Below, piece after piece: positions 1-46,214 of a DNA stretch of 46,214 nt. Made by a program: the position numbers and the translations under genes. Position 1 is the first letter of the stretch. Every line of letters starts with the position of its first letter. Source of the stretch: a virus (lineage: Duplodnaviria; Caudoviricetes); IMG/VR virus record IMGVR_UViG_3300033417_000015, positions 1 through 46,214 of that record. The stretch is one strand, 5' to 3'. The notes below the pieces were generated by a model. The model was given only the letters and a program-made list of their open reading frames with translations. It ran no database searches and was not told where the DNA came from.

Positions 1-174
1 ATCTGTTTTGACGTAAAGCACGGTGACGACATCCTGCGGCGCGCCTATGTCACGTCCAGCGGCGACTTGTTCTGCGACCGCTGTGGCAGCCGCCATGACG
101 CGGAAGAAGAAGAAGAATCCTATGCGATGGAGTACGACGGATTTGAGTACGACGAGGAGCCGACCGATGAGTAA
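1..174 (+). CDS. 3' part of a small Cys-containing protein (ICFDVKHG...FCDRCG...EEPTDE*), likely continuing the ORF at 45940
   Basis: Frame 1 is open from base 1 to TAA at 172-174 and ends in the array junction motif. Confidence 0.65.
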   Translation: MCFDVKHGDDILRRAYVTSSGDLFCDRCGSRHDAEEEEESYAMEYDGFEYDEEPTDE

Positions 175-484
175 CGAACAACTCAAATCGCAACAGCAGG
201 ATATACACCCGTTTTATTCGGGCAGTCAGTATGCCGATTGGACTATCTGCAATTGCGCGCGTTGCTCCAAAGGCGCGCACTTGCTGGGGCCAGATGCCTT
301 GCCGACTTGTGAAATTGAGCTTGCGCTAGGCGAGGCGTACATACTTGACGGCAAAGTTAATGCGGAGATTGCGAGACGGATGGGGTATGCCGCCGAGGGG
401 TGGGCGTATACGTGGCAGTGCCACGAGGTTAACTGGACGGATGAGTGGAAAGCGGAGTGCAACAGCCTTGACGTACTCCCATGA
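167..484 (+). CDS. Cys-rich hypothetical protein (MSNEQLKSQQ...), C-terminus altered by an IS605-type insertion
   Basis: ATG inside the junction motif with AGGAG SD. Removing 468-806 restores the ending ...ECNSRKGGDR* with an ATGA overlap into the next gene. Confidence 0.8.
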   Translation: MSNEQLKSQQQDIHPFYSGSQYADWTICNCARCSKGAHLLGPDALPTCEIELALGEAYILDGKVNAEIARRMGYAAEGWAYTWQCHEVNWTDEWKAECNSLDVLP

Positions 485-696
485 CTAAAGTCAAGGGATT
501 CTGGGGTCAAACATGGGATGCCCCTACAAAGGGTCTTACTCTCACTAGCCCAAGAGGAGACGCCCCTCCTCATACAGCAATTTGTTGCACTTTGGCGTTA
601 CAGATTTTACGTGTGGGACTTCCCCACACAACCGCATAATCTATAGTTTTAAGGTGCTACACAGTGGAGGATATTACCCCGTCTCACTGGGTTGTA
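468..696 (-). ncRNA. Putative TnpB omega-RNA (reRNA)-like scaffold; the guide would be the flanking 467-~448
   Basis: Extended -10 TGcTATACT at 711-703 points toward the right end. The 3' part GGGGCGTCTCCTCTTGGG...GTAAGACCC...GGGGCA...TTGACCCCAGAATCCC resembles IS605 tnpB right-end RNA. Internal long hairpin at ~599-645. 5' end is estimated. Confidence 0.6.
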
Positions 697-806
697 TCTA
701 CCAGTATAGCATATTTTTAGGTTGTTTATTGTGTCAGATGGCTGACAGATGCAGCGGGCATTCATCCAACGGTTAAAACACGTTGGCTTTCTGCCCGAAA
801 GGACTC
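468..806 (-). mobile_element. Non-autonomous IS200/IS605-family element (no tnpA or tnpB)
   Basis: On the minus strand it is inserted 3' of TTAC. Left end has AAAG at the foot of hairpin CCAACG...CGTTGG. Right end is GAAT-CCCTTGACTTTAGTCATGGGA-GTACG-TCAA. No target duplication. Precise excision restores gene coupling. Confidence 0.88.
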
Positions 807-822
807 GTAAAGGAGGCGACCG

Positions 823-1032
823 ATGAGTGACAATAGTGTTGATGTTGCGCGTCTAACAGATGCCGTCAATTGCCTAATCGAAGCCAAATGGCGCATTGAC
901 GAAGCGGTAACAAATATCGCAGACGCTCGCCTTTCTGATGCCGTCAATAGCCTGTTTATGGATACCAAGCTGACGATTGAGATGCTAGAGGAACGCATTC
1001 GGAAGTTGAAAAGGGAGCCGACCGATGAGTGA
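823..1032 (+). CDS. Small helical hypothetical protein (array cassette)
   Basis: Starts MSDN in the junction and ends REPTDE* in the next junction. Confidence 0.85.
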   Translation: MSDNSVDVARLTDAVNCLIEAKWRIDEAVTNIADARLSDAVNSLFMDTKLTIEMLEERIRKLKREPTDE

Positions 1033-1252
1033 CAATAAATTCAGCTTGATATGTAACGATGGCGAAAATCTCGAGATCAAAAAATTGAAACTCGCTGCTG
1101 TCAAAACAACGACGGAGCGCGGCGTGATCGTGGAGATACACTACGCCCTGGAGCTGGACGATGAAACTACCGCGCCGCCCGCGAGTGAGACACACCAGGC
1201 ACAGGAGCCGACAGATGAGTTACAACATGAACAAAATGGTGGAAGTGGTTGA
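1025..1252 (+). CDS. Small hypothetical protein (array cassette)
   Basis: Starts MSDN. Reads through QEPTDE because the junction TGA is TTA at this copy. Confidence 0.8.
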   Translation: MSDNKFSLICNDGENLEIKKLKLAAVKTTTERGVIVEIHYALELDDETTAPPASETHQAQEPTDELQHEQNGGSG

Positions 1253-1553
1253 CGATTGGGCAAAGCGCCATCGCATAAAGCGCGAAGCAGCCGATGAAGT
1301 AGGCATTGCGATAGAGAGAGTGTGCAACTACTACGAAGTCCGTCTGCGCGTCGCGCAAGCCGACCGCGACGACTTGACCGCCAAGCTGGATGCTGCACAG
1401 GCACGCATTGCGGAGCTAGAGGCGCAGCTCGCCACTGCAAGCGCGAGAGCCGAGGAACGTGAAGCGGCTCTAAGGAGAGAACTGCGAACTTGGTCTAGGT
1501 TCGCAAACGTAGCGGACGATCTATTTGGCGCAAAGGAGCCGAGCGATGAGTGA
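1215..1553 (+). CDS. Coiled-coil hypothetical protein (ARIAELEA motif; array cassette)
   Basis: ATG in the junction at 1215; ends KEPSDE*. Confidence 0.85.
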   Translation: MSYNMNKMVEVVDDWAKRHRIKREAADEVGIAIERVCNYYEVRLRVAQADRDDLTAKLDAAQARIAELEAQLATASARAEEREAALRRELRTWSRFANVADDLFGAKEPSDE

Positions 1554-1770
1554 CAACGTAATCCGAGAGGGCGACCGCGTGAGTTGGCGATCTAGGCGCG
1601 TCAATCGCCAGGGCAGTACGCGACGAACTGGTATTGTACTCAAGATTTATGCGTTCAAACCAGGATCTGAATATGCCTATCTCCGTCCTGACAAGGGTTA
1701 TGGCCGCCTTCAGCACATCTCGTTGCGCCGACTAAACAAAATAGATACACAGGAGCCGACCGATGAGTGA
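1546..1770 (+). CDS. Small basic protein, possible SH3/KOW-like barrel (array cassette)
   Basis: MSDNVIREGDRVSW...TGIVLKI pattern; ends QEPTDE*. Confidence 0.8.
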   Translation: MSDNVIREGDRVSWRSRRVNRQGSTRRTGIVLKIYAFKPGSEYAYLRPDKGYGRLQHISLRRLNKIDTQEPTDE

Positions 1771-2059
1771 CGAACAGCCCGTGTGGGCACACGCGCGCGT
1801 CACAGACGGATGGTATATCGTTTGTCATCCTATGGAGGATGATACATTGCAGCGTGTCGAGGATGGACGCATGGACGATGGCGGCGGCGATTTTGCGTTG
1901 ACGCTGCTCCAACACGGCTATACATTCCGCCCCGTTGAAATTATCCCCGTTGAGGAACGCGAACGGTGGCGAGAAATGAACGCCGCGCTCGCCGCGCGCA
2001 TTGCCGAGCTAGAAGCCGCGCTGGACGCGGCGCGCGAGACGCAGCCGCCTGAAAATTGA
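1763..2059 (+). CDS. Hypothetical protein with C-terminal ARIAELEA coiled coil (last array cassette)
   Basis: Starts MSDEQ in the junction. Confidence 0.85.
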   Translation: MSDEQPVWAHARVTDGWYIVCHPMEDDTLQRVEDGRMDDGGGDFALTLLQHGYTFRPVEIIPVEERERWREMNAALAARIAELEAALDAARETQPPEN

Positions 2060-2075
2060 CGCGTTTTGACGCGTT
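2056..2075. repeat. Perfect tandem 10-mer TTGACGCGTT x2 just upstream of a promoter
   Basis: Direct reading; ends 18 nt before the -35 box. Confidence 0.7.
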
Positions 2076-2093
2076 TATTGGCGATATTGGGGG

Positions 2094-2122
2094 TTGACTT
2101 GTTTGCTTCTTTATGGTACGAT
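2094..2122 (+). promoter_or_regulatory. Strong sigma70-type early promoter
   Basis: TTGACT (2094-2099), 17-nt spacer, TACGAT (2117-2122) with extended TG. Confidence 0.8.
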
Positions 2123-2180
2123 AGAACCAAGAGAGCGACACATACGAGAGGTCGCAGAGATTAGCCAAAAGGAAACGAAA

Positions 2181-2555
2181 ATGACAATCACAGTGACCTG
2201 CCAATACACCGAAATCGAATTTGAAGCCGCCAGCAAGCGCAGCAAGAATCACCCGCTGGTTGCCGCTTTCCTTGACGAAGCCGCCAAAGATCGCTTCCAT
2301 AGTGGTGCGTACAACAAAGCGAAGGAACTGTTGACCGAGGCCAAAGGCCAGAGCAGCGACATTGACGAGATTATGACAGCCGTTCGTAACGCCCACGCCG
2401 CCTGGTGCGACGGTGAAGCCAAGCCGAAGGTGCGTATTGTCCGCCAGTGGAAGAACAATCGCCGCGACGGTTATGACGCCGACCGCGAAATCAATGACCT
2501 CGACGACTACTTCACGCAGCCGATGCGTAGCACAATCGGCGACACCGAACTTTAA
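2181..2555 (+). CDS. Hypothetical early protein
   Basis: AAGGA SD before ATG 2181, downstream of the promoter. Confidence 0.8.
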   Translation: MTITVTCQYTEIEFEAASKRSKNHPLVAAFLDEAAKDRFHSGAYNKAKELLTEAKGQSSDIDEIMTAVRNAHAAWCDGEAKPKVRIVRQWKNNRRDGYDADREINDLDDYFTQPMRSTIGDTEL

Positions 2556-2596
2556 CCCACACCGACCTGGCTATGTCGATAAACTAGCTACCGCAA
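2553..2596 (+). ncRNA. Intergenic H-type pseudoknot motif, copy 1
   Basis: P1 CGAC(2563)/GTCG(2575); P2 TGGCTA(2568)/TAGCTA(2585). Covaries with copy 2. Confidence 0.7.
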
Positions 2597-2626
2597 CCTA
2601 ACCAACCGCCACAGGAGACACACACC

Positions 2627-2929
2627 ATGGCCAGCAAGACAACCACCACGAGACTGCTTAATCTCACCGCCGGAAGTCGCACGAATCCTGTCCACGCCCA
2701 GGTTGAATTTTCCGGCACACTGACTGCTGAACTGGCCATCGCCGTCGCCAAGCGAGCGTTTGGTCATGCCGACGGCGTTACGGTACTTGACCCCGACACT
2801 GCCACGGCCTATCGTATCACTCGTGGCAAGGCTAGAAACATCACCGACCCAGAAGCCGCGGCCAATGCGATCATCGAGCAAGGCTGGCGTAACGAGCAGG
2901 CCACACAACACCGCAACGAATTTGAATAA
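2627..2929 (+). CDS. Hypothetical early protein
   Basis: AGGAG SD; 100-aa ORF. Confidence 0.8.
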   Translation: MASKTTTTRLLNLTAGSRTNPVHAQVEFSGTLTAELAIAVAKRAFGHADGVTVLDPDTATAYRITRGKARNITDPEAAANAIIEQGWRNEQATQHRNEFE

Positions 2930-2971
2930 CCCACCCCGACCCGGCCACGTCGCTTAAACTGGCCGCCGCAA
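2927..2971 (+). ncRNA. Intergenic H-type pseudoknot motif, copy 2
   Basis: P1 CGAC(2937)/GTCG(2949); P2 CGGCCA(2942)/TGGCCG(2960). Confidence 0.7.
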
Positions 2972-3004
2972 TCAAGCAACATTTAGCAGGAGACATAAAC
3001 CATC

Positions 3005-3220
3005 ATGACCAGCGCAGTATACAGTCCAGCATTTGAGGTAGTTTCCCCGTCAGGCTGGCGTTGCGCCATTTTTGCTGGCGAAAACGCCGAAGGCCGAGCG
3101 TACGAATACGCTCGGCGCAGTGCGCCCGTTGCCGTGAGTGGAGAGTTGAGTCGAGTCATCCGGCACGAAGAATACACCGTGCCAGAGAACTCCTTTGCGT
3201 GTGATCGACCCGTCGCATAA
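3005..3220 (+). CDS. Hypothetical early protein
   Basis: AGGAG SD; 71-aa ORF. Confidence 0.75.
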   Translation: MTSAVYSPAFEVVSPSGWRCAIFAGENAEGRAYEYARRSAPVAVSGELSRVIRHEEYTVPENSFACDRPVA

Positions 3221-3252
3221 CGCAATCAACCCTTTGCCAACAGGAGAAAATT

Positions 3253-3603
3253 ATGAACGAATTTAGCGATGAACTGAAGAACATGACAACTGAAGATTTA
3301 GTCCGAGCAACACTATGGATTAAAAGAGGCAGAGGCACTACTCCAGAACGAAGCGAGGGCTGGGAGGGTGTGTACCTAGATGAGGCAAGACGAAGAGATA
3401 TTTCTATCATCGTTGACCGGATCGTCAACGGCATCCGTAGCGGATACCGCGACCCCAGCAACATCCGCGAGTGCGCCCGCCAACTGGCGCACGAAGCGGC
3501 TAGCTATCACCGCAACGGATGGCGCGCAGAGGATTACGGTGCGCTGGAAAAGGCGGTGTATAGCGCCGTCGAACAAAGATTGCTGGAGCTACCTACATTA
3601 TGA
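3253..3603 (+). CDS. Hypothetical early protein
   Basis: AGGAG SD; ATGA overlap with the next gene. Confidence 0.8.
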   Translation: MNEFSDELKNMTTEDLVRATLWIKRGRGTTPERSEGWEGVYLDEARRRDISIIVDRIVNGIRSGYRDPSNIRECARQLAHEAASYHRNGWRAEDYGALEKAVYSAVEQRLLELPTL

Positions 3604-3854
3604 CCACCAACACCCGCGGCGGCGCGCGTCCCGCCGTCCGTCCCGACGATGGCCGCCACAATAACCCAGGCGGCCCAGGGCGGATGCCAAAATCGTTCAC
3701 GCTCCAGCTCGGCCAAAAACTCTTTGTCGGCGCGCACGACCGCGACGGCAACGCACTCGACAATGAATACGCGTGGACGGTCACAGATCTCAACCGCACC
3801 ACCGTCACCATCACCAGCGAGCATAGCGGCACCACCTACCGCATCCACCGCTAA
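3600..3854 (+). CDS. Small protein with RGGAR...GPGR N-terminal motif (possible DNA binding)
   Basis: Coupled start; ends just before a terminator. Confidence 0.75.
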   Translation: MTTNTRGGARPAVRPDDGRHNNPGGPGRMPKSFTLQLGQKLFVGAHDRDGNALDNEYAWTVTDLNRTTVTITSEHSGTTYRIHR

Positions 3855-3878
3855 CCGTTTCAGTGCCCACAAAAACAA

Positions 3879-3914
3879 AACGCCGCGCGGCCTGAAACAT
3901 GGCCGCGCGGCGTT
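3879..3914. terminator. Intrinsic terminator, probably bidirectional, between converging early and late operons
   Basis: 14-bp perfect stem AACGCCGCGCGGCC / GGCCGCGCGGCGTT with an 8-nt loop; T-run follows on the minus strand. Confidence 0.9.
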
Positions 3915-3934
3915 GTTGCGTGCGCGCGTTGGCA

Positions 3935-4885
3935 TCAACCACCTCCTGATACAATCTCCAGCGGCTCCAGCCACACGCTCTCCAACGCAGGAGCCGCCAT
4001 AGGCGTGCCTGTCACCGCCAGCCACGGCAAATCCACATAGCGTGTCCCTAGCGCGGTGTGCAGCCGCCGCGTGTCGGCGCGGCCATAACCAGTGCGTTCG
4101 TCATAGCCTGGCGGCTCCACGTCCACCAGCGACGCCATCAGGATGGCTGTCAGTTCGTCCAGCGTCAACGTCGGCTGCTGGCTCCAAATATAGGATGCCA
4201 TGCCGGAGACAATCGCGGCGGACGCGCTCGTGCCGTTGGCGTACAGATAGCCGCTCTCGCCAAGTGGCGCACGCACGCGCTTCCCCTGCGCGGATACGTC
4301 AATCCAAGCACCATAGCTGGACACATCTAGGTCATACGCTGCCACCGCAGTTGATGGCGCATAGGCCGCGGGGTAGAATGGCGTATCGTCGCCGCTGTTG
4401 CCTGCCGAAACCACGACTAGCACGCCAGAGGCCACCGCGTTTGAGATTGCCTCGCGCATCGGCGGATAGTCAAACGTGCCGCCGCTTGAGATGTTGATGA
4501 TACGCGCCCCATGCTCCACCGCGTAGTTGATGCCGTTGACGGTGTGATCCTGGCGCATCCGGCACATATACGATGCCTGGATGATGAGCAACTCCACCGC
4601 GGGATTCTGGTCAATCACGATGCCCGCCATGCCTGTGCCGTGCAGACAGGTGTCGAACACCCCATTGGCGTTCAACCCTTCGGTCGCGTTATACGATGTG
4701 ATGGTCGTATTGGCAAAATGCGGGTGGGCTAGGTTGATGCCGGAGTCAATGATTGCCACCGTCACAGGCGCGGGCGGGATAGTCGAATTTGGCGAATAGG
4801 TAATCGGCTCACTGGCATAGGCTGAACGCAGGGCAAAGGCGGCGAGGATGGCGGCGATGAGCCACCAGTGCCGCTTAACTGCCAT
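3935..4885 (-). CDS. Secreted subtilisin-like (S8) serine protease
   Basis: Signal peptide MAVKRHWWLIAAILAAFALRSAYA; catalytic motifs VAIIDSG, HGTGMAG, GTSASA; oxyanion SAGN. Confidence 0.93.
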   Translation of the reverse strand: MAVKRHWWLIAAILAAFALRSAYASEPITYSPNSTIPPAPVTVAIIDSGINLAHPHFANTTITSYNATEGLNANGVFDTCLHGTGMAGIVIDQNPAVELLIIQASYMCRMRQDHTVNGINYAVEHGARIINISSGGTFDYPPMREAISNAVASGVLVVVSAGNSGDDTPFYPAAYAPSTAVAAYDLDVSSYGAWIDVSAQGKRVRAPLGESGYLYANGTSASAAIVSGMASYIWSQQPTLTLDELTAILMASLVDVEPPGYDERTGYGRADTRRLHTALGTRYVDLPWLAVTGTPMAAPALESVWLEPLEIVSGGG

Positions 4886-4925
4886 TGTGTTCCTTCCTTT
4901 CGGCTACTGTGTAGCCACATGTTCA

Positions 4926-5627
4926 TCAACTCACCGGGTAAATCGCCACGCCCGAGATCCTCACCTCGCTCATATCGGCGTTGGTCAGCACGACCGGCGG
5001 CGCGGCAATGCTCAGTAGCTCGATATAGCTCTGGTTGTACAACACGCCACCCGTCAGCCCCGCGGCCAGCCCGATGTAGCGAAAGGCCACGGTGCCGATG
5101 TCAAAGGCGTCCCCCGCCGCACGCGCGGGCAGCCCATAGATGCGCGCATCGCCGGTGTCGGCGGTCGTCGGCCACGCCACATCAAACCAGGCATAGACAA
5201 TGCCGCCATTGCGGATGTAATACGCGCGCACCCCCACCAGCGTGACGCCATTACCTGCGGGCGACCACGCCCCCGAGTCACCCGCCAAGCCTGTGTTGGG
5301 CGCGTGGTCGTGATAAGCCACCGGGTACATCAGCGCGGTCAGCGCCGGGCTACTCATGTCCACGTCGATGATCGTCCACGCGCCGTCGATTTTCTGCAGC
5401 AAGACCGGCGTGCCCGCCAGCCGTGGCGCGCCCATGTTGCGCGCTTCGACCAGCCCGGCGATTTCATCGCTCGCGCCCAGTTGCACAAAGACCTTGTGTA
5501 GTTCACCCGGCACTTCGACGTCGGTGCTGCCATCGGCATTGGCGCGCCCCACGCGCCCCACGCTGACGAGGTAGCGTCCCGCGGCGACATTGGCATAGGC
5601 CAGCGCATCCAGGATGTTATCAGACAT
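4926..5627 (-). CDS. Tail tip / receptor-binding-like protein
   Basis: Last tail gene; C-terminal YIRNGGIVYAWF...IYGLP beta-sandwich pattern typical of siphophage RBP heads. Confidence 0.65.
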   Translation of the reverse strand: MSDNILDALAYANVAAGRYLVSVGRVGRANADGSTDVEVPGELHKVFVQLGASDEIAGLVEARNMGAPRLAGTPVLLQKIDGAWTIIDVDMSSPALTALMYPVAYHDHAPNTGLAGDSGAWSPAGNGVTLVGVRAYYIRNGGIVYAWFDVAWPTTADTGDARIYGLPARAAGDAFDIGTVAFRYIGLAAGLTGGVLYNQSYIELLSIAAPPVVLTNADMSEVRISGVAIYPVS

Positions 5628-5630
5628 GGC

Positions 5631-7946
5631 TCACTCGCTTCCTTCGATGATCACGGCGTTATGCCCCACGGTCTCAACTTCGGCGGTCAGTGTCCAACTT
5701 TCCGATTCCCCTTCCGCGCGCGCGCTGATCCTCCTGGTCAGGCTGAGCGGCAGTAGTCGCGCGCCATTTACTAGGAGCGACAAAAGACGTTGCGGGATGT
5801 GATCCGTCTGAAGTGGGCCAACTGTAACCCATTCCATTGCAGACGGATCAATCGGCGGCAGACTTTTGACGCCCACCAAGTCGAATTCGAGCAAGCCCCA
5901 CTCTGAGTTCAAACGCTCATACAGATGCCCAATCATATTCGCCAGTCCGCCGTCATTCTGGACAAGTTTGTTGCTCACTGTCAACGTTTGCCCGCCTTGC
6001 CCGTAGACCTTCCCCGGCGCGATGCAAAAGGCGGTCAACACCTTGTCCGGCCCCGCCTCGGTCGCGGTGTAGACTAGCGCGTCGTACACGTCCACGGTGT
6101 CGGCGAGCGGCTCGACCGTGACAGTCGTGTCATTGACCGCGGCATTGGCGGCCACCGTCACCCAAGGTAGACGGATGCCGCCCAACCCGATTAAGTCAAT
6201 CACGGCATCGTCCGGGATGGCGACGGGCAATGCCTGCACGTTGAGCGTGGTCGCGCCGGGACTATGAAACGCCGTGGCGCGGATGGCATAGTCTACCTGC
6301 ACTGTCGTCGCCGTGTATGTCCAACCCTCAATCGCCCCACCGCCGCGGATCCACTGGTAACGCGGCGGGCGTTGATGCAACAGGCGCACGCTGCGAATAT
6401 GCCCGGCGAGCGTCGCCTGCACCGTGCTGGTGCGGCTGATCGCCGCCTGCAGCATCGGGTCAATGCGAAGCTGCAATTGGCCCTGGGCATTGCAGCTGAC
6501 GTTATGATCGATCTGGATGATACGCGCTTGTTCGGCTAGTTGCTGGTAGAGGGTAACCGCGGACGCGCTGCGGGTGTTAAAGTCCAGCGCGAAATCCAGC
6601 GTCGGCCACAGCCAATCGGCCAGTTCGAGCGCAAACGAATGCCGGCGCGCCAGATAATCCAGCAGCATATACAGGTTGGGCCGGTACATCTCCTGCCAGT
6701 TGCGCGGCCCCTCGTTGTAGGTGAGCAGGTCGCTGGTCGTCAGCGCGGCGGGCAGCGGGTCGGTGCCAAAGGCGGTCGCGCCCACGGCGACGTTGCTCTG
6801 CACCACGATCTCGTTGAGCGATGGGTCGAGCAGCACAAAGCCGATTTCGAGCGCGGCGGGCAGCGGGTCGCAGACCACCAACACCGCGCCCAGCGCAGCA
6901 TCCGCGGCCACCGTGATCGTGTACACATCGTCATGGTGCGCCAGCGCCTGCGCTTGCCCCGGCAACGTGTCCAGTTTGCCCGCCAGGTCGAGCAGGTTGA
7001 GCGTGGTGTCGCGTAAAAAGCCCGTCTTGACAAACTCCAGCGCGGCGGTGTCGGTGTGATGCCAGCCGACAAATTGGCAATAGTGGTCAGGGCCGTTATC
7101 GTCGTCAAAGATCAGCGCCACCGTGCCATCGGGGTAGGTGCTGCGCGGGATGTTGGAGAGGGCGCGCACGCTTACGGCTTGCCCGCGCTGCGTCGCTTCC
7201 CAACTCTCGACAAACCACTTAGGGATGGTGAGGCTGCCATCGGCATCATCCGCCACCACCATCACGTACATCGTATGTTCGTAGTTGTTGGTATCGGTGA
7301 CGGTCAGCGACACTTCGTGCACGCCCACCGGGAAGGTGGCGGTGATGGCCGCGGACGCGGACGTGCCGACGGTTATCGTCCCACTGCCTACATTCCACAG
7401 ATAGTCGGTCAGCCCCAGACCAAACGGCATGGAGTAGGAGTTCACGGCGTCAAACTCCACGGTCAGCAGCTCGGTGATGGCGTCCACCACGCCCGCGCGC
7501 GTCGGCCCGGCATTGGCCTTGGGGTAAAACTCGACGCCCGCGCCGTTGGACTCAAACAGTTGGTCATAATCCTTCATCTGCAACACAAACGGCACGCTGC
7601 CCAGCGTCACGGTGCGTTGGATGCGGCTCCACGGCTGGCGGAGATCTAGGATCGCCCAATAGCTATCCACCGCGATGTTGATCTCGCCATCGTGTGTACC
7701 CTGCGACGAGTAACCAATAAACAGATCGCCAGTGCCAAAGACCTTACGCACGTAACTACGGCCCAAATCATCTAGCCCCGGCGCGGAGCCGAAAATTACG
7801 GTGCGCCCGGCGTGGGTGGCATCGTCGAGGTCGCCCACTACGCTCTTGACCGGGATGTCAGCCAGCGGGTAGATATTGCTAAAGCTGTCATTTACTTGAC
7901 CGCTGACGAGGATTGTCGGGTTGTGGAGGTAGAGCCTGCGCGTCAT
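5631..7946 (-). CDS. Large minor tail / baseplate hub protein with a PKD-like domain and two related inserted beta domains
   Basis: Position after tape measure; YLWNVGSG...FPVGVHEVSLTVTD PKD-like segment; repeated TVAAxAA...xPL segments. Confidence 0.75.
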   Translation of the reverse strand: MTRRLYLHNPTILVSGQVNDSFSNIYPLADIPVKSVVGDLDDATHAGRTVIFGSAPGLDDLGRSYVRKVFGTGDLFIGYSSQGTHDGEINIAVDSYWAILDLRQPWSRIQRTVTLGSVPFVLQMKDYDQLFESNGAGVEFYPKANAGPTRAGVVDAITELLTVEFDAVNSYSMPFGLGLTDYLWNVGSGTITVGTSASAAITATFPVGVHEVSLTVTDTNNYEHTMYVMVVADDADGSLTIPKWFVESWEATQRGQAVSVRALSNIPRSTYPDGTVALIFDDDNGPDHYCQFVGWHHTDTAALEFVKTGFLRDTTLNLLDLAGKLDTLPGQAQALAHHDDVYTITVAADAALGAVLVVCDPLPAALEIGFVLLDPSLNEIVVQSNVAVGATAFGTDPLPAALTTSDLLTYNEGPRNWQEMYRPNLYMLLDYLARRHSFALELADWLWPTLDFALDFNTRSASAVTLYQQLAEQARIIQIDHNVSCNAQGQLQLRIDPMLQAAISRTSTVQATLAGHIRSVRLLHQRPPRYQWIRGGGAIEGWTYTATTVQVDYAIRATAFHSPGATTLNVQALPVAIPDDAVIDLIGLGGIRLPWVTVAANAAVNDTTVTVEPLADTVDVYDALVYTATEAGPDKVLTAFCIAPGKVYGQGGQTLTVSNKLVQNDGGLANMIGHLYERLNSEWGLLEFDLVGVKSLPPIDPSAMEWVTVGPLQTDHIPQRLLSLLVNGARLLPLSLTRRISARAEGESESWTLTAEVETVGHNAVIIEGSE

Positions 7947-7966
7947 TGGGGATTTACTCCTGTAAA

Positions 7967-8056
7967 TGGTATAATTACGGGAGCAAAAGCCAACAAAAAC
8001 ACCGGGCGACGCCTCACGAGCGCCCCCGGCTTGACACCTGAAAGGATAAGTTTCAG
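7967..8056 (+). promoter_or_regulatory. HNH leader: extended -10 TGGTATAAT, hairpin at 8002-8029, RBS-sequestering hairpin
   Basis: CTGAAAGGATAAGTTTCAG pairs over the SD immediately before ATG 8057. Confidence 0.65.
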
Positions 8057-8896
8057 ATGCACCACAAGCATACCCCAGACGCGCCCCAACTCAAACAATG
8101 TACCAAGTGCAGAGAATTCAAGCCCGCGACGGCGGAATTTTTCACCAGGGCAAAACGCGGCAAGTTTGGTTTTCGGGCGCAATGCAAAGCCTGCGAGCGC
8201 GCTTATCGAGTCGCCAACAGAGAACACAGGCTGGCAGTAGATCGCGCCTACCATGCGGCGAATCGAGAGCGGAGAAACGCCGAATCCCACGCGTACCATG
8301 AAGCAAACAAAGAACGATCGCGAGCCAAAAATCGCGCTTGGGCCGCCGCCAACGCCGAACGAAACCGCGAGGCGGCTCGCTCCTATTACGCGGCAAATAA
8401 GGACAAGGTGGTAGCCTATCGGCGCGCAAACGCCGACGCCATTCGAGAGTGGAAGCGTGCGGATCGCGCCAGGAAGCGACAAGAAAAGGAAGAGCGTGAA
8501 CGTCAGTGGAGAGAAGATCATCCGCAAGAGTACGAAGCGCAACTCCGCGGACGAGAGGAAAGGCAAAAGGAACGAATCTCGCGCAAGAATCGGTTGTGGC
8601 GCATCAACAACCGCGAGGCCAGCCGCGCCAAAGATACGCGTCGCCGCATTCGCAAAATGAAGGCGGAAGGAAACCATACCGGCGATGATATAAAGCGTCA
8701 GTACAAAGCCCAAAAGGGGCGTTGCTACTATTGCGGTGTAAAAGTTGGTCAAGACTATCATGTAGATCACGTCATTCCGCTTTCGCGCGGCGGCTCAAAC
8801 GGCCCCGAAAATATCGTTATATCCTGCCCATTCTGCAATCAATCAAAAAAAGATAAAATGCCCCACGAGTGGAATGGCAGCAATCGCTTGCTTTAG
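8057..8896 (+). CDS. HNH homing endonuclease inserted antisense in the tail module
   Basis: N-terminal CTKC/CKAC zinc motifs, R/E-rich helical repeats, C-terminal CYYC...HVDHVIPLSRGGSN...N...CPFCN. Confidence 0.93.
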   Translation: MHHKHTPDAPQLKQCTKCREFKPATAEFFTRAKRGKFGFRAQCKACERAYRVANREHRLAVDRAYHAANRERRNAESHAYHEANKERSRAKNRAWAAANAERNREAARSYYAANKDKVVAYRRANADAIREWKRADRARKRQEKEERERQWREDHPQEYEAQLRGREERQKERISRKNRLWRINNREASRAKDTRRRIRKMKAEGNHTGDDIKRQYKAQKGRCYYCGVKVGQDYHVDHVIPLSRGGSNGPENIVISCPFCNQSKKDKMPHEWNGSNRLL

Positions 8897-9484
8897 CTAC
8901 GCCGCGAGGTACATATTTTTCAGTAGCACTTTGATATTGCGCGGAAAATAGTTCCGCCATTGCCCATCTTCGCCACCAAATTGAGGTTGCACAGCAGTGG
9001 CGTTCCATCTTTTCCATTCCTGATCTTGATCCCGCAGTGTTACCGTCACCTCGTTTTCGAGTTGATCCTTTATACCGTACTGAGTAAGGACTTCTTGATA
9101 CTGAGTAGCATCTTCCAGAGCGTCGTATTCCAAATATGCGTGTTTGGCGTCGTCTTGAAAGTTTTGATTGGCCGAATGATTCCGACGGGTCACCAGAATC
9201 CCAAGACACCTTGGCTGCGGGTCGAGGCGTGTCAGGGCTGCCGCCGCCAAATCATGGCCGTCACCCACCGCGTAGAAGTCGGGCGGGGGCAGTTCTAGCT
9301 CTATGTAGACGCCCGCATTGGTTACGCGTGCCCACTCGCCAGCCAACTCGGTATATAGCCCAACATCAGTGGCACGCGCCCAAGTCCGCTTTAGCTCTAT
9401 GTAGAGGCCTGCGTCAGTTACGCGCACCCACTCGCCGCCAACCTCTAAATATACGCCTGCGTCAGTGACGCGTACGCTAGGCAT
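8897..9484 (-). CDS. Minor tail protein with four 16-aa N-terminal repeats; C-terminal domain paralogous to 10504-10881
   Basis: Repeats (V/A)R(V/A)T(D/N)(A/V)G(V/L)Y(L/I/T)E; shared YAVG...LED...VT...W.R.N...QP..G..G.....F pattern. Confidence 0.8.
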   Translation of the reverse strand: MPSVRVTDAGVYLEVGGEWVRVTDAGLYIELKRTWARATDVGLYTELAGEWARVTNAGVYIELELPPPDFYAVGDGHDLAAAALTRLDPQPRCLGILVTRRNHSANQNFQDDAKHAYLEYDALEDATQYQEVLTQYGIKDQLENEVTVTLRDQDQEWKRWNATAVQPQFGGEDGQWRNYFPRNIKVLLKNMYLAA

Positions 9485-10502
9485 AAGTTCCTGCGGAGAC
9501 GACTCTCATTTCCGCGGCGTTGACGTTCGTATCATTCAACGCGCTCCCATCCGGCAACGCGGTCAGGCGTCCTTGCGCCAGGTCATAAGTTGTGCTGAGG
9601 TCAACCGCGGGCGCGTCGTCGTCCGTACTGGCCTTCCACAGCCCCAACGCGAGTTGGATGTCTAGCGCGGCGTCGCTCTTTTTGGCAATCGCGCTAGGCC
9701 ACAACGCCACAGGCACCCACCCCGCGGGACTGGTGATTGCCGCTTTGGTGTACTGGTCAACCAGGCCAGTAGACCCCGCCTCGTTGTAGGTGGTGTCGTC
9801 GTCAGGCGTCACGCCGTCATCGACATTGAGGTAATTGTCCGTGCTATCGGCATCTTGTCCCGTTAGCCCGCTGACTTGCCCGTTGCCGTTGGCGAGGCCA
9901 AAGGCAAAGCGGCGCGAGGGCGCGGGCTGCGTGGTTTCGCCCGCCGCGTTGTAGAGGCATAGGTCGCCAGCATAGAGATAGCTATCCCAGCCAATGCTGA
10001 TGCGCCCGCCTACCATCCAGGATGTAATCGCCTCGGCATCGATTCCCGTAGTATGCGACATGACTAGATTGGAGCCGACATAAAAATCAAAGCGATTTCC
10101 AGCACTAAAGTAGACTGACCACTCCGACCACGTATCCACCGGGCCGAGCAACGCCGGGTCTGCTGTGGTGAGGGTGGTTGAGTTTTCAAGTAGGCGAAGT
10201 TCGGGCGCATTGTTGTAACCCACTTTGTAGGTAACACCCAGCGAGTTGGTGAGGTGGAAGGCGATGCCCGTGCGGTTTCCGCTTACCCCAACCCCGTTGT
10301 GGTTAAACCAGCCGCCCAACACGAGCGTACTCAGGCCGCCTGGAATTGACCGGCCTACGCCATCTGTATTCGCAAAGCGGCAACTATATGTGCCGGTGAT
10401 CGCCTTCGTACTGCTGATGGTCGGCAACGTCGCGCCCGACGCCACGTTCGTTTCTGCGAGGCCCATTTCAAAGCCGAGTGCCTGTAACGGTACTAATGCC
10501 AT
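9477..10502 (-). CDS. Minor tail protein, possible lectin/LamG-like domain
   Basis: Coupled in the tail operon; GGAGG SD before ATG 10502; beta-rich, Gly/Thr/Ser-rich. Confidence 0.75.
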   Translation of the reverse strand: MALVPLQALGFEMGLAETNVASGATLPTISSTKAITGTYSCRFANTDGVGRSIPGGLSTLVLGGWFNHNGVGVSGNRTGIAFHLTNSLGVTYKVGYNNAPELRLLENSTTLTTADPALLGPVDTWSEWSVYFSAGNRFDFYVGSNLVMSHTTGIDAEAITSWMVGGRISIGWDSYLYAGDLCLYNAAGETTQPAPSRRFAFGLANGNGQVSGLTGQDADSTDNYLNVDDGVTPDDDTTYNEAGSTGLVDQYTKAAITSPAGWVPVALWPSAIAKKSDAALDIQLALGLWKASTDDDAPAVDLSTTYDLAQGRLTALPDGSALNDTNVNAAEMRVVSAGTYA

Positions 10503-10503
10503 G

Positions 10504-10881
10504 CTAAACCTCCTCCACTGCCACCAAATCGGCAATCGTAATCACGTAATCTTTAAGGAAATAGTCTCTTCTGCTTCCGTCCGCACCAACGCGCGGCTGC
10601 TTAGCCCAGCCGTTGTACCTGACCCACTCCAACGTCTGGCTGCGCGTGCGCCATGTCACCGCCGCCACCTCGTTGTCAAGCACATCAAACAACGCCATCG
10701 CGGCCTGAAATGACGCGTCATCCTCAAGCATGTCAAAGACAGGCCGCGCGTAGAGCAGTTCCTCGCGCGTGCCGCCATCGCTGTAGCTGCGCTCAGTGAG
10801 GACTTCGCCGCCGCGACAATCAACGGGAATGAGGTCAATATCGGGTACGTTCCAACCCAGACCAACTGCGTAACTGGTCAT
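10504..10881 (-). CDS. Distal-tail-like minor tail protein
   Basis: Immediately downstream of tape measure with an ATGA overlap. Confidence 0.7.
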   Translation of the reverse strand: MTSYAVGLGWNVPDIDLIPVDCRGGEVLTERSYSDGGTREELLYARPVFDMLEDDASFQAAMALFDVLDNEVAAVTWRTRSQTLEWVRYNGWAKQPRVGADGSRRDYFLKDYVITIADLVAVEEV

Positions 10882-13565
10882 CTCTGCTGATACCTCCCCG
10901 CGGCGTTGTTGAGCAGCAATTCCATTTGCTTGCTGACCTCGTTGGCAATGTCATACGGCGATTGATTGCCGGTCGGAAAAATCTGGATTGCGCCCGGGCT
11001 GACCACGACGCTTGACGTGCTGCTGTTGGTCGTGCCACCACCACCTGGCGCGGCCAACGGCGGCGGCGTATACAGGCCAGGATTGGCGCGGTCAACATAG
11101 GGCTGGCTGCGGAGCTCCAACGCGCGGCGCTCGGCGTCGAGTAGCTCCTGATGCCGCTTGAGCACGCCCGCGTTGAGCCGCTCCTGCTCATCCAGCCACG
11201 CTTGGTTGTGGATGCCCACCGCCTCCAAAAAGGCGTTGGACTCCTCGGTGAACTGCGCGCGCTTTTCCGCCTCTTCGGTTTTGATTTGCTCGATGCGTTC
11301 GACGTGCGCGGCGGCCAATTCCTCTAATTGCGCCTGGTGATCTGCGGCTTGGCGGCCTAGCCGAATCCCGCGCTCGATGTCCTCCTGCTGCTTTTGGTCA
11401 TCAAAGGCGCGGCGCATATCGTCGATGCGGAGCGCGTCATTCTCGGCTTGCTCGGCTAGGCGCAAAGCGTGCGCCTCTTGCTGCTGGGTGATGCTCTTAT
11501 CGAGCGCGTGCGCCTCTTGCGTCAGCCGTTTGTCATGCGCTTTGTTTTCGGCGTCGATGCGCTTTTGTAGGTTGGCGGCCTCCTGGGTGGCGGCTTTGCG
11601 CCCCGCCGCATCCTGCTCGCTGATCGACTCGGTGAGCCGTGCGCGCTCTTTGGCGATAGCTTCCTGGTTGGCTTTGGCACGCTCTTCAGCTTCGTCGGCA
11701 AAACGCTGCTGCTCTTGGAAGATGGCATAGGCGTCCAGTTGTGCTACCGCGCTGAGCAAGGTGCGGCGGTGGTCGCGCTGCGCGCGCTCGCGTTCGCGTA
11801 GTTGGTCGGCCTCCAGCTCGGTGATGCGTTTGCTTGACTGCGCGCGCGCCTCTTCAATGCGCTCCTGCGTGGCGGCGCGTTGTTCGGCATTGCGTGCGGC
11901 GCTGTCGGCGCGTGCTTCGGCCAGCTTCTCTTCGTGGTCGGCGACCATCTGGCTGACGCGTTCGGCGCTGTCCGCCCGCGCTTGCCCAATCGTGCGCTCT
12001 AGGTCAGCCGCCCACTTGACGCGTTGACGTGCGCTGTCCTGCGCTACGTCGAGGATGGAGAGCTGTAGCTTGCGTTCGGCGTTGGCGCGCTGGCGGCCAA
12101 AGTCCTCCTGCTCGCGCAGGACGCTTTTTTCGTAGTTGGAGACAAGCGACGCTTGTTGGCGCAAATAGGCGCGCGTCTGTTCCAACCGCTCCACCCTGGC
12201 GTCGCGTTCGATCTCGGTGAAACCCTCTTCGCGGCGGCGCAAGGCGGCCGTCTGATCGTCGTCAAAGCTGGGGCCGGATGCGCCCCCACGCCCGCGACCG
12301 GGATGACGCGCGGCGTCGCGCCCGGCTGAACTAGCAATAAAGCGTTGCTGCATTCCCGTCGGCACTGAGACGCCCGCCAAGCGTTGCAGCGCCGCAGTGA
12401 GGTCTTGCGCCGCGCGTTCCATGCCGCGCAGCGATTCGGTTTGCGCCATAATCCAGGCTGCCAATAAGTTGCCGCCCAGATTGACGGGAGCAGAAACAAT
12501 CTGGCCTATTTCTAGCCTGGCGTCTTTTGCCGCCACGCCCACCTTCTCTATTCCCGTTGCGGCCCCTTCTGCCGATTTCGCCAACGCGCCAAACTTTTCG
12601 TTAAGCAGCCCCAGGATCGCTTCCTGGAACGCCGCTTCGCGCGTCATGCCCGCGCTGGATGCGCGAAGTTCAGCGATGCGATTGTTGACCTCGGCAATGC
12701 CTAAGCCAATTTGATCCAGGCGGCGCAAGCTCTGATTGGAGATGGCAAGCTGCACCTCTTGGCTCATTTGGTCTTGCGCTACGCCCATCGCAATCGAACT
12801 TCCGCGCACGGCCGTGGTGAACCGCGTTACCTCGGCTTCGCTGTTGCCAAAACCCACGGCCATCAGCCGCGTGACATTGGCGAGCGCGCTGGTTCTGTCC
12901 ACCGCCCCGCCCGATGCGCGCGTGTACGCCGCTAGCAGCCCATTCAGCCTGCCTGTGCCACCCGCCAGGTTTTCCGCCGCCACGCGTTGGCGGTTGTAGG
13001 CGACCGCCAGGTTGCTGGCATCAACCGCGGCGCGCGCGCCCTGTGACACCGCCAACCCTGCCGCAATCGGCAGCGCGCCACCCGCCAACCCGCCCGCAAT
13101 CGCCCCGACTGGCCCACCAATGCCGCCCAAAGCCGCGCCCGCAAATTGGCTAACACCCTGGCCCATGCCGCGCTGGGTGGCGTTGCGCTGACGAATCTCG
13201 GCATTAAAGGCCGTGGTCTTGCGTCGCTCTTCCTGGATCGCCACCTGCGAGGCAGTACGCGCGGCCTGCTGTTGGGCCACCGACTCGGCGCGCGCTTGCT
13301 GGATGCGAACCTGTGACTCGGCGCGCGTCGATGCGCTGATCTGCGTCTGTTGCGCGCGCAAGACCACGGTTGTCTGCCGCGCTTGTTCGAGGGCGAGGCG
13401 TTGTTCGTTTTGGAGGGTGCGGAAGGCTTGCGAGATTTCGCGCGCGGTGGCCTGCCCCGCCTCACGCGCCACAGCGGGCGCGGCGCGCATGGCGGATAGG
13501 TCAATGCCGATGCGCGCTTGGGGGCCGCCTGCTGTTTGTCCGCCTGGTGGTCTAGCTGTCGCCAT
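10878..13565 (-). CDS. Tape measure protein
   Basis: 895 aa, Ala/Gln/Arg-rich helical, Gly-rich hydrophobic stretch, follows tail tube and chaperone genes. Confidence 0.9.
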   Translation of the reverse strand: MATARPPGGQTAGGPQARIGIDLSAMRAAPAVAREAGQATAREISQAFRTLQNEQRLALEQARQTTVVLRAQQTQISASTRAESQVRIQQARAESVAQQQAARTASQVAIQEERRKTTAFNAEIRQRNATQRGMGQGVSQFAGAALGGIGGPVGAIAGGLAGGALPIAAGLAVSQGARAAVDASNLAVAYNRQRVAAENLAGGTGRLNGLLAAYTRASGGAVDRTSALANVTRLMAVGFGNSEAEVTRFTTAVRGSSIAMGVAQDQMSQEVQLAISNQSLRRLDQIGLGIAEVNNRIAELRASSAGMTREAAFQEAILGLLNEKFGALAKSAEGAATGIEKVGVAAKDARLEIGQIVSAPVNLGGNLLAAWIMAQTESLRGMERAAQDLTAALQRLAGVSVPTGMQQRFIASSAGRDAARHPGRGRGGASGPSFDDDQTAALRRREEGFTEIERDARVERLEQTRAYLRQQASLVSNYEKSVLREQEDFGRQRANAERKLQLSILDVAQDSARQRVKWAADLERTIGQARADSAERVSQMVADHEEKLAEARADSAARNAEQRAATQERIEEARAQSSKRITELEADQLRERERAQRDHRRTLLSAVAQLDAYAIFQEQQRFADEAEERAKANQEAIAKERARLTESISEQDAAGRKAATQEAANLQKRIDAENKAHDKRLTQEAHALDKSITQQQEAHALRLAEQAENDALRIDDMRRAFDDQKQQEDIERGIRLGRQAADHQAQLEELAAAHVERIEQIKTEEAEKRAQFTEESNAFLEAVGIHNQAWLDEQERLNAGVLKRHQELLDAERRALELRSQPYVDRANPGLYTPPPLAAPGGGGTTNSSTSSVVVSPGAIQIFPTGNQSPYDIANEVSKQMELLLNNAAGRYQQR

Positions 13566-13901
13566 GAGCTACGTCTTTTGCTTTACGAGACTATAGGTGG
13601 GCACGTGGTGCGCTCTAGTTACGAGCAGCGGGTTGCCAATTGGCTTTGCGAACACAATATCTCGTATATCTATGAACCATCGTTGCCATTCCCAGGGCTT
13701 GGAGATTTCCTTGTGAATGGCTGGTACATTGAAATTTGGGGTGTCAATAACGCCAAATACAACGCGCGCAAAGCCATAAAGCAGGTTCAGTACAAGGCGC
13801 ATGGCTTGCCTCTGATTGAATTGCCTGTTCATAGCTTCCACAAAGCGAATAAGGAGTTGTGGAAACGTAGGCTGTCTATATGTATGAAGTCGCCACTGTA
13901 A
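13566..13901 (+). pseudogene. PD-(D/E)XK endonuclease domain on the opposite strand, apparently lacking its own start (homing-nuclease remnant)
   Basis: GHVVRSSYEQRVANWL...YIYEP...GDFLV...YIEIWG motif; lower GC; no SD/ATG outside the tape measure gene. Confidence 0.6.
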
Positions 13902-13913
13902 ACCAATCATCTT

Positions 13914-14291
13914 TTAACTCGAATGTCGCCTGAGGATTTCCAGGACGCCTCGATACAAAACGGGCCAGAAATGATCAGAGGTTGACGATAGGATTTCATA
14001 TCGCCCCGAACTTACCGTTTCTAAGTACCACGAATAATCCAGCGTCACGTCATGGCTCATCAGCAGATAGACCGCCTGATGCACCACATGGTCGATGTCG
14101 CTCCATAACCCGCGGCGCGCATCTCCTGTGCGGTCAGTCCAACGCGCGTTGGCCTGCATATAGGCCGTGACCTGCTCCGTGAGGCCGTCGATCAAAGCCA
14201 CCACATCCTGCTCAATCGCGTCAATGCGGTTTTGCACGACCGCCGCCATATATGCGGCGGGGTCGATTGTCCATGTCACAAGCTCGCTCAT
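13914..14291 (-). CDS. HK97 gp10-like neck / tail-completion protein
   Basis: NARWTDRTGDARRGL...YSWYLE...GRYEIL pattern. Confidence 0.75.
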   Translation of the reverse strand: MSELVTWTIDPAAYMAAVVQNRIDAIEQDVVALIDGLTEQVTAYMQANARWTDRTGDARRGLWSDIDHVVHQAVYLLMSHDVTLDYSWYLETVSSGRYEILSSTSDHFWPVLYRGVLEILRRHSS

Positions 14292-14685
14292 TTATTGCAC
14301 CTGCTCCGGCTCCGGCGGCACATAACGCCACATGCGCCCGCGGCTGCCTGGCAAAGCGGCCAACGCGCGTAGTTGCTCGACAAAATCCTCGAAGGTCACG
14401 CCGCTGCGTTCAGCTTGTGGACGCGGTAGACGAAAGCGCGAGTCAAGTAGCTGTGCCAACGCGTACTTGGGCCGCGTCTCATGTTGCTTCGGGTCGCCGG
14501 TTGGCACGCGCTCATGCAGCGCATTTTCGATGGTCAGCCCCACATATAGCACAGCATGATCCAGCTTCCAACCCGTCAGCTTGTTTTGCAGACACGGCCA
14601 ATCAAAGCGCTGGCTCGGCCTGCCCCCCCACGTCTTGCAATCCAGATACAAGTCCCACATGGCGCGTTTGTTGGCGACGAAAATT
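14292..14685 (-). CDS. Tail assembly chaperone downstream ORF (gpT-like), probably reached by frameshift; alternative ATG at 14660
   Basis: Overlaps the end of the chaperone gene in the +1 frame; no SD before ATG 14660. Confidence 0.6.
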
Positions 14686-15069
14686 GTCCAACGCGCGTGC
14701 CGGGTCATTGGCGAGATTGTAGATTTCCCAGATTTCGGCGCTGTATAACTCGCTAAACTCCGTCGGGCCGCGCAACACGTGTTCCACCAGCCACTTGGCA
14801 AGCCGGTAGCGTTCCGCGGCGTGCTTGGCGCGCGCGGCATCATTGGCGGCAGGCGGATAGAGTTCGCGCGCAACAATGGCGGCGAGTTCGTTGGGGATTT
14901 CGCCGTTGTCTTGCAGCATATCGAGTTCCGCCACGACCATCTCGACGACGCGCCCGGTGCCAAGTTCGACGGTAAACGTGTCATGCAGCGGCAGCGGGAT
15001 TTCGCCCGCGGGGGTGGGCTTGAGCAGGACGCCATTGGAGGCGATTACTTGTGCATTGGTTTTTGCCAT
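14602..15069 (-). CDS. Tail assembly chaperone (gpG-like)
   Basis: Directly downstream of the major tail protein; GAGG SD. Confidence 0.75.
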   Translation of the reverse strand: MAKTNAQVIASNGVLLKPTPAGEIPLPLHDTFTVELGTGRVVEMVVAELDMLQDNGEIPNELAAIVARELYPPAANDAARAKHAAERYRLAKWLVEHVLRGPTEFSELYSAEIWEIYNLANDPARALDNFRRQQTRHVGLVSGLQDVGGQAEPAL

Positions 15070-15099
15070 ATAATCCTCAATCTAGTTGTGTGATAATGC

Positions 15100-15657
15100 C
15101 TACGCCACCTCGGCAATGTTGGCGGGCGGCATGACGGTGATAGCGAGGCGCGCGGGGTGGGTGATGATGTTGTACAGCCCCCACGTTTCATCATCAATTG
15201 CCTGGATGGTTAGTTCCGGCGACGTGAATGCGCCGTATTCGCCCTGAAAAAAGACGTAGTTGGACATGATCTTACATTTAGGCAAGAATAACCACGCATC
15301 ATCCGCCCCCGCGCCATTGGCCTTGATGATGGCCCCGAAGTAAGGCATCGGGTCGCCGCCCACGCCCTGCAGTTGCTTGACGCTGGAAATCGTGGTCACA
15401 CTCTTGCCGGTCAACACGGCCAGCATCGTCAGATTAAGGCCGGAAAAGCGCAGCTGCAGTTCCACGCCCTCCAGCACCGCGGCCGTGCCTGTAATCCTGT
15501 CGTCGCCGCGGGCCATCGCACTGACCAACTGCGCGGTGCCGCGTGCCATCTCCACGCTCATTACATCGGTCAACGATCCGTAGTCGTCGGTGGCATTAAA
15601 CGTCGCCACTTTAGTGTCATTGACTCCGAACGGTAAATCACCTTGCTCATACGGCAT
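15100..15657 (-). CDS. Major tail (tube) protein
   Basis: 185 aa; RGDD...LAVLTG...PYFGAI...LFLPKCK...GAF pattern of siphovirus tail tubes. Confidence 0.8.
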   Translation of the reverse strand: MPYEQGDLPFGVNDTKVATFNATDDYGSLTDVMSVEMARGTAQLVSAMARGDDRITGTAAVLEGVELQLRFSGLNLTMLAVLTGKSVTTISSVKQLQGVGGDPMPYFGAIIKANGAGADDAWLFLPKCKIMSNYVFFQGEYGAFTSPELTIQAIDDETWGLYNIITHPARLAITVMPPANIAEVA

Positions 15658-15680
15658 AAAAAATCATCCTTTCTTGCTGC

Positions 15681-16823
15681 CTACGCATAGGCGGCGTGCA
15701 TATCCTGTGTCGTCACTTCGCTCGCATTGAGCAAGTCTATGAGGGCAGACGCCGCGTGCGTCCACGTCTGGTTGTCCCTAATCCACGCCGCGGCTTGCCG
15801 TCCAAACTCAGCGGCCTCCGTTGGTCGCTCATAACACCAGCGCATTTTCTGCGCCAGTTCCGCTACATCCACCACGCGCCATTCCCCCAAGCTGGTGCTG
15901 CGCTCACGCGGAATGGGCTGCATCACCCCCTTTTCCACCACGATGGCCCATTCATGTGCATCGCTTAACCCACTGTACGCTTGGGTGATGACGGGCAAGC
16001 CTTGACATGCCGCCTCTCTATGAATCATGCCCCACCCTTCGCTACGGCTGGGCAAGACCAAACAATCTGCCTGCGCGTAGAGCATTGCCATGTCCGCTAC
16101 ATCCTCGCCTTGATAGACAATGCGCTTGTCAGCGTCCACGGCCCCGGCCATCACCGTCGTCACATTGTTGTCATCCGGGCGGTATTTGATGAGCAAGCGC
16201 ACATCCATCGTGCCAGTGGTTTTGCCGCCAAAGGCCAGATAAAACGCGTCCCAGACTTCGTGCCAGCCCTTGCGCTCGTTGCGGTCGGCAAAGGTGAGGA
16301 AGGTGTAGGGCTTGGCCGCATCGCGCGGTTCTGTGCGTAGCGGAAACTCTGCCGGGTCGGTGCCACCATGCACCACGGAGATCGGCGCGGTCACACCGCT
16401 GTTGGCGAACGCATCGGCGTTGTGTTGGCAGGGCACGATCACGCGTTCCACGCCGCTGTTATTGATAGTGTCCGCCCAATCCGGCGGCAGGATGCTGCCC
16501 TCGGTCATGCTGAATAGCCAGTGCCTTCGCGCAGGTGGGCGATATGGCTGCCCTTTGGCTAGGATTCGATCATCCCCGTAAAGAATTGGAGTGAGTTCTG
16601 GCGGCGGCGGAATTGGTTGCAACATAAACGGTGGCGCACAAGTGATGGTCAGGCGGCTCCAGTCGATGTTGAGTTGCTCTAGCAGCCACGGCGGACGGTC
16701 TAGCTCGCCGATGTGCAGAGCGCGTACATCAGCACCAGCCTGTTGCAAGGCGCGGATGAGGCGGCTGTTCCATCTTCCGTATCCATCGCGTTGGTCGAAA
16801 TACCCTATATGATTCAGCTTCAT
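15681..16823 (-). CDS. Glycosyltransferase, GT-B / family 4-like
   Basis: DGYG N-terminus, RKG motif, ADCLVLPSRSEGWGMIHREAACQGLPVI (EX7E). Confidence 0.92.
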   Translation of the reverse strand: MKLNHIGYFDQRDGYGRWNSRLIRALQQAGADVRALHIGELDRPPWLLEQLNIDWSRLTITCAPPFMLQPIPPPPELTPILYGDDRILAKGQPYRPPARRHWLFSMTEGSILPPDWADTINNSGVERVIVPCQHNADAFANSGVTAPISVVHGGTDPAEFPLRTEPRDAAKPYTFLTFADRNERKGWHEVWDAFYLAFGGKTTGTMDVRLLIKYRPDDNNVTTVMAGAVDADKRIVYQGEDVADMAMLYAQADCLVLPSRSEGWGMIHREAACQGLPVITQAYSGLSDAHEWAIVVEKGVMQPIPRERSTSLGEWRVVDVAELAQKMRWCYERPTEAAEFGRQAAAWIRDNQTWTHAASALIDLLNASEVTTQDMHAAYA

Positions 16824-17269
16824 GCGGGCTGCCTCAGAGAAACCAATAGGTAGTCGTCTCTTTGCATATGTACGTCCATTAGATTCGGCGCATCCATCAG
16901 CCCTAGTCCGGGCTGGAACGTCGCCGCGTACGCGTCGTCGAAGTGATGCCCCTGCGTGATGGCAAAGACGCGCTTAGCGATGGCCACCACCGCGACGGCG
17001 GTCAGCGCGTAGATATAGACCTCTAGCCGCTGCGCCACATCAACTAGCTGCTCCGCTTCATCCATCACCCTGTACTGTGGCACGACCGCCGCTTCACGGA
17101 TAACGATACAGGCGTTGAAGCTGCCGCCCGCCCACACCGCGGGCGTCTGCGCGGCGTCGGTCACGCCAGCCACCGTAAGGTCGCGGTCAGCATAGATGCC
17201 GCCTGGCACAAGCGCGGGCAGCGACGCGTCGGCACGCAGGTAGGCTGCAAATTCCGTTTCGCGTGTCAC
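16820..17269 (-). CDS. Putative tail terminator protein
   Basis: Neck-module position and size; LRADASLPALVPGGIY N-terminus. Confidence 0.6.
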   Translation of the reverse strand: MTRETEFAAYLRADASLPALVPGGIYADRDLTVAGVTDAAQTPAVWAGGSFNACIVIREAAVVPQYRVMDEAEQLVDVAQRLEVYIYALTAVAVVAIAKRVFAITQGHHFDDAYAATFQPGLGLMDAPNLMDVHMQRDDYLLVSLRQPA

Positions 17270-17940
17270 AACACCACCTCATGCGCTGCCAACGCATCCA
17301 CAAGCGCCATTAGGTCGGTCACATATTCAGCCGGCGGCGTAAAGCCGTACTTGGCTTCGATGTCCGCGCGCATCTGCTCACGGTCGCCGGTAGCTAGGTC
17401 AGTTATGCCCGCGTAATGTTTCGCGTTGCCATCATGGATAGGCGGCAATGCGTCGGGTGCGGGCAGCCCCAAGCGCGCCAGCAACGCTCTGACCGTGGCG
17501 TGGGGGCGCATAACAAGGCTCTCGTAATTCACAACCTCATAGGGCAAGTCAAGCTCGGCAAGGTCGCGAAAGATTTGATGATAGGCATGGCGAATATTGG
17601 CAGTGGCGGTCATGCCATCGGGCGCGTGCGGGGCGGCCAATTGTGAGGCAATCATCGCGTGCCAATCGCGGCTCATCACCAGCACCATCGGCGTGTAACC
17701 AGCTACGTCAAGGCGCAATAGCATTTGCCCGATGTCCGGCCATCGCTTGTCATGCGGTAGGCTGCGCCGCCAGGCGATGCCGGGTGCATCCCCGATATCG
17801 CGCATCCGCGGGATCTCCGTATCCAGCCGCTGCACATGCCCATCATCGCCGTGGCAGCCCGCGGCGATGAGCAGCCGCGTCATCAGGCGCGTGCCGGAGG
17901 ACTCCGGGCCGAGTACGAGATAGGCGCGCTTATTGCTCAT
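17266..17940 (-). CDS. Sulfotransferase-family protein
   Basis: 5'-PSB-like LVLGPESSGTRLMTRLL, 3'-PB-like VMSRDWHAMIASQ, and VNYESLVMRP. Confidence 0.85.
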   Translation of the reverse strand: MSNKRAYLVLGPESSGTRLMTRLLIAAGCHGDDGHVQRLDTEIPRMRDIGDAPGIAWRRSLPHDKRWPDIGQMLLRLDVAGYTPMVLVMSRDWHAMIASQLAAPHAPDGMTATANIRHAYHQIFRDLAELDLPYEVVNYESLVMRPHATVRALLARLGLPAPDALPPIHDGNAKHYAGITDLATGDREQMRADIEAKYGFTPPAEYVTDLMALVDALAAHEVVL

Positions 17941-18302
17941 GTTTGCCCCATTCTGGCGATGGCCTGCACGCCACCCGGCACGGCGACCGTATCCACGACG
18001 CGATAGGTGTCGCCGTCATAGGTAAACGTATAGCCCTCGTTGATGTCCGTATCTGCTAAAGTTGCGTGATCCTTGATGCCGAAAACGACAAGATGCCGCT
18101 GCGGGGCCGCGCCCGCCAAGCCAGCGACCAACGAGGCGCGGTTGTCGCTCGTGGCACGCACCGTCTGCGCGGCCAGCGTCGCCGCGGGCGTCACGTTGCC
18201 TGCGCCATCGTTGGTGGCGGGCTTCGTGAACACGACTGACGACGGCTTACGTTGTATCTTGGCCCAGATGCGCTCAGCGCGCGCAGCGTTGCTAATTGGC
18301 AT
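17937..18302 (-). CDS. Head closure / head-tail joining protein
   Basis: Position; DINEGYTFTYDGDTYRVV motif. Confidence 0.7.
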   Translation of the reverse strand: MPISNAARAERIWAKIQRKPSSVVFTKPATNDGAGNVTPAATLAAQTVRATSDNRASLVAGLAGAAPQRHLVVFGIKDHATLADTDINEGYTFTYDGDTYRVVDTVAVPGGVQAIARMGQT

Positions 18303-18311
18303 AGTTCACCC

Positions 18312-18677
18312 CTACGGATACCAGCGACGATTTGAAGCCCGCGCCAGCCCAAACAACGCGGGCCGCTGCCCCACGGGGATTTCCACCGCGGCAATGGCCT
18401 CATCCAGCAGCCCCTGCCAGTAGTCAAGCAACGCTTTCTTGGCATTGGCGATCTGGCTCAGCCGCTCCGACTCTTCGTTCTGAGTGTAGTCCGCCGCGTT
18501 GGACGCGGACGCCCAATCGACGCGGATGATCAGCACACGCGCACCCGCCTGCGTGCCCGCGTCGCCCCATTCGTCCTGGGCCGCGACAAACGTCGCTTCG
18601 GCGTCCGCGTCGGGCAGCGTGGTTGCAGTGCGTCCGGTATCGTCGCGCAAGGCGGCGTAGAAGTCTTCGTAAGCCAT
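18312..18677 (-). CDS. Head-tail adaptor protein
   Basis: Position after capsid; LRDDTG...DYTQNEESERLSQI pattern. Confidence 0.7.
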   Translation of the reverse strand: MAYEDFYAALRDDTGRTATTLPDADAEATFVAAQDEWGDAGTQAGARVLIIRVDWASASNAADYTQNEESERLSQIANAKKALLDYWQGLLDEAIAAVEIPVGQRPALFGLARASNRRWYP

Positions 18678-18686
18678 CAGCCCCCC

Positions 18687-19142
18687 TTACGCGGCCAATT
18701 CCGCCAACGCCGCGCGCAAACTCTCCACCGTGGCCTTGCCGATGGTGGTCACCGCGATCAGGTCATCGTCGGTCGCCGCGGTCAGCGCGTCGCGGTCAGC
18801 ATAGCCCGCGGCGGTCAACGCCCTTTGCTGTTCCGCGGTCAAGCCAAGCCCCGCCAACGACGACGTTGGTATGGTCTCGCCACGCGCCGCGGCGATCTCC
18901 GCGTCGATCTCTGCCTTCGTTTTGCGCTTGGGCAGCGGTTCTTTGGATGCCGCCTTTGGCGCGTCCACCTCAACCAGCGCCCCGCGCGCCAGCTTGCGTT
19001 CGACCGCGAGCGTGCGCGCGACCTGGACGGGGGTGCCTGTAGTGGCAACCCAGGCTTCGCCGTCGGGATGGTCGCGATGTTTTTCCGAAAGCGCAACCCG
19101 CCCGTCATCGCGACCGGGTTGCACCCAGATTAGATCAGCCAT
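18687..19142 (-). CDS. Capsid-adjacent protein with C-terminal helix-hairpin-helix domain
   Basis: ALTAAGY...LTAATDDDLIAVTTIGKATVESLR. Confidence 0.75.
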   Translation of the reverse strand: MADLIWVQPGRDDGRVALSEKHRDHPDGEAWVATTGTPVQVARTLAVERKLARGALVEVDAPKAASKEPLPKRKTKAEIDAEIAAARGETIPTSSLAGLGLTAEQQRALTAAGYADRDALTAATDDDLIAVTTIGKATVESLRAALAELAA

Positions 19143-19151
19143 AATCCCCCC

Positions 19152-20375
19152 TTAGAAAGTGAGTGTTAGCGTTCTGGCAGCCGAGCCATCCATCACGGAA
19201 AACCCCATTACCTCACTCATCACGAGTACATTGGTTTGATTTGTTATATATCTCTCGCTCTCGGTAATGTCGCTGCCAATCTCCGTCACCATCTCCAATC
19301 CAAAGCGACGGTCATAACCCAAGATGACATTGGCTGCCACATCATCCGTCCAGCCATAACGCACGCTGTCGGCGGTCATGTTGATTGGCGTCAACGCCAT
19401 GCCGCGCCCGCCCAGATTTGCCCCGGCCAGTGGCACGTTGCCGCTGCCTGTATTGAGTAACATCAGTTGCAGGGCCGCCGCCGAACGCATCAACGAATGC
19501 GTCAGCGCATAGGGCTGCACAAACAACATACCAAAGGCGAACCAGCCTTTGAGCGTCAGCGTGCCACTGACCGCCGCGGCGTCAAGCGTGTTGAGCGCCA
19601 CGTTGGTGGCGGCGTTGCTGTTGCCGTCACCGTTGATCAGCACGTCAATCGCCGCGCTCACCTTGTCGATTTCATCCTGCAGCGCGGCGAACTGAATCCA
19701 CCACGCCAGGCGATCCACACGCAGACGCCGCTGCGCCTCATAGCTCAACTGGATGCCACGGGCATATTTTTCCAGCTTGATGGCATGTTCGGCCTCAACG
19801 AGCTTACCCAGCGGAATGTCAGCCGCCTCACCGACGCGGTATTTGCGTACCTCGGTGGCGTCATACTGGATATAGGCGGCGCGGTAGTCGCTGCCGGTGA
19901 CGGGTGTCGTGACCGCCACCAGTTCCGACAGTGGAATGGCCGCGGCGACGCGATCCTCCCAGCGCACCATGGCGGCCTCGGCATAAGGGCGATCCCAAGA
20001 GCCGACGATACTGTCGCTGGACAGCACCACTGCGCGTTGTTCGGCACGCGGCGCATAGGCTACCTTGCGATACTGCCGCGCAAAGAACTCCGGGTAGAGC
20101 GCGCGCCCGACAGGGTTATCGGTGAAGGCCGTGGACATACTGGCCCATTGGTTGGCGGCGGGGTCACTGCGCGTCATAATCCCCGCCGCACGCAGTTGAC
20201 GCTCAAAGGCGTCGAGGTTGTCGCCTTGCTCGGATGGGTTGAGCGTCTCCAGAAAACGCCCAAACGAAACGCCTGCTTTGATGGCGTCGCGATGAATCGT
20301 GATCGCCGCCTCCGGCTCGGTCAGCCGCTGATGCAGCTCGGCGGGCGACATCGATTTGACTTGTGCTTGTGCCAT
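19152..20375 (-). CDS. Major capsid protein (HK97 fold)
   Basis: 407 aa from ATG 20375 with GGAGG SD; RVGEAADIP...KYARGIQLSYEA...LINGDGN. Confidence 0.88.
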   Translation of the reverse strand: MAQAQVKSMSPAELHQRLTEPEAAITIHRDAIKAGVSFGRFLETLNPSEQGDNLDAFERQLRAAGIMTRSDPAANQWASMSTAFTDNPVGRALYPEFFARQYRKVAYAPRAEQRAVVLSSDSIVGSWDRPYAEAAMVRWEDRVAAAIPLSELVAVTTPVTGSDYRAAYIQYDATEVRKYRVGEAADIPLGKLVEAEHAIKLEKYARGIQLSYEAQRRLRVDRLAWWIQFAALQDEIDKVSAAIDVLINGDGNSNAATNVALNTLDAAAVSGTLTLKGWFAFGMLFVQPYALTHSLMRSAAALQLMLLNTGSGNVPLAGANLGGRGMALTPINMTADSVRYGWTDDVAANVILGYDRRFGLEMVTEIGSDITESERYITNQTNVLVMSEVMGFSVMDGSAARTLTLTF

Positions 20376-20424
20376 TATGTTTGGCCCTCCTGTGATAATC
20401 GCCCTGCGGCGAGTGAAAGTATGC

Positions 20425-20844
20425 CTAGAGCTTGACCACCACCGCGGTGGCGTCACTGGCGTCGATAATCATGCCGCGGCTTACCGTATCCTCGGTGCTG
20501 ACGGCTTGAATGTAGCCCTCCGCCGCACCCGAAGCCAAGTCGCCGACGATCTTCAAGCCTGCGGTCAAGGTGGCGCTATCGCCGCCTGGCAGGGTCATAA
20601 AGCCCGCGTGCTGTACGCTGCAAAAGCCGTCGCTATCCACGCTGAGCAACTTACCTAACACGTTTTCGCCGCTACCCGCCAGGGTAATCACGTTGTCGCT
20701 TTCGATGCTCACCGCCAAGCCAACTTGCGCCGCGCCACCCGCAAGCGTGGCGTCATAGACGATGGTGTCATCATGGACAAAAGTCGCGACCTCGTGCGGC
20801 TTTGGCCCCAACTGGAAACTGTTTGCTGCTCTGGGATCGGACAT
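20425..20844 (-). CDS. Head decoration / capsid cement protein
   Basis: Small Gly/Ala/Val-rich gene directly upstream of the capsid gene. Confidence 0.7.
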   Translation of the reverse strand: MSDPRAANSFQLGPKPHEVATFVHDDTIVYDATLAGGAAQVGLAVSIESDNVITLAGSGENVLGKLLSVDSDGFCSVQHAGFMTLPGGDSATLTAGLKIVGDLASGAAEGYIQAVSTEDTVSRGMIIDASDATAVVVKL

Positions 20845-20911
20845 CTTGCTCTACCTCCTGTATTAAATCTTACTTTCGGTTCAACTGAGCGCGGGACGCC
20901 GCGCCGCTGTG

Positions 20912-21430
20912 TTAATTGTTACTCGCCGCCACCTGGTACCAGCCGCCATCGGCCCACACCAACGTGGCGCTGTCCCCAGCGCCCAACGCGATATTGCCCG
21001 CGCTGATCAGCCCGGTCGTCTCGCTGATGGTAATGGTTTGCGCGCCGATGTTGACCAGGATTAGATAGTCAGTGGTGTGGACGATCTCCGCACCGCCATC
21101 GATGCTGACCGCGCCCGCCGACTCCAGCGGCTGCAAGCTGCCGGTGGGGGTGAGCGTCGCGTTCATGGTTAGTGAAATCGCGTCCTGTGCGGTGATGTTG
21201 ACAAAATCGCTCACCGTCAACTCGGTTAACGTTGTGTCGCCGGTCAGCGTCAGATCGCCCGCGACGGTGGCGTCATCGCCGACGATCAGGTCGCCCGCCA
21301 ACACCACCGTGTCGAAGTTGGTCACGCCGCTCTGCGCGTCGGCGGGGCTGGGACGCGCATACAGCAGCAACACTGCGACCAACAGCAGTGGCAACAGCAA
21401 CGCGCCGAGCATGTTACGAATTCTGTGCAT
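20912..21430 (-). CDS. Signal-peptide-bearing beta-rich protein inside the head module
   Basis: MHRIRNMLGALLLPLLLVAVLLLYARPSPADA (n/h/c regions, AxA site); GDL-repeat beta strands; AGGAGG SD. Confidence 0.8.
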   Translation of the reverse strand: MHRIRNMLGALLLPLLLVAVLLLYARPSPADAQSGVTNFDTVVLAGDLIVGDDATVAGDLTLTGDTTLTELTVSDFVNITAQDAISLTMNATLTPTGSLQPLESAGAVSIDGGAEIVHTTDYLILVNIGAQTITISETTGLISAGNIALGAGDSATLVWADGGWYQVAASNN

Positions 21431-21441
21431 AACGCCTCCTA

Positions 21442-22752
21442 TTAAGAACGGTAAGCCGCGTCAGCCACGAGCGGTGCAGCTTCCACTTGGGCCGGTTCGT
21501 CGCCGTCGTTGGTCTGCCGCCCCCCCGCGAAGCGCGCATCGCCCGCGGCCTTCCAGTCGTCGCGCATGCGCTTGACTACCTTGAGTGGCGCGCCGCGCAA
21601 CTGCTCTTCGTAGGTCTCGCTGTCGAAGTCTTGGCCGAGCGCGCGCACCCCCTCAGCCAACGCCTCAGCCACGAGGTCATTGCGGTAGGCGTCGCCGTCC
21701 GCCGCGCGCGGCTCCAACGCCGAGACGCGCTTGGCGAGTTTGTCCGCCGCGCTGAGCGCGTCGGCTTCCGTGGCTGCCTCGCGCCGCTCTTCCGTCAACA
21801 CCCCGGCGCGAATCAGGGTATCGACCAACTGCCCAAACTGCTGCTCATTCATGCGTGTTACCTTTCCGGGCTGTTGCCCCTGGTTCGCTGCCGCGCCATT
21901 TGCGGCAGGGTCTGACTGTATATCCACACCCGCGTGCCGTTTTTGCAGCGCGGGCAAAGCTAACATACGTGCGGTCGTGGCTTTGTCGAGGCGATAGACG
22001 ACTTCGGCGTGGCGAACGTCGTCGATGGTGAGCGCGCCTTGACTCGCTAGCTCATAGACCTTCTCGATCATCGCCCCCGGCGTTGCGCCCTTGTAAACGC
22101 CCGAAACCTCAGCCAAGTGCGCGCCGTCAATGCCCACGGTTGCCAGCAGTTGCCGGATCACCCCGTCCTTCTCCTCCTCATAGGTAAAGCCCGCGATATG
22201 GCGGCATCCTCCGCGCCAGTAATCCTGGCCGCAGATGTCGCAGATCATAGCCCGTTGCCCATACCAACCAATCGAGAGGTAACGCGTCAGCCCGCCGCGG
22301 ATGCCGTTGATCAGGTCGTCGGTGTCAACGGTTTGGATCGTCATGCGTGAAAGCGTGTAAAAGTCGGCGCGCACGATGGACACCAAGTCCGTCGCGTAGG
22401 CGACGTTGGCGGGGGCGTTGTCTGTCCCGGCCTGCTCGGATAACTCGCCGGTCAAGCTGCCGCCGATGGGCAAATGTTCGTGGTCGTGGCTAGGCAGGAA
22501 GCCCACACCCGCCGCGGCCTCGCGCGCATAGTTTTGCAGGCTCGACAAAAGCATCCGTGTGTAATAACCGTCGAGCCGCGATGACGAAATCTCGCCGCGG
22601 AAGAAATAGGGTGGATGCTCTTCCAGCACGGCGGTATCCAGCACGCGGTCACGCCGCAAAATATCGTTGAGCGTGGCAATGCGGGCGGCGTCGCCCACGG
22701 CGCGCACTTGGATCGGGAAAAAGAGGCGTTCAGACGTGTCTTGTTCCGGCAT
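21442..22752 (-). CDS. Prohead protease / scaffold
   Basis: Between portal and capsid; HDH...SIGW...CDICG...CRH...EVSGVYKGATPGA; helical C-terminal scaffold. Confidence 0.85.
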   Translation of the reverse strand: MPEQDTSERLFFPIQVRAVGDAARIATLNDILRRDRVLDTAVLEEHPPYFFRGEISSSRLDGYYTRMLLSSLQNYAREAAAGVGFLPSHDHEHLPIGGSLTGELSEQAGTDNAPANVAYATDLVSIVRADFYTLSRMTIQTVDTDDLINGIRGGLTRYLSIGWYGQRAMICDICGQDYWRGGCRHIAGFTYEEEKDGVIRQLLATVGIDGAHLAEVSGVYKGATPGAMIEKVYELASQGALTIDDVRHAEVVYRLDKATTARMLALPALQKRHAGVDIQSDPAANGAAANQGQQPGKVTRMNEQQFGQLVDTLIRAGVLTEERREAATEADALSAADKLAKRVSALEPRAADGDAYRNDLVAEALAEGVRALGQDFDSETYEEQLRGAPLKVVKRMRDDWKAAGDARFAGGRQTNDGDEPAQVEAAPLVADAAYRS

Positions 22753-22761
22753 AGTTGCCTC

Positions 22762-22977
22762 CTATGGCAAGTTCACGCACACATTGGGCGCGGGCGGGGC
22801 ATGGCGGGGGTCTGACATTGGTTGCTTTTTGCCGATGCTGTCAACGGCCTGCATTGCCGCGCTAGTCAAATGGTCGATTTCTGCACCACTCAATTCGCGC
22901 GGCGTGATGCTGGATAGGTACGACCAAATGGCCTTGCGTGCCTGTTCGCGTGCTAACTCATTTGTGTCCGTTGCCAT
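22762..22977 (-). CDS. Small hypothetical protein (MATDTNEL...)
   Basis: GGAGG SD; overlaps the portal stop by 20 nt. Confidence 0.55.
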   Translation of the reverse strand: MATDTNELAREQARKAIWSYLSSITPRELSGAEIDHLTSAAMQAVDSIGKKQPMSDPRHAPPAPNVCVNLP

Positions 22978-24496
22978 TTGACGCACCCTCCCTGGTTGCT
23001 TGTATAAGCTCAAAAACGCGTTGGGCGACTTGCTCAACGTAACGGTCGCTGTTTTGGTCAAGCGCCTCGTTGCCATCCCCATCGTCACCCGGCACATCGT
23101 CATCCTCGTCGCCATTTGAGGCAGCCTGGCTCGGCGCTGGCCCCACCGCGACTTCGCCGGTGATCTCTTCGCTGGCCTGGTCTTGCGTGATGAAACCCTC
23201 GTTGCGCTTGGTGACGGCATTGGCAATCTGCAGCGTCTCAGTCTGTGCGTCGCGCATGGCCTCAGCCGCGCGCAGTTCGGCAAAGCGAAACTTGACCTTG
23301 GCCTGGATGCCCTGCGCTTCGAGCGCCAGCGTCAAGAGCCGCTCCAAGAGCGTCTCGGTGTAGTGCTGAATTGACTTGATGCCCGCGGCGTAAATTTCCC
23401 ACTGCCGGTTACTTTGCGTCTCGGTGTTCGATTCGCTCAAACCCATCATGATCGGCATCGACTTGAGCGCGCGTGTGATCATGCGCTCCAAAGCGGCGAT
23501 CAGCCCCTCGATGCCGCCCAAGCTGCTCGCATCCACCGCGCCCACAGGTCGGTTGAGCGTGAAATGGTCGGTGTGGATATAGGCATCGTCGGGCTGCAGC
23601 GTCTTGTAATAGTCCGCCACGCCGTCCAAAACTTGCTGGATGATCGCCGCCTGCTCTTCGTCGGTGTCGGCGGCGTCCAGTTGCGGCCCCAGCTTGGCGG
23701 TGTCGGCGCTGATGTCCAACCGTGGGTAGCCCTGCTGCTGCACCACGCGGCGAATGTCATGCAACATGCCCAAGAGGAAGAGGCTGACAAAGAGCGCGGG
23801 CGCGGCGAGGGCGCGTCCATAGGGGCTGTCGGGGAAGGGGTCAATCGGCACATAACGGATCGTGGGGCGATCCAGCGACACGAATTGACCATCCTGCCAT
23901 TGGCCGGGCTGCCACACCAGGCCGCGCACGGGGTCAGCCACACGGCGGAAACGCACCGTAATCGGGTCAGGCACCACCAGGTCAACCGGCAGCCGCCCGT
24001 TGCCATCTAGCACCAATTCGGCAAACTCCGCGCCGCGTAGAAAGGCGCTCATAAAGAGGCGACCAATCACCACATCGACGGAGCCGTAATAGTCGTCGAG
24101 CTTGTCCATAAAGGCATTGGTGGCGGCTTGCCCGCGCGCGTGCGGAATTTCGTTGCCGGAGGCGGTGACGCGGTTAGCGGTCGCCTCCCAACCAGGGTTG
24201 CACATGCGGTGGAAATCCCAATAGGCACGCGAGACTTCCGGCGATAGATCGGTCAGGACTTCGAGCAAACGCGCGGGCGACAGATGTTCGAGAAAATCAC
24301 GATTGGCGTGCAGTACCGTCCAGGCGTCGTCAAAGCGATCCGGCGGCGCAACTACCAGCGCGTTGGGCAGGAGGCCGAAGCCCTCTTCACGCGTGACGCG
24401 TCCACGCGGGGCGCGGATGCCGACGATGGGCATGGCGCGGATGGCGCGGACGGGGCGTTGCCAGAACTTCCACCAGGGTCGCGTCGTTCTCGCCAT
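22958..24496 (-). CDS. Portal protein
   Basis: 512 aa directly after the large terminase; FLRGAEFAELVL, SPYGRA, acidic C-terminus. Confidence 0.85.
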   Translation of the reverse strand: MARTTRPWWKFWQRPVRAIRAMPIVGIRAPRGRVTREEGFGLLPNALVVAPPDRFDDAWTVLHANRDFLEHLSPARLLEVLTDLSPEVSRAYWDFHRMCNPGWEATANRVTASGNEIPHARGQAATNAFMDKLDDYYGSVDVVIGRLFMSAFLRGAEFAELVLDGNGRLPVDLVVPDPITVRFRRVADPVRGLVWQPGQWQDGQFVSLDRPTIRYVPIDPFPDSPYGRALAAPALFVSLFLLGMLHDIRRVVQQQGYPRLDISADTAKLGPQLDAADTDEEQAAIIQQVLDGVADYYKTLQPDDAYIHTDHFTLNRPVGAVDASSLGGIEGLIAALERMITRALKSMPIMMGLSESNTETQSNRQWEIYAAGIKSIQHYTETLLERLLTLALEAQGIQAKVKFRFAELRAAEAMRDAQTETLQIANAVTKRNEGFITQDQASEEITGEVAVGPAPSQAASNGDEDDDVPGDDGDGNEALDQNSDRYVEQVAQRVFELIQATREGASNGNGHK

Positions 24497-24498
24497 GT

Positions 24499-26088
24499 TT
24501 ACCAGCCCTTCGCTTTGGCTTGCGCCATCGGCACGCCGCGATTGGTTGCCGCCTCAATCCTGCCCACAATCGCCAGCGCATAGGCGTCGGCACGGTCATC
24601 CGCCATGCCGTCGGGCGCGCGTAAGGTCGCGCCTTCGATACTGCTCAATTGATGCCAACTGGCCTCCGCGTGCAACACGATGGTCTTTGTCTCTGCGTTT
24701 TGCTTAAAATGGTCGGCGCATTCGGTATACAACAGCGCTTTGCCCAGTTTGCTGCTCAGCCAGCCCACATGCTCATCCTTGTCATGCTGCTCCACATCCC
24801 AGTCATGGCCGTGCAGAAGACGCACGCGGCGCGCATTTTGCTCCAACCAGCCAATCACGGCGTGGCCGTGGTTATTGCGTTCCACCAGCGCGGGCGCGTG
24901 GTTGTAGTAGGCGCTCATCAGCTTGATATGCCCGCCAAAGACGCCCGGCTCATATTTGCCCGCCAACGTCGCGCACTCTTCACCGCTTTTGAGGTCAATC
25001 ACCGTCAGCGCTGAATCGTCGCTGTTGGGATTGCCCTCGGCGGGATCCGCGCCAATCACGTATTTGCGTCCCGCGACAGGCGGGCGGTAGATTTCGAGCT
25101 TGGGCAGCGCGGGCGCGCCGCGGACAGCGCGCAAGGGTTTCATTTCCGCGTAGCACGCCTCGATCCACGCGGGCGCAATGCGCTTGTCCAAAGTTCTGGG
25201 CAGCAAGGCTTCGCTGTCCGTCGCAGGATATTCGCCCAGAACGTTGTCCGTTGCGCCCGTCTCGGCCATGTCCTGTGCCTTTTGACGTTCGTACCAGGCG
25301 CGTGTGCGTCCTGGCCGCGCGTGCCAGGGCAAAAACACATGTTGCCATTCGGTATCGCCCTGTTTCGCCGTGCGATAGATCGCCTTAAAACGGCTTTCGG
25401 GCAAATCCTTGTTGGCGCTGGAGATCAGCCACATACGCCCGCCCGCGTCAATCGTGGGTCTGACCGCGTTGAGCAGGCTTGGCAAATCGGGTTGATAGTC
25501 AGCTTCGTCTACCATGACCAGGCTAAAGGTATATTGACGCCCGCCATTGGTGGCAAAGGCCATTGCCGACGATCCGTGACTCAACTCCCATTTAGTCTTG
25601 TTGTCCTCGGTTACAGTCGCCGTTCTCATCCACACAGGCAGCCGCTCCCACATGCCCTTGAGCCGCTTGTCGAGCAATTCTTGGGCGTCAATCTCGATCC
25701 GCGAGAAAATGGCAATCGTCGCAATCGGATAAAAGATCATGCGCCACAAGGCATAGGCCAGGCACAACCACGTCAGCCCCAACTGGCGCGCCTTCAAGAT
25801 CACTACTTGGCGGTTGTGATGCAGGTCATCCAAGATGCCGCGCTGCGCGGGCCACAGCGTAAACGGCTCCCAGGTTTCATTGGTCGCGTTGAGGATCATC
25901 ACGTACTCGTTAATAAAGTAGGCCATATCAGCTTGGCAACGCCTCATCTCCGCCTGTTGCTGGCGCATCTGCTCGATCTGGCGCGCTGTCTCCTGCGGGT
26001 TGATCTGTTGCAGACGCGTCAGTAGCTTGCGCTTGGCCTCCGTCGTCCAATCCCGCCAATCCGCGGGTAATGCGCTCGATGGCGGCAT
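24499..26088 (-). CDS. terL: Terminase large subunit (start uncertain)
   Basis: Walker A ILKARQLGLT, Walker B VMVDEAD, nuclease IGADPAEG...VERNNHG...DDRADA. Confidence 0.95.
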   Translation of the reverse strand: MPPSSALPADWRDWTTEAKRKLLTRLQQINPQETARQIEQMRQQQAEMRRCQADMAYFINEYVMILNATNETWEPFTLWPAQRGILDDLHHNRQVVILKARQLGLTWLCLAYALWRMIFYPIATIAIFSRIEIDAQELLDKRLKGMWERLPVWMRTATVTEDNKTKWELSHGSSAMAFATNGGRQYTFSLVMVDEADYQPDLPSLLNAVRPTIDAGGRMWLISSANKDLPESRFKAIYRTAKQGDTEWQHVFLPWHARPGRTRAWYERQKAQDMAETGATDNVLGEYPATDSEALLPRTLDKRIAPAWIEACYAEMKPLRAVRGAPALPKLEIYRPPVAGRKYVIGADPAEGNPNSDDSALTVIDLKSGEECATLAGKYEPGVFGGHIKLMSAYYNHAPALVERNNHGHAVIGWLEQNARRVRLLHGHDWDVEQHDKDEHVGWLSSKLGKALLYTECADHFKQNAETKTIVLHAEASWHQLSSIEGATLRAPDGMADDRADAYALAIVGRIEAATNRGVPMAQAKAKGW

Positions 26089-26587
26089 CAAGGGCCGCGC
26101 CGGATAACTCAATATGTTCGGTTGATTGCCCAGTGGCCTGTCGCTGTAACTTGCTTGCATCGGTCAATACTTTCGCTAACGCGGTAAGGTCAAAGGCCAT
26201 CGTAATGACAACCTCGCCGCTGGGTAGGGTCGTGGTCTTGCGGCGGATGAACTGGTTTGCGCCGGGCAGAGCCGCATCAACCAGCGTCCGCAACGCATCG
26301 GCTTGCGCCCAATCGCGCTCTTGCAAGTCGCGGCGGCGTTGCTCCCACAGTTGGCGGTTTTGCTCGGCCAGGTGGTCTTGGTATGCAGATGCTCGTGCCA
26401 CCCACTCGTTGTCAGCCGACCACGTAGCCCAGCGGCGTGGGGCGCGTTTCCCGTCGCCCTTTTGTTGCCCTTTTGTCGCGAGATGGGCGGCATAGGCGGC
26501 GTCGATGGAGCCTTCGCGCAAGTAGTGCTGAAAAGCCGCGAATGCTTCTTTGCTCTCTTTGGCGCGTCTACTCCAGGCATGTGCCAC
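25928..26587 (-). CDS. terS: Terminase small subunit
   Basis: ESKEAFAAFQHY...WSADNEWVARASAYQ pattern, upstream of and overlapping terL. Confidence 0.8.
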   Translation of the reverse strand: MAHAWSRRAKESKEAFAAFQHYLREGSIDAAYAAHLATKGQQKGDGKRAPRRWATWSADNEWVARASAYQDHLAEQNRQLWEQRRRDLQERDWAQADALRTLVDAALPGANQFIRRKTTTLPSGEVVITMAFDLTALAKVLTDASKLQRQATGQSTEHIELSGAALDAAIERITRGLAGLDDGGQAQATDASATDQPAGDSAPDRADAPATGGDEALPS

Positions 26588-26588
26588 A

Positions 26589-27980
26589 TTAGGCCGCCTC
26601 TAGCAGGGTGGGCTGCTGGCCGGTTGCGTCTGCGTAGCGTTGGAGCATGATCGCGATATAGTCCTCGCTCATCTCAATTGCTCTGACCTTGCGCCCCGTC
26701 TGTTCGCCGCCCAGCACAGCCCAGCCAGCCCCCGCGAAGGGGTCAAGGACGATGGCCCCAGGCTCGGTGAATTGCTCATACACCCAAGCCGCCAATGCTG
26801 CGGGCTTTTGCGTCGGATGCCATCGCCGTTCGCGTTCACTGTCGCGCAGCATCCCATTCCAGCGATGGCGGAATAACTTAGCGGCTTTGTCCTGATTCGT
26901 CCACGCCAGTTCGCAATCGGCAAAGTTGCCCGTCGTTTCCTTATCCCAAACGAGCCAGCAGGAAGATGGCCCCAAGCCCTCAACGTAGTAGTTTGCGCCC
27001 CACCAGACCTGCACCGCTTTCGGGTACATCTCCAAATAGAAAGAGGATGCCTTGAGCGCGGTATCGGTTGTATCGTCCCCGATAATGGGCGCATACTTGC
27101 CCACGTCTACTAGGTTCGCGGCTCCGACGGAGCCGCGAACATCCTTGCTCCCAAACGGCTTGGCACCGTTGGCGGTGCCAAGCCGTTTGTCTTTCTTCCA
27201 AGTTTGAATAGGATAAAGGCCAGGACTGGCCTTTATCGCCTCCCCTCCGCCAACATGCCCACGAACTTTTTTCACGCCCCCAAAAGGGATGATGCCGTTA
27301 GGCCCTTCTCCGCCACCAACGGATACGTTGGTGGCGACGATGCTCACGCCGTAAGGCGGATCGGCGATGATCAGGTCAGGACGTTCTTCGCCCAGCAGCC
27401 GCGCGATAATCAGCGGGTCAGTACAATCGCCACAGATGATTTTATGCTCCCCAAGCTGCCACAGATCGCCGCCATTGACATTCCATTGCTCGCGAAGGAC
27501 TTGCCCCCTGTCCACCTGCGGCTCCGCGTCCACGTCGGTCTTGACAGGCTCAGGCACATGCTCGGCTGCCAGCATCGCCAGCAAATCCCTCACGCCGTCA
27601 TCTTCCACCGGCGTCATCTCCACGCGGCCCAGCAACTCCGCCAACGCCGCGCCGTCAAGCTCGGCGAGGGATGTGGTGAAATCCAGCAAGGCCAAAATGA
27701 GATCCGCCTCGCTGTCTGAAACGTCCAGGATCGTCACCGGCCATTCGCCGCCAGCCTCCTGCCGTAAATGACCGTCGATCAGCGTCAATGCCCCGCCCGC
27801 GCGTTCACTGGCATACGCAATCAGCGGGGCGACGATGCCCACCTCAGAAAGTAGCCCACGGACGGCTTGGGCTTGCGGCTCTGGATGCCGCCGAAAGTTG
27901 CTCGCGTTTTGGGCAAGCTCGGACGCCGTGACGATGCGCGTCTCTTTTATGCGATTTCTCCAAGCCACCTGGTCGCTCAT
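26589..27980 (-). CDS. ParB-like domain fused to a DNA amino-methyltransferase
   Basis: N-terminal NFRRHP...LIDGHLR; GDLWQLGEHKIICGDC, DPPY, HPTQKP, LDPFAGAG. Confidence 0.92.
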   Translation of the reverse strand: MSDQVAWRNRIKETRIVTASELAQNASNFRRHPEPQAQAVRGLLSEVGIVAPLIAYASERAGGALTLIDGHLRQEAGGEWPVTILDVSDSEADLILALLDFTTSLAELDGAALAELLGRVEMTPVEDDGVRDLLAMLAAEHVPEPVKTDVDAEPQVDRGQVLREQWNVNGGDLWQLGEHKIICGDCTDPLIIARLLGEERPDLIIADPPYGVSIVATNVSVGGGEGPNGIIPFGGVKKVRGHVGGGEAIKASPGLYPIQTWKKDKRLGTANGAKPFGSKDVRGSVGAANLVDVGKYAPIIGDDTTDTALKASSFYLEMYPKAVQVWWGANYYVEGLGPSSCWLVWDKETTGNFADCELAWTNQDKAAKLFRHRWNGMLRDSERERRWHPTQKPAALAAWVYEQFTEPGAIVLDPFAGAGWAVLGGEQTGRKVRAIEMSEDYIAIMLQRYADATGQQPTLLEAA

Positions 27981-27993
27981 ACCCCCTGCTTCC

Positions 27994-28362
27994 CTACTCG
28001 CCTACACCCCAGCGCTGCGCCTTTGCCAACTCCGTCCCCATCCTCACGGCTCTGTATGCTCCCTCTACAAATGGAACTAGCAAATCCGGCTCCACGTCGG
28101 GAAACCATTGCTTCAAGTGCGCCATCGCCACGGCAAAGGCCTCGGTGCCGGTTTCGATTTTGCCCGTCTCCTTGAGTTGCTGCACGCCCTCGACGATAAC
28201 TTCCGCCACGTCGCGAATTTGCGCGGCTAACGGCTCGGTGCTTTCCAGCGCCTCAAGCGCGCCCGCGAACGTCACCGGCTCGCGGCGCCACAGGAACGCA
28301 TAGCCCGCAATGACGAGCGCCAACACCGCCGCACCCAGGGTGATGATCTCGGTTAACTCCAT
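27994..28362 (-). CDS. Holin-like membrane protein (LL-H-like)
   Basis: One N-terminal TM helix followed by VEGVQQL...VEGAY; next to the lysin. Confidence 0.65.
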   Translation of the reverse strand: MELTEIITLGAAVLALVIAGYAFLWRREPVTFAGALEALESTEPLAAQIRDVAEVIVEGVQQLKETGKIETGTEAFAVAMAHLKQWFPDVEPDLLVPFVEGAYRAVRMGTELAKAQRWGVGE

Positions 28363-28363
28363 C

Positions 28364-28507
28364 TCAAGCTCCAATCCCTAGTGTAATTAACGTCACCGCC
28401 CACACCACGACGCGCACGACTGCGACCAATAGCGCAGCCGTAAGCAGGCCCAGCAGCATGGCGATGAGTAGCGCGCTTGCGGTAATGCCCAGGTCGCGCA
28501 GTGTCAT
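28364..28507 (-). CDS. 47-aa very hydrophobic membrane peptide (not in ORF track)
   Basis: MTLRDLGITASALLIAMLLGLLTAALLVAVVRVVVWAVTLITLGIGA*; ATGA-coupled to the lysin stop. Confidence 0.7.
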   Translation of the reverse strand: MTLRDLGITASALLIAMLLGLLTAALLVAVVRVVVWAVTLITLGIGA

Positions 28508-30804
28508 GCGCCGATCTCCTGCCGAATTTGCGCCAATGCCTGCTCTAGTAGATTGCCGTAGTGCGCTTGTTGGCCCTCACCGTTGTAGCGCGTGACCGCC
28601 TCCCACCAATCGCGCCGACGCAGTGCATCCGCCAACGCGGGGTCAGACAGCACGTAATTGACGAAGCCAAGCACCTGAGCGTTGACGCCATAGCGCGGAT
28701 GCTTGAACGCGGCGAACATGGCCTGTGGCGTGGCGTAGCCGACGCGCGCGTGGTTCGCCCCCATGACCTGTGCAGAGCCTAGCCCCGTCGAGCGTAGCGC
28801 GGCGGTGTCGTTGAGGCCGCGTGCAAAGGCCAGCAGCTTGTGCCGCGCGTCCATTGCGCCGTGCGCGTTAATCCATTCGGCATTGGGCGACGGTCGCCAC
28901 CACTGGTCGCTGTAATTGCCAGGCGTGAACTTGAAGTGCATATCGAAGAGCGCGTCGTTGTTTAGTTCGGCTTTGAGCACGTGAACCTCGAAGCGGATCG
29001 TAATGAGTCCGTCCGTAAAAGCGCGGTTGGCGGACTCGACTTGGAGGAAGGCAAGGGCAGTCAGTGGATCAATTGTTGCCGCGGGCATCACAGGAGGCAT
29101 CAAAACAGGCTCAAGCGGCGCGGGCTTCGTCGCACTCAACAGCGCGGCCAGTACCCACCCGCTTTGCCCGTCCCACTCGACTTGCACCCACTCGCGCGTG
29201 GGCGTGCTGGTGATGACGCGCAACACTTGCCTGTAGGCAGCCGCGGTCAGTTTTTCGGCTTCAACGTCAGGGGCGGCGCGCAGGTTGGCGCCGCTGACAA
29301 CGTTTACATAAAACGTTGCGCGCCCAGGGGGCTCCCGGGGCGGCGTGGGGGCGGGGGTGATGACAGGGTCGGGCGCGGGTGTAGGTTGCTGCGCTTGCGG
29401 CATGGTGGCAAGCTGGAACGTAACCAGCGTAGACGTGTGGATGCCAGGGTTGCCGTCCGCGCCCATGCCGATGCCCTTAACCGCATCGGATGGATAGCCA
29501 CCACCGGTCATTGCTACGCTGAACTCGTTGAGGCTTTTGGACATAGGGAAATTGCCTGCATCGAAACCGTTGCGACCATTTGTGTCAAGTTCAACCCGAC
29601 CAGAAGGCCACTTCACCACGAACGGAAACCCTGCCCGCAACTTACCATTCTCGTCCAACGCTTCGACATAGATGTGATGCCGCCCGCCCGCTTCGGCCTC
29701 GCTGTACCAACGTGCGGCGACGACGCGCCAATAGGTATCACCTGGCGCGACTGATGGCGTTTCGATGGTGACGCCGCGCTGCGTAAGCCGTTCGTCCCAA
29801 TCACGCGGCGACAACGCGGGCGCATCGGCATTGTCCGAATAGGCCGCGGGGATAAAGGTCTGCATGTCGTTACCCTGGTCACTATAGTTTTGAGCATTAA
29901 TTTGAGGGGATTGGTAGCCACGCGCGACCGCTGCGCGGAAGTCCTGCAGTAATTGCGGCTTGTTGCGCATTTCCCAATCATGGACATTTTCCACATCGGG
30001 CGGCCCCAACCAACGGAAGTTAACGGCTGCCTGAAACTGGGGCAGATTCGCGCCGCGGTTCCAGCCATGCACCCAATCGTACATGGCGGTGATGATGCCC
30101 GTATTGCGATCCTCCCAACCTGTAACAACATCAAACTCGGTGATAAAGGCAGGTAGGTGCAGCAGCTCGCGCGGCACTTCCTCGATGGCATCAAGGACGG
30201 TCAGGAAGCCGTAGTATTTGTCCTGCAGCGGCTTATCCATCTTGGCTTCGCTCAACAGTTCAGCGGGGTTCATACTGCGCGCATAGCCATGGAAGTTGAG
30301 CGCGTCGCACAGGCCGGTGGGCGCAAGGATTCGCAGCACGTCACGCAAATAGATAAACCACGGCGTTGGGCTGGCATGATAGGGGGCAATGGCCGCGTGC
30401 ATGACCCTCGCGCCAGGCACCGCCCGCTTGATCGCTTCGCTACACAGCAGGAAGCAGCGCGCGTACTCTGCGGCGGTGATGACGACACCATTGGGCCGCT
30501 CCCACTCGCCGTTTGGCTCATTGCCGATGATGACATAGCTGATGCCCTGGCTGGTGGCGACGAAGGACGCACAAGCCGCCGCAAAATCTTGGTACTGATG
30601 CGGCAGGGGGAGCGTGCCTGCGTTGCCATAACCGTGATTGATTCTCACAAGCACGCCAATGCCGCGGCGGGTGGCGGGGCGATAATCGTTGCCCTGCGCG
30701 CGCGCGTTCAGCCCGACCTCTTCAGTGGCAAGCGTCCACCCTGGCTTGTCGCCGTGCAGGTCTTCCGCGCCGGGGTCATGGATGCCGTGAAGGTATTGGG
30801 TCAT
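28504..30804 (-). CDS. Multidomain endolysin: GH-A-like glycoside hydrolase, middle domain, SH3b, N-acetylmuramidase-like domain
   Basis: IIGNEPN and ITEF glutamates; GANLRAAP...WVQVEWDGQSGWV; QVES...IRFEVH...GSAQVMGANH...YNG. Confidence 0.85.
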   Translation of the reverse strand: MTQYLHGIHDPGAEDLHGDKPGWTLATEEVGLNARAQGNDYRPATRRGIGVLVRINHGYGNAGTLPLPHQYQDFAAACASFVATSQGISYVIIGNEPNGEWERPNGVVITAAEYARCFLLCSEAIKRAVPGARVMHAAIAPYHASPTPWFIYLRDVLRILAPTGLCDALNFHGYARSMNPAELLSEAKMDKPLQDKYYGFLTVLDAIEEVPRELLHLPAFITEFDVVTGWEDRNTGIITAMYDWVHGWNRGANLPQFQAAVNFRWLGPPDVENVHDWEMRNKPQLLQDFRAAVARGYQSPQINAQNYSDQGNDMQTFIPAAYSDNADAPALSPRDWDERLTQRGVTIETPSVAPGDTYWRVVAARWYSEAEAGGRHHIYVEALDENGKLRAGFPFVVKWPSGRVELDTNGRNGFDAGNFPMSKSLNEFSVAMTGGGYPSDAVKGIGMGADGNPGIHTSTLVTFQLATMPQAQQPTPAPDPVITPAPTPPREPPGRATFYVNVVSGANLRAAPDVEAEKLTAAAYRQVLRVITSTPTREWVQVEWDGQSGWVLAALLSATKPAPLEPVLMPPVMPAATIDPLTALAFLQVESANRAFTDGLITIRFEVHVLKAELNNDALFDMHFKFTPGNYSDQWWRPSPNAEWINAHGAMDARHKLLAFARGLNDTAALRSTGLGSAQVMGANHARVGYATPQAMFAAFKHPRYGVNAQVLGFVNYVLSDPALADALRRRDWWEAVTRYNGEGQQAHYGNLLEQALAQIRQEIGA

Positions 30805-31364
30805 TCGCAGTCCTCGCGGATCGAAAAATCCACACCCGCCATCGCAAAAACCGCACTGCGACTGGCAGACGAAACCGAGAAGAGCCGCCGGTACACGCCA
30901 GGCGGCAACGGCTCATCGATGCCTGTGGCCGGGTTGACGTAGGTAGTCGGCACCTGCCACGCCAACGTAACCTCCTGGTCAATCGTGCCTTCCAGCAAAA
31001 AAGGCCCCGAAACGCTGTAGACAACAGTTTTTGGTGGCGACTCGCGCCACGCCGTACCATCCTCGATCAATTTTCCCGCGCCGTCGGCGTGAAAATCGTA
31101 GACGATGATCAGCTTCTCGCCCGGACACAGCGCGCTTTCGCCGATCACGCGTGCGTTGTCAATGGCGACGCCGCCGATCTCCTCGTTAATCCGCGCCAGC
31201 CAGAACGCACCGACTACCGGCACCGCAATCACAACCACCATCAGGGCAATCAAAAACCACTGGATAAAGTTCGAGCGCCGTTCGAGTTCGTCGATCCGTT
31301 GGATGCGTAACAGGGCATCCTGTTCTGCCTGTTCTGATCGTGTTGGAACGTCAGGGCTTGCCAT
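30801..31364 (-). CDS. Single-pass membrane protein (lysis region)
   Basis: TM segment FIQWFLIALMVVVIAVPVVGAFWL then an extracellular beta domain. Confidence 0.75.
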   Translation of the reverse strand: MASPDVPTRSEQAEQDALLRIQRIDELERRSNFIQWFLIALMVVVIAVPVVGAFWLARINEEIGGVAIDNARVIGESALCPGEKLIIVYDFHADGAGKLIEDGTAWRESPPKTVVYSVSGPFLLEGTIDQEVTLAWQVPTTYVNPATGIDEPLPPGVYRRLFSVSSASRSAVFAMAGVDFSIREDCE

Positions 31365-31722
31365 CCTTGCCCCCCATCTCGTGGCGAATCCAGCCGCGTA
31401 CCTCATGCAGGACGCTCATAATTTCGCGCTGGTTGGTGTCCTGCCCGGTTATAAAGGTCGTCAGCGTGCCGCGTAGCGCGTGCATTTGCCCGCGATTCTC
31501 GACCTGGGCTTCCGTGGCTTTGGTCAAATCCTCGGCATAACGCTCGATGAGCCGTTCACGTGAGGCGGTAGACTCCTGGCGTTCGGTGCCCAACGATTGC
31601 AGAATATCTTTCCTCTCCTTGAGGCTCTCGATATGGTAGCGGTTGAAAACCCAGCCCATCACAATCAGTGCCGCAAGATACGGGCTTTGGCTGGCAATTC
31701 CGGACAATGTATCGAGTTCCAC
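31351..31722 (-). CDS. Membrane protein with coiled coil (holin-like)
   Basis: N-terminal TM segment; first gene of the lysis/late operon. Confidence 0.65.
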   Translation of the reverse strand: MELDTLSGIASQSPYLAALIVMGWVFNRYHIESLKERKDILQSLGTERQESTASRERLIERYAEDLTKATEAQVENRGQMHALRGTLTTFITGQDTNQREIMSVLHEVRGWIRHEMGGKDGKP

Positions 31723-31756
31723 AGGGCAGCCACTCCATCATGTCTGGGCAAAAAGA

Positions 31757-31800
31757 AAAGCGGCGGCAGCACAGGAATATCCTGTCACTGCCACCGCTTT
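31757..31800 (-). terminator. Long hairpin followed by a U-run ahead of the late operon
   Basis: Minus strand AAAGCGGTGGCAGTGACAGG-ATATT-CCTGTGCTGCCGCCGCTTTTCTTTTT. Confidence 0.7.
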
Positions 31801-31840
31801 GTACGATAGCTCGCTAGTTCGGTTGTGTGCTACGTGGCGT

Positions 31841-32056
31841 TTATTCTGCCGAGTTTAACGTCTGCATCCGTCCGCGCCCCACCTTGACCACACGCGCCTT
31901 GGTCGTGACGCGCTTTTCTGCCTCCAACTGGCCCCACGAGACAATCACGGCCACCTCGCCTACTTCCTGGCTGGTCAGCATCTCGATCAGTAGCTTCTCA
32001 ACTCTGGATGCCGCGGCGCGCGCGGCGTGTTGCAAATCTGGTGACGTAGCGGGCAT
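31841..32056 (-). CDS. Hypothetical protein
   Basis: GAGGGG SD; 71 aa. Confidence 0.7.
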   Translation of the reverse strand: MPATSPDLQHAARAAASRVEKLLIEMLTSQEVGEVAVIVSWGQLEAEKRVTTKARVVKVGRGRMQTLNSAE

Positions 32057-32093
32057 GTGTTCCCCTCAAGGATAGAGACTTTAACGGCCTATG

Positions 32094-32372
32094 TCAAGTA
32101 ACCTGCGCCCGTTCCCTAGGCGGTGACGCCTGCCGCGGCGCGCGATGCTTGGTCGTGGCCGTGAGCCGCTCCAGCGTGGCGATGTGCGTGGCAGCCAGCT
32201 CCGCAAGCTCAAGTGCGTCGGGTAGCGCGCTTTCGTGCGTGGGCTGCCAGTGCAGGGCCGCGGCAAGCGTCTGCGCCACGAGGCCCAGGGTATCTTCAGC
32301 GTCCAGCCAATGGCGGCGGTAATCCAGATGGACGCGATCCAGGTGCGTTTCGAGTTCGTCCTCTGCGATCAT
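32094..32372 (-). CDS. Hypothetical protein
   Basis: AAGGAG SD; extended -10 TGCTATAAT at 32410-32402. Confidence 0.75.
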   Translation of the reverse strand: MIAEDELETHLDRVHLDYRRHWLDAEDTLGLVAQTLAAALHWQPTHESALPDALELAELAATHIATLERLTATTKHRAPRQASPPRERAQVT

Positions 32373-32423
32373 CGCTGGCGTCTCCTTTCGGTTCTCGCCA
32401 GATTATAGCATGGACGCGTTATG

Positions 32424-33215
32424 TCACGCTTCTTGGCGCGCCTTTGGCCCTGGCCTGGGCGCAAATTCCAGATGCGCGTACGCGGCCAAGCCCTGCCACG
32501 TCAGATCGTGTCGTTTCGTTAGCGCGCCAGATTTGGGCAGGTGCGCGGGCTTGTCTGCGTCCCAGGTTGTCACGCTGGGCATCACGCCATCCACGGCCAT
32601 CAACTGTAGTTCGCCCAGGCACTCGCGTAGCGCCGCGGCCTTTTCTTCCGGGTCGAGGCGGGTGGCGCTGCGGTCGGCGCGGGTGGTCACAAGCTCAACT
32701 TCGTCGCCATCCTTGTCTTGGTCTACCTCGGCCAACGTGCGCGGCTGGATACGGCGCGGGACAAGCGGCGCGGGTGGGCTGGTTAATTTTTCGTCGCTTT
32801 TAGGAGGGGGATTTGTGCGCGGCTCTTCATCCGGCGCGCCCGCGATGGGATGCTCGGCAAGATCGGCAACGTCCCGCCATGGCGTCTGCTCGCTGCCGTC
32901 GTCGCGGACGTGGAAGCCGTTGCGCTTGTCCTCTGCCTCGTCGCGCGCAGGTGCCATCTCGCGCTTGGCCGCCTCATGGCCGAGTGCGTAGCCCTGCTTC
33001 GACAGCTTCAAGGCCATCTCGTGCGTGATAGTCACCTCGCTGATGCGTTGCATGGCCCACGCTTCCCCCCTCTCTTCGTGCCAGCGTTTGATCACGTCCG
33101 CCGCCACGCGCACGATGCCCAGCGGTAAAGTCGGCATGAGGTTGTTGTCAAACTCAGCTAACCGCGCATTGATGGCATTGGTGATTTCGCTTAGCTGGTC
33201 ATTCGTCAGTGACAT
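32424..33215 (-). CDS. Hypothetical protein with a C-terminal putative DNA-binding helical domain
   Basis: 263-aa ORF coupled to the upstream HNH gene; MPSVTTWD...LP....L......TW motif. Confidence 0.75.
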   Translation of the reverse strand: MSLTNDQLSEITNAINARLAEFDNNLMPTLPLGIVRVAADVIKRWHEERGEAWAMQRISEVTITHEMALKLSKQGYALGHEAAKREMAPARDEAEDKRNGFHVRDDGSEQTPWRDVADLAEHPIAGAPDEEPRTNPPPKSDEKLTSPPAPLVPRRIQPRTLAEVDQDKDGDEVELVTTRADRSATRLDPEEKAAALRECLGELQLMAVDGVMPSVTTWDADKPAHLPKSGALTKRHDLTWQGLAAYAHLEFAPRPGPKARQEA

Positions 33216-33891
33216 GACCCCAAACCTTTCTGTTGATAATCATACCAACAAGACTGACGGACACCCCGAAACGCTTAGCAATTCTCGTCCGATCTCCTCG
33301 GCGAAATACCTGGCTTCTAATAAATCGCACCTGCTCTTCGGTCAGCTTGGCTCGCGGGTGAAATTCTCCTTTTTGCCCATGCCAAGTTCGCCGTGACCGC
33401 TCTACTACATCATCCATATTGTCTTGGGCCGTACCCGCATACAGGTGGTTGGGGTTGCAGCACGGCGGATTGTCGCATTTATGTAGCACCCAAAGGCCAT
33501 CTGGGATTTCGCCGAAGTGGATAATGTACGATAGGCGATGGGCGAATAGTTGCGTCTTGCCATCCTCCGAATGACTCAGAACCCCATACCCTCCATCGTT
33601 GATTCTTCCCCGCCATAGCCAGCAACTGCCTGAATCGCCAGGCTCAAGAAATTGCCAAAACTTTTCGGACGCTGAGCGCTTTGGCCCACGAGTATGGGTC
33701 GGAAGAAAGCGAACTGGCTCGCCAGCAGAATGACCATATTTCATGTTGGTTAGCTTCGCGATAGGCGCATCTGCACCACACCCACATTGACATTCACCAT
33801 AAGGTGCGATCAATCCGTGAGATGCTACCCACGGTGCATAGTCGTCTATATTTTCGGGAAAGAAGGACGTTGGGGTATGATCGAATTGCAT
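33199..33891 (-). CDS. HNH homing endonuclease (paralog A)
   Basis: CQCGCG; CWLWRG...GYG...AHRLSY...VLHKCDNPPCCNPNHL...N; C-terminal HTH. Start reassigned to ATG 33891 after GAAAGG SD. Confidence 0.92.
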   Translation of the reverse strand: MQFDHTPTSFFPENIDDYAPWVASHGLIAPYGECQCGCGADAPIAKLTNMKYGHSAGEPVRFLPTHTRGPKRSASEKFWQFLEPGDSGSCWLWRGRINDGGYGVLSHSEDGKTQLFAHRLSYIIHFGEIPDGLWVLHKCDNPPCCNPNHLYAGTAQDNMDDVVERSRRTWHGQKGEFHPRAKLTEEQVRFIRSQVFRRGDRTRIAKRFGVSVSLVGMIINRKVWGHVTDE

Positions 33892-33997
33892 CAGAATCAC
33901 CTTTCTGGTGTCAGGCCGCAGGGTGTTCAAAGCACCGCTGCGGCTACTTATTCGTAGGGCTTCATTATACCAAAATTCGCTCAAAGTATCCCCTCCC

Positions 33998-34552
33998 CTA
34001 AACACGTTCGCTTGGCTCAATAAAATCCATATCCCACAAGCGGAACAAATCCGCCTCGCTCTCCAAATCAATGGCCCTGCCGCTGTTCCAAACGCGGCCG
34101 CCCTGCACGCGTAGGTGTTCCGGCCTGTAACCCCCCTGGCTTTTGGCAGTGACCATCCGTCGCGAGAAGTCGCTGGAGCCTGTGCGGAGCATGTACACAA
34201 CAGACCAACACGCAGGCAAGGGCAGGAACAAATCAACCTTGATGCGCGTGCCTGGTTGCCACTCAAAGCTAAATGCCTTGTATTTTGGGCCGTTCTTGCT
34301 CAGCGTGACGGGCCATTGCGCCAGCAGATCATCAACTTCGCTGGTATTCATCGGATCGCCAATCAAATTGGTATGTAGCTTCGGGGTGGCAACGATCTCA
34401 ATGTCTCCCACCATCGGCCTGTTACGGCGTAAACTTCCAGCGATTTCGATGCGCCAACACGCTGGGCGCAAAGCCGCAACGATATGATCGGCAACTCGTA
34501 GCATTTGGGCGTGCGGATGCTTTTTGGTCTCACTCACGGTACATGCTTCCAT
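33998..34552 (-). CDS. Minimal family X DNA polymerase (palm and thumb only)
   Basis: IEIAGSLRR...VGDIEIV, KVDLF, RTGS, ESEADLF...FIEPSER. No 8-kDa, fingers or PHP domains. Confidence 0.88.
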   Translation of the reverse strand: MEACTVSETKKHPHAQMLRVADHIVAALRPACWRIEIAGSLRRNRPMVGDIEIVATPKLHTNLIGDPMNTSEVDDLLAQWPVTLSKNGPKYKAFSFEWQPGTRIKVDLFLPLPACWSVVYMLRTGSSDFSRRMVTAKSQGGYRPEHLRVQGGRVWNSGRAIDLESEADLFRLWDMDFIEPSERV

Positions 34553-35208
34553 GTCTTCCGGCTAACAGCGTCCCTTATCGTTGCCTCAGAGACCCCGTGC
34601 ATAACGCCCAGTTCCACGTAGGTGATCTTGCTGTTCGACGCTCTCATTGCTCGGATTTCAGTCACACCCGAAGCGTCGAGTTTGGCCCAGTGATTTTTCT
34701 CCCCGCGTGCGTTTCGTCCCTTCGCAACACTATCCAAGCTATTATCTAGCTGTGTTCCCGGGAAGATGTGTGCGGCATTGCAGCACGCACGCACATCACA
34801 CTTATGACATGCCAATAAATCAGAAGCAATCGGCCCGTTGGTGATTTCGTAAGCCATTCGATGGGCGGCATAGGTCTTTCGTTTCCACATAAACGCTCCG
34901 TATCCATTCGCGCCTATGGCGCCCTGCCATAACCAGCACTCGTCTGCGTCTCCTGGCGTCAAATGAGACCAAAAAGCGTCCGCAGTGGTGGGAGCTGTGC
35001 GAGTTTTTCCCCAATGACCATGCGCGTAGCGTTTTGGATGATACCGCAGATAACCATACGCCGTGTGCGATTGCCTTGCTGTGGGCGCAATCAAACCGCA
35101 CCCGCATTGACATTCACCATATGGCGCGGTCAAGCCGTGGGTAGCTACCCACAGCGCATAATCTTCTAGGTTTTTTGGAAAATAGGGAGCTAGAGTATGA
35201 TTTGACAT
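34534..35208 (-). CDS. HNH homing endonuclease (paralog B)
   Basis: Collinear with paralog A (DYAxWVAxHGLxAPYGECQCGCG); CHKCDVRACCNAAH. Start at ATG 35208. Confidence 0.92.
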   Translation of the reverse strand: MSNHTLAPYFPKNLEDYALWVATHGLTAPYGECQCGCGLIAPTARQSHTAYGYLRYHPKRYAHGHWGKTRTAPTTADAFWSHLTPGDADECWLWQGAIGANGYGAFMWKRKTYAAHRMAYEITNGPIASDLLACHKCDVRACCNAAHIFPGTQLDNSLDSVAKGRNARGEKNHWAKLDASGVTEIRAMRASNSKITYVELGVMHGVSEATIRDAVSRKTWKHVP

Positions 35209-35375
35209 GGTATCTACGCCTCGAACGTAGGTACTGAAAGGGTAGCGGTGCTGCTTCAACAGCCCGCTACTTTTCGCGTGGTTTACTCCTGTATTATACC
35301 ACCACTCGACCATTTGTTCTAGTGGCACACCGTCGGGCGGGTATGTCGTGGTCATCTCAAATGTCAACGTGTTGT

Positions 35376-35558
35376 TCATCTCGGCTCCTTCCACGGCACG
35401 CGGTACTTGAATCTCGCGGTCGCGTGGCACATCGTACAACTGCTGTCGCCACACGTGCAGAATACGTGGTTGCGATTTTCACGCATGATGCACCGGCGAC
35501 CGCAGGGCGTGTTGCCTTTGTGCCCCGCGCGGCGTGGGGTGGGCGGGGTGGTGGTCAT
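35376..35558 (-). CDS. Small Cys-rich hypothetical protein
   Basis: ATGA-coupled; CTCGDSSCTMCH; ends KEPR* in a partial junction motif. Confidence 0.55.
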   Translation of the reverse strand: MTTTPPTPRRAGHKGNTPCGRRCIMRENRNHVFCTCGDSSCTMCHATARFKYRVPWKEPR

Positions 35559-35794
35559 GGGCGCAATTCCTCCCTGGCATACTTCAATTCATCAATCGAT
35601 TGCTCCTCTAGCAAGCGATGGGCGTCGAGTCCCAACACCCTTTCCAATCTCACCGCGACGAACGCCGAAACGCTACGCCTTGAGCGCAAGATGTCCGACA
35701 CATACTGTGCTGAGATGCCAAGCCGCGTTGCCAATTCGACCTGCGTCATGTTATGCCGTATGGCTTCGAGGCGGATGCGTTGTGCGATGGTCAT
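35555..35794 (-). CDS. XRE-family HTH regulator
   Basis: MTQVELATRLGISAQYVSDILRSRR. Confidence 0.9.
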   Translation of the reverse strand: MTIAQRIRLEAIRHNMTQVELATRLGISAQYVSDILRSRRSVSAFVAVRLERVLGLDAHRLLEEQSIDELKYAREELRP

Positions 35795-36477
35795 GGGTGG
35801 GTTTCCAGTCTGAACAGAATGACCGACTCATAAGGCATACGCGCCTCACTGTTTGCACCAAAGCGGTGCGAAGGCGTCTTAATTTTGACGTGTTCCATCA
35901 GCCGAAAGCCAAGAGACTCTAGGTATTTGATATGCCAGTCCGTAACAGCCACCACTTTGCCATCGCGAATATGGTCTTTGATGTTCAGCACAAACCATCC
36001 GGATCCGCATAACACTCGCCGCGCCTCTGCCCATGCACGCTCGTGGAAGTCTCGGTAGCGATTTCCCCATTGCATCCGGCCGGCATTTTGAATATGTAGG
36101 TCACGCCCCAGAAAGTCACGATAGGACTTTTGGATCCGGTCCGGATTGGCGGTTACGAAATGGTCTGCCATCCTGTTGCCGTAAGCGGGTGACGTGCAGA
36201 TGGCATCAAAATAGCCATCCCCCCACGGCAAGGCCAGCGCGTTGCCTAGTGTGGTGCGCGGGTTGATAGCGCACCACTCTGGCTCGATCTCCGTCGCCTG
36301 CATCTCCACATCGCCCAGCCAATGCTCAAGCAAAAAGACTTTGCCTGTCCCCCCAAACGGGTCAAGGATGCGCTGCCTGCCTTGTAACATTTTCGCCATT
36401 GTTAGCAACAAAGCATCGGTGTACCTGGCAGGGTGACTCGGCGCGGGTGCGCCCAGCTCAAACAAGGTATCGTTCAT
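35791..36477 (-). CDS. DNA amino-methyltransferase (probably m4C-type, TSPAY)
   Basis: HPARY, ILDPFGGTG, DAICTSPAYGN; start at ATG 36477. Confidence 0.85.
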   Translation of the reverse strand: MNDTLFELGAPAPSHPARYTDALLLTMAKMLQGRQRILDPFGGTGKVFLLEHWLGDVEMQATEIEPEWCAINPRTTLGNALALPWGDGYFDAICTSPAYGNRMADHFVTANPDRIQKSYRDFLGRDLHIQNAGRMQWGNRYRDFHERAWAEARRVLCGSGWFVLNIKDHIRDGKVVAVTDWHIKYLESLGFRLMEHVKIKTPSHRFGANSEARMPYESVILFRLETHP

Positions 36478-36683
36478 GGCGTCCCCCTGCCTGCGCCGCG
36501 GTCTGCCGCGGTCTGCGTCAGCTTGAGCAACGCTTGGCGCGCGAGCATGGCGTCGGTGTAGGGCGTGCCGAACGGCTGCCACCTTTTGCCGGATTGGTTG
36601 ATGCGCCATTGGATCACGCGGTCGTTATTCGGGTCGGTGCGATAGCTGAATAGGGCGCGGCCGTGTGTGATTTCTAGGGTCAT
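36474..36683 (-). CDS. Hypothetical protein
   Basis: Coupled at both ends by ATGA overlaps. Confidence 0.7.
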   Translation of the reverse strand: MTLEITHGRALFSYRTDPNNDRVIQWRINQSGKRWQPFGTPYTDAMLARQALLKLTQTAADRGAGRGTP

Positions 36684-37117
36684 GGCTGGCTCCCCAATAG
36701 CTTGATTGCTGTGTCGGCGTGGTGCGTCGATAACCCCGTATGCGAATCAGTCCGTACCAGCCGGTTGATGACTGGCCCCATGTCGGCATCGTCATCCAAA
36801 ATCACATAATCCGCAGTGGGCATATTGTCGCAAAGCCACCTGAATATCTCGTCACCGCGCTCGCGCGCAATTCTAATTCCCGTTGCGCTCACAGACAGGT
36901 CGGGCGTGACACCAATTACCTCCCCAGTGACACCCCACCCCGCCAACACGCTTGCGATCTGTGGATTGCCGCGCCAACTACTCGACACAACAATCTTTGC
37001 GCCTGTCACATCCGTGATACGGTTTAGCCGCTCAACACAGGCTGGATCGCCACGCCGAAACCTTGTGGCAACCGTCGTCAATACCCCGTCAATATCCAGA
37101 AACAAAACCTTGCTCAC
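36680..37117 (-). CDS. HAD-superfamily protein (Swiss-army-knife RNA-repair-like HAD)
   Basis: KVLFLDIDGVL, IVVSSSWR, RGDEI, YVILDDDADM; GTG start 37117. Confidence 0.88.
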   Translation of the reverse strand: MSKVLFLDIDGVLTTVATRFRRGDPACVERLNRITDVTGAKIVVSSSWRGNPQIASVLAGWGVTGEVIGVTPDLSVSATGIRIARERGDEIFRWLCDNMPTADYVILDDDADMGPVINRLVRTDSHTGLSTHHADTAIKLLGSQP

Positions 37118-37335
37118 GGCGTCACCTCCGCGCGTTGTTCGCGCTGAACGTGCTGCCAAGCCTCAACGACGGTTTCCAAGCTACTCTCAGCCAGCCACGG
37201 ACGCAGATGCAACCACCTCAAATTGGCGACCAAGTTGCGTAGCGGCTGCGTCAGTGGGTCGCTTTTCTTCTGCCCCGCGACGGTCACGTTGTAGCCGCGG
37301 GCGGGGTCGGTGGAGAGGATGCGCGGGATGGTCAT
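37114..37335 (-). CDS. Hypothetical protein
   Basis: Coupled ORF, 73 aa. Confidence 0.7.
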   Translation of the reverse strand: MTIPRILSTDPARGYNVTVAGQKKSDPLTQPLRNLVANLRWLHLRPWLAESSLETVVEAWQHVQREQRAEVTP

Positions 37336-37934
37336 GGGGCTAGTTTTCCTCCGGCGTCCGCGGCGGTGGCTTCCTCGGACAGCAAGCCCAGGCGGCGCAA
37401 CTCGCGCCCGATGCCATCCCCCGACGGCTCGCTACTGTCGGCGGTCAAGGCCAGCCGCGCGCGCACATTCTCCTGAAAATACTCGCGCACCTCCGGCAAC
37501 ATGAGTTCGATCTTTTCGCCACGCTCCGCCACTCCCTCGTACATCCGCATAAACTGCGCGCGGTCAACGCTAGGCTTGTCCGACTCACATAGGTTGCGCC
37601 ACCCCATCATGTCCACCACGCGCGCCGTCAACTCATTTTTGAATTTCGGCTTACCCCAACTCCCCACGCCGCGCAAGGCTTTTTCTACACTACCCCACGC
37701 CTCGCCAGGCGTTTGCTCAATCAGATTGCCCTTGAGGCTGTGATGTGTTTCCAGAATTTCAGCTACGCCGGGCAAAAACGTACAGGTGCAGATGCACTGA
37801 TGCACTGCCATTCTCAATTCGTTTGGCGCGATGTTGCCGAGCATCTGCACATAGATCACAATCGCTTCTTCGTCCACAGTCGTATTCGGATACGCCGCAA
37901 AGAGTTTCTTGAGAATCAATAGAATTTCGTTCAA
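37332..37934 (-). CDS. Replicative helicase loader/inhibitor-like protein
   Basis: Follows the initiator; LFAAYP...FLPGVAEI...EAWGSV...MGWRNLC...RAQFMRMYE. Confidence 0.75.
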   Translation of the reverse strand: MNEILLILKKLFAAYPNTTVDEEAIVIYVQMLGNIAPNELRMAVHQCICTCTFLPGVAEILETHHSLKGNLIEQTPGEAWGSVEKALRGVGSWGKPKFKNELTARVVDMMGWRNLCESDKPSVDRAQFMRMYEGVAERGEKIELMLPEVREYFQENVRARLALTADSSEPSGDGIGRELRRLGLLSEEATAADAGGKLAP

Positions 37935-38941
37935 AGTAGACCTTGCTCTCGGAACTTGCGCTCCACTTCTTCAAATGCCGCCTTTGTGCGGTCGCTCTTG
38001 ATGGCAACCTTGTAGCCGTTGCTCGCCACCTGCGTGCCAGCGACCTCGCGATGCTTGTCGGGGACGCCCTGCTGATACCAGTCAAGAATTAACTGCACAT
38101 TGCGCGGATTCTTGAACCCGGCGCGGCTGTACGCCGTCACCACCGCGCGCAACTTGTCCAGGTCGGGACAGAGCCGCACTAGGTCGTCTTCTTGCGGGCT
38201 GGTAAGCCGCGCGTCGTTTTGCTGCACGTCGAAACGCTCATAGTAGACCTCGACCGCACTCGCACCCGCGCCGGGCCGAATGTAGCCGGTGCCGCGGTCA
38301 AAGTGGCGGCTGTCAACGTGCGGTGACTTGAAATGCAGCTTGCCGTCTTTGCCTTTTCTGGAAGGAAGCTCAACTGGCGTAGCCTGCGCGGGCGGGCGCG
38401 GGGCGCTTGCGCCCTCCCTCCCTCTCTTTGCTGTAGTCTCTGATGTTGTCTCTGTACGAACAGGTAAATCCCCTTTGGGCGCTTTCCAGGTAGATTCCCT
38501 TTGGTCACTTACTAGGTAAATCCCTTTTAGGCATTTACCTAGTAAATCCCGATTCAGCATGTACCAGGTCACTCGACTAGCATCCGTCCAATACAGCACC
38601 AAGCTCTTGGCATCGGTGCTGTCCATCACCTCAAACTTGCTTTTGCCGCGTGTGATCTTGGTGGCTATATGTGCCAGCGCGGCGTCAAACTCCTTGACGG
38701 AAAAGCCTAGCTCCTCCGTCCAACTGTCGCCGGGCCGGTAAAGTTCATGGCTGCATGGGGCGCGGAATTTATAGAAGGTGGCATCGTCATGGTTTTGGCT
38801 GCGAAAAATAATCTGCTGCAATAGGATGGTGGACGTCACACTCCCCGCCAGCGCGCGCAGACTTTTGCGGTACGGAATAATGTTTCGATCTTCGGCGATG
38901 GCGTTGATTAGCATATCGCCAGCGGCACGTTCGTCTATCAT
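37931..38941 (-). CDS. Phage replication initiator
   Basis: N-terminal winged-helix-like ILLQQI...SWTEELGFS; TETTSETT linker; internal iterons. Confidence 0.8.
   Translation of the reverse strand: MIDERAAGDMLINAIAEDRNIIPYRKSLRALAGSVTSTILLQQIIFRSQNHDDATFYKFRAPCSHELYRPGDSWTEELGFSVKEFDAALAHIATKITRGKSKFEVMDSTDAKSLVLYWTDASRVTWYMLNRDLLGKCLKGIYLVSDQRESTWKAPKGDLPVRTETTSETTAKRGREGASAPRPPAQATPVELPSRKGKDGKLHFKSPHVDSRHFDRGTGYIRPGAGASAVEVYYERFDVQQNDARLTSPQEDDLVRLCPDLDKLRAVVTAYSRAGFKNPRNVQLILDWYQQGVPDKHREVAGTQVASNGYKVAIKSDRTKAAFEEVERKFREQGLL
38462..38550. repeat. Iteron-like repeats (putative replication origin)
   Basis: AGGTAAATCCCCTTTGG (38462), AGGTAGATTCCCTTTGG (38488), AGGTAAATCCCTTTTAG (38514), TAGTAAATCCC (38540) at 26-nt period. 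Confidence 0.8.
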
Positions 38942-39060
38942 GATTCAGTCCCCATCCTTCCCGGCGCACAACACGCGCGCCCAATCAACCGCCAATACGC
39001 CCACAACAGCAACGCATCCAGCAGCAGCCCGCCGACGATGCCCCACACGAAGACGCTCAT
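38938..39060 (-). CDS. 40-aa membrane peptide (not in ORF track)
   Basis: MSVFVWGIVGGLLLDALLLWAYWRLIGRACC...; ATGA-coupled at both ends. Confidence 0.6.
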   Translation of the reverse strand: MSVFVWGIVGGLLLDALLLWAYWRLIGRACCAPGRMGTES

Positions 39061-39320
39061 CGGCCCGCCCCCATCTCCCGCGCCGCGGCCCACTTGCGCG
39101 CGTAACGCACCAGTTCGGCCTGATAGCCCCGTTCCACCGCATCCACCACCAGCCTAAGCAAGGCGGCACTATGCTGTTCCTCACGCGTGCCGTTGGCGTC
39201 CATATCGTTGGCGATGGCGCGTGCGATAACAATCGTGTTGCGTTGGCGTCCGGTTAGCTCGCGGGCCGTGGGGTTGGGCAGCAGTATCACACCTTCGTCA
39301 GTCTCGGTGATGAGCATCAA
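39057..39320 (-). CDS. Hypothetical protein
   Basis: Coupled ORF with GAAGG SD. Confidence 0.7.
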   Translation of the reverse strand: MMLITETDEGVILLPNPTARELTGRQRNTIVIARAIANDMDANGTREEQHSAALLRLVVDAVERGYQAELVRYARKWAAAREMGAGR

Positions 39321-39718
39321 ACACCTTCCTTTTCTTCAACGCGATGCAGACCAAAGGGCAATTCAAAGCCTTCCTCGAACACCCACAAATGGTAGATATT
39401 GGCGCAATCAACCACCTGGCTAACAGGTGGGTATACTTCGACCGCGACGCGTTCTTTCCCTACAAGCTCATTTTTGACCCGCTGCAGTTCGCGCCATGTC
39501 AGCGGCTTTTCGTCATGGCGGCGCACCCAAAGATGATCAAGGATGCCCCATCCGCATTGCGGCTGCGACCACTGCACGCTCAACACCTGATTGGTGTACG
39601 CTGCCACGATGATTTCATCACCATGCTGGCTGGGATGGTATTTCAGTAGGCGTGACCTGTCCTCCCACCGCCCCCAATATTCAGGAATTGGGTGCAAAGT
39701 CTTTTTGAACTTATTCAC
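39317..39718 (-). CDS. Conserved-type phage hypothetical protein
   Basis: HLWVRRHD...TWRELQRVKNEL...AVEVYP...VVDCANIYHLW; GTG start coupled to the upstream stop. Confidence 0.8.
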   Translation of the reverse strand: MNKFKKTLHPIPEYWGRWEDRSRLLKYHPSQHGDEIIVAAYTNQVLSVQWSQPQCGWGILDHLWVRRHDEKPLTWRELQRVKNELVGKERVAVEVYPPVSQVVDCANIYHLWVFEEGFELPFGLHRVEEKEGV

Positions 39719-39837
39719 GCGCCGCCACCCCACATCAGCGCCCACGCCACCAGCGCCACCACCGTGAGCATTGCCGAGCCAAACACCCAGCGGCGCAAAC
39801 CCAGGCTCACCATCACCTCATCATCATCGTGTTGCAT
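39715..39837 (-). CDS. 40-aa membrane peptide (not in ORF track)
   Basis: AAGGA SD; MQHDDDEVMVSLGLRRWVFGSAMLTVVALVAWALMWGGGA*. Confidence 0.6.
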   Translation of the reverse strand: MQHDDDEVMVSLGLRRWVFGSAMLTVVALVAWALMWGGGA

Positions 39838-39854
39838 CAGCGTTTTCCTTTCAC

Positions 39855-40082
39855 TTATCCGAAACTCAAAAGCCACTGCCAAAACTGCGGCGCGATGAGC
39901 GCGGCGGCCCCCACGAACGCGGCCAACAGCGCGTAATCCAGCCAGTCCAGAGCCGTTGCCAACCCGCGTAGATCGTCAGCCAGACGCGGTGAGGTTCGCG
40001 GTGGGGCCGCAGCCCGATCTACGCGCACAGGCTGCCCAGCGCGGCGAGGAAAAGCAGTTCGCGCGTCATGTTGATGCTCCAT
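39855..40082 (-). CDS. Small membrane protein
   Basis: AAGGA SD; C-terminal TM helix. Confidence 0.65.
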   Translation of the reverse strand: MEHQHDARTAFPRRAGQPVRVDRAAAPPRTSPRLADDLRGLATALDWLDYALLAAFVGAAALIAPQFWQWLLSFG

Positions 40083-40083
40083 T

Positions 40084-40305
40084 ATGGTTGTCCTTCTCTA
40101 CAACAGCGATGGTCATCGAAGCCACTATCGCCTCACTTGGCAGGGGCATGATTTTCTCGAAGCCATCAAGGACGAAACACGCTGGTCGAATATCAAAAAA
40201 GTCATGGATGAGGCAGGCGGCTTTGTTCTGTCGATTGCCCGCCAAGTGGCATTTGACATGCTCAAGGATGGTGCCGACAACGCCAAGAATCTACTCGGCT
40301 TTTGA
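40084..40305 (+). pseudogene. DUF2513-like C-terminal fragment on the opposite strand
   Basis: RLTWQGHDFLEAIKDETRWSNIKK motif; the N-terminal half appears missing. Confidence 0.55.
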
Positions 40306-40587
40306 CTGGCCGTAAACATCCTCTTTGGTGGTCGGTGTGAGTATCGGCAGCGCATTGGCTGGGAATAGCCAGGTGTGAATTTTGTCCGGCTCATCACTAT
40401 GCGCGCTGAAGCCGCGGTGACGCGCAGAGCTACCAAGATAGTCAACGCGCAAATAGTCAAACGCGCCGATCTTGATCTGGGTCACAAAACCACTGAATGA
40501 AAAATCGGGCGGGGATGGCGGACGCACATGCGCCCAGAAGCCCTCGCTATCAAGCGGCGTAATTGGTAGATCGTCGTTTTGGCTCAT
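40291..40587 (-). CDS. Hypothetical protein (MSQNDDLP...)
   Basis: GGAGG SD before ATG 40587. Confidence 0.6.
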   Translation of the reverse strand: MSQNDDLPITPLDSEGFWAHVRPPSPPDFSFSGFVTQIKIGAFDYLRVDYLGSSARHRGFSAHSDEPDKIHTWLFPANALPILTPTTKEDVYGQSKAE

Positions 40588-40761
40588 AGGTAAGCAGTAA
40601 CCTCCAGGCGCGGTACGGCCTGTTGTGGTGAGCATCGCAGCCGGTATCTTGGCGGATTGGCGGCTGCTGATGCGAAGAAGTAATATCGAAGGGGCGTCTG
40701 GCTTAGGCTGGACGCTTTTTCGCGTCTCAGCCCTGACCATCCGCCATAAAAATTCCAAAAT

Positions 40762-41049
40762 CTAGTGGGCGGCCAGGGCGTCTAATTTTGGGTCAGGATA
40801 CCCGTTGGCCGAAATGAGGTCTACCGGGTGACAGCCAAGCGCACTAGCCATCTCCCCGATAGTCTTGAGGGTTGTAGTCCCTTCGTCACGAATCCGCGCC
40901 ACTGTACTCCAGGGCCGCTTCATCGCCTTGGACAAAAACACAACTTCGCTACCTCCGTGTTCGCTCAAGTCAACCTTGAGATCACGGATTAGCATTAAGA
41001 CTTTTTCCCAATCCACGTACACTTTATTTTCCATGTTGGCCCCTTTCAT
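40762..41049 (-). CDS. Cro/C1-type HTH transcriptional regulator
   Basis: LSKAMKRPWSTVARIR...TTLKTIGEMASALGCHPVDLI; first gene of the leftward operon. Confidence 0.8.
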   Translation of the reverse strand: MKGANMENKVYVDWEKVLMLIRDLKVDLSEHGGSEVVFLSKAMKRPWSTVARIRDEGTTTLKTIGEMASALGCHPVDLISANGYPDPKLDALAAH

Positions 41050-41062
41050 GATGGCTTAACTA

Positions 41063-41129
41063 ACATTATCACAGTTTTCCTGACGGCGCAAGTCCTATTT
41101 TGGGCAATTCAGCTTTTCTGTGATAAACT
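41063..41129. promoter_or_regulatory. Divergent promoters with two operator-like sites
   Basis: Leftward TTGCGC-17-TAATGT; rightward TTGGGC-18-TAAACT with extended TG. Sites CACAGTTTTCCTGAC (41070) and TTCAGCTTTTCTGTG (41108). Confidence 0.65.
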
Positions 41130-41173
41130 CATTTTAGTTGATGCTGTGCCAGATAAGAAAGGATGAAACCGCA

Positions 41174-42157
41174 GTGAGCCTATTTGTCCGAGCCAACAAT
41201 GATTTGACCGTAGCTGAGCAATACCAACTGTCGGTGCTAGAAGAGACGATTGAGCGCGGCCTTAAGACGTTTGTCGATGTCGGAACCGCGTTGATGGTTG
41301 TGCGTGACAGCAAACTCTACCGCCATGGACATTCCACCTTTGAGGACTATTGCCGCGTACGCTGGAATATGGGCAAAAGCCGCGTGTACCAGATGATTGA
41401 CGCGGCGATTGTGGTAGAAAATCTTCAAGAGTCCACCATGGTGGAACTTCCCACAAGCGAACGTCAAGCGCGCCCACTTGCGCAACTGGAACCAGAACAA
41501 CAGCGCGAGGCCTGGCGCAAAGTCGTTGACACCGCGCCAGGCGGCAGAGTCACCGCGGCGCATGTACAAAGCGTGGTTGACGAATATGAGGAACACGCCG
41601 AGGAACTCGCGGCAGATGAGGACGCCTACACTTGGACAGGAGACGATCCGCCCAAGCCGCATGTCACCCACAACAGCGGCAATAACGAGTGGCATACGCC
41701 ATCTGTTTATGTTGAAGCCGCGCGGCGCGTTCTGGGCGCAATCGACCTTGATCCTGCGTCCAATGACGCGGCAAATGAGACTGTCCAGGCGGAAACCTAC
41801 TACACGGCAGAGGATGACGGACTTCTTCAGGATTGGGCCGGAACGGTGTTTATGAACCCGCCCTACTCCGACAAGCTAGTTGGAAAGTTTGTGGACAAGC
41901 TGGTCTATCACTTTGTCGCAGGTGACGTGCAATCCGCTGTTGTCCTGGTCAACAATGCGACCGAGACGGCTTGGTTTCAAACACTGGCCGGTCACGCGCG
42001 CGCCATTTGCTTTCCGAGTCGCCGCATCCGCTTTGCGGGGCCAAACGAGAAAAGCCAGACAGGACTACAAGGGCAAGCCTTTGTTTACATTGGCAACGAT
42101 CCGCACGCATTTGTTGAAGAATTTGGAGGCTTTGGCTTCCTGGTGGAACCACTATGA
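41174..42157 (+). CDS. Phage Dam-like N6-adenine DNA methyltransferase with an N-terminal helical domain (start uncertain: 41138 or 41174)
   Basis: NEWHTP, IDLDPAS, DGLLQDW, VFMNPPYS, TETAWFQ, RIRF. Confidence 0.9.
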   Translation: MSLFVRANNDLTVAEQYQLSVLEETIERGLKTFVDVGTALMVVRDSKLYRHGHSTFEDYCRVRWNMGKSRVYQMIDAAIVVENLQESTMVELPTSERQARPLAQLEPEQQREAWRKVVDTAPGGRVTAAHVQSVVDEYEEHAEELAADEDAYTWTGDDPPKPHVTHNSGNNEWHTPSVYVEAARRVLGAIDLDPASNDAANETVQAETYYTAEDDGLLQDWAGTVFMNPPYSDKLVGKFVDKLVYHFVAGDVQSAVVLVNNATETAWFQTLAGHARAICFPSRRIRFAGPNEKSQTGLQGQAFVYIGNDPHAFVEEFGGFGFLVEPL

Positions 42158-42621
42158 CTTACGACTTCGCAACCAAGCTCCACGAAGGGCAAAAACACGA
42201 ACAATTTATCGATGAGTTTAGCGGCAAATGGTACGCCATCCGCGAGGCCACGCGCGACGAGCAGCGGCGCGGGATTGACCGCATCTTCACGGAGAAAAAA
42301 ACCGGCATTGTGACCACCGTTGAATACAAGGCTGATACGACGGCCAGCCGCACGGGGAACGCCTTCGTGGAAACGGTGAGCGTAGATACTGCCAATAAGC
42401 CAGGGTGGGCGTACACGTCACAAGCGAACTGGTTGCTTTACTATCTTCCGCAGGACGGACTCATTTATCTGTGGGAGTTTGCCACATTGCGCCGTCACTT
42501 GCCGCGCTGGGTAAAGCAATATCCGGCACGCGCCATCCCCAACAAAGGCTACAAGACGCACGGCGTACTTGTGCCCTTGGCTGAGTTTGAGCAGTTTTGC
42601 GACAAGGTGGTTAACCTTTGA
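42154..42621 (+). CDS. PD-(D/E)XK nuclease-fold protein
   Basis: E...GIDRIF...VEYKAD...TGNAFVE; ATGA-coupled to the methyltransferase. Confidence 0.75.
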   Translation: MTYDFATKLHEGQKHEQFIDEFSGKWYAIREATRDEQRRGIDRIFTEKKTGIVTTVEYKADTTASRTGNAFVETVSVDTANKPGWAYTSQANWLLYYLPQDGLIYLWEFATLRRHLPRWVKQYPARAIPNKGYKTHGVLVPLAEFEQFCDKVVNL

Positions 42622-42650
42622 TTTCACCCCCCTTTTTTTTGGAATGAGTT

Positions 42651-42724
42651 TTCAGTTTTCCTGCGAATACGTCATTTTGCCTATTGTAATCACAGGAAAG
42701 CTGTGGTACACTAGTAATCACAGG
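42651..42724 (+). promoter_or_regulatory. Early rightward promoter with operator-like sites
   Basis: TTGTAA(42684)-17-TACACT(42707) with extended TG. Sites TTCAGTTTTCCTGCG (42651) and CACAGGAAAGCTGTG (42691). Direct repeat GTAATCACAGG at 42686 and 42714. Confidence 0.75.
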
Positions 42725-42749
42725 GGCAAGCGCACCGAGCGCAGCCCAA

Positions 42750-42858
42750 CACAAAGAGCCGCAAGCGTGTACAAGACGCTCCGGCTCACGGTTTCAACTC
42801 TCTCTATCAGGAAAGGTTTCAACATGAACATTTTAACCGCACCACGCACCGCCGTCAA
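42750..42858 (-). ncRNA. Putative cis-antisense RNA unit over the RBS of the gene at 42824
   Basis: Minus-strand TTGACG(42858-42853)-17-TAAAAT(42835-42830); hairpin 42756-42787 followed by TTTGTGTT. Confidence 0.6.
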
Positions 42859-43039
42859 GCCCGCACCTGATTCGTCCGTCGCGGCCTGGGAATCATTTCG
42901 CCTCGGTCAAGATTTCTTCACCGCCCGCGAGCCGATGAGCGCATGTCGCAACGCCGAACAGCGACGCGGCTACATGGCCGCACTAAGCGCGGCATCTGGC
43001 ACCGACACCGACATTTACTTGCGTGGAGGCCAGCGATGA
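42824..43039 (+). CDS. Hypothetical early protein (MNILTAPR...)
   Basis: GAAAGG SD; first gene after the promoter. Confidence 0.75.
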   Translation: MNILTAPRTAVKPAPDSSVAAWESFRLGQDFFTAREPMSACRNAEQRRGYMAALSAASGTDTDIYLRGGQR

Positions 43040-43230
43040 TTAGCCAAAATCAGCTTGAGTTGCTTGCCAAAAAAGCAGGCTACGCAGAACCACGCGACTA
43101 CGCTTGCGACCACGATTTGAGTCGTTGTGAAACCTGTCGCAAATGGGGCACGTTCGGCGAGGAAGTTTACAGCGACGGCGTTGACTACTACTGCGACGAC
43201 CATCGACCCGAAGGCGAGGTGGTGCGATGA
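43036..43230 (+). CDS. Small zinc-finger-like protein
   Basis: GGAGG SD; CETC...CDDH; coupled. Confidence 0.7.
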   Translation: MISQNQLELLAKKAGYAEPRDYACDHDLSRCETCRKWGTFGEEVYSDGVDYYCDDHRPEGEVVR

Positions 43231-43469
43231 CCACCACCTATAACAACAAGGCACAGGCCACCCGCGCACGTCGCCAAGCCGCTGGCCGCTACAATCGGCC
43301 CAGCGCGGCACAGCAAGCCGCCTATGGCCGCCTCGTCGCCCGCGACGGCTGGAAGAACGTCACCGTCGAGGACGCCCGCGAGCTGGCGACGACGCAACTG
43401 CTCGCCGCATCACAGCGCGAACATTTTGCGAACATTGTCGCCCAGGCAGACAGCGCGGTGGCAGCATGA
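43227..43469 (+). CDS. Hypothetical protein
   Basis: ATGA-coupled ORF. Confidence 0.75.
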   Translation: MTTTYNNKAQATRARRQAAGRYNRPSAAQQAAYGRLVARDGWKNVTVEDARELATTQLLAASQREHFANIVAQADSAVAA

Positions 43470-43678
43470 CCACCCCTACCACCACCACCCGCCGCCAGTC
43501 CGAACCCTTGACTGATGCCCAGAAAGTCGCAATTGATGCGTTCATCGCAAACTCGACTCCGGCTCAAGTCCAGCAAAGCACTGACAGCCTAGATCGGATT
43601 ATTGAGCGCATGGAACGCCTTAATCGTCGCTTTGCCGAAGATATTGAGCGAGCGCAACGCTGCTTGGAGGCCATATGA
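43466..43678 (+). CDS. Hypothetical protein
   Basis: ATGA-coupled ORF. Confidence 0.75.
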   Translation: MTTPTTTTRRQSEPLTDAQKVAIDAFIANSTPAQVQQSTDSLDRIIERMERLNRRFAEDIERAQRCLEAI

Positions 43679-43971
43679 CCACCACCGTGTCTGCCATGCT
43701 CGCCCGTCTCAACCAGGCCACCGAGCGCACCTACGCTATCGTAGAGGACGGCTGCCAGTATCGGCTGCTGATGCCCACCGGCGGCTCCTATGATGCCCAG
43801 CCAGCACAGGCACTTGCCGAGCGGATGCTACGCATCACCCTGGCCGCCGAAGGCCGAATGGCACTCCCGCCCCGCAACGGCACGCTGCAGCGAACGATTG
43901 ATTTCGGTGCCGAGCTTTCCGAATATCAGGATTGGCTTGAGGACGAAGAATGGATTAGGAGGGGTTGCTAA
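43675..43971 (+). CDS. Hypothetical protein
   Basis: GGAGG SD; ATGA-coupled. Confidence 0.75.
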   Translation: MTTTVSAMLARLNQATERTYAIVEDGCQYRLLMPTGGSYDAQPAQALAERMLRITLAAEGRMALPPRNGTLQRTIDFGAELSEYQDWLEDEEWIRRGC

Positions 43972-43972
43972 A

Positions 43973-44386
43973 ATGAGCGATACAAAATGGTGTCCAGGGT
44001 GCCGAGAATTTTTGCCCGTAACGGCATTTCAGAAATGTGCGCGTGATGGCTATCAAGCTCGTTGTCGGCAATGCCGACTCGATAACCAGCGCGCAAATCG
44101 AGAAGGGCACAAAGCGCGAGATAGGCGTTGGCGTGAGGCGAATCCCGAAAGAACCAGGGAGCGCACGCGGCGGTATCGTGAGGCACACAATGAAAAGCGA
44201 GTGGCTCACTGGAAGGTGGGAGAAGCTGTTCAGCGCGGCGAGCTGCAACCTATCCATGAGCGCGTGTGTGTTCGCTGTGGAGTTCAGGCCGAACACTACC
44301 ATCACGATTCATACGATAGGCCCTTAGACGTAACGCCTGTATGCAGTAGATGTCATAACTTGATTCACCTGGAGCTAAAATCATGA
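43973..44386 (+). CDS. HNH-type endonuclease with N-terminal zinc finger
   Basis: CPGC...CRQC; CVRC...HYHHDSYDRPLDVTPVCSRCH; AGGAGG SD. Confidence 0.85.
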   Translation: MSDTKWCPGCREFLPVTAFQKCARDGYQARCRQCRLDNQRANREGHKARDRRWREANPERTRERTRRYREAHNEKRVAHWKVGEAVQRGELQPIHERVCVRCGVQAEHYHHDSYDRPLDVTPVCSRCHNLIHLELKS

Positions 44387-45216
44387 CCAATACACTGATT
44401 GCCAAAATTGCCGCCGCCTCCATCGCGGTTGGCTCGCTTGCCACCGATAAAGTAAACGCCTCACAGAACTACAAGTACATCAGCGCCGATAAGATTCTGG
44501 AACGCGCCGGGGATGCCCTGGCGCAAGCGGGCGTGATGGTCATTCCGTCCATCACCTTTGAGGAAACCGTACAGGTCGATTACACCGACAATTATGGCAA
44601 GGCCAAAAGCCGCTTTGACGCGACAGTCCACTTTGCGATGGTGTTGGCAGATGGCGAGAGCCAGTTGGAAGTCCCCTGGCGCGGGCGCGGCAATGATTAC
44701 GCCGTTCCCGACAAGGCGCTTTACAAAGCCATCACGTCGGGTCACAAGTATTTTTTGATGAAGCTACTCAATATCGGCGTAGGGAATGAGGATGGGGAGC
44801 ATGATGAAGTCCAGGAGTCGCGCACAGCCGCCCCGCGCACACAATCTAGCACGCGCGCGCCGCAAAACGCCACAGCGAGACAGAAAACGGGGTCAGACGA
44901 CGCTCACGACGCGCTGTGGGAGCCGGAACACTACGACGCACCCGCCGATGCCGGCAGCAAAGACAAAGTTTTGAGCAAGACGCAGTTGCAACGCATCAAC
45001 GCGTTAGGCAGGAAGCTGCACCCGGAAGGCGAGTGGGACACTGAGCGCCCGCGTTACGTCGAATGGGTGACGAAGGGCGCGGTCAGCAGCTCCAAGCAGT
45101 TGCAACCCAGCGAAGCCGATACGCTGATTGCTGGGCTTGAGCGTAAATTAGCCAAGCTCGCCGCCAACGTCCAAACCACGCACGCGACCAACGGCAAAGC
45201 TCCGGTGGCAGCATGA
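44383..45216 (+). CDS. erf: ERF-family single-strand annealing recombinase
   Basis: NYKYISADKIL...GRGND...DKALYKAITSGHKYFLMKLLNI...EDGE. Confidence 0.88.
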   Translation: MTNTLIAKIAAASIAVGSLATDKVNASQNYKYISADKILERAGDALAQAGVMVIPSITFEETVQVDYTDNYGKAKSRFDATVHFAMVLADGESQLEVPWRGRGNDYAVPDKALYKAITSGHKYFLMKLLNIGVGNEDGEHDEVQESRTAAPRTQSSTRAPQNATARQKTGSDDAHDALWEPEHYDAPADAGSKDKVLSKTQLQRINALGRKLHPEGEWDTERPRYVEWVTKGAVSSSKQLQPSEADTLIAGLERKLAKLAANVQTTHATNGKAPVAA

Positions 45217-45319
45217 ACTGCACCGCTTGCGGGGAGCGCGCACGCGCACAACGTCAACAGGAACAGGGCAACTAGCCACCACACACCCGCGGCACAGCGG
45301 GCAGAAATGAGGATGCACG

Positions 45320-45670
45320 ATGAAAGCTGAAACAAGGGAGATGGTGCTAGAGGCATTGGACATGATGCTTGGCTTGGCCGAGAGCGACAAATGGCGAATG
45401 GCGCGCCCAGCGCGGCGCGAGGCATATCCAGAAGAATACGACTTTGCCGCGGCAGAGGTCGAACTAATCAAGGCCGCGATTGCCGATCTGCGCGCCGAGC
45501 CGACGCTGGAGGTTGTGCCGGATGGCGAATATATCGCACCTGGGTATAACTACCCAATCACACTGGACACAAAGCATTGCTCAATCACTGTGCCGGGAGA
45601 CAGGATAAACTATCACCCAGACTGGCGCATCATGCGCCGCGTTGACGATAACACAGGAGCCGACCTATGA
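45320..45670 (+). CDS. Hypothetical protein (first array cassette)
   Basis: GAGG SD; ends GADL* inside the junction motif at 45655. Confidence 0.8.
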   Translation: MKAETREMVLEALDMMLGLAESDKWRMARPARREAYPEEYDFAAAEVELIKAAIADLRAEPTLEVVPDGEYIAPGYNYPITLDTKHCSITVPGDRINYHPDWRIMRRVDDNTGADL

Positions 45671-45918
45671 GCAAGCCACGACAGATGCAGCCCAAGCCGC
45701 GGCGACCCGCACTCACAGCGGAGGACATCAAGGTTGGCAAGACCTATCGGGGCAAGCATCCGGCGACGATTCGGGGGCAGGTGAACGACCGCCGCGTGCT
45801 TCACGTCTCGACGTTTGGGGGCGTGCAATATGACTCATCATCCGTGGCTGACGGTCGTCAATTTCCATCTGCACCGATGGAAACATTCCTGAAATGGGCA
45901 TCCCATGAGGTTTTCTAG
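45667..45918 (+). CDS. Hypothetical protein (array cassette)
   Basis: ATG in the junction; IKVGKTYRGK motif. Confidence 0.8.
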   Translation: MSKPRQMQPKPRRPALTAEDIKVGKTYRGKHPATIRGQVNDRRVLHVSTFGGVQYDSSSVADGRQFPSAPMETFLKWASHEVF

Positions 45919-45939
45919 GACGCGAGAAGGCGGTGCATC

Positions 45940-46214
45940 ATGAGTGACGAACAACTCAAATCGCAACATCTCTGGAAGGCAATCGAAAAAAGCGGTGGAC
46001 AATGGCTTGGCAAAGCACTCCTAGATGACATCAGGCGTTTGCAAGCCGAACGAAACCAGTGGCGCAATCGCACCCATAAATTTCAAACCGCTTTGTCGGG
46101 CGCGGGGAAAGACATCCTGCGACTTGAAGGCGAGGTCGAAGAGCAACGCTGTACTATCGAAATCCTTGCGAATGGCTTGGGGCCAGGGTACAGCGGCTGG
46201 AAACGTTGCGCGCT
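45940..46214 (+). CDS. 5' part of a hypothetical protein (MSDEQLKSQHLW...), runs off the window end
   Basis: Open frame to the end; first 29 nt match the start of the gene at 167 at 28 positions. Confidence 0.75.
   Translation, partial: MSDEQLKSQHLWKAIEKSGGQWLGKALLDDIRRLQAERNQWRNRTHKFQTALSGAGKDILRLEGEVEEQRCTIEILANGLGPGYSGWKRCA

Follow-up and report, generated by a model that had tools for sequence, protein, structure and literature searches.

Translation-coupling joints between small phage genes as likely boundary sequences for short-homology recombination

Whether small accessory genes of phages are exchanged under the guidance of boundary sequences, or are joined at random and then sorted by selection, is a long-standing question. 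It is raised by a phage record of 46,214 nucleotides (IMGVR_UViG_3300033417_000015, analysed over its whole length and called the window here), in which small genes follow one another across the same 21-base repeat. The first-pass annotation had described this repeat and proposed an integron-like array served by an ERF annealing protein; the observation of the repeat is confirmed, and the interpretation is partly supported. The record is estimated to be 73% complete, its capsid is under 30% identical to those of cultured phages, and the lifestyle markers comprise no integrase and one weak repressor-like match.

The joint and the genes that it connects

The six copies first described, at 155, 811, 1013, 1203, 1534 and 1751, are all present with 0–2 mismatches, while 100 shuffles gave 0 matches; the diverged seventh copy at 45655 is likewise present, and an eighth, half junction at 45940 had been overlooked. 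In each full joint a spacer of 7 bases separates a ribosome-binding site from ATGAGTGA, which provides a stop for the upstream gene in either of two other frames. The junctions are as follows.

155–175, plus strand: junction copy, 1 mismatch; gene 167 starts here, overlapping by 8 bases the gene that stops at 174
811–831, plus strand: junction copy, 1 mismatch; start of gene 823, 4 bases past an IS605-type insert; native end of gene 167 with a 4-base overlap (GGDR-stop)
1013–1033, plus strand: junction copy, 1 mismatch; start of gene 1025 and stop of gene 823 (8-base overlap)
1203–1223, plus strand: junction copy, 2 mismatches, second stop lost; start of gene 1215, with gene 1025 reading through to 1252
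1534–1554, plus strand: junction copy, 1 mismatch; start of gene 1546 and stop of gene 1215; the upstream partner in relatives X4 and X5 is a homolog of gene 45320
1751–1771, plus strand: junction copy, exact consensus (0 mismatches); start of gene 1763 and stop of gene 1546
45655–45675, plus strand: junction copy, 4 mismatches, only the upstream half conserved; start of gene 45667 and stop of gene 45320 (4-base overlap, GADL-stop)
45940–45968, plus strand: downstream half junction; start of gene 45940, where the likeness to gene 167 runs on to form a 29-base repeat

The claim that the copies sit exactly at gene boundaries holds for the starts, since every copy contains the ATG of an ORF (69–112 codons), and fails at 1203, where the upstream gene runs 10 codons on and the overlap reaches 38 bases. 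This is the sole exception among the 7 full joints; at the other 6, with 811 counted as if the insert were absent, stop and start overlap by 4 or 8 bases and the Shine-Dalgarno sequence lies inside the upstream gene, as in termination-reinitiation. The joint is asymmetric, occurs in a single orientation, contains AGGAG and stands next to the ATG of non-structural genes. The genes concerned, together with the insert and the ERF gene, are listed by position.

1–174, plus strand: 3' part of a small gene with a cysteine pair and an acidic tail, start probably just before base 1; no family
167–484, plus strand: gene 167, small and cysteine-rich; last codons replaced by the insert
468–806, minus strand: non-autonomous IS200/IS605-type element of 339 bases; hairpin ends, target TTAC, right end TCAA
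823–1032, plus strand: gene 823, 69 aa, predicted helical hairpin
1025–1252, plus strand: gene 1025, 75 aa, no family
1215–1553, plus strand: gene 1215, 112 aa, coiled-coil, with only weak coiled-coil matches
1546–1770, plus strand: gene 1546, 74 aa, basic; 8 distant homologs, seen in two different slots
1763–2059, plus strand: gene 1763, 98 aa, closing the array, with a promoter-like site downstream at 2094–2122
44383–45216, plus strand: ERF-family single-strand annealing protein (PF04404, 32.1 bits against a cut-off of 25; phrog_155, E 5.5e-24)
45320–45670, plus strand: gene 45320, an ORF of 116 aa, first of the array
45667–45918, plus strand: gene 45667, 83 aa, phrog_9722; between the two halves of a split junction
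45940–46214, plus strand: gene 45940, coiled-coil, running off the window end

The insert has subterminal hairpins that fold (z −0.8 and −1.2 against shuffles, not significant), a tetranucleotide target without duplication and no transposase; it aligns over 102 bases, at 73.5% identity, with the end of a TnpB element from Rhodothermus whose two boundaries are the same, and one X5 contig departs from the window at 468. The homologous element fixes the insert ends, and with 468–806 discounted the GGDR-stop frame claimed for 811 holds; a native end of gene 167 by an 8-base overlap was dropped after this comparison. The GADL-stop frame at 45655 is present in the sequence. At the split junction, the 45655 copy is identical to the 1751 copy at 20/21 positions over −16 to +4, and the left half from 45651 combined with the right half from 45940 matches the 1751 joint at 29/31. 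The first 8–9 codons of gene 167 are common to gene 45940 and are missing in gene 167 homologs.

Gene 823 matched generic helical entries in the Atlas, with one Sequestin-cluster row under the bar that is a lead only, whereas a homolog search with gene 1763 returned only itself; the family of gene 45667 is found in 87 cultured phage records. PADLOC gave 0 matches for 9/10 proteins and only the weak coiled-coil matches for gene 1215, Rfam on 1–4000 gave one chance match below the gathering score, and no RNA data set was among those listed as containing the sequence. No promoter-like sites were found at the joints, and the genes are single and promoterless, as integron cassettes are.

On sequence grounds, 44383–45216 is a true ERF, situated 100 bases ahead of gene 45320 and reading the same way. 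Its position just upstream of 155–2059 is something we infer from the relatives' joins and did not read from the contig, because bases 46214 and 1 probably do not abut. Exact closure of the contig with a one-base slip near 46180 was considered and dropped, relative X1 having no indel there; X1 contigs that run past either end do not align to the opposite end.

Conservation beyond translation and neighbour switches in relatives

The spacer is far more uniform than translation requires. Its identity among the 7 copies is 0.84; over 100,000 random sets taken from 21 same-class junctions the mean was 0.38 and the highest value 0.61, and for sets from 196 looser junctions the corresponding figures were 0.28 and 0.55. 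This control is small and leaves out junctions picked by search patterns. Past the motif, identity continues as a patchwork, covering 28/29 bases between the starts of genes 45940 and 167, 25/26 between 155 and 1751, and 23/24 between 811 and 1013; the longest exact runs common to copies measure 5–22 bases, below the 23–27 quoted for Red-beta. The first-pass annotation had extended the excess conservation to codons 2–3, which is largely due to the overlapping stop codon, so that an excess over what translation needs remains for the spacer and flanks alone.

In viral contigs the exact 21-mer had 0 loci, and queries with genes 167 and 45667 found no relatives there; in tblastn against the foreign loci no array gene matched and ERF alone did. 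The relatives are represented by contigs of 151–391 bases at depth 3–5. Gene content changes at the motif, as had been proposed, and three different switches with coupling kept were seen in soil metagenome contigs: gene 45320 joined to gene 1546 in X4 and X5; gene 1546 joined to gene 45940 in X4, where the full motif precedes gene 45940; and an unknown gene joined to gene 1763 in one X5 contig. Although listed as two studies, X4 and X5 are both soil sets from 2025 and may stem from a single campaign; the two X4 joins sit on separate contigs. Where the loose letters of a contig could be matched by eye elsewhere in the window, the switch fell at the joint (3/3); loose ends set aside (24/42 and 13/13) were 33–40-base matches to GC-rich coiled-coil coding stretches. 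Gene 45320, read by hand, ends with a 4-base overlap in the window and with an 8-base overlap in another frame in X4/X5; one gene thus ends in different frames in different phages, which bears out the claim that the constraint acts on nucleotides and not on peptide.

X1 keeps the window gene order over 1276–2008 and 45600–45750. Some breaks fall off the joint: X3 departs from gene 1763 at 1977, and in an X5 contig 120 bases stand in place of 93 in gene 45320. X3 also differs from the window at 43. No deletion joints within 1–3000 were among those listed for four runs, no circular-cassette joints were among the listed contig joins, runs X2 and X6 had no informative contig end, and joint-type ends occurred in 0/8, 0/5 and 0/2 of the distant homologs in three sets.

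Comparison with known systems

Integron arrays hold single promoterless genes that change at repeated borders. Here, in contrast, there is no integrase, no attC core or hairpin, and the crossover point is variable: searches of the record, 73% complete by estimate, with PF00589, PF00239 and PF07508 each gave 0/1, GTTRRRY was near 0/8 joints and RYYYAAC near one only. Plus-strand folds at the 1013 and 1751 joints had z values of +1.31 and −0.95, while the 155 joint reached −2.41 through its flanks. The T-even internal-protein (IPI) locus, in which variable small genes are exchanged at a short repeat covering the start region, offers a likeness that is a lead only.

In the modular evolution of phages, boundary or linker sequences (Susskind and Botstein 1978 and Clark et al. 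2001, as cited in PMC3029335) are exemplified by Island3 gene 67/68, where a short shared border sequence carries mosaic breaks and general recombination was proposed (PMC3029335). The present joint likewise is a short conserved sequence at gene borders, every one of the 7 full copies and the half copy standing at a start, and mosaic breaks between relatives fall on it, some others lying inside genes. It differs in recurring at eight consecutive borders in one genome, in being only about 21 bases long, and in being itself a translation-coupling signal with stops in both foreign frames.

In the PeSL (promoter-early stem-loop) cassettes that Arbiol et al. (2010, PMC2839356) described for T4-type phages, small unknown genes lie between repeats that end in a Shine-Dalgarno sequence and start codon; it is at these repeats that indels between relatives break, no dedicated recombinase is involved, and the authors already drew the integron comparison. 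The joint shares the Shine-Dalgarno and start-codon ending and the indels breaking at the repeat. PeSLs, however, are intergenic, with a promoter and stem-loop, and mini-circles were shown for them (PMC2839356), whereas the joint overlaps both genes, has no sigma-70-like promoter or hairpin, and belongs to a 46-kb phage record.

The start-associated sequences (SASs) of cluster K mycobacteriophages are described in PMC3203893 as asymmetric AGGAG repeats before the ATG of non-structural genes, conserved beyond 16S pairing. They have another consensus, are scattered over a genome arm and were read as a translation element (PMC3203893), while the present joints are consecutive, span stop and start and show switches; of the 13-base SAS consensus, compared by eye, only AGGAGCC is shared. 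Termination-reinitiation (PMC6728339) has the same stop/start overlap with an intragenic Shine-Dalgarno sequence but does not predict identical spacers at successive junctions. In the literature searched, which most subscription papers lie outside, no direct description of such stop/start joints as swap points was found.

Competing readings and the proposed explanation

If the repeat were only a convergent, strong translation signal, random (illegitimate) joining would create the switches and selection would keep the gene-border products. The ribosome-binding site, start and two stops indeed fix about 13/21 positions, and the same 19 bases occur at 46 foreign loci, in single copy at ordinary junctions in 44/46, with the exact 19-mer at purE-purK, gatB, homoserine dehydrogenase and bioH-like starts; a genome scan with the extended pattern gave 3 single, unrelated junctions. 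Unrelated phages, too, have similar joints, some of the breaks are intragenic, and breaks at gene borders are also expected from selection after random joining, a point against our best reading. However, the sharing of the 7-base spacer, and of flanks up to 29 bases out, goes far beyond the controls, the phage's six other same-register starts (three plus-strand, three minus-strand) carry different spacers, and the 1534 spacer variant stays with gene 1546 in X4/X5, so that copying between joints is needed. The concern that the motif is a plain signal at non-array genes is justified insofar as it is an ordinary coupled junction elsewhere, but not for the spacer uniformity, and we consider a signal alone improbable.

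A dedicated integron-like system, in which the joint is recognised by ERF or another phage protein that transfers genes one at a time via circles, would account for single promoterless genes between direct repeats, for switches at the repeat and for the nearby, co-oriented ERF, and a recombinase could be missing from the incomplete record. Against it stand the lack of a tyrosine or serine recombinase in the record, of the GTTRRRY core at all eight joints and of a significant fold at 1013 and 1751, as well as a spread of crossover points, from the ribosome-binding site to as far as 29 bases into the gene, that does not resemble site-specific recombination. ERF relatives at loci L172 and L173 lack such an array. 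The term integron-like is not supported by these results, and such a system appears very doubtful. Finally, the repeat might be kept as a regulator binding site, SAS-like or operator-like, acting in translation or transcription, with recombination as a side effect. Its asymmetry, single strand, constant place at a start codon, AGGAG and restriction to non-structural genes recall SASs (PMC3203893), but promoter-like and divergent intergenic regions hold no copy, several spacer positions differ among copies and relatives, the shared sequence extends unevenly into coding sequence, and no candidate binding protein was found, leaving this the most doubtful account.

We consider it quite probable that the repeat is a translation-coupling joint common to all small genes of one accessory operon of the phage, at which neighbours differ among relatives, and a likely boundary sequence for general short-homology recombination; the joints are likely lineage-specific boundary sequences, spread and used by such recombination. 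New genes from the common phage pool would first be captured through microhomology lying at their ends or a few codons within. Such capture would supply the joint, and it fits gene 167 carrying the first codons of gene 45940 and gene 45667 splitting a joint. Out-of-register crossovers between joints would then add, drop and move genes and keep the copies alike, and most products would remain translated and coupled, since either foreign frame meets a stop in the joint, which also provides a start. The phage ERF is a plausible candidate catalyst, and no dedicated recombinase would be needed; Erf of phage D3 recombines diverged DNA (PMC3945230). In favour of the reading there are also the lack of joint-type ends in the distant homologs and an unrelated group of phages in which a different joint sequence goes with this pattern; against it count the breaks off the joint, in that group as well, where only 6/14 block ends fall within 5 bases of one, and the exact runs shorter than those quoted for Red-beta.

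A bolder version would see the joint as a selected, frame-proof universal connector fitting almost any captured gene, a design on which many unrelated phages converged with their own spacers, and ERF-driven capture and reordering as frequent enough to amount to a cassette system without a recombinase. ERF and Rad52 searches gave 0/5 and 0/5 in unrelated array-bearing records, whose completeness of 15–56% makes this result uninformative. We rate the bolder version as possible but unlikely.

Gene swapping at short boundary sequences is already in print (boundary sequences, PeSLs, SASs), and the locus reveals no new integron-like machine or enzyme system. Its value lies in the frame-proof design and in a compact test case for the exchange of small phage accessory genes, in which one gene has natural recombinants to its left and right, a joint is split, a gene start has been grafted, and a single gene ends in either of two frames of one joint.

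Anatomy of the joints

Six plus-strand copies of the 21-nt repeat lie at 155, 811, 1013, 1203, 1534 and 1751, where the first-pass annotation had placed them, with 0–2 mismatches and no match in 100 shuffles. A seventh, at 45655, has 4 mismatches, and the start of gene 45940 (genes are named by start coordinate) retains only the downstream half of the motif. Each copy contains the ATG of an ORF of 69–112 codons. The motif consists of AGGAG, a 7-base spacer and ATGAGTGA. An upstream gene stopping at ATGA overlaps the next by 4 bases, as gene 45320 does, and one stopping at ATGAGTGA or ATGAGTAA overlaps it by 8 bases, as four upstream genes do. This arrangement is directly visible; both foreign frames terminate within the joint in five of the seven full copies, so that it is chiefly the stop codon, and not recombination, that holds codons 2–3 constant. 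Their conservation, earlier taken to exceed translational need, is thus mostly explained by the overlapping stop. That upstream genes end in the motif is true of most copies; the 1203 copy has lost its second stop, and gene 1025 continues to 1252.

Before the 811 joint lies an insert, assigned by homology to a TnpB element end and by shared boundaries:

468–806, minus strand, 339 bases: non-autonomous IS200/IS605-type element

Its 468 end is 73.5% identical over 102 bases to the end of a TnpB element on a Rhodothermus plasmid, beginning at the same first base; the four bases outside the other end are identical in both, and one contig from X5 (X1–X10 are coded public metagenome runs) departs from the window at 468. 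With the insert discounted, gene 167 terminates at 826 in the GGDR* frame, as had been proposed for the restored site. The element sits four bases before the joint and costs gene 167 only its last codons; parts of it are present in X1, X3 and X5, and it may have kept the ability to produce a TnpB guide RNA.

The record, which is catalogued as linear and 73% complete, is that of a phage and carries genes for capsid, lysin, methylase, HNH and ERF proteins. No array gene could be given a named function; phrog_9722, the family of gene 45667, is present in 87 cultured phage records. The segment 823–1032 encodes a predicted helical hairpin; one structural match, in a Sequestin cluster, fell below the tool's bar, and Pfam gave no match. 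The two window ends, bases 46214 and 1, are probably not adjacent, judging from X1 contigs that extend 99 and 42 bases beyond them without matching the opposite end, and from a 46,501-base contig encoding the same proteins; a gap of at least about 100 bases seems to separate them. Elsewhere, three tandem 26-base repeats within an O-like replication gene (38461–38538) are probably origin iterons, and two paralogous HNH endonuclease genes (33199–35454, minus strand) lie 1.3 kb apart and are 72% alike over 152 bases. Similar intergenic hairpin-like elements (2556–2600 and 2930–2975) precede genes 2627 and 3005 and are followed, by eye, by AGGAGACA. A protease of the subtilase family (3935–4885, minus strand), probably with a signal peptide, lies at the end of the tail module.

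Neighbour switches in metagenomic relatives

Viral and genome collections yielded no relative; assembled contigs of public runs contain pieces of the window. Contigs were compared from four runs over 1–3000 and four over 45150–46214, six of the ten listed runs altogether. X1 is near-identical to the window, with the same order over 1276–2008 and 45600–45750. In the soil sets X4 and X5, a gene-45320 homolog is linked at its 3' end, by way of a variant joint, to a gene-1546 homolog (26 of the 30 loose letters fit 1533–1562 by eye, and the same X5 contig aligns to 1534–1608). In X4, gene 1546 ends in a full joint that leads into gene 45940, whose start matches over 41 bases without a difference (27 of 30 letters fit 1733–1762 by eye). 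In one X5 contig, gene 1763 is preceded by an unknown gene with a different ribosome-binding site, and the sequences part at the ATG; another retains the 1546–1763 order. Gene content had been expected to break at the motif in relatives, and these switches at the joint bear this out, in contigs of 151–391 bases at depth 3–5 from two sets that may be one campaign. One slot therefore seems to be filled by either gene 1546 or gene 45667, gene 1546 being elsewhere in the window, and from two separate contigs we infer the order 45320–1546–45940 within one genome. Read by hand, the gene-45320 homolog of X4/X5 has two extra bases before AGGAG and ends with an 8-base overlap, against 4 bases in the window.

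Breaks also occur inside genes (X3 at 1977 and 43; X5 between 45528 and 45622), and no deletion joint within 1–3000 was present among the loose ends listed (24 of 42). A second, intragenic repeat (1401–1446 and 1994–2039, 33 of 46 bases) encodes coiled-coil segments of genes 1215 and 1763. Several contigs terminate or fork close by, and it may be another crossover point.

Uniformity and origin of the joints

In other genomes the exact 19-base core serves as an ordinary coupled junction, found as a single copy in 44 of 46 foreign metagenome loci, and it occurs at purE–purK and at gatB, homoserine dehydrogenase and bioH-like starts (five proteins at four loci tested), so that motifs of this class call for no particular explanation. 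The uniformity seen within the window's operon does call for one: mean spacer identity among the joints is 0.84, whereas 100,000 random draws of seven from 21 same-class junctions, a small control excluding junctions picked by search patterns, averaged 0.38 and reached at most 0.61, and draws from 196 looser junctions averaged 0.28 and reached at most 0.55. Convergence combined with random joining, with which the ordinary core and the breaks inside genes are compatible, is improbable given this spacer identity. A regulator-binding site is the least likely explanation.

Likeness extends unevenly beyond the motif: the starts of genes 45940 and 167 agree at 28 of 29 bases, joints 155 and 1751 at 25 of 26, and joints 811 and 1013 at 23 of 24. 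Combined, the left half at 45651 and the right half at 45940 agree with the 1751 joint at 29 of 31 positions, the picture that insertion of gene 45667 into a joint would give. Joint-type ends are absent from distant homologs of genes 1546 (0 of 8), 167 (0 of 5) and 45667 (0 of 2), and the first codons of gene 167 are those of gene 45940 and are lacking in gene 167 homologs. On these sequence comparisons, the genes would have been fitted with the joint in this lineage through crossovers at or just inside gene ends.

An unrelated group of low-GC phages (L106, L132, L074, L061, L116 and L282; array at 307–1386 in L106) has its own joint and differing gene lists between common anchor genes; six of the seven homology blocks start or stop no more than 5 bases from a joint, and eight of the 14 block ends lie farther away. 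In L240, upstream genes use both frames of nine similar joints, which are consecutive over 1545–5040 (L240 coordinates) in this unrelated phage, L239/L240. At least three similar start regions occur in 9 of 190 loci of at least 3 kb, some redundant. Of a run of small genes at 42943–43971, before the endonuclease and ERF genes, three start MTT and are joined by ATGA-type overlaps; this is possibly an older, decayed junction family.

Mechanism and known systems

The array had been likened to an integron without an integrase, plausibly served by ERF. The likeness fails, as the 73%-complete record has no tyrosine or serine recombinase, the joints have no attC core and no promoter-like site, and two of three joints folded lack a hairpin; a dedicated cassette system, though whole genes do change neighbours at the joint, is very unlikely. 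A profile match confirmed the ERF gene. Annealase genes commonly sit among small early genes, so its nearness to the array says little; both ERF-relative loci lack a comparable array. Exact runs common to joints measure 5–22 bases, below the 23–27 bases quoted for Red-beta. Diverged DNA is recombined by the Erf of phage D3 (PMC3945230).

That exchange takes place at short boundary sequences was proposed long ago (cited in PMC3029335); the window locus works alike and has the testable features of such sequences. It also works like PeSLs, for which PMC2839356 shows circles and draws the integron comparison, and like SASs, conserved start-associated repeats (PMC3203893). It fails the tests for integrons and PeSLs. 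No published account of a two-frame stop/start joint as a swap point was found in the open-access literature.

We consider it probable that the joint is a translation-coupling signal doubling as a boundary sequence. Captured genes would take on the joint, and out-of-register crossovers between its copies, by a presumed crossover enzyme, would add, drop and move genes and homogenise the copies, while the two stops would keep most products working and the presumed translational coupling in place.

What the first reader, a model, noticed from the sequence alone, without database searches (positions are those of the whole stretch)
448..810. Protein-free IS605-type mini-element that appears to express a TnpB guide RNA against the element-free phage allele
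Seen: on the minus strand the 339-bp segment 806-468 follows TTAC and ends in TCAA. It has AAAG at the foot of the left hairpin and GAAT at the foot of the right hairpin. Deleting it gives AAC AGC CGT AAA GGA GGC GAC CGA TGA, which restores an ATGA overlap with the gene at 823 and so fixes the boundaries. It encodes no TnpA or TnpB but has an extended -10 (TGCTATACT, 711-703) about 230 nt from the right end, and a structured 3' region. Known: IS608 TnpA uses these same tetranucleotides (TTAC/AAAG, TCAA/GAAT). TnpB omega-RNAs derive from the right end and use flanking DNA as guide. Inference: this is a stand-alone omega-RNA with guide GGCTGTTGCACTCCGCTTTC. The empty allele reads TTTAC followed by that sequence, so a host TnpB supplied in trans could cut element-free sibling phages, giving RNA-only homing or phage-phage competition.
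Basis: partly seen in the sequence, partly recalled or inferred. Interest (0 to 1): 0.88.

Follow-up and report, generated by a model that had tools for sequence, protein, structure and literature searches.

The report
Gene-less guide-RNA transposon with conserved leader
A 339-base gene-less jumping element sits in a phage gene's last codons and carries the guide-RNA scaffold of the TnpB nuclease, a known kind of parasite that likely borrows host enzymes to keep its place, but it also carries a folded RNA leader shared with distant gene-less elements that we did not find described.

Summary
Window 806-468 (minus) is a protein-free IS200/IS605 mini-element (PATE) with TTAC/AAAG and TCAA/GAAT ends. 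A soil-run contig shows the same right end with another flank, breaking exactly at 468. Its last 111 nt score 84 bits against a model of 11 tnpB-linked ends built without it. Protein-free omega-RNA elements acting in trans are already in print, are common in viral contigs (25 of 77 loci), and this scan has noted them on other DNA. New here: the ~125 nt between promoter and scaffold is no detectable tnpB remnant but a structured leader. A model built only from two distant protein-free elements finds it at 54 bits; 35 of 35 cells pair, with 7 of 12 pairs changed on both sides; 0 of 26 tnpB-bearing loci match. Expression, a cognate host TnpB and the empty phage allele were not shown, so homing and phage competition remain inference; self-retention after excision is the simpler function. 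Verdict: new variant of a known kind.

The parts
807..810 (-). TTAC target tetranucleotide outside the left end (TnpA target; predicted TnpB TAM of the empty site)
   Evidence: Sequence; the same TTAC precedes the left end in L001, L006, L012, L013 and L026
761..806 (-). Left end: 16-nt spacer, AAAG (790-787), hairpin 786-766, GATGAA
   Evidence: DNA fold z -3.56; 92% identity over query 12-50 to the left end of a full tnpB element in G118
703..711 (-). Extended -10 promoter-like site TGCTATACT, likely the inherited tnpB promoter
   Evidence: 52 nt after the left-end GATGAA, against 44 nt for the -10 box ahead of tnpB in L026; TATACT invariant in 3 of 3 leader-bearing elements; activity untested
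583..700 (-). Conserved structured leader: hairpin P1 (about 696-658), boxA-like GCACCTTAAAAC (657-646), rod P2 with outer stem 645-638/606-599, inner stem 629-611 with GAAGT loop, basal stem closing at 591-583
   Evidence: 54 bits, E 1.2e-11 with model R2 built from L197 and L195 only; nhmmer E 1.3e-5; 35 of 35 cells paired; fold z -2.59 for 700-575 and -4.00 for 656-598; no tnpB homology found
468..578 (-). TnpB omega-RNA scaffold including the right end (hairpin 571-554 with GGGCGT loop, GTAAGACC 539-532, GAAT 501-498, hairpin 498-477, TCAA 471-468)
   Evidence: 84.3 bits with model R1 built from 11 tnpB-linked ends without this copy; family covariation 24 of 29 pairs changed on both sides
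448..467 (-). Predicted guide: phage DNA flanking the right end, antisense to the last codons of gene 164-484
   Evidence: Position by analogy with ISDra2 reRNA (PMC8612924); no second site with TTAC plus seed in the window
164..484 (+). Interrupted phage gene (106 aa, Cys-rich, no family); the insertion replaces only its last 6 residues
   Evidence: 4 relatives at 70-75% identity end 7-9 residues after EWKAE with K/R-rich tails like the reconstructed one
811..1032 (+). Downstream phage gene (823-1032) with its Shine-Dalgarno junction repeat left intact
   Evidence: Junction repeat D1 copy at 811-836; ORF list

Best explanation
This is a gene-less IS200/IS605 mini-transposon (PATE) that occurs at more than one site, was likely pasted into the phage after TTAC by a host TnpA, and is predicted to make a leader-plus-omega RNA that a host TnpB would use to cut the element-free version of the site so that recombination restores the element. 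Shown: ends, boundaries, absence of protein genes, scaffold homology, a second flank, and a conserved folded leader. Inferred: transcription from the 711-703 site through the right end into the flank (about 230 nt plus guide); 5' trimming and loading by a TnpB of the L071/L137 type; cleavage of TTAC plus guide; repair from an element-bearing copy, for which the phage's ERF-type annealing protein is a candidate. The main role is likely selfish retention after TnpA excision. Cutting of empty sibling phages would follow from the same chemistry and needs no benefit to the phage. The leader likely replaces the missing tnpB message as an expression or stability module (antitermination, protection or processing); which of these is untested.
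For: Ends match TnpA/TnpB elements. Second flank at exactly 468 in X5. Contigs of X3 (572-722, 1 difference) and X4 (597-747, 4 differences) carry the leader with no matching piece of the flanking phage genes laid. Scaffold scores 84.3 bits, near training members at 86.7-106.2, with 4 non-standard pairs of 32 in the printed alignment. The leader is kept with double-sided changes in three lineages that differ in left end (TTAC against CTAG type) and scaffold, which is not expected of neutral filler. The L197/L198 element occurs twice with different flanks in one 16-kb record. TnpB relatives with the closest scaffold are intact (L071, 83% over 105 nt; 381 aa). TnpB-driven retention and PATE omega-RNAs needing TnpB in trans are described in 10.1101/2023.03.14.532601 (passages).
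Against: No RNA evidence and no host genome. No empty allele was seen in 6 runs laid (low-depth contigs, none bridging the site). In the full predicted RNA, guide positions 4-12 pair with leader 591-583 at probability about 0.8, displacing the leader's own basal stem; a perfect 9-nt match arises for about 0.5% of window 20-mers. The guide is also predicted paired after trimming and for the X5 flank, so this is a weak objection. The leader comparison rests on three lineages, two of them 84% alike by mean column identity. TTAC is not shown to be the TAM of this TnpB family: a strict TTAC-type left end was found in only 2 of 33 distinct full viral loci and 4 of 22 tnpB-less ones.
Confidence: 0.6

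Rival explanations
1. The element is a real, mobile PATE, but this copy is a silent passenger: it landed in a tolerant spot, and here its RNA is not made, not loaded or is blocked by guide-leader pairing.
For: The insertion is nearly neutral. No TnpB or TnpA in the phage record. Predicted guide sequestration. The promoter position is inherited from tnpB elements, so it needs no selection here.
Against: Scaffold, promoter box and leader are all intact and near-identical to copies in other runs.
Confidence: 0.23
2. The leader RNA, not DNA cutting, is the point: these elements would make an abundant stable RNA that soaks up or regulates TnpB, or the leader has a separate RNA function that hitch-hikes on the element.
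For: The leader is conserved across different left ends and scaffolds; the L197/L198 scaffold is diverged (43.3 bits) while its leader is intact. No Rfam family matches.
Against: In 3 of 3 lineages the leader lies directly upstream of a recognisable scaffold and right end; it was not found alone in 58 other loci or 141 Bacillota genomes.
Confidence: 0.1
3. The phage has domesticated the element as an RNA-only weapon against element-free sibling phages, as the first reader proposed in its strongest form.
For: The guide would match only the empty allele. Pieces of element and phage occur together in runs X1 and X2. Non-restorative homing into co-infecting phages or plasmids is listed as a possibility in PMC13565253 (passages).
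Against: Both transposon ends are intact and the same element has another flank elsewhere, as expected of a mobile parasite. Such elements are common in viral contigs. No empty sibling was found.
Confidence: 0.07

Closest known systems
PATEs (palindrome-associated transposable elements): Haloquadratum, PMC3119063; Geobacillus, 10.1101/2023.03.14.532601
   Same: No protein gene, near-terminal hairpins, no terminal inverted repeats, no target duplication, IS605-type ends, an omega-RNA that would need TnpB in trans.
   Different: The middle is not fused ends or a detectable tnpB remnant but a conserved, covarying ~125-nt leader; found in a phage.
Stand-alone omega-RNAs of OMEGA systems (as summarised in PMC10691335)
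   Same: Mobilised guide-RNA locus without effector or transposase; guide taken from flanking DNA.
   Different: Trans activity was shown for those; here it is untested and no host genome with the cognate effector is known.
IS605/IS1341 elements of the ISNsp3 / Rhodothermus-plasmid type (L001, L006, L012, L013, L026, L071)
   Same: TTAC-AAAG left end, promoter position, GGGCAT-loop/GTAAGAC scaffold, GAAT-TCAA right end. The published ISTel2 scaffold shows the same motifs by eye (supplement of PMC12781874; not scored).
   Different: They carry tnpB (some also tnpA) and none of 26 tested matches the leader model.
boxA antitermination signals of rRNA operons (PMC13753749)
   Same: Order promoter, hairpin, then a GCTCTTTGAAA-like run in L197 and L195; the paper gives UGCUCUUUAACA (E. 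coli) and AUGAUCUUUGAAA (B. subtilis).
   Different: The copy here reads GCACCTTAAAAC, and its first bases are predicted to pair in a basal stem with a compensating change, so it may be structure and not a NusB site.

Membership tests
PATE | Palindromes close to both ends | tested here: met
   left hairpin z -3.56; right hairpin present but imperfect, z -1.41
PATE | No terminal inverted repeats and no target duplication | tested here: met
   ends GAGTC.../...GTCAA are not inverted; flanks TTAC and GGCT are not duplicated. The empty site is reconstructed, not observed.
PATE | Too short for, and lacking, a transposase or TnpB gene | tested here: met
   stops in all six frames, no TnpB profile hit; none in the record
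PATE | Mobile: same element at different sites | tested here: met
   one 151-nt contig (depth 2.2) of run X5 with another flank at 468; single-contig evidence
IS200/IS605, IS608-type ends | TTAC target with AAAG at the left hairpin foot; TCAA end with GAAT at the right hairpin foot, shared with TnpA-bearing elements | tested here: met
   L006 (annotated ISNsp3 tnpA), L001, L012, L013, L026. TTAC as IS608 target is in PMC8612924; AAAG/GAAT as IS608 guides is recalled.
IS200/IS605, IS608-type ends | Excision and insertion by TnpA | not testable with these tools
   No joint (empty allele) seen
Stand-alone TnpB omega-RNA | Scaffold homologous in sequence and structure to tnpB-linked right-end RNAs | tested here: met
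   84.3 bits, full model; covariation 0.633 against 0.248 shuffled
Stand-alone TnpB omega-RNA | Expressed RNA running through the right end into the flank | not testable with these tools
   No RNA holder listed
Stand-alone TnpB omega-RNA | Guides a compatible TnpB in trans; effector present in the same cell | not testable with these tools
   Host unknown; candidates L071 and L137
boxA antitermination site | Consensus-like run downstream of a 5' hairpin that binds NusB-S10 | tested here: inconclusive
   Position and partial match; predicted paired in a basal stem; binding untested
IStron / HEARO / other Rfam RNA | Match to a curated RNA family | tested here: not met
   only an unrelated 20-bit lncRNA hit in window 1-3000; nothing over L183 or L151
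TldR (domesticated dead TnpB with guide) | Adjacent TnpB-derived gene | tested here: not met

The most novel reading that the evidence does not exclude
Leader-bearing PATEs are a distinct lineage of RNA-only parasites of TnpB. They replaced the tnpB message with a dedicated folded leader (antitermination, stability or processing module), spread it across different transposon ends, and use borrowed TnpA and TnpB to home through phage populations.
Probability: 0.3. Interest if true: 0.72.

Novelty: new variant of a known kind. Interest (0 to 1): 0.46.

Why it matters
PMC10691335 calls the biological role of stand-alone omega-RNAs unknown. A leader that is conserved in protein-free elements and missing from the tnpB-bearing ones tested would be evidence that these RNAs are selected for expression and are not mere debris. 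It gives a direct test: delete the leader and measure RNA level, TnpB loading and retention. A natural module for expressing TnpB guides without the coding message could also be useful for compact editors. The PATE itself and the homing idea are already known.

Tried and rejected
Related phage loci or an empty allele: none in viral contigs; no joints in 6 runs. No RNA holder listed. Exact end or middle patterns: 0 hits in viral contigs; the genome scan gave one chance match in Paenibacillus; the metagenome scan gave only the window's own contig. No match in annotated phages; in plasmids only the Rhodothermus right end, short left-end or chance hits, and nothing for the L197 element. Idea that the middle is a decayed tnpB start or zinc finger: no profile support; rejected, though only 11 TnpBs were in the profile. 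More leaders: 0 of 401 Bacillota genomes by pattern, 0 of 141 by model; no other phylum could be sampled, so Chloroflexota were not searched. L143 looked similar by eye but did not score; L151 scored 15 bits, E 0.19, and is not counted. A second scaffold hit at 35885-35933 (E 0.47) lies inside a methylase gene and is taken as chance. Host: terminase and capsid searches gave no host name; 3 of the 120 listed relatives of the L071 TnpB carry a taxon name, all Chloroflexota, a weak hint. No tyrosine integrase found. One search used a mis-registered first helix and was redone. Papers: a search for boxA plus TnpB returned 3 papers, none on this topic by listing; searches showed no description of such a leader. 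The library lacks most subscription journals and bioRxiv supplements were closed, so the PATE alignments of the Geobacillus preprint were not seen.

Full report
The window is a 46-kb tailed-phage record (terminase, portal, capsid, ERF-type annealing protein), rated 73% complete and linear. The finding lies in a run of short plus-strand genes joined by a 26-nt junction repeat in 6 copies.

Observation. All stated features are present. The segment 806-468 on the minus strand is 339 nt, follows TTAC and ends in TCAA; AAAG and GAAT lie at the feet of the two hairpins; TGCTATACT is at 711-703. Removing it restores a stop that overlaps the ATG at 823. Four relatives of the interrupted gene (70-75% identity) end in short K/R-rich tails like the reconstructed RKGGDR and unlike the LDVLP now encoded; this is modest support. 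The left hairpin is well above chance (z -3.56), the right one is not on its own (z -1.41). The promoter scan gave 1 site against 1.1 expected.

Boundaries and mobility. Six public runs hold parts of the region, all as short, low-depth contigs. X1 and X2 hold pieces of the element and of the flanking phage genes; X3 and X4 hold 151-nt pieces of the element's middle with 1 and 4 differences and otherwise only a 34-nt match at 43-76 that runs on into other sequence (X3) or nothing (X4). X5 holds 468-603 with 2 differences and then 15 unrelated letters starting exactly at 468. That fixes the right end and shows the short form at a second site, on the strength of one contig. No contig bridges the site and no joint was seen, so the empty allele is unobserved.

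Family. A Rhodothermus plasmid element matched the last 100 nt at 73.5% and carries tnpB between a TTAC/AAAG left end and a GAAT/TCAA right end. Ten more tnpB loci were collected. Four of these 11 show a TTAC-AAAG left end, one of them with an annotated ISNsp3 tnpA. A model of their last 112 positions, built without the window copy, scores 578-468 at 84.3 bits; members and held-out relatives score 74-106. Across the 12 sequences 84.7% of cells pair and 24 of 29 pairs change on both sides, above all 500 shuffles. A full element in G118 has a left end 92% identical to this one with its -10 box at a similar distance, so the promoter is likely the inherited tnpB promoter. The closest tnpB-linked scaffolds are L071 (83%) and L137 (81%); the L071 protein is full length and shows the three RuvC acidic motifs by my reading.

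How common. A right-end pattern returned 121 viral loci, about 520 estimated in the collection. Of 77 with at least 500 nt upstream, 48 have a full tnpB, 4 a part and 25 none; counted as distinct ends, 33, 4 and 22. The 44 loci with less flank were left out of that count. Not all tnpB-less loci are complete elements: a strict TTAC-type left end was found in 4 of 22, and in 2 of 33 full ones, so the family uses several left ends and TTAC is not proven as its TAM. Protein-free copies are therefore ordinary in phages.

The leader. Homology to tnpB loci is confined to the last 105 nt; the middle gave no hit to tnpB DNA or protein profiles. It folds well (z -2.59; z -4.00 for 656-598). Two other protein-free elements, L070/L195 (412 nt) and L183/L197/L198 (423 nt, two copies with different flanks and 3 differences in one 16-kb record), showed a similar stretch by eye. 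As a test I built profiles from those two alone. The sequence profile finds 664-595 as the best window hit at E 1.3e-5; the structure model finds 713-585 at 54 bits, E 1.2e-11, as the only hit (calibration is rough). On the three-way alignment 35 of 35 cells pair and 7 of 12 pairs change on both sides; slid controls give 23-49% (the structure was derived from these sequences, and there are only three). The model finds nothing in 26 full tnpB loci among 58 loci searched, apart from a 15-bit hit in tnpB-less L151, and nothing in 141 Bacillota genomes. L197/L198 have a different left end (after CTAG) and a diverged scaffold (43.3 bits), and their records hold no TnpB (39% and 9% complete). The order is -10 box, hairpin P1, a boxA-like run, then a three-tier rod with a five-base loop.

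Mechanism. Shown in other systems: TnpA pastes single-stranded circles after a target motif, the RNA from the right end takes about 16 flanking bases as guide, and TnpB cuts the empty joint so that recombination restores the element (PMC8612924, passages; 10.1101/2023.03.14.532601, passages). TnpB can trim the 5' end of its RNA, to a 106-nt scaffold in one case (PMC10278001, passages and one supplement search). TnpBs with NTAC or TTTAC motifs exist (PMC12781874, passages, section 24 and one supplement search), but I did not show that they use this scaffold. Inferred here: the element makes about 230 nt of leader plus scaffold and runs into the flank; a host TnpB loads it and cuts TTAC plus guide wherever the element is missing. 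That keeps the element after excision and would also bias inheritance in a co-infection with an empty sibling. One caveat: guide positions 4-12 are exactly complementary to leader 591-583 and are predicted to displace its normal partner (about 0.5% by chance, noticed after the fact). Protein-free folding also pairs the guide after trimming and with the X5 flank, so this does not decide anything.

Comparison with what is known. PATEs were defined in Haloquadratum (PMC3119063, passages). The Geobacillus preprint states that PATEs often encode omega-RNAs that need TnpB in trans. PMC10691335 (passages) describes mobilised stand-alone omega-RNAs that work in trans and calls their role unknown. PMC13565253 (passages) lists homing into co-infecting phages or plasmids as a possible mode. 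This scan has 138 earlier notes on such elements, including phage cases and two that mention a conserved 5' domain; they are unchecked leads, and sequence look-ups with this element and with L197 returned nothing, so I cannot say whether their leader is the same. My eight paper searches showed no description of this leader, within the limits of the library.

Verdict. A real PATE with an intact TnpB guide scaffold. The conserved leader makes this a new variant worth a wider search and a simple bench test. Interest 0.46.

Noticed in passing
window 155-180, 811-836, 1013-1038, 1203-1228, 1534-1559, 1751-1776: A 26-nt repeat (Shine-Dalgarno, stop and start, encoding EPTDE-like tails) joins six successive short genes; it could serve as a recombination point for gene cassettes.
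   Followed up: partly
window 591-583 and 464-456 (minus): Nine bases of the leader are exactly complementary to guide positions 4-12 at this insertion site and compete with the leader's own basal stem.
   Followed up: yes
L197 about 1735-1710 (minus); L195 about 1333-1360: Both leaders begin with TTACGA, 14 more bases, then AAAG: the same spacing as a TTAC-type left end, without its hairpin. Possibly a vestigial nested left end.
   Followed up: no
L070 1276-1403: The L070 mini-element starts right after a palindrome made of two head-to-head right ends.
   Followed up: no
L079 1608-1735: A scaffold without tnpB (76 bits) lies 60 nt upstream of a cluster of 14 tRNA genes in a 251-kb phage record; the DNA before it looks like a tmRNA start by eye, but ARAGORN and Rfam do not call it.
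   Followed up: partly
L087, L093, L101: A 197-bp TTAC-type mini-element (left end plus scaffold, no leader) sits at the same site in three related phage records, a possible set for testing fixation.
   Followed up: no
L071 2750-3445 / G405: The tnpB with the closest scaffold has no visible left-end hairpin; a long inverted repeat follows its promoter. The 107-kb record holds 7 TnpB matches, 4 over the cut-off.
   Followed up: no
run X6 contig, matching window 757-803: A related left end with different interior is flanked by a REP-like palindrome (REP label recalled).
   Followed up: no
window 26589-27980, 33199-34266, 34534-35454, 35791-36609, 41138-42157, 44383-45216: The phage carries three DNA methyltransferase genes, two HNH endonuclease genes and an ERF-family annealing protein.
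   Followed up: no
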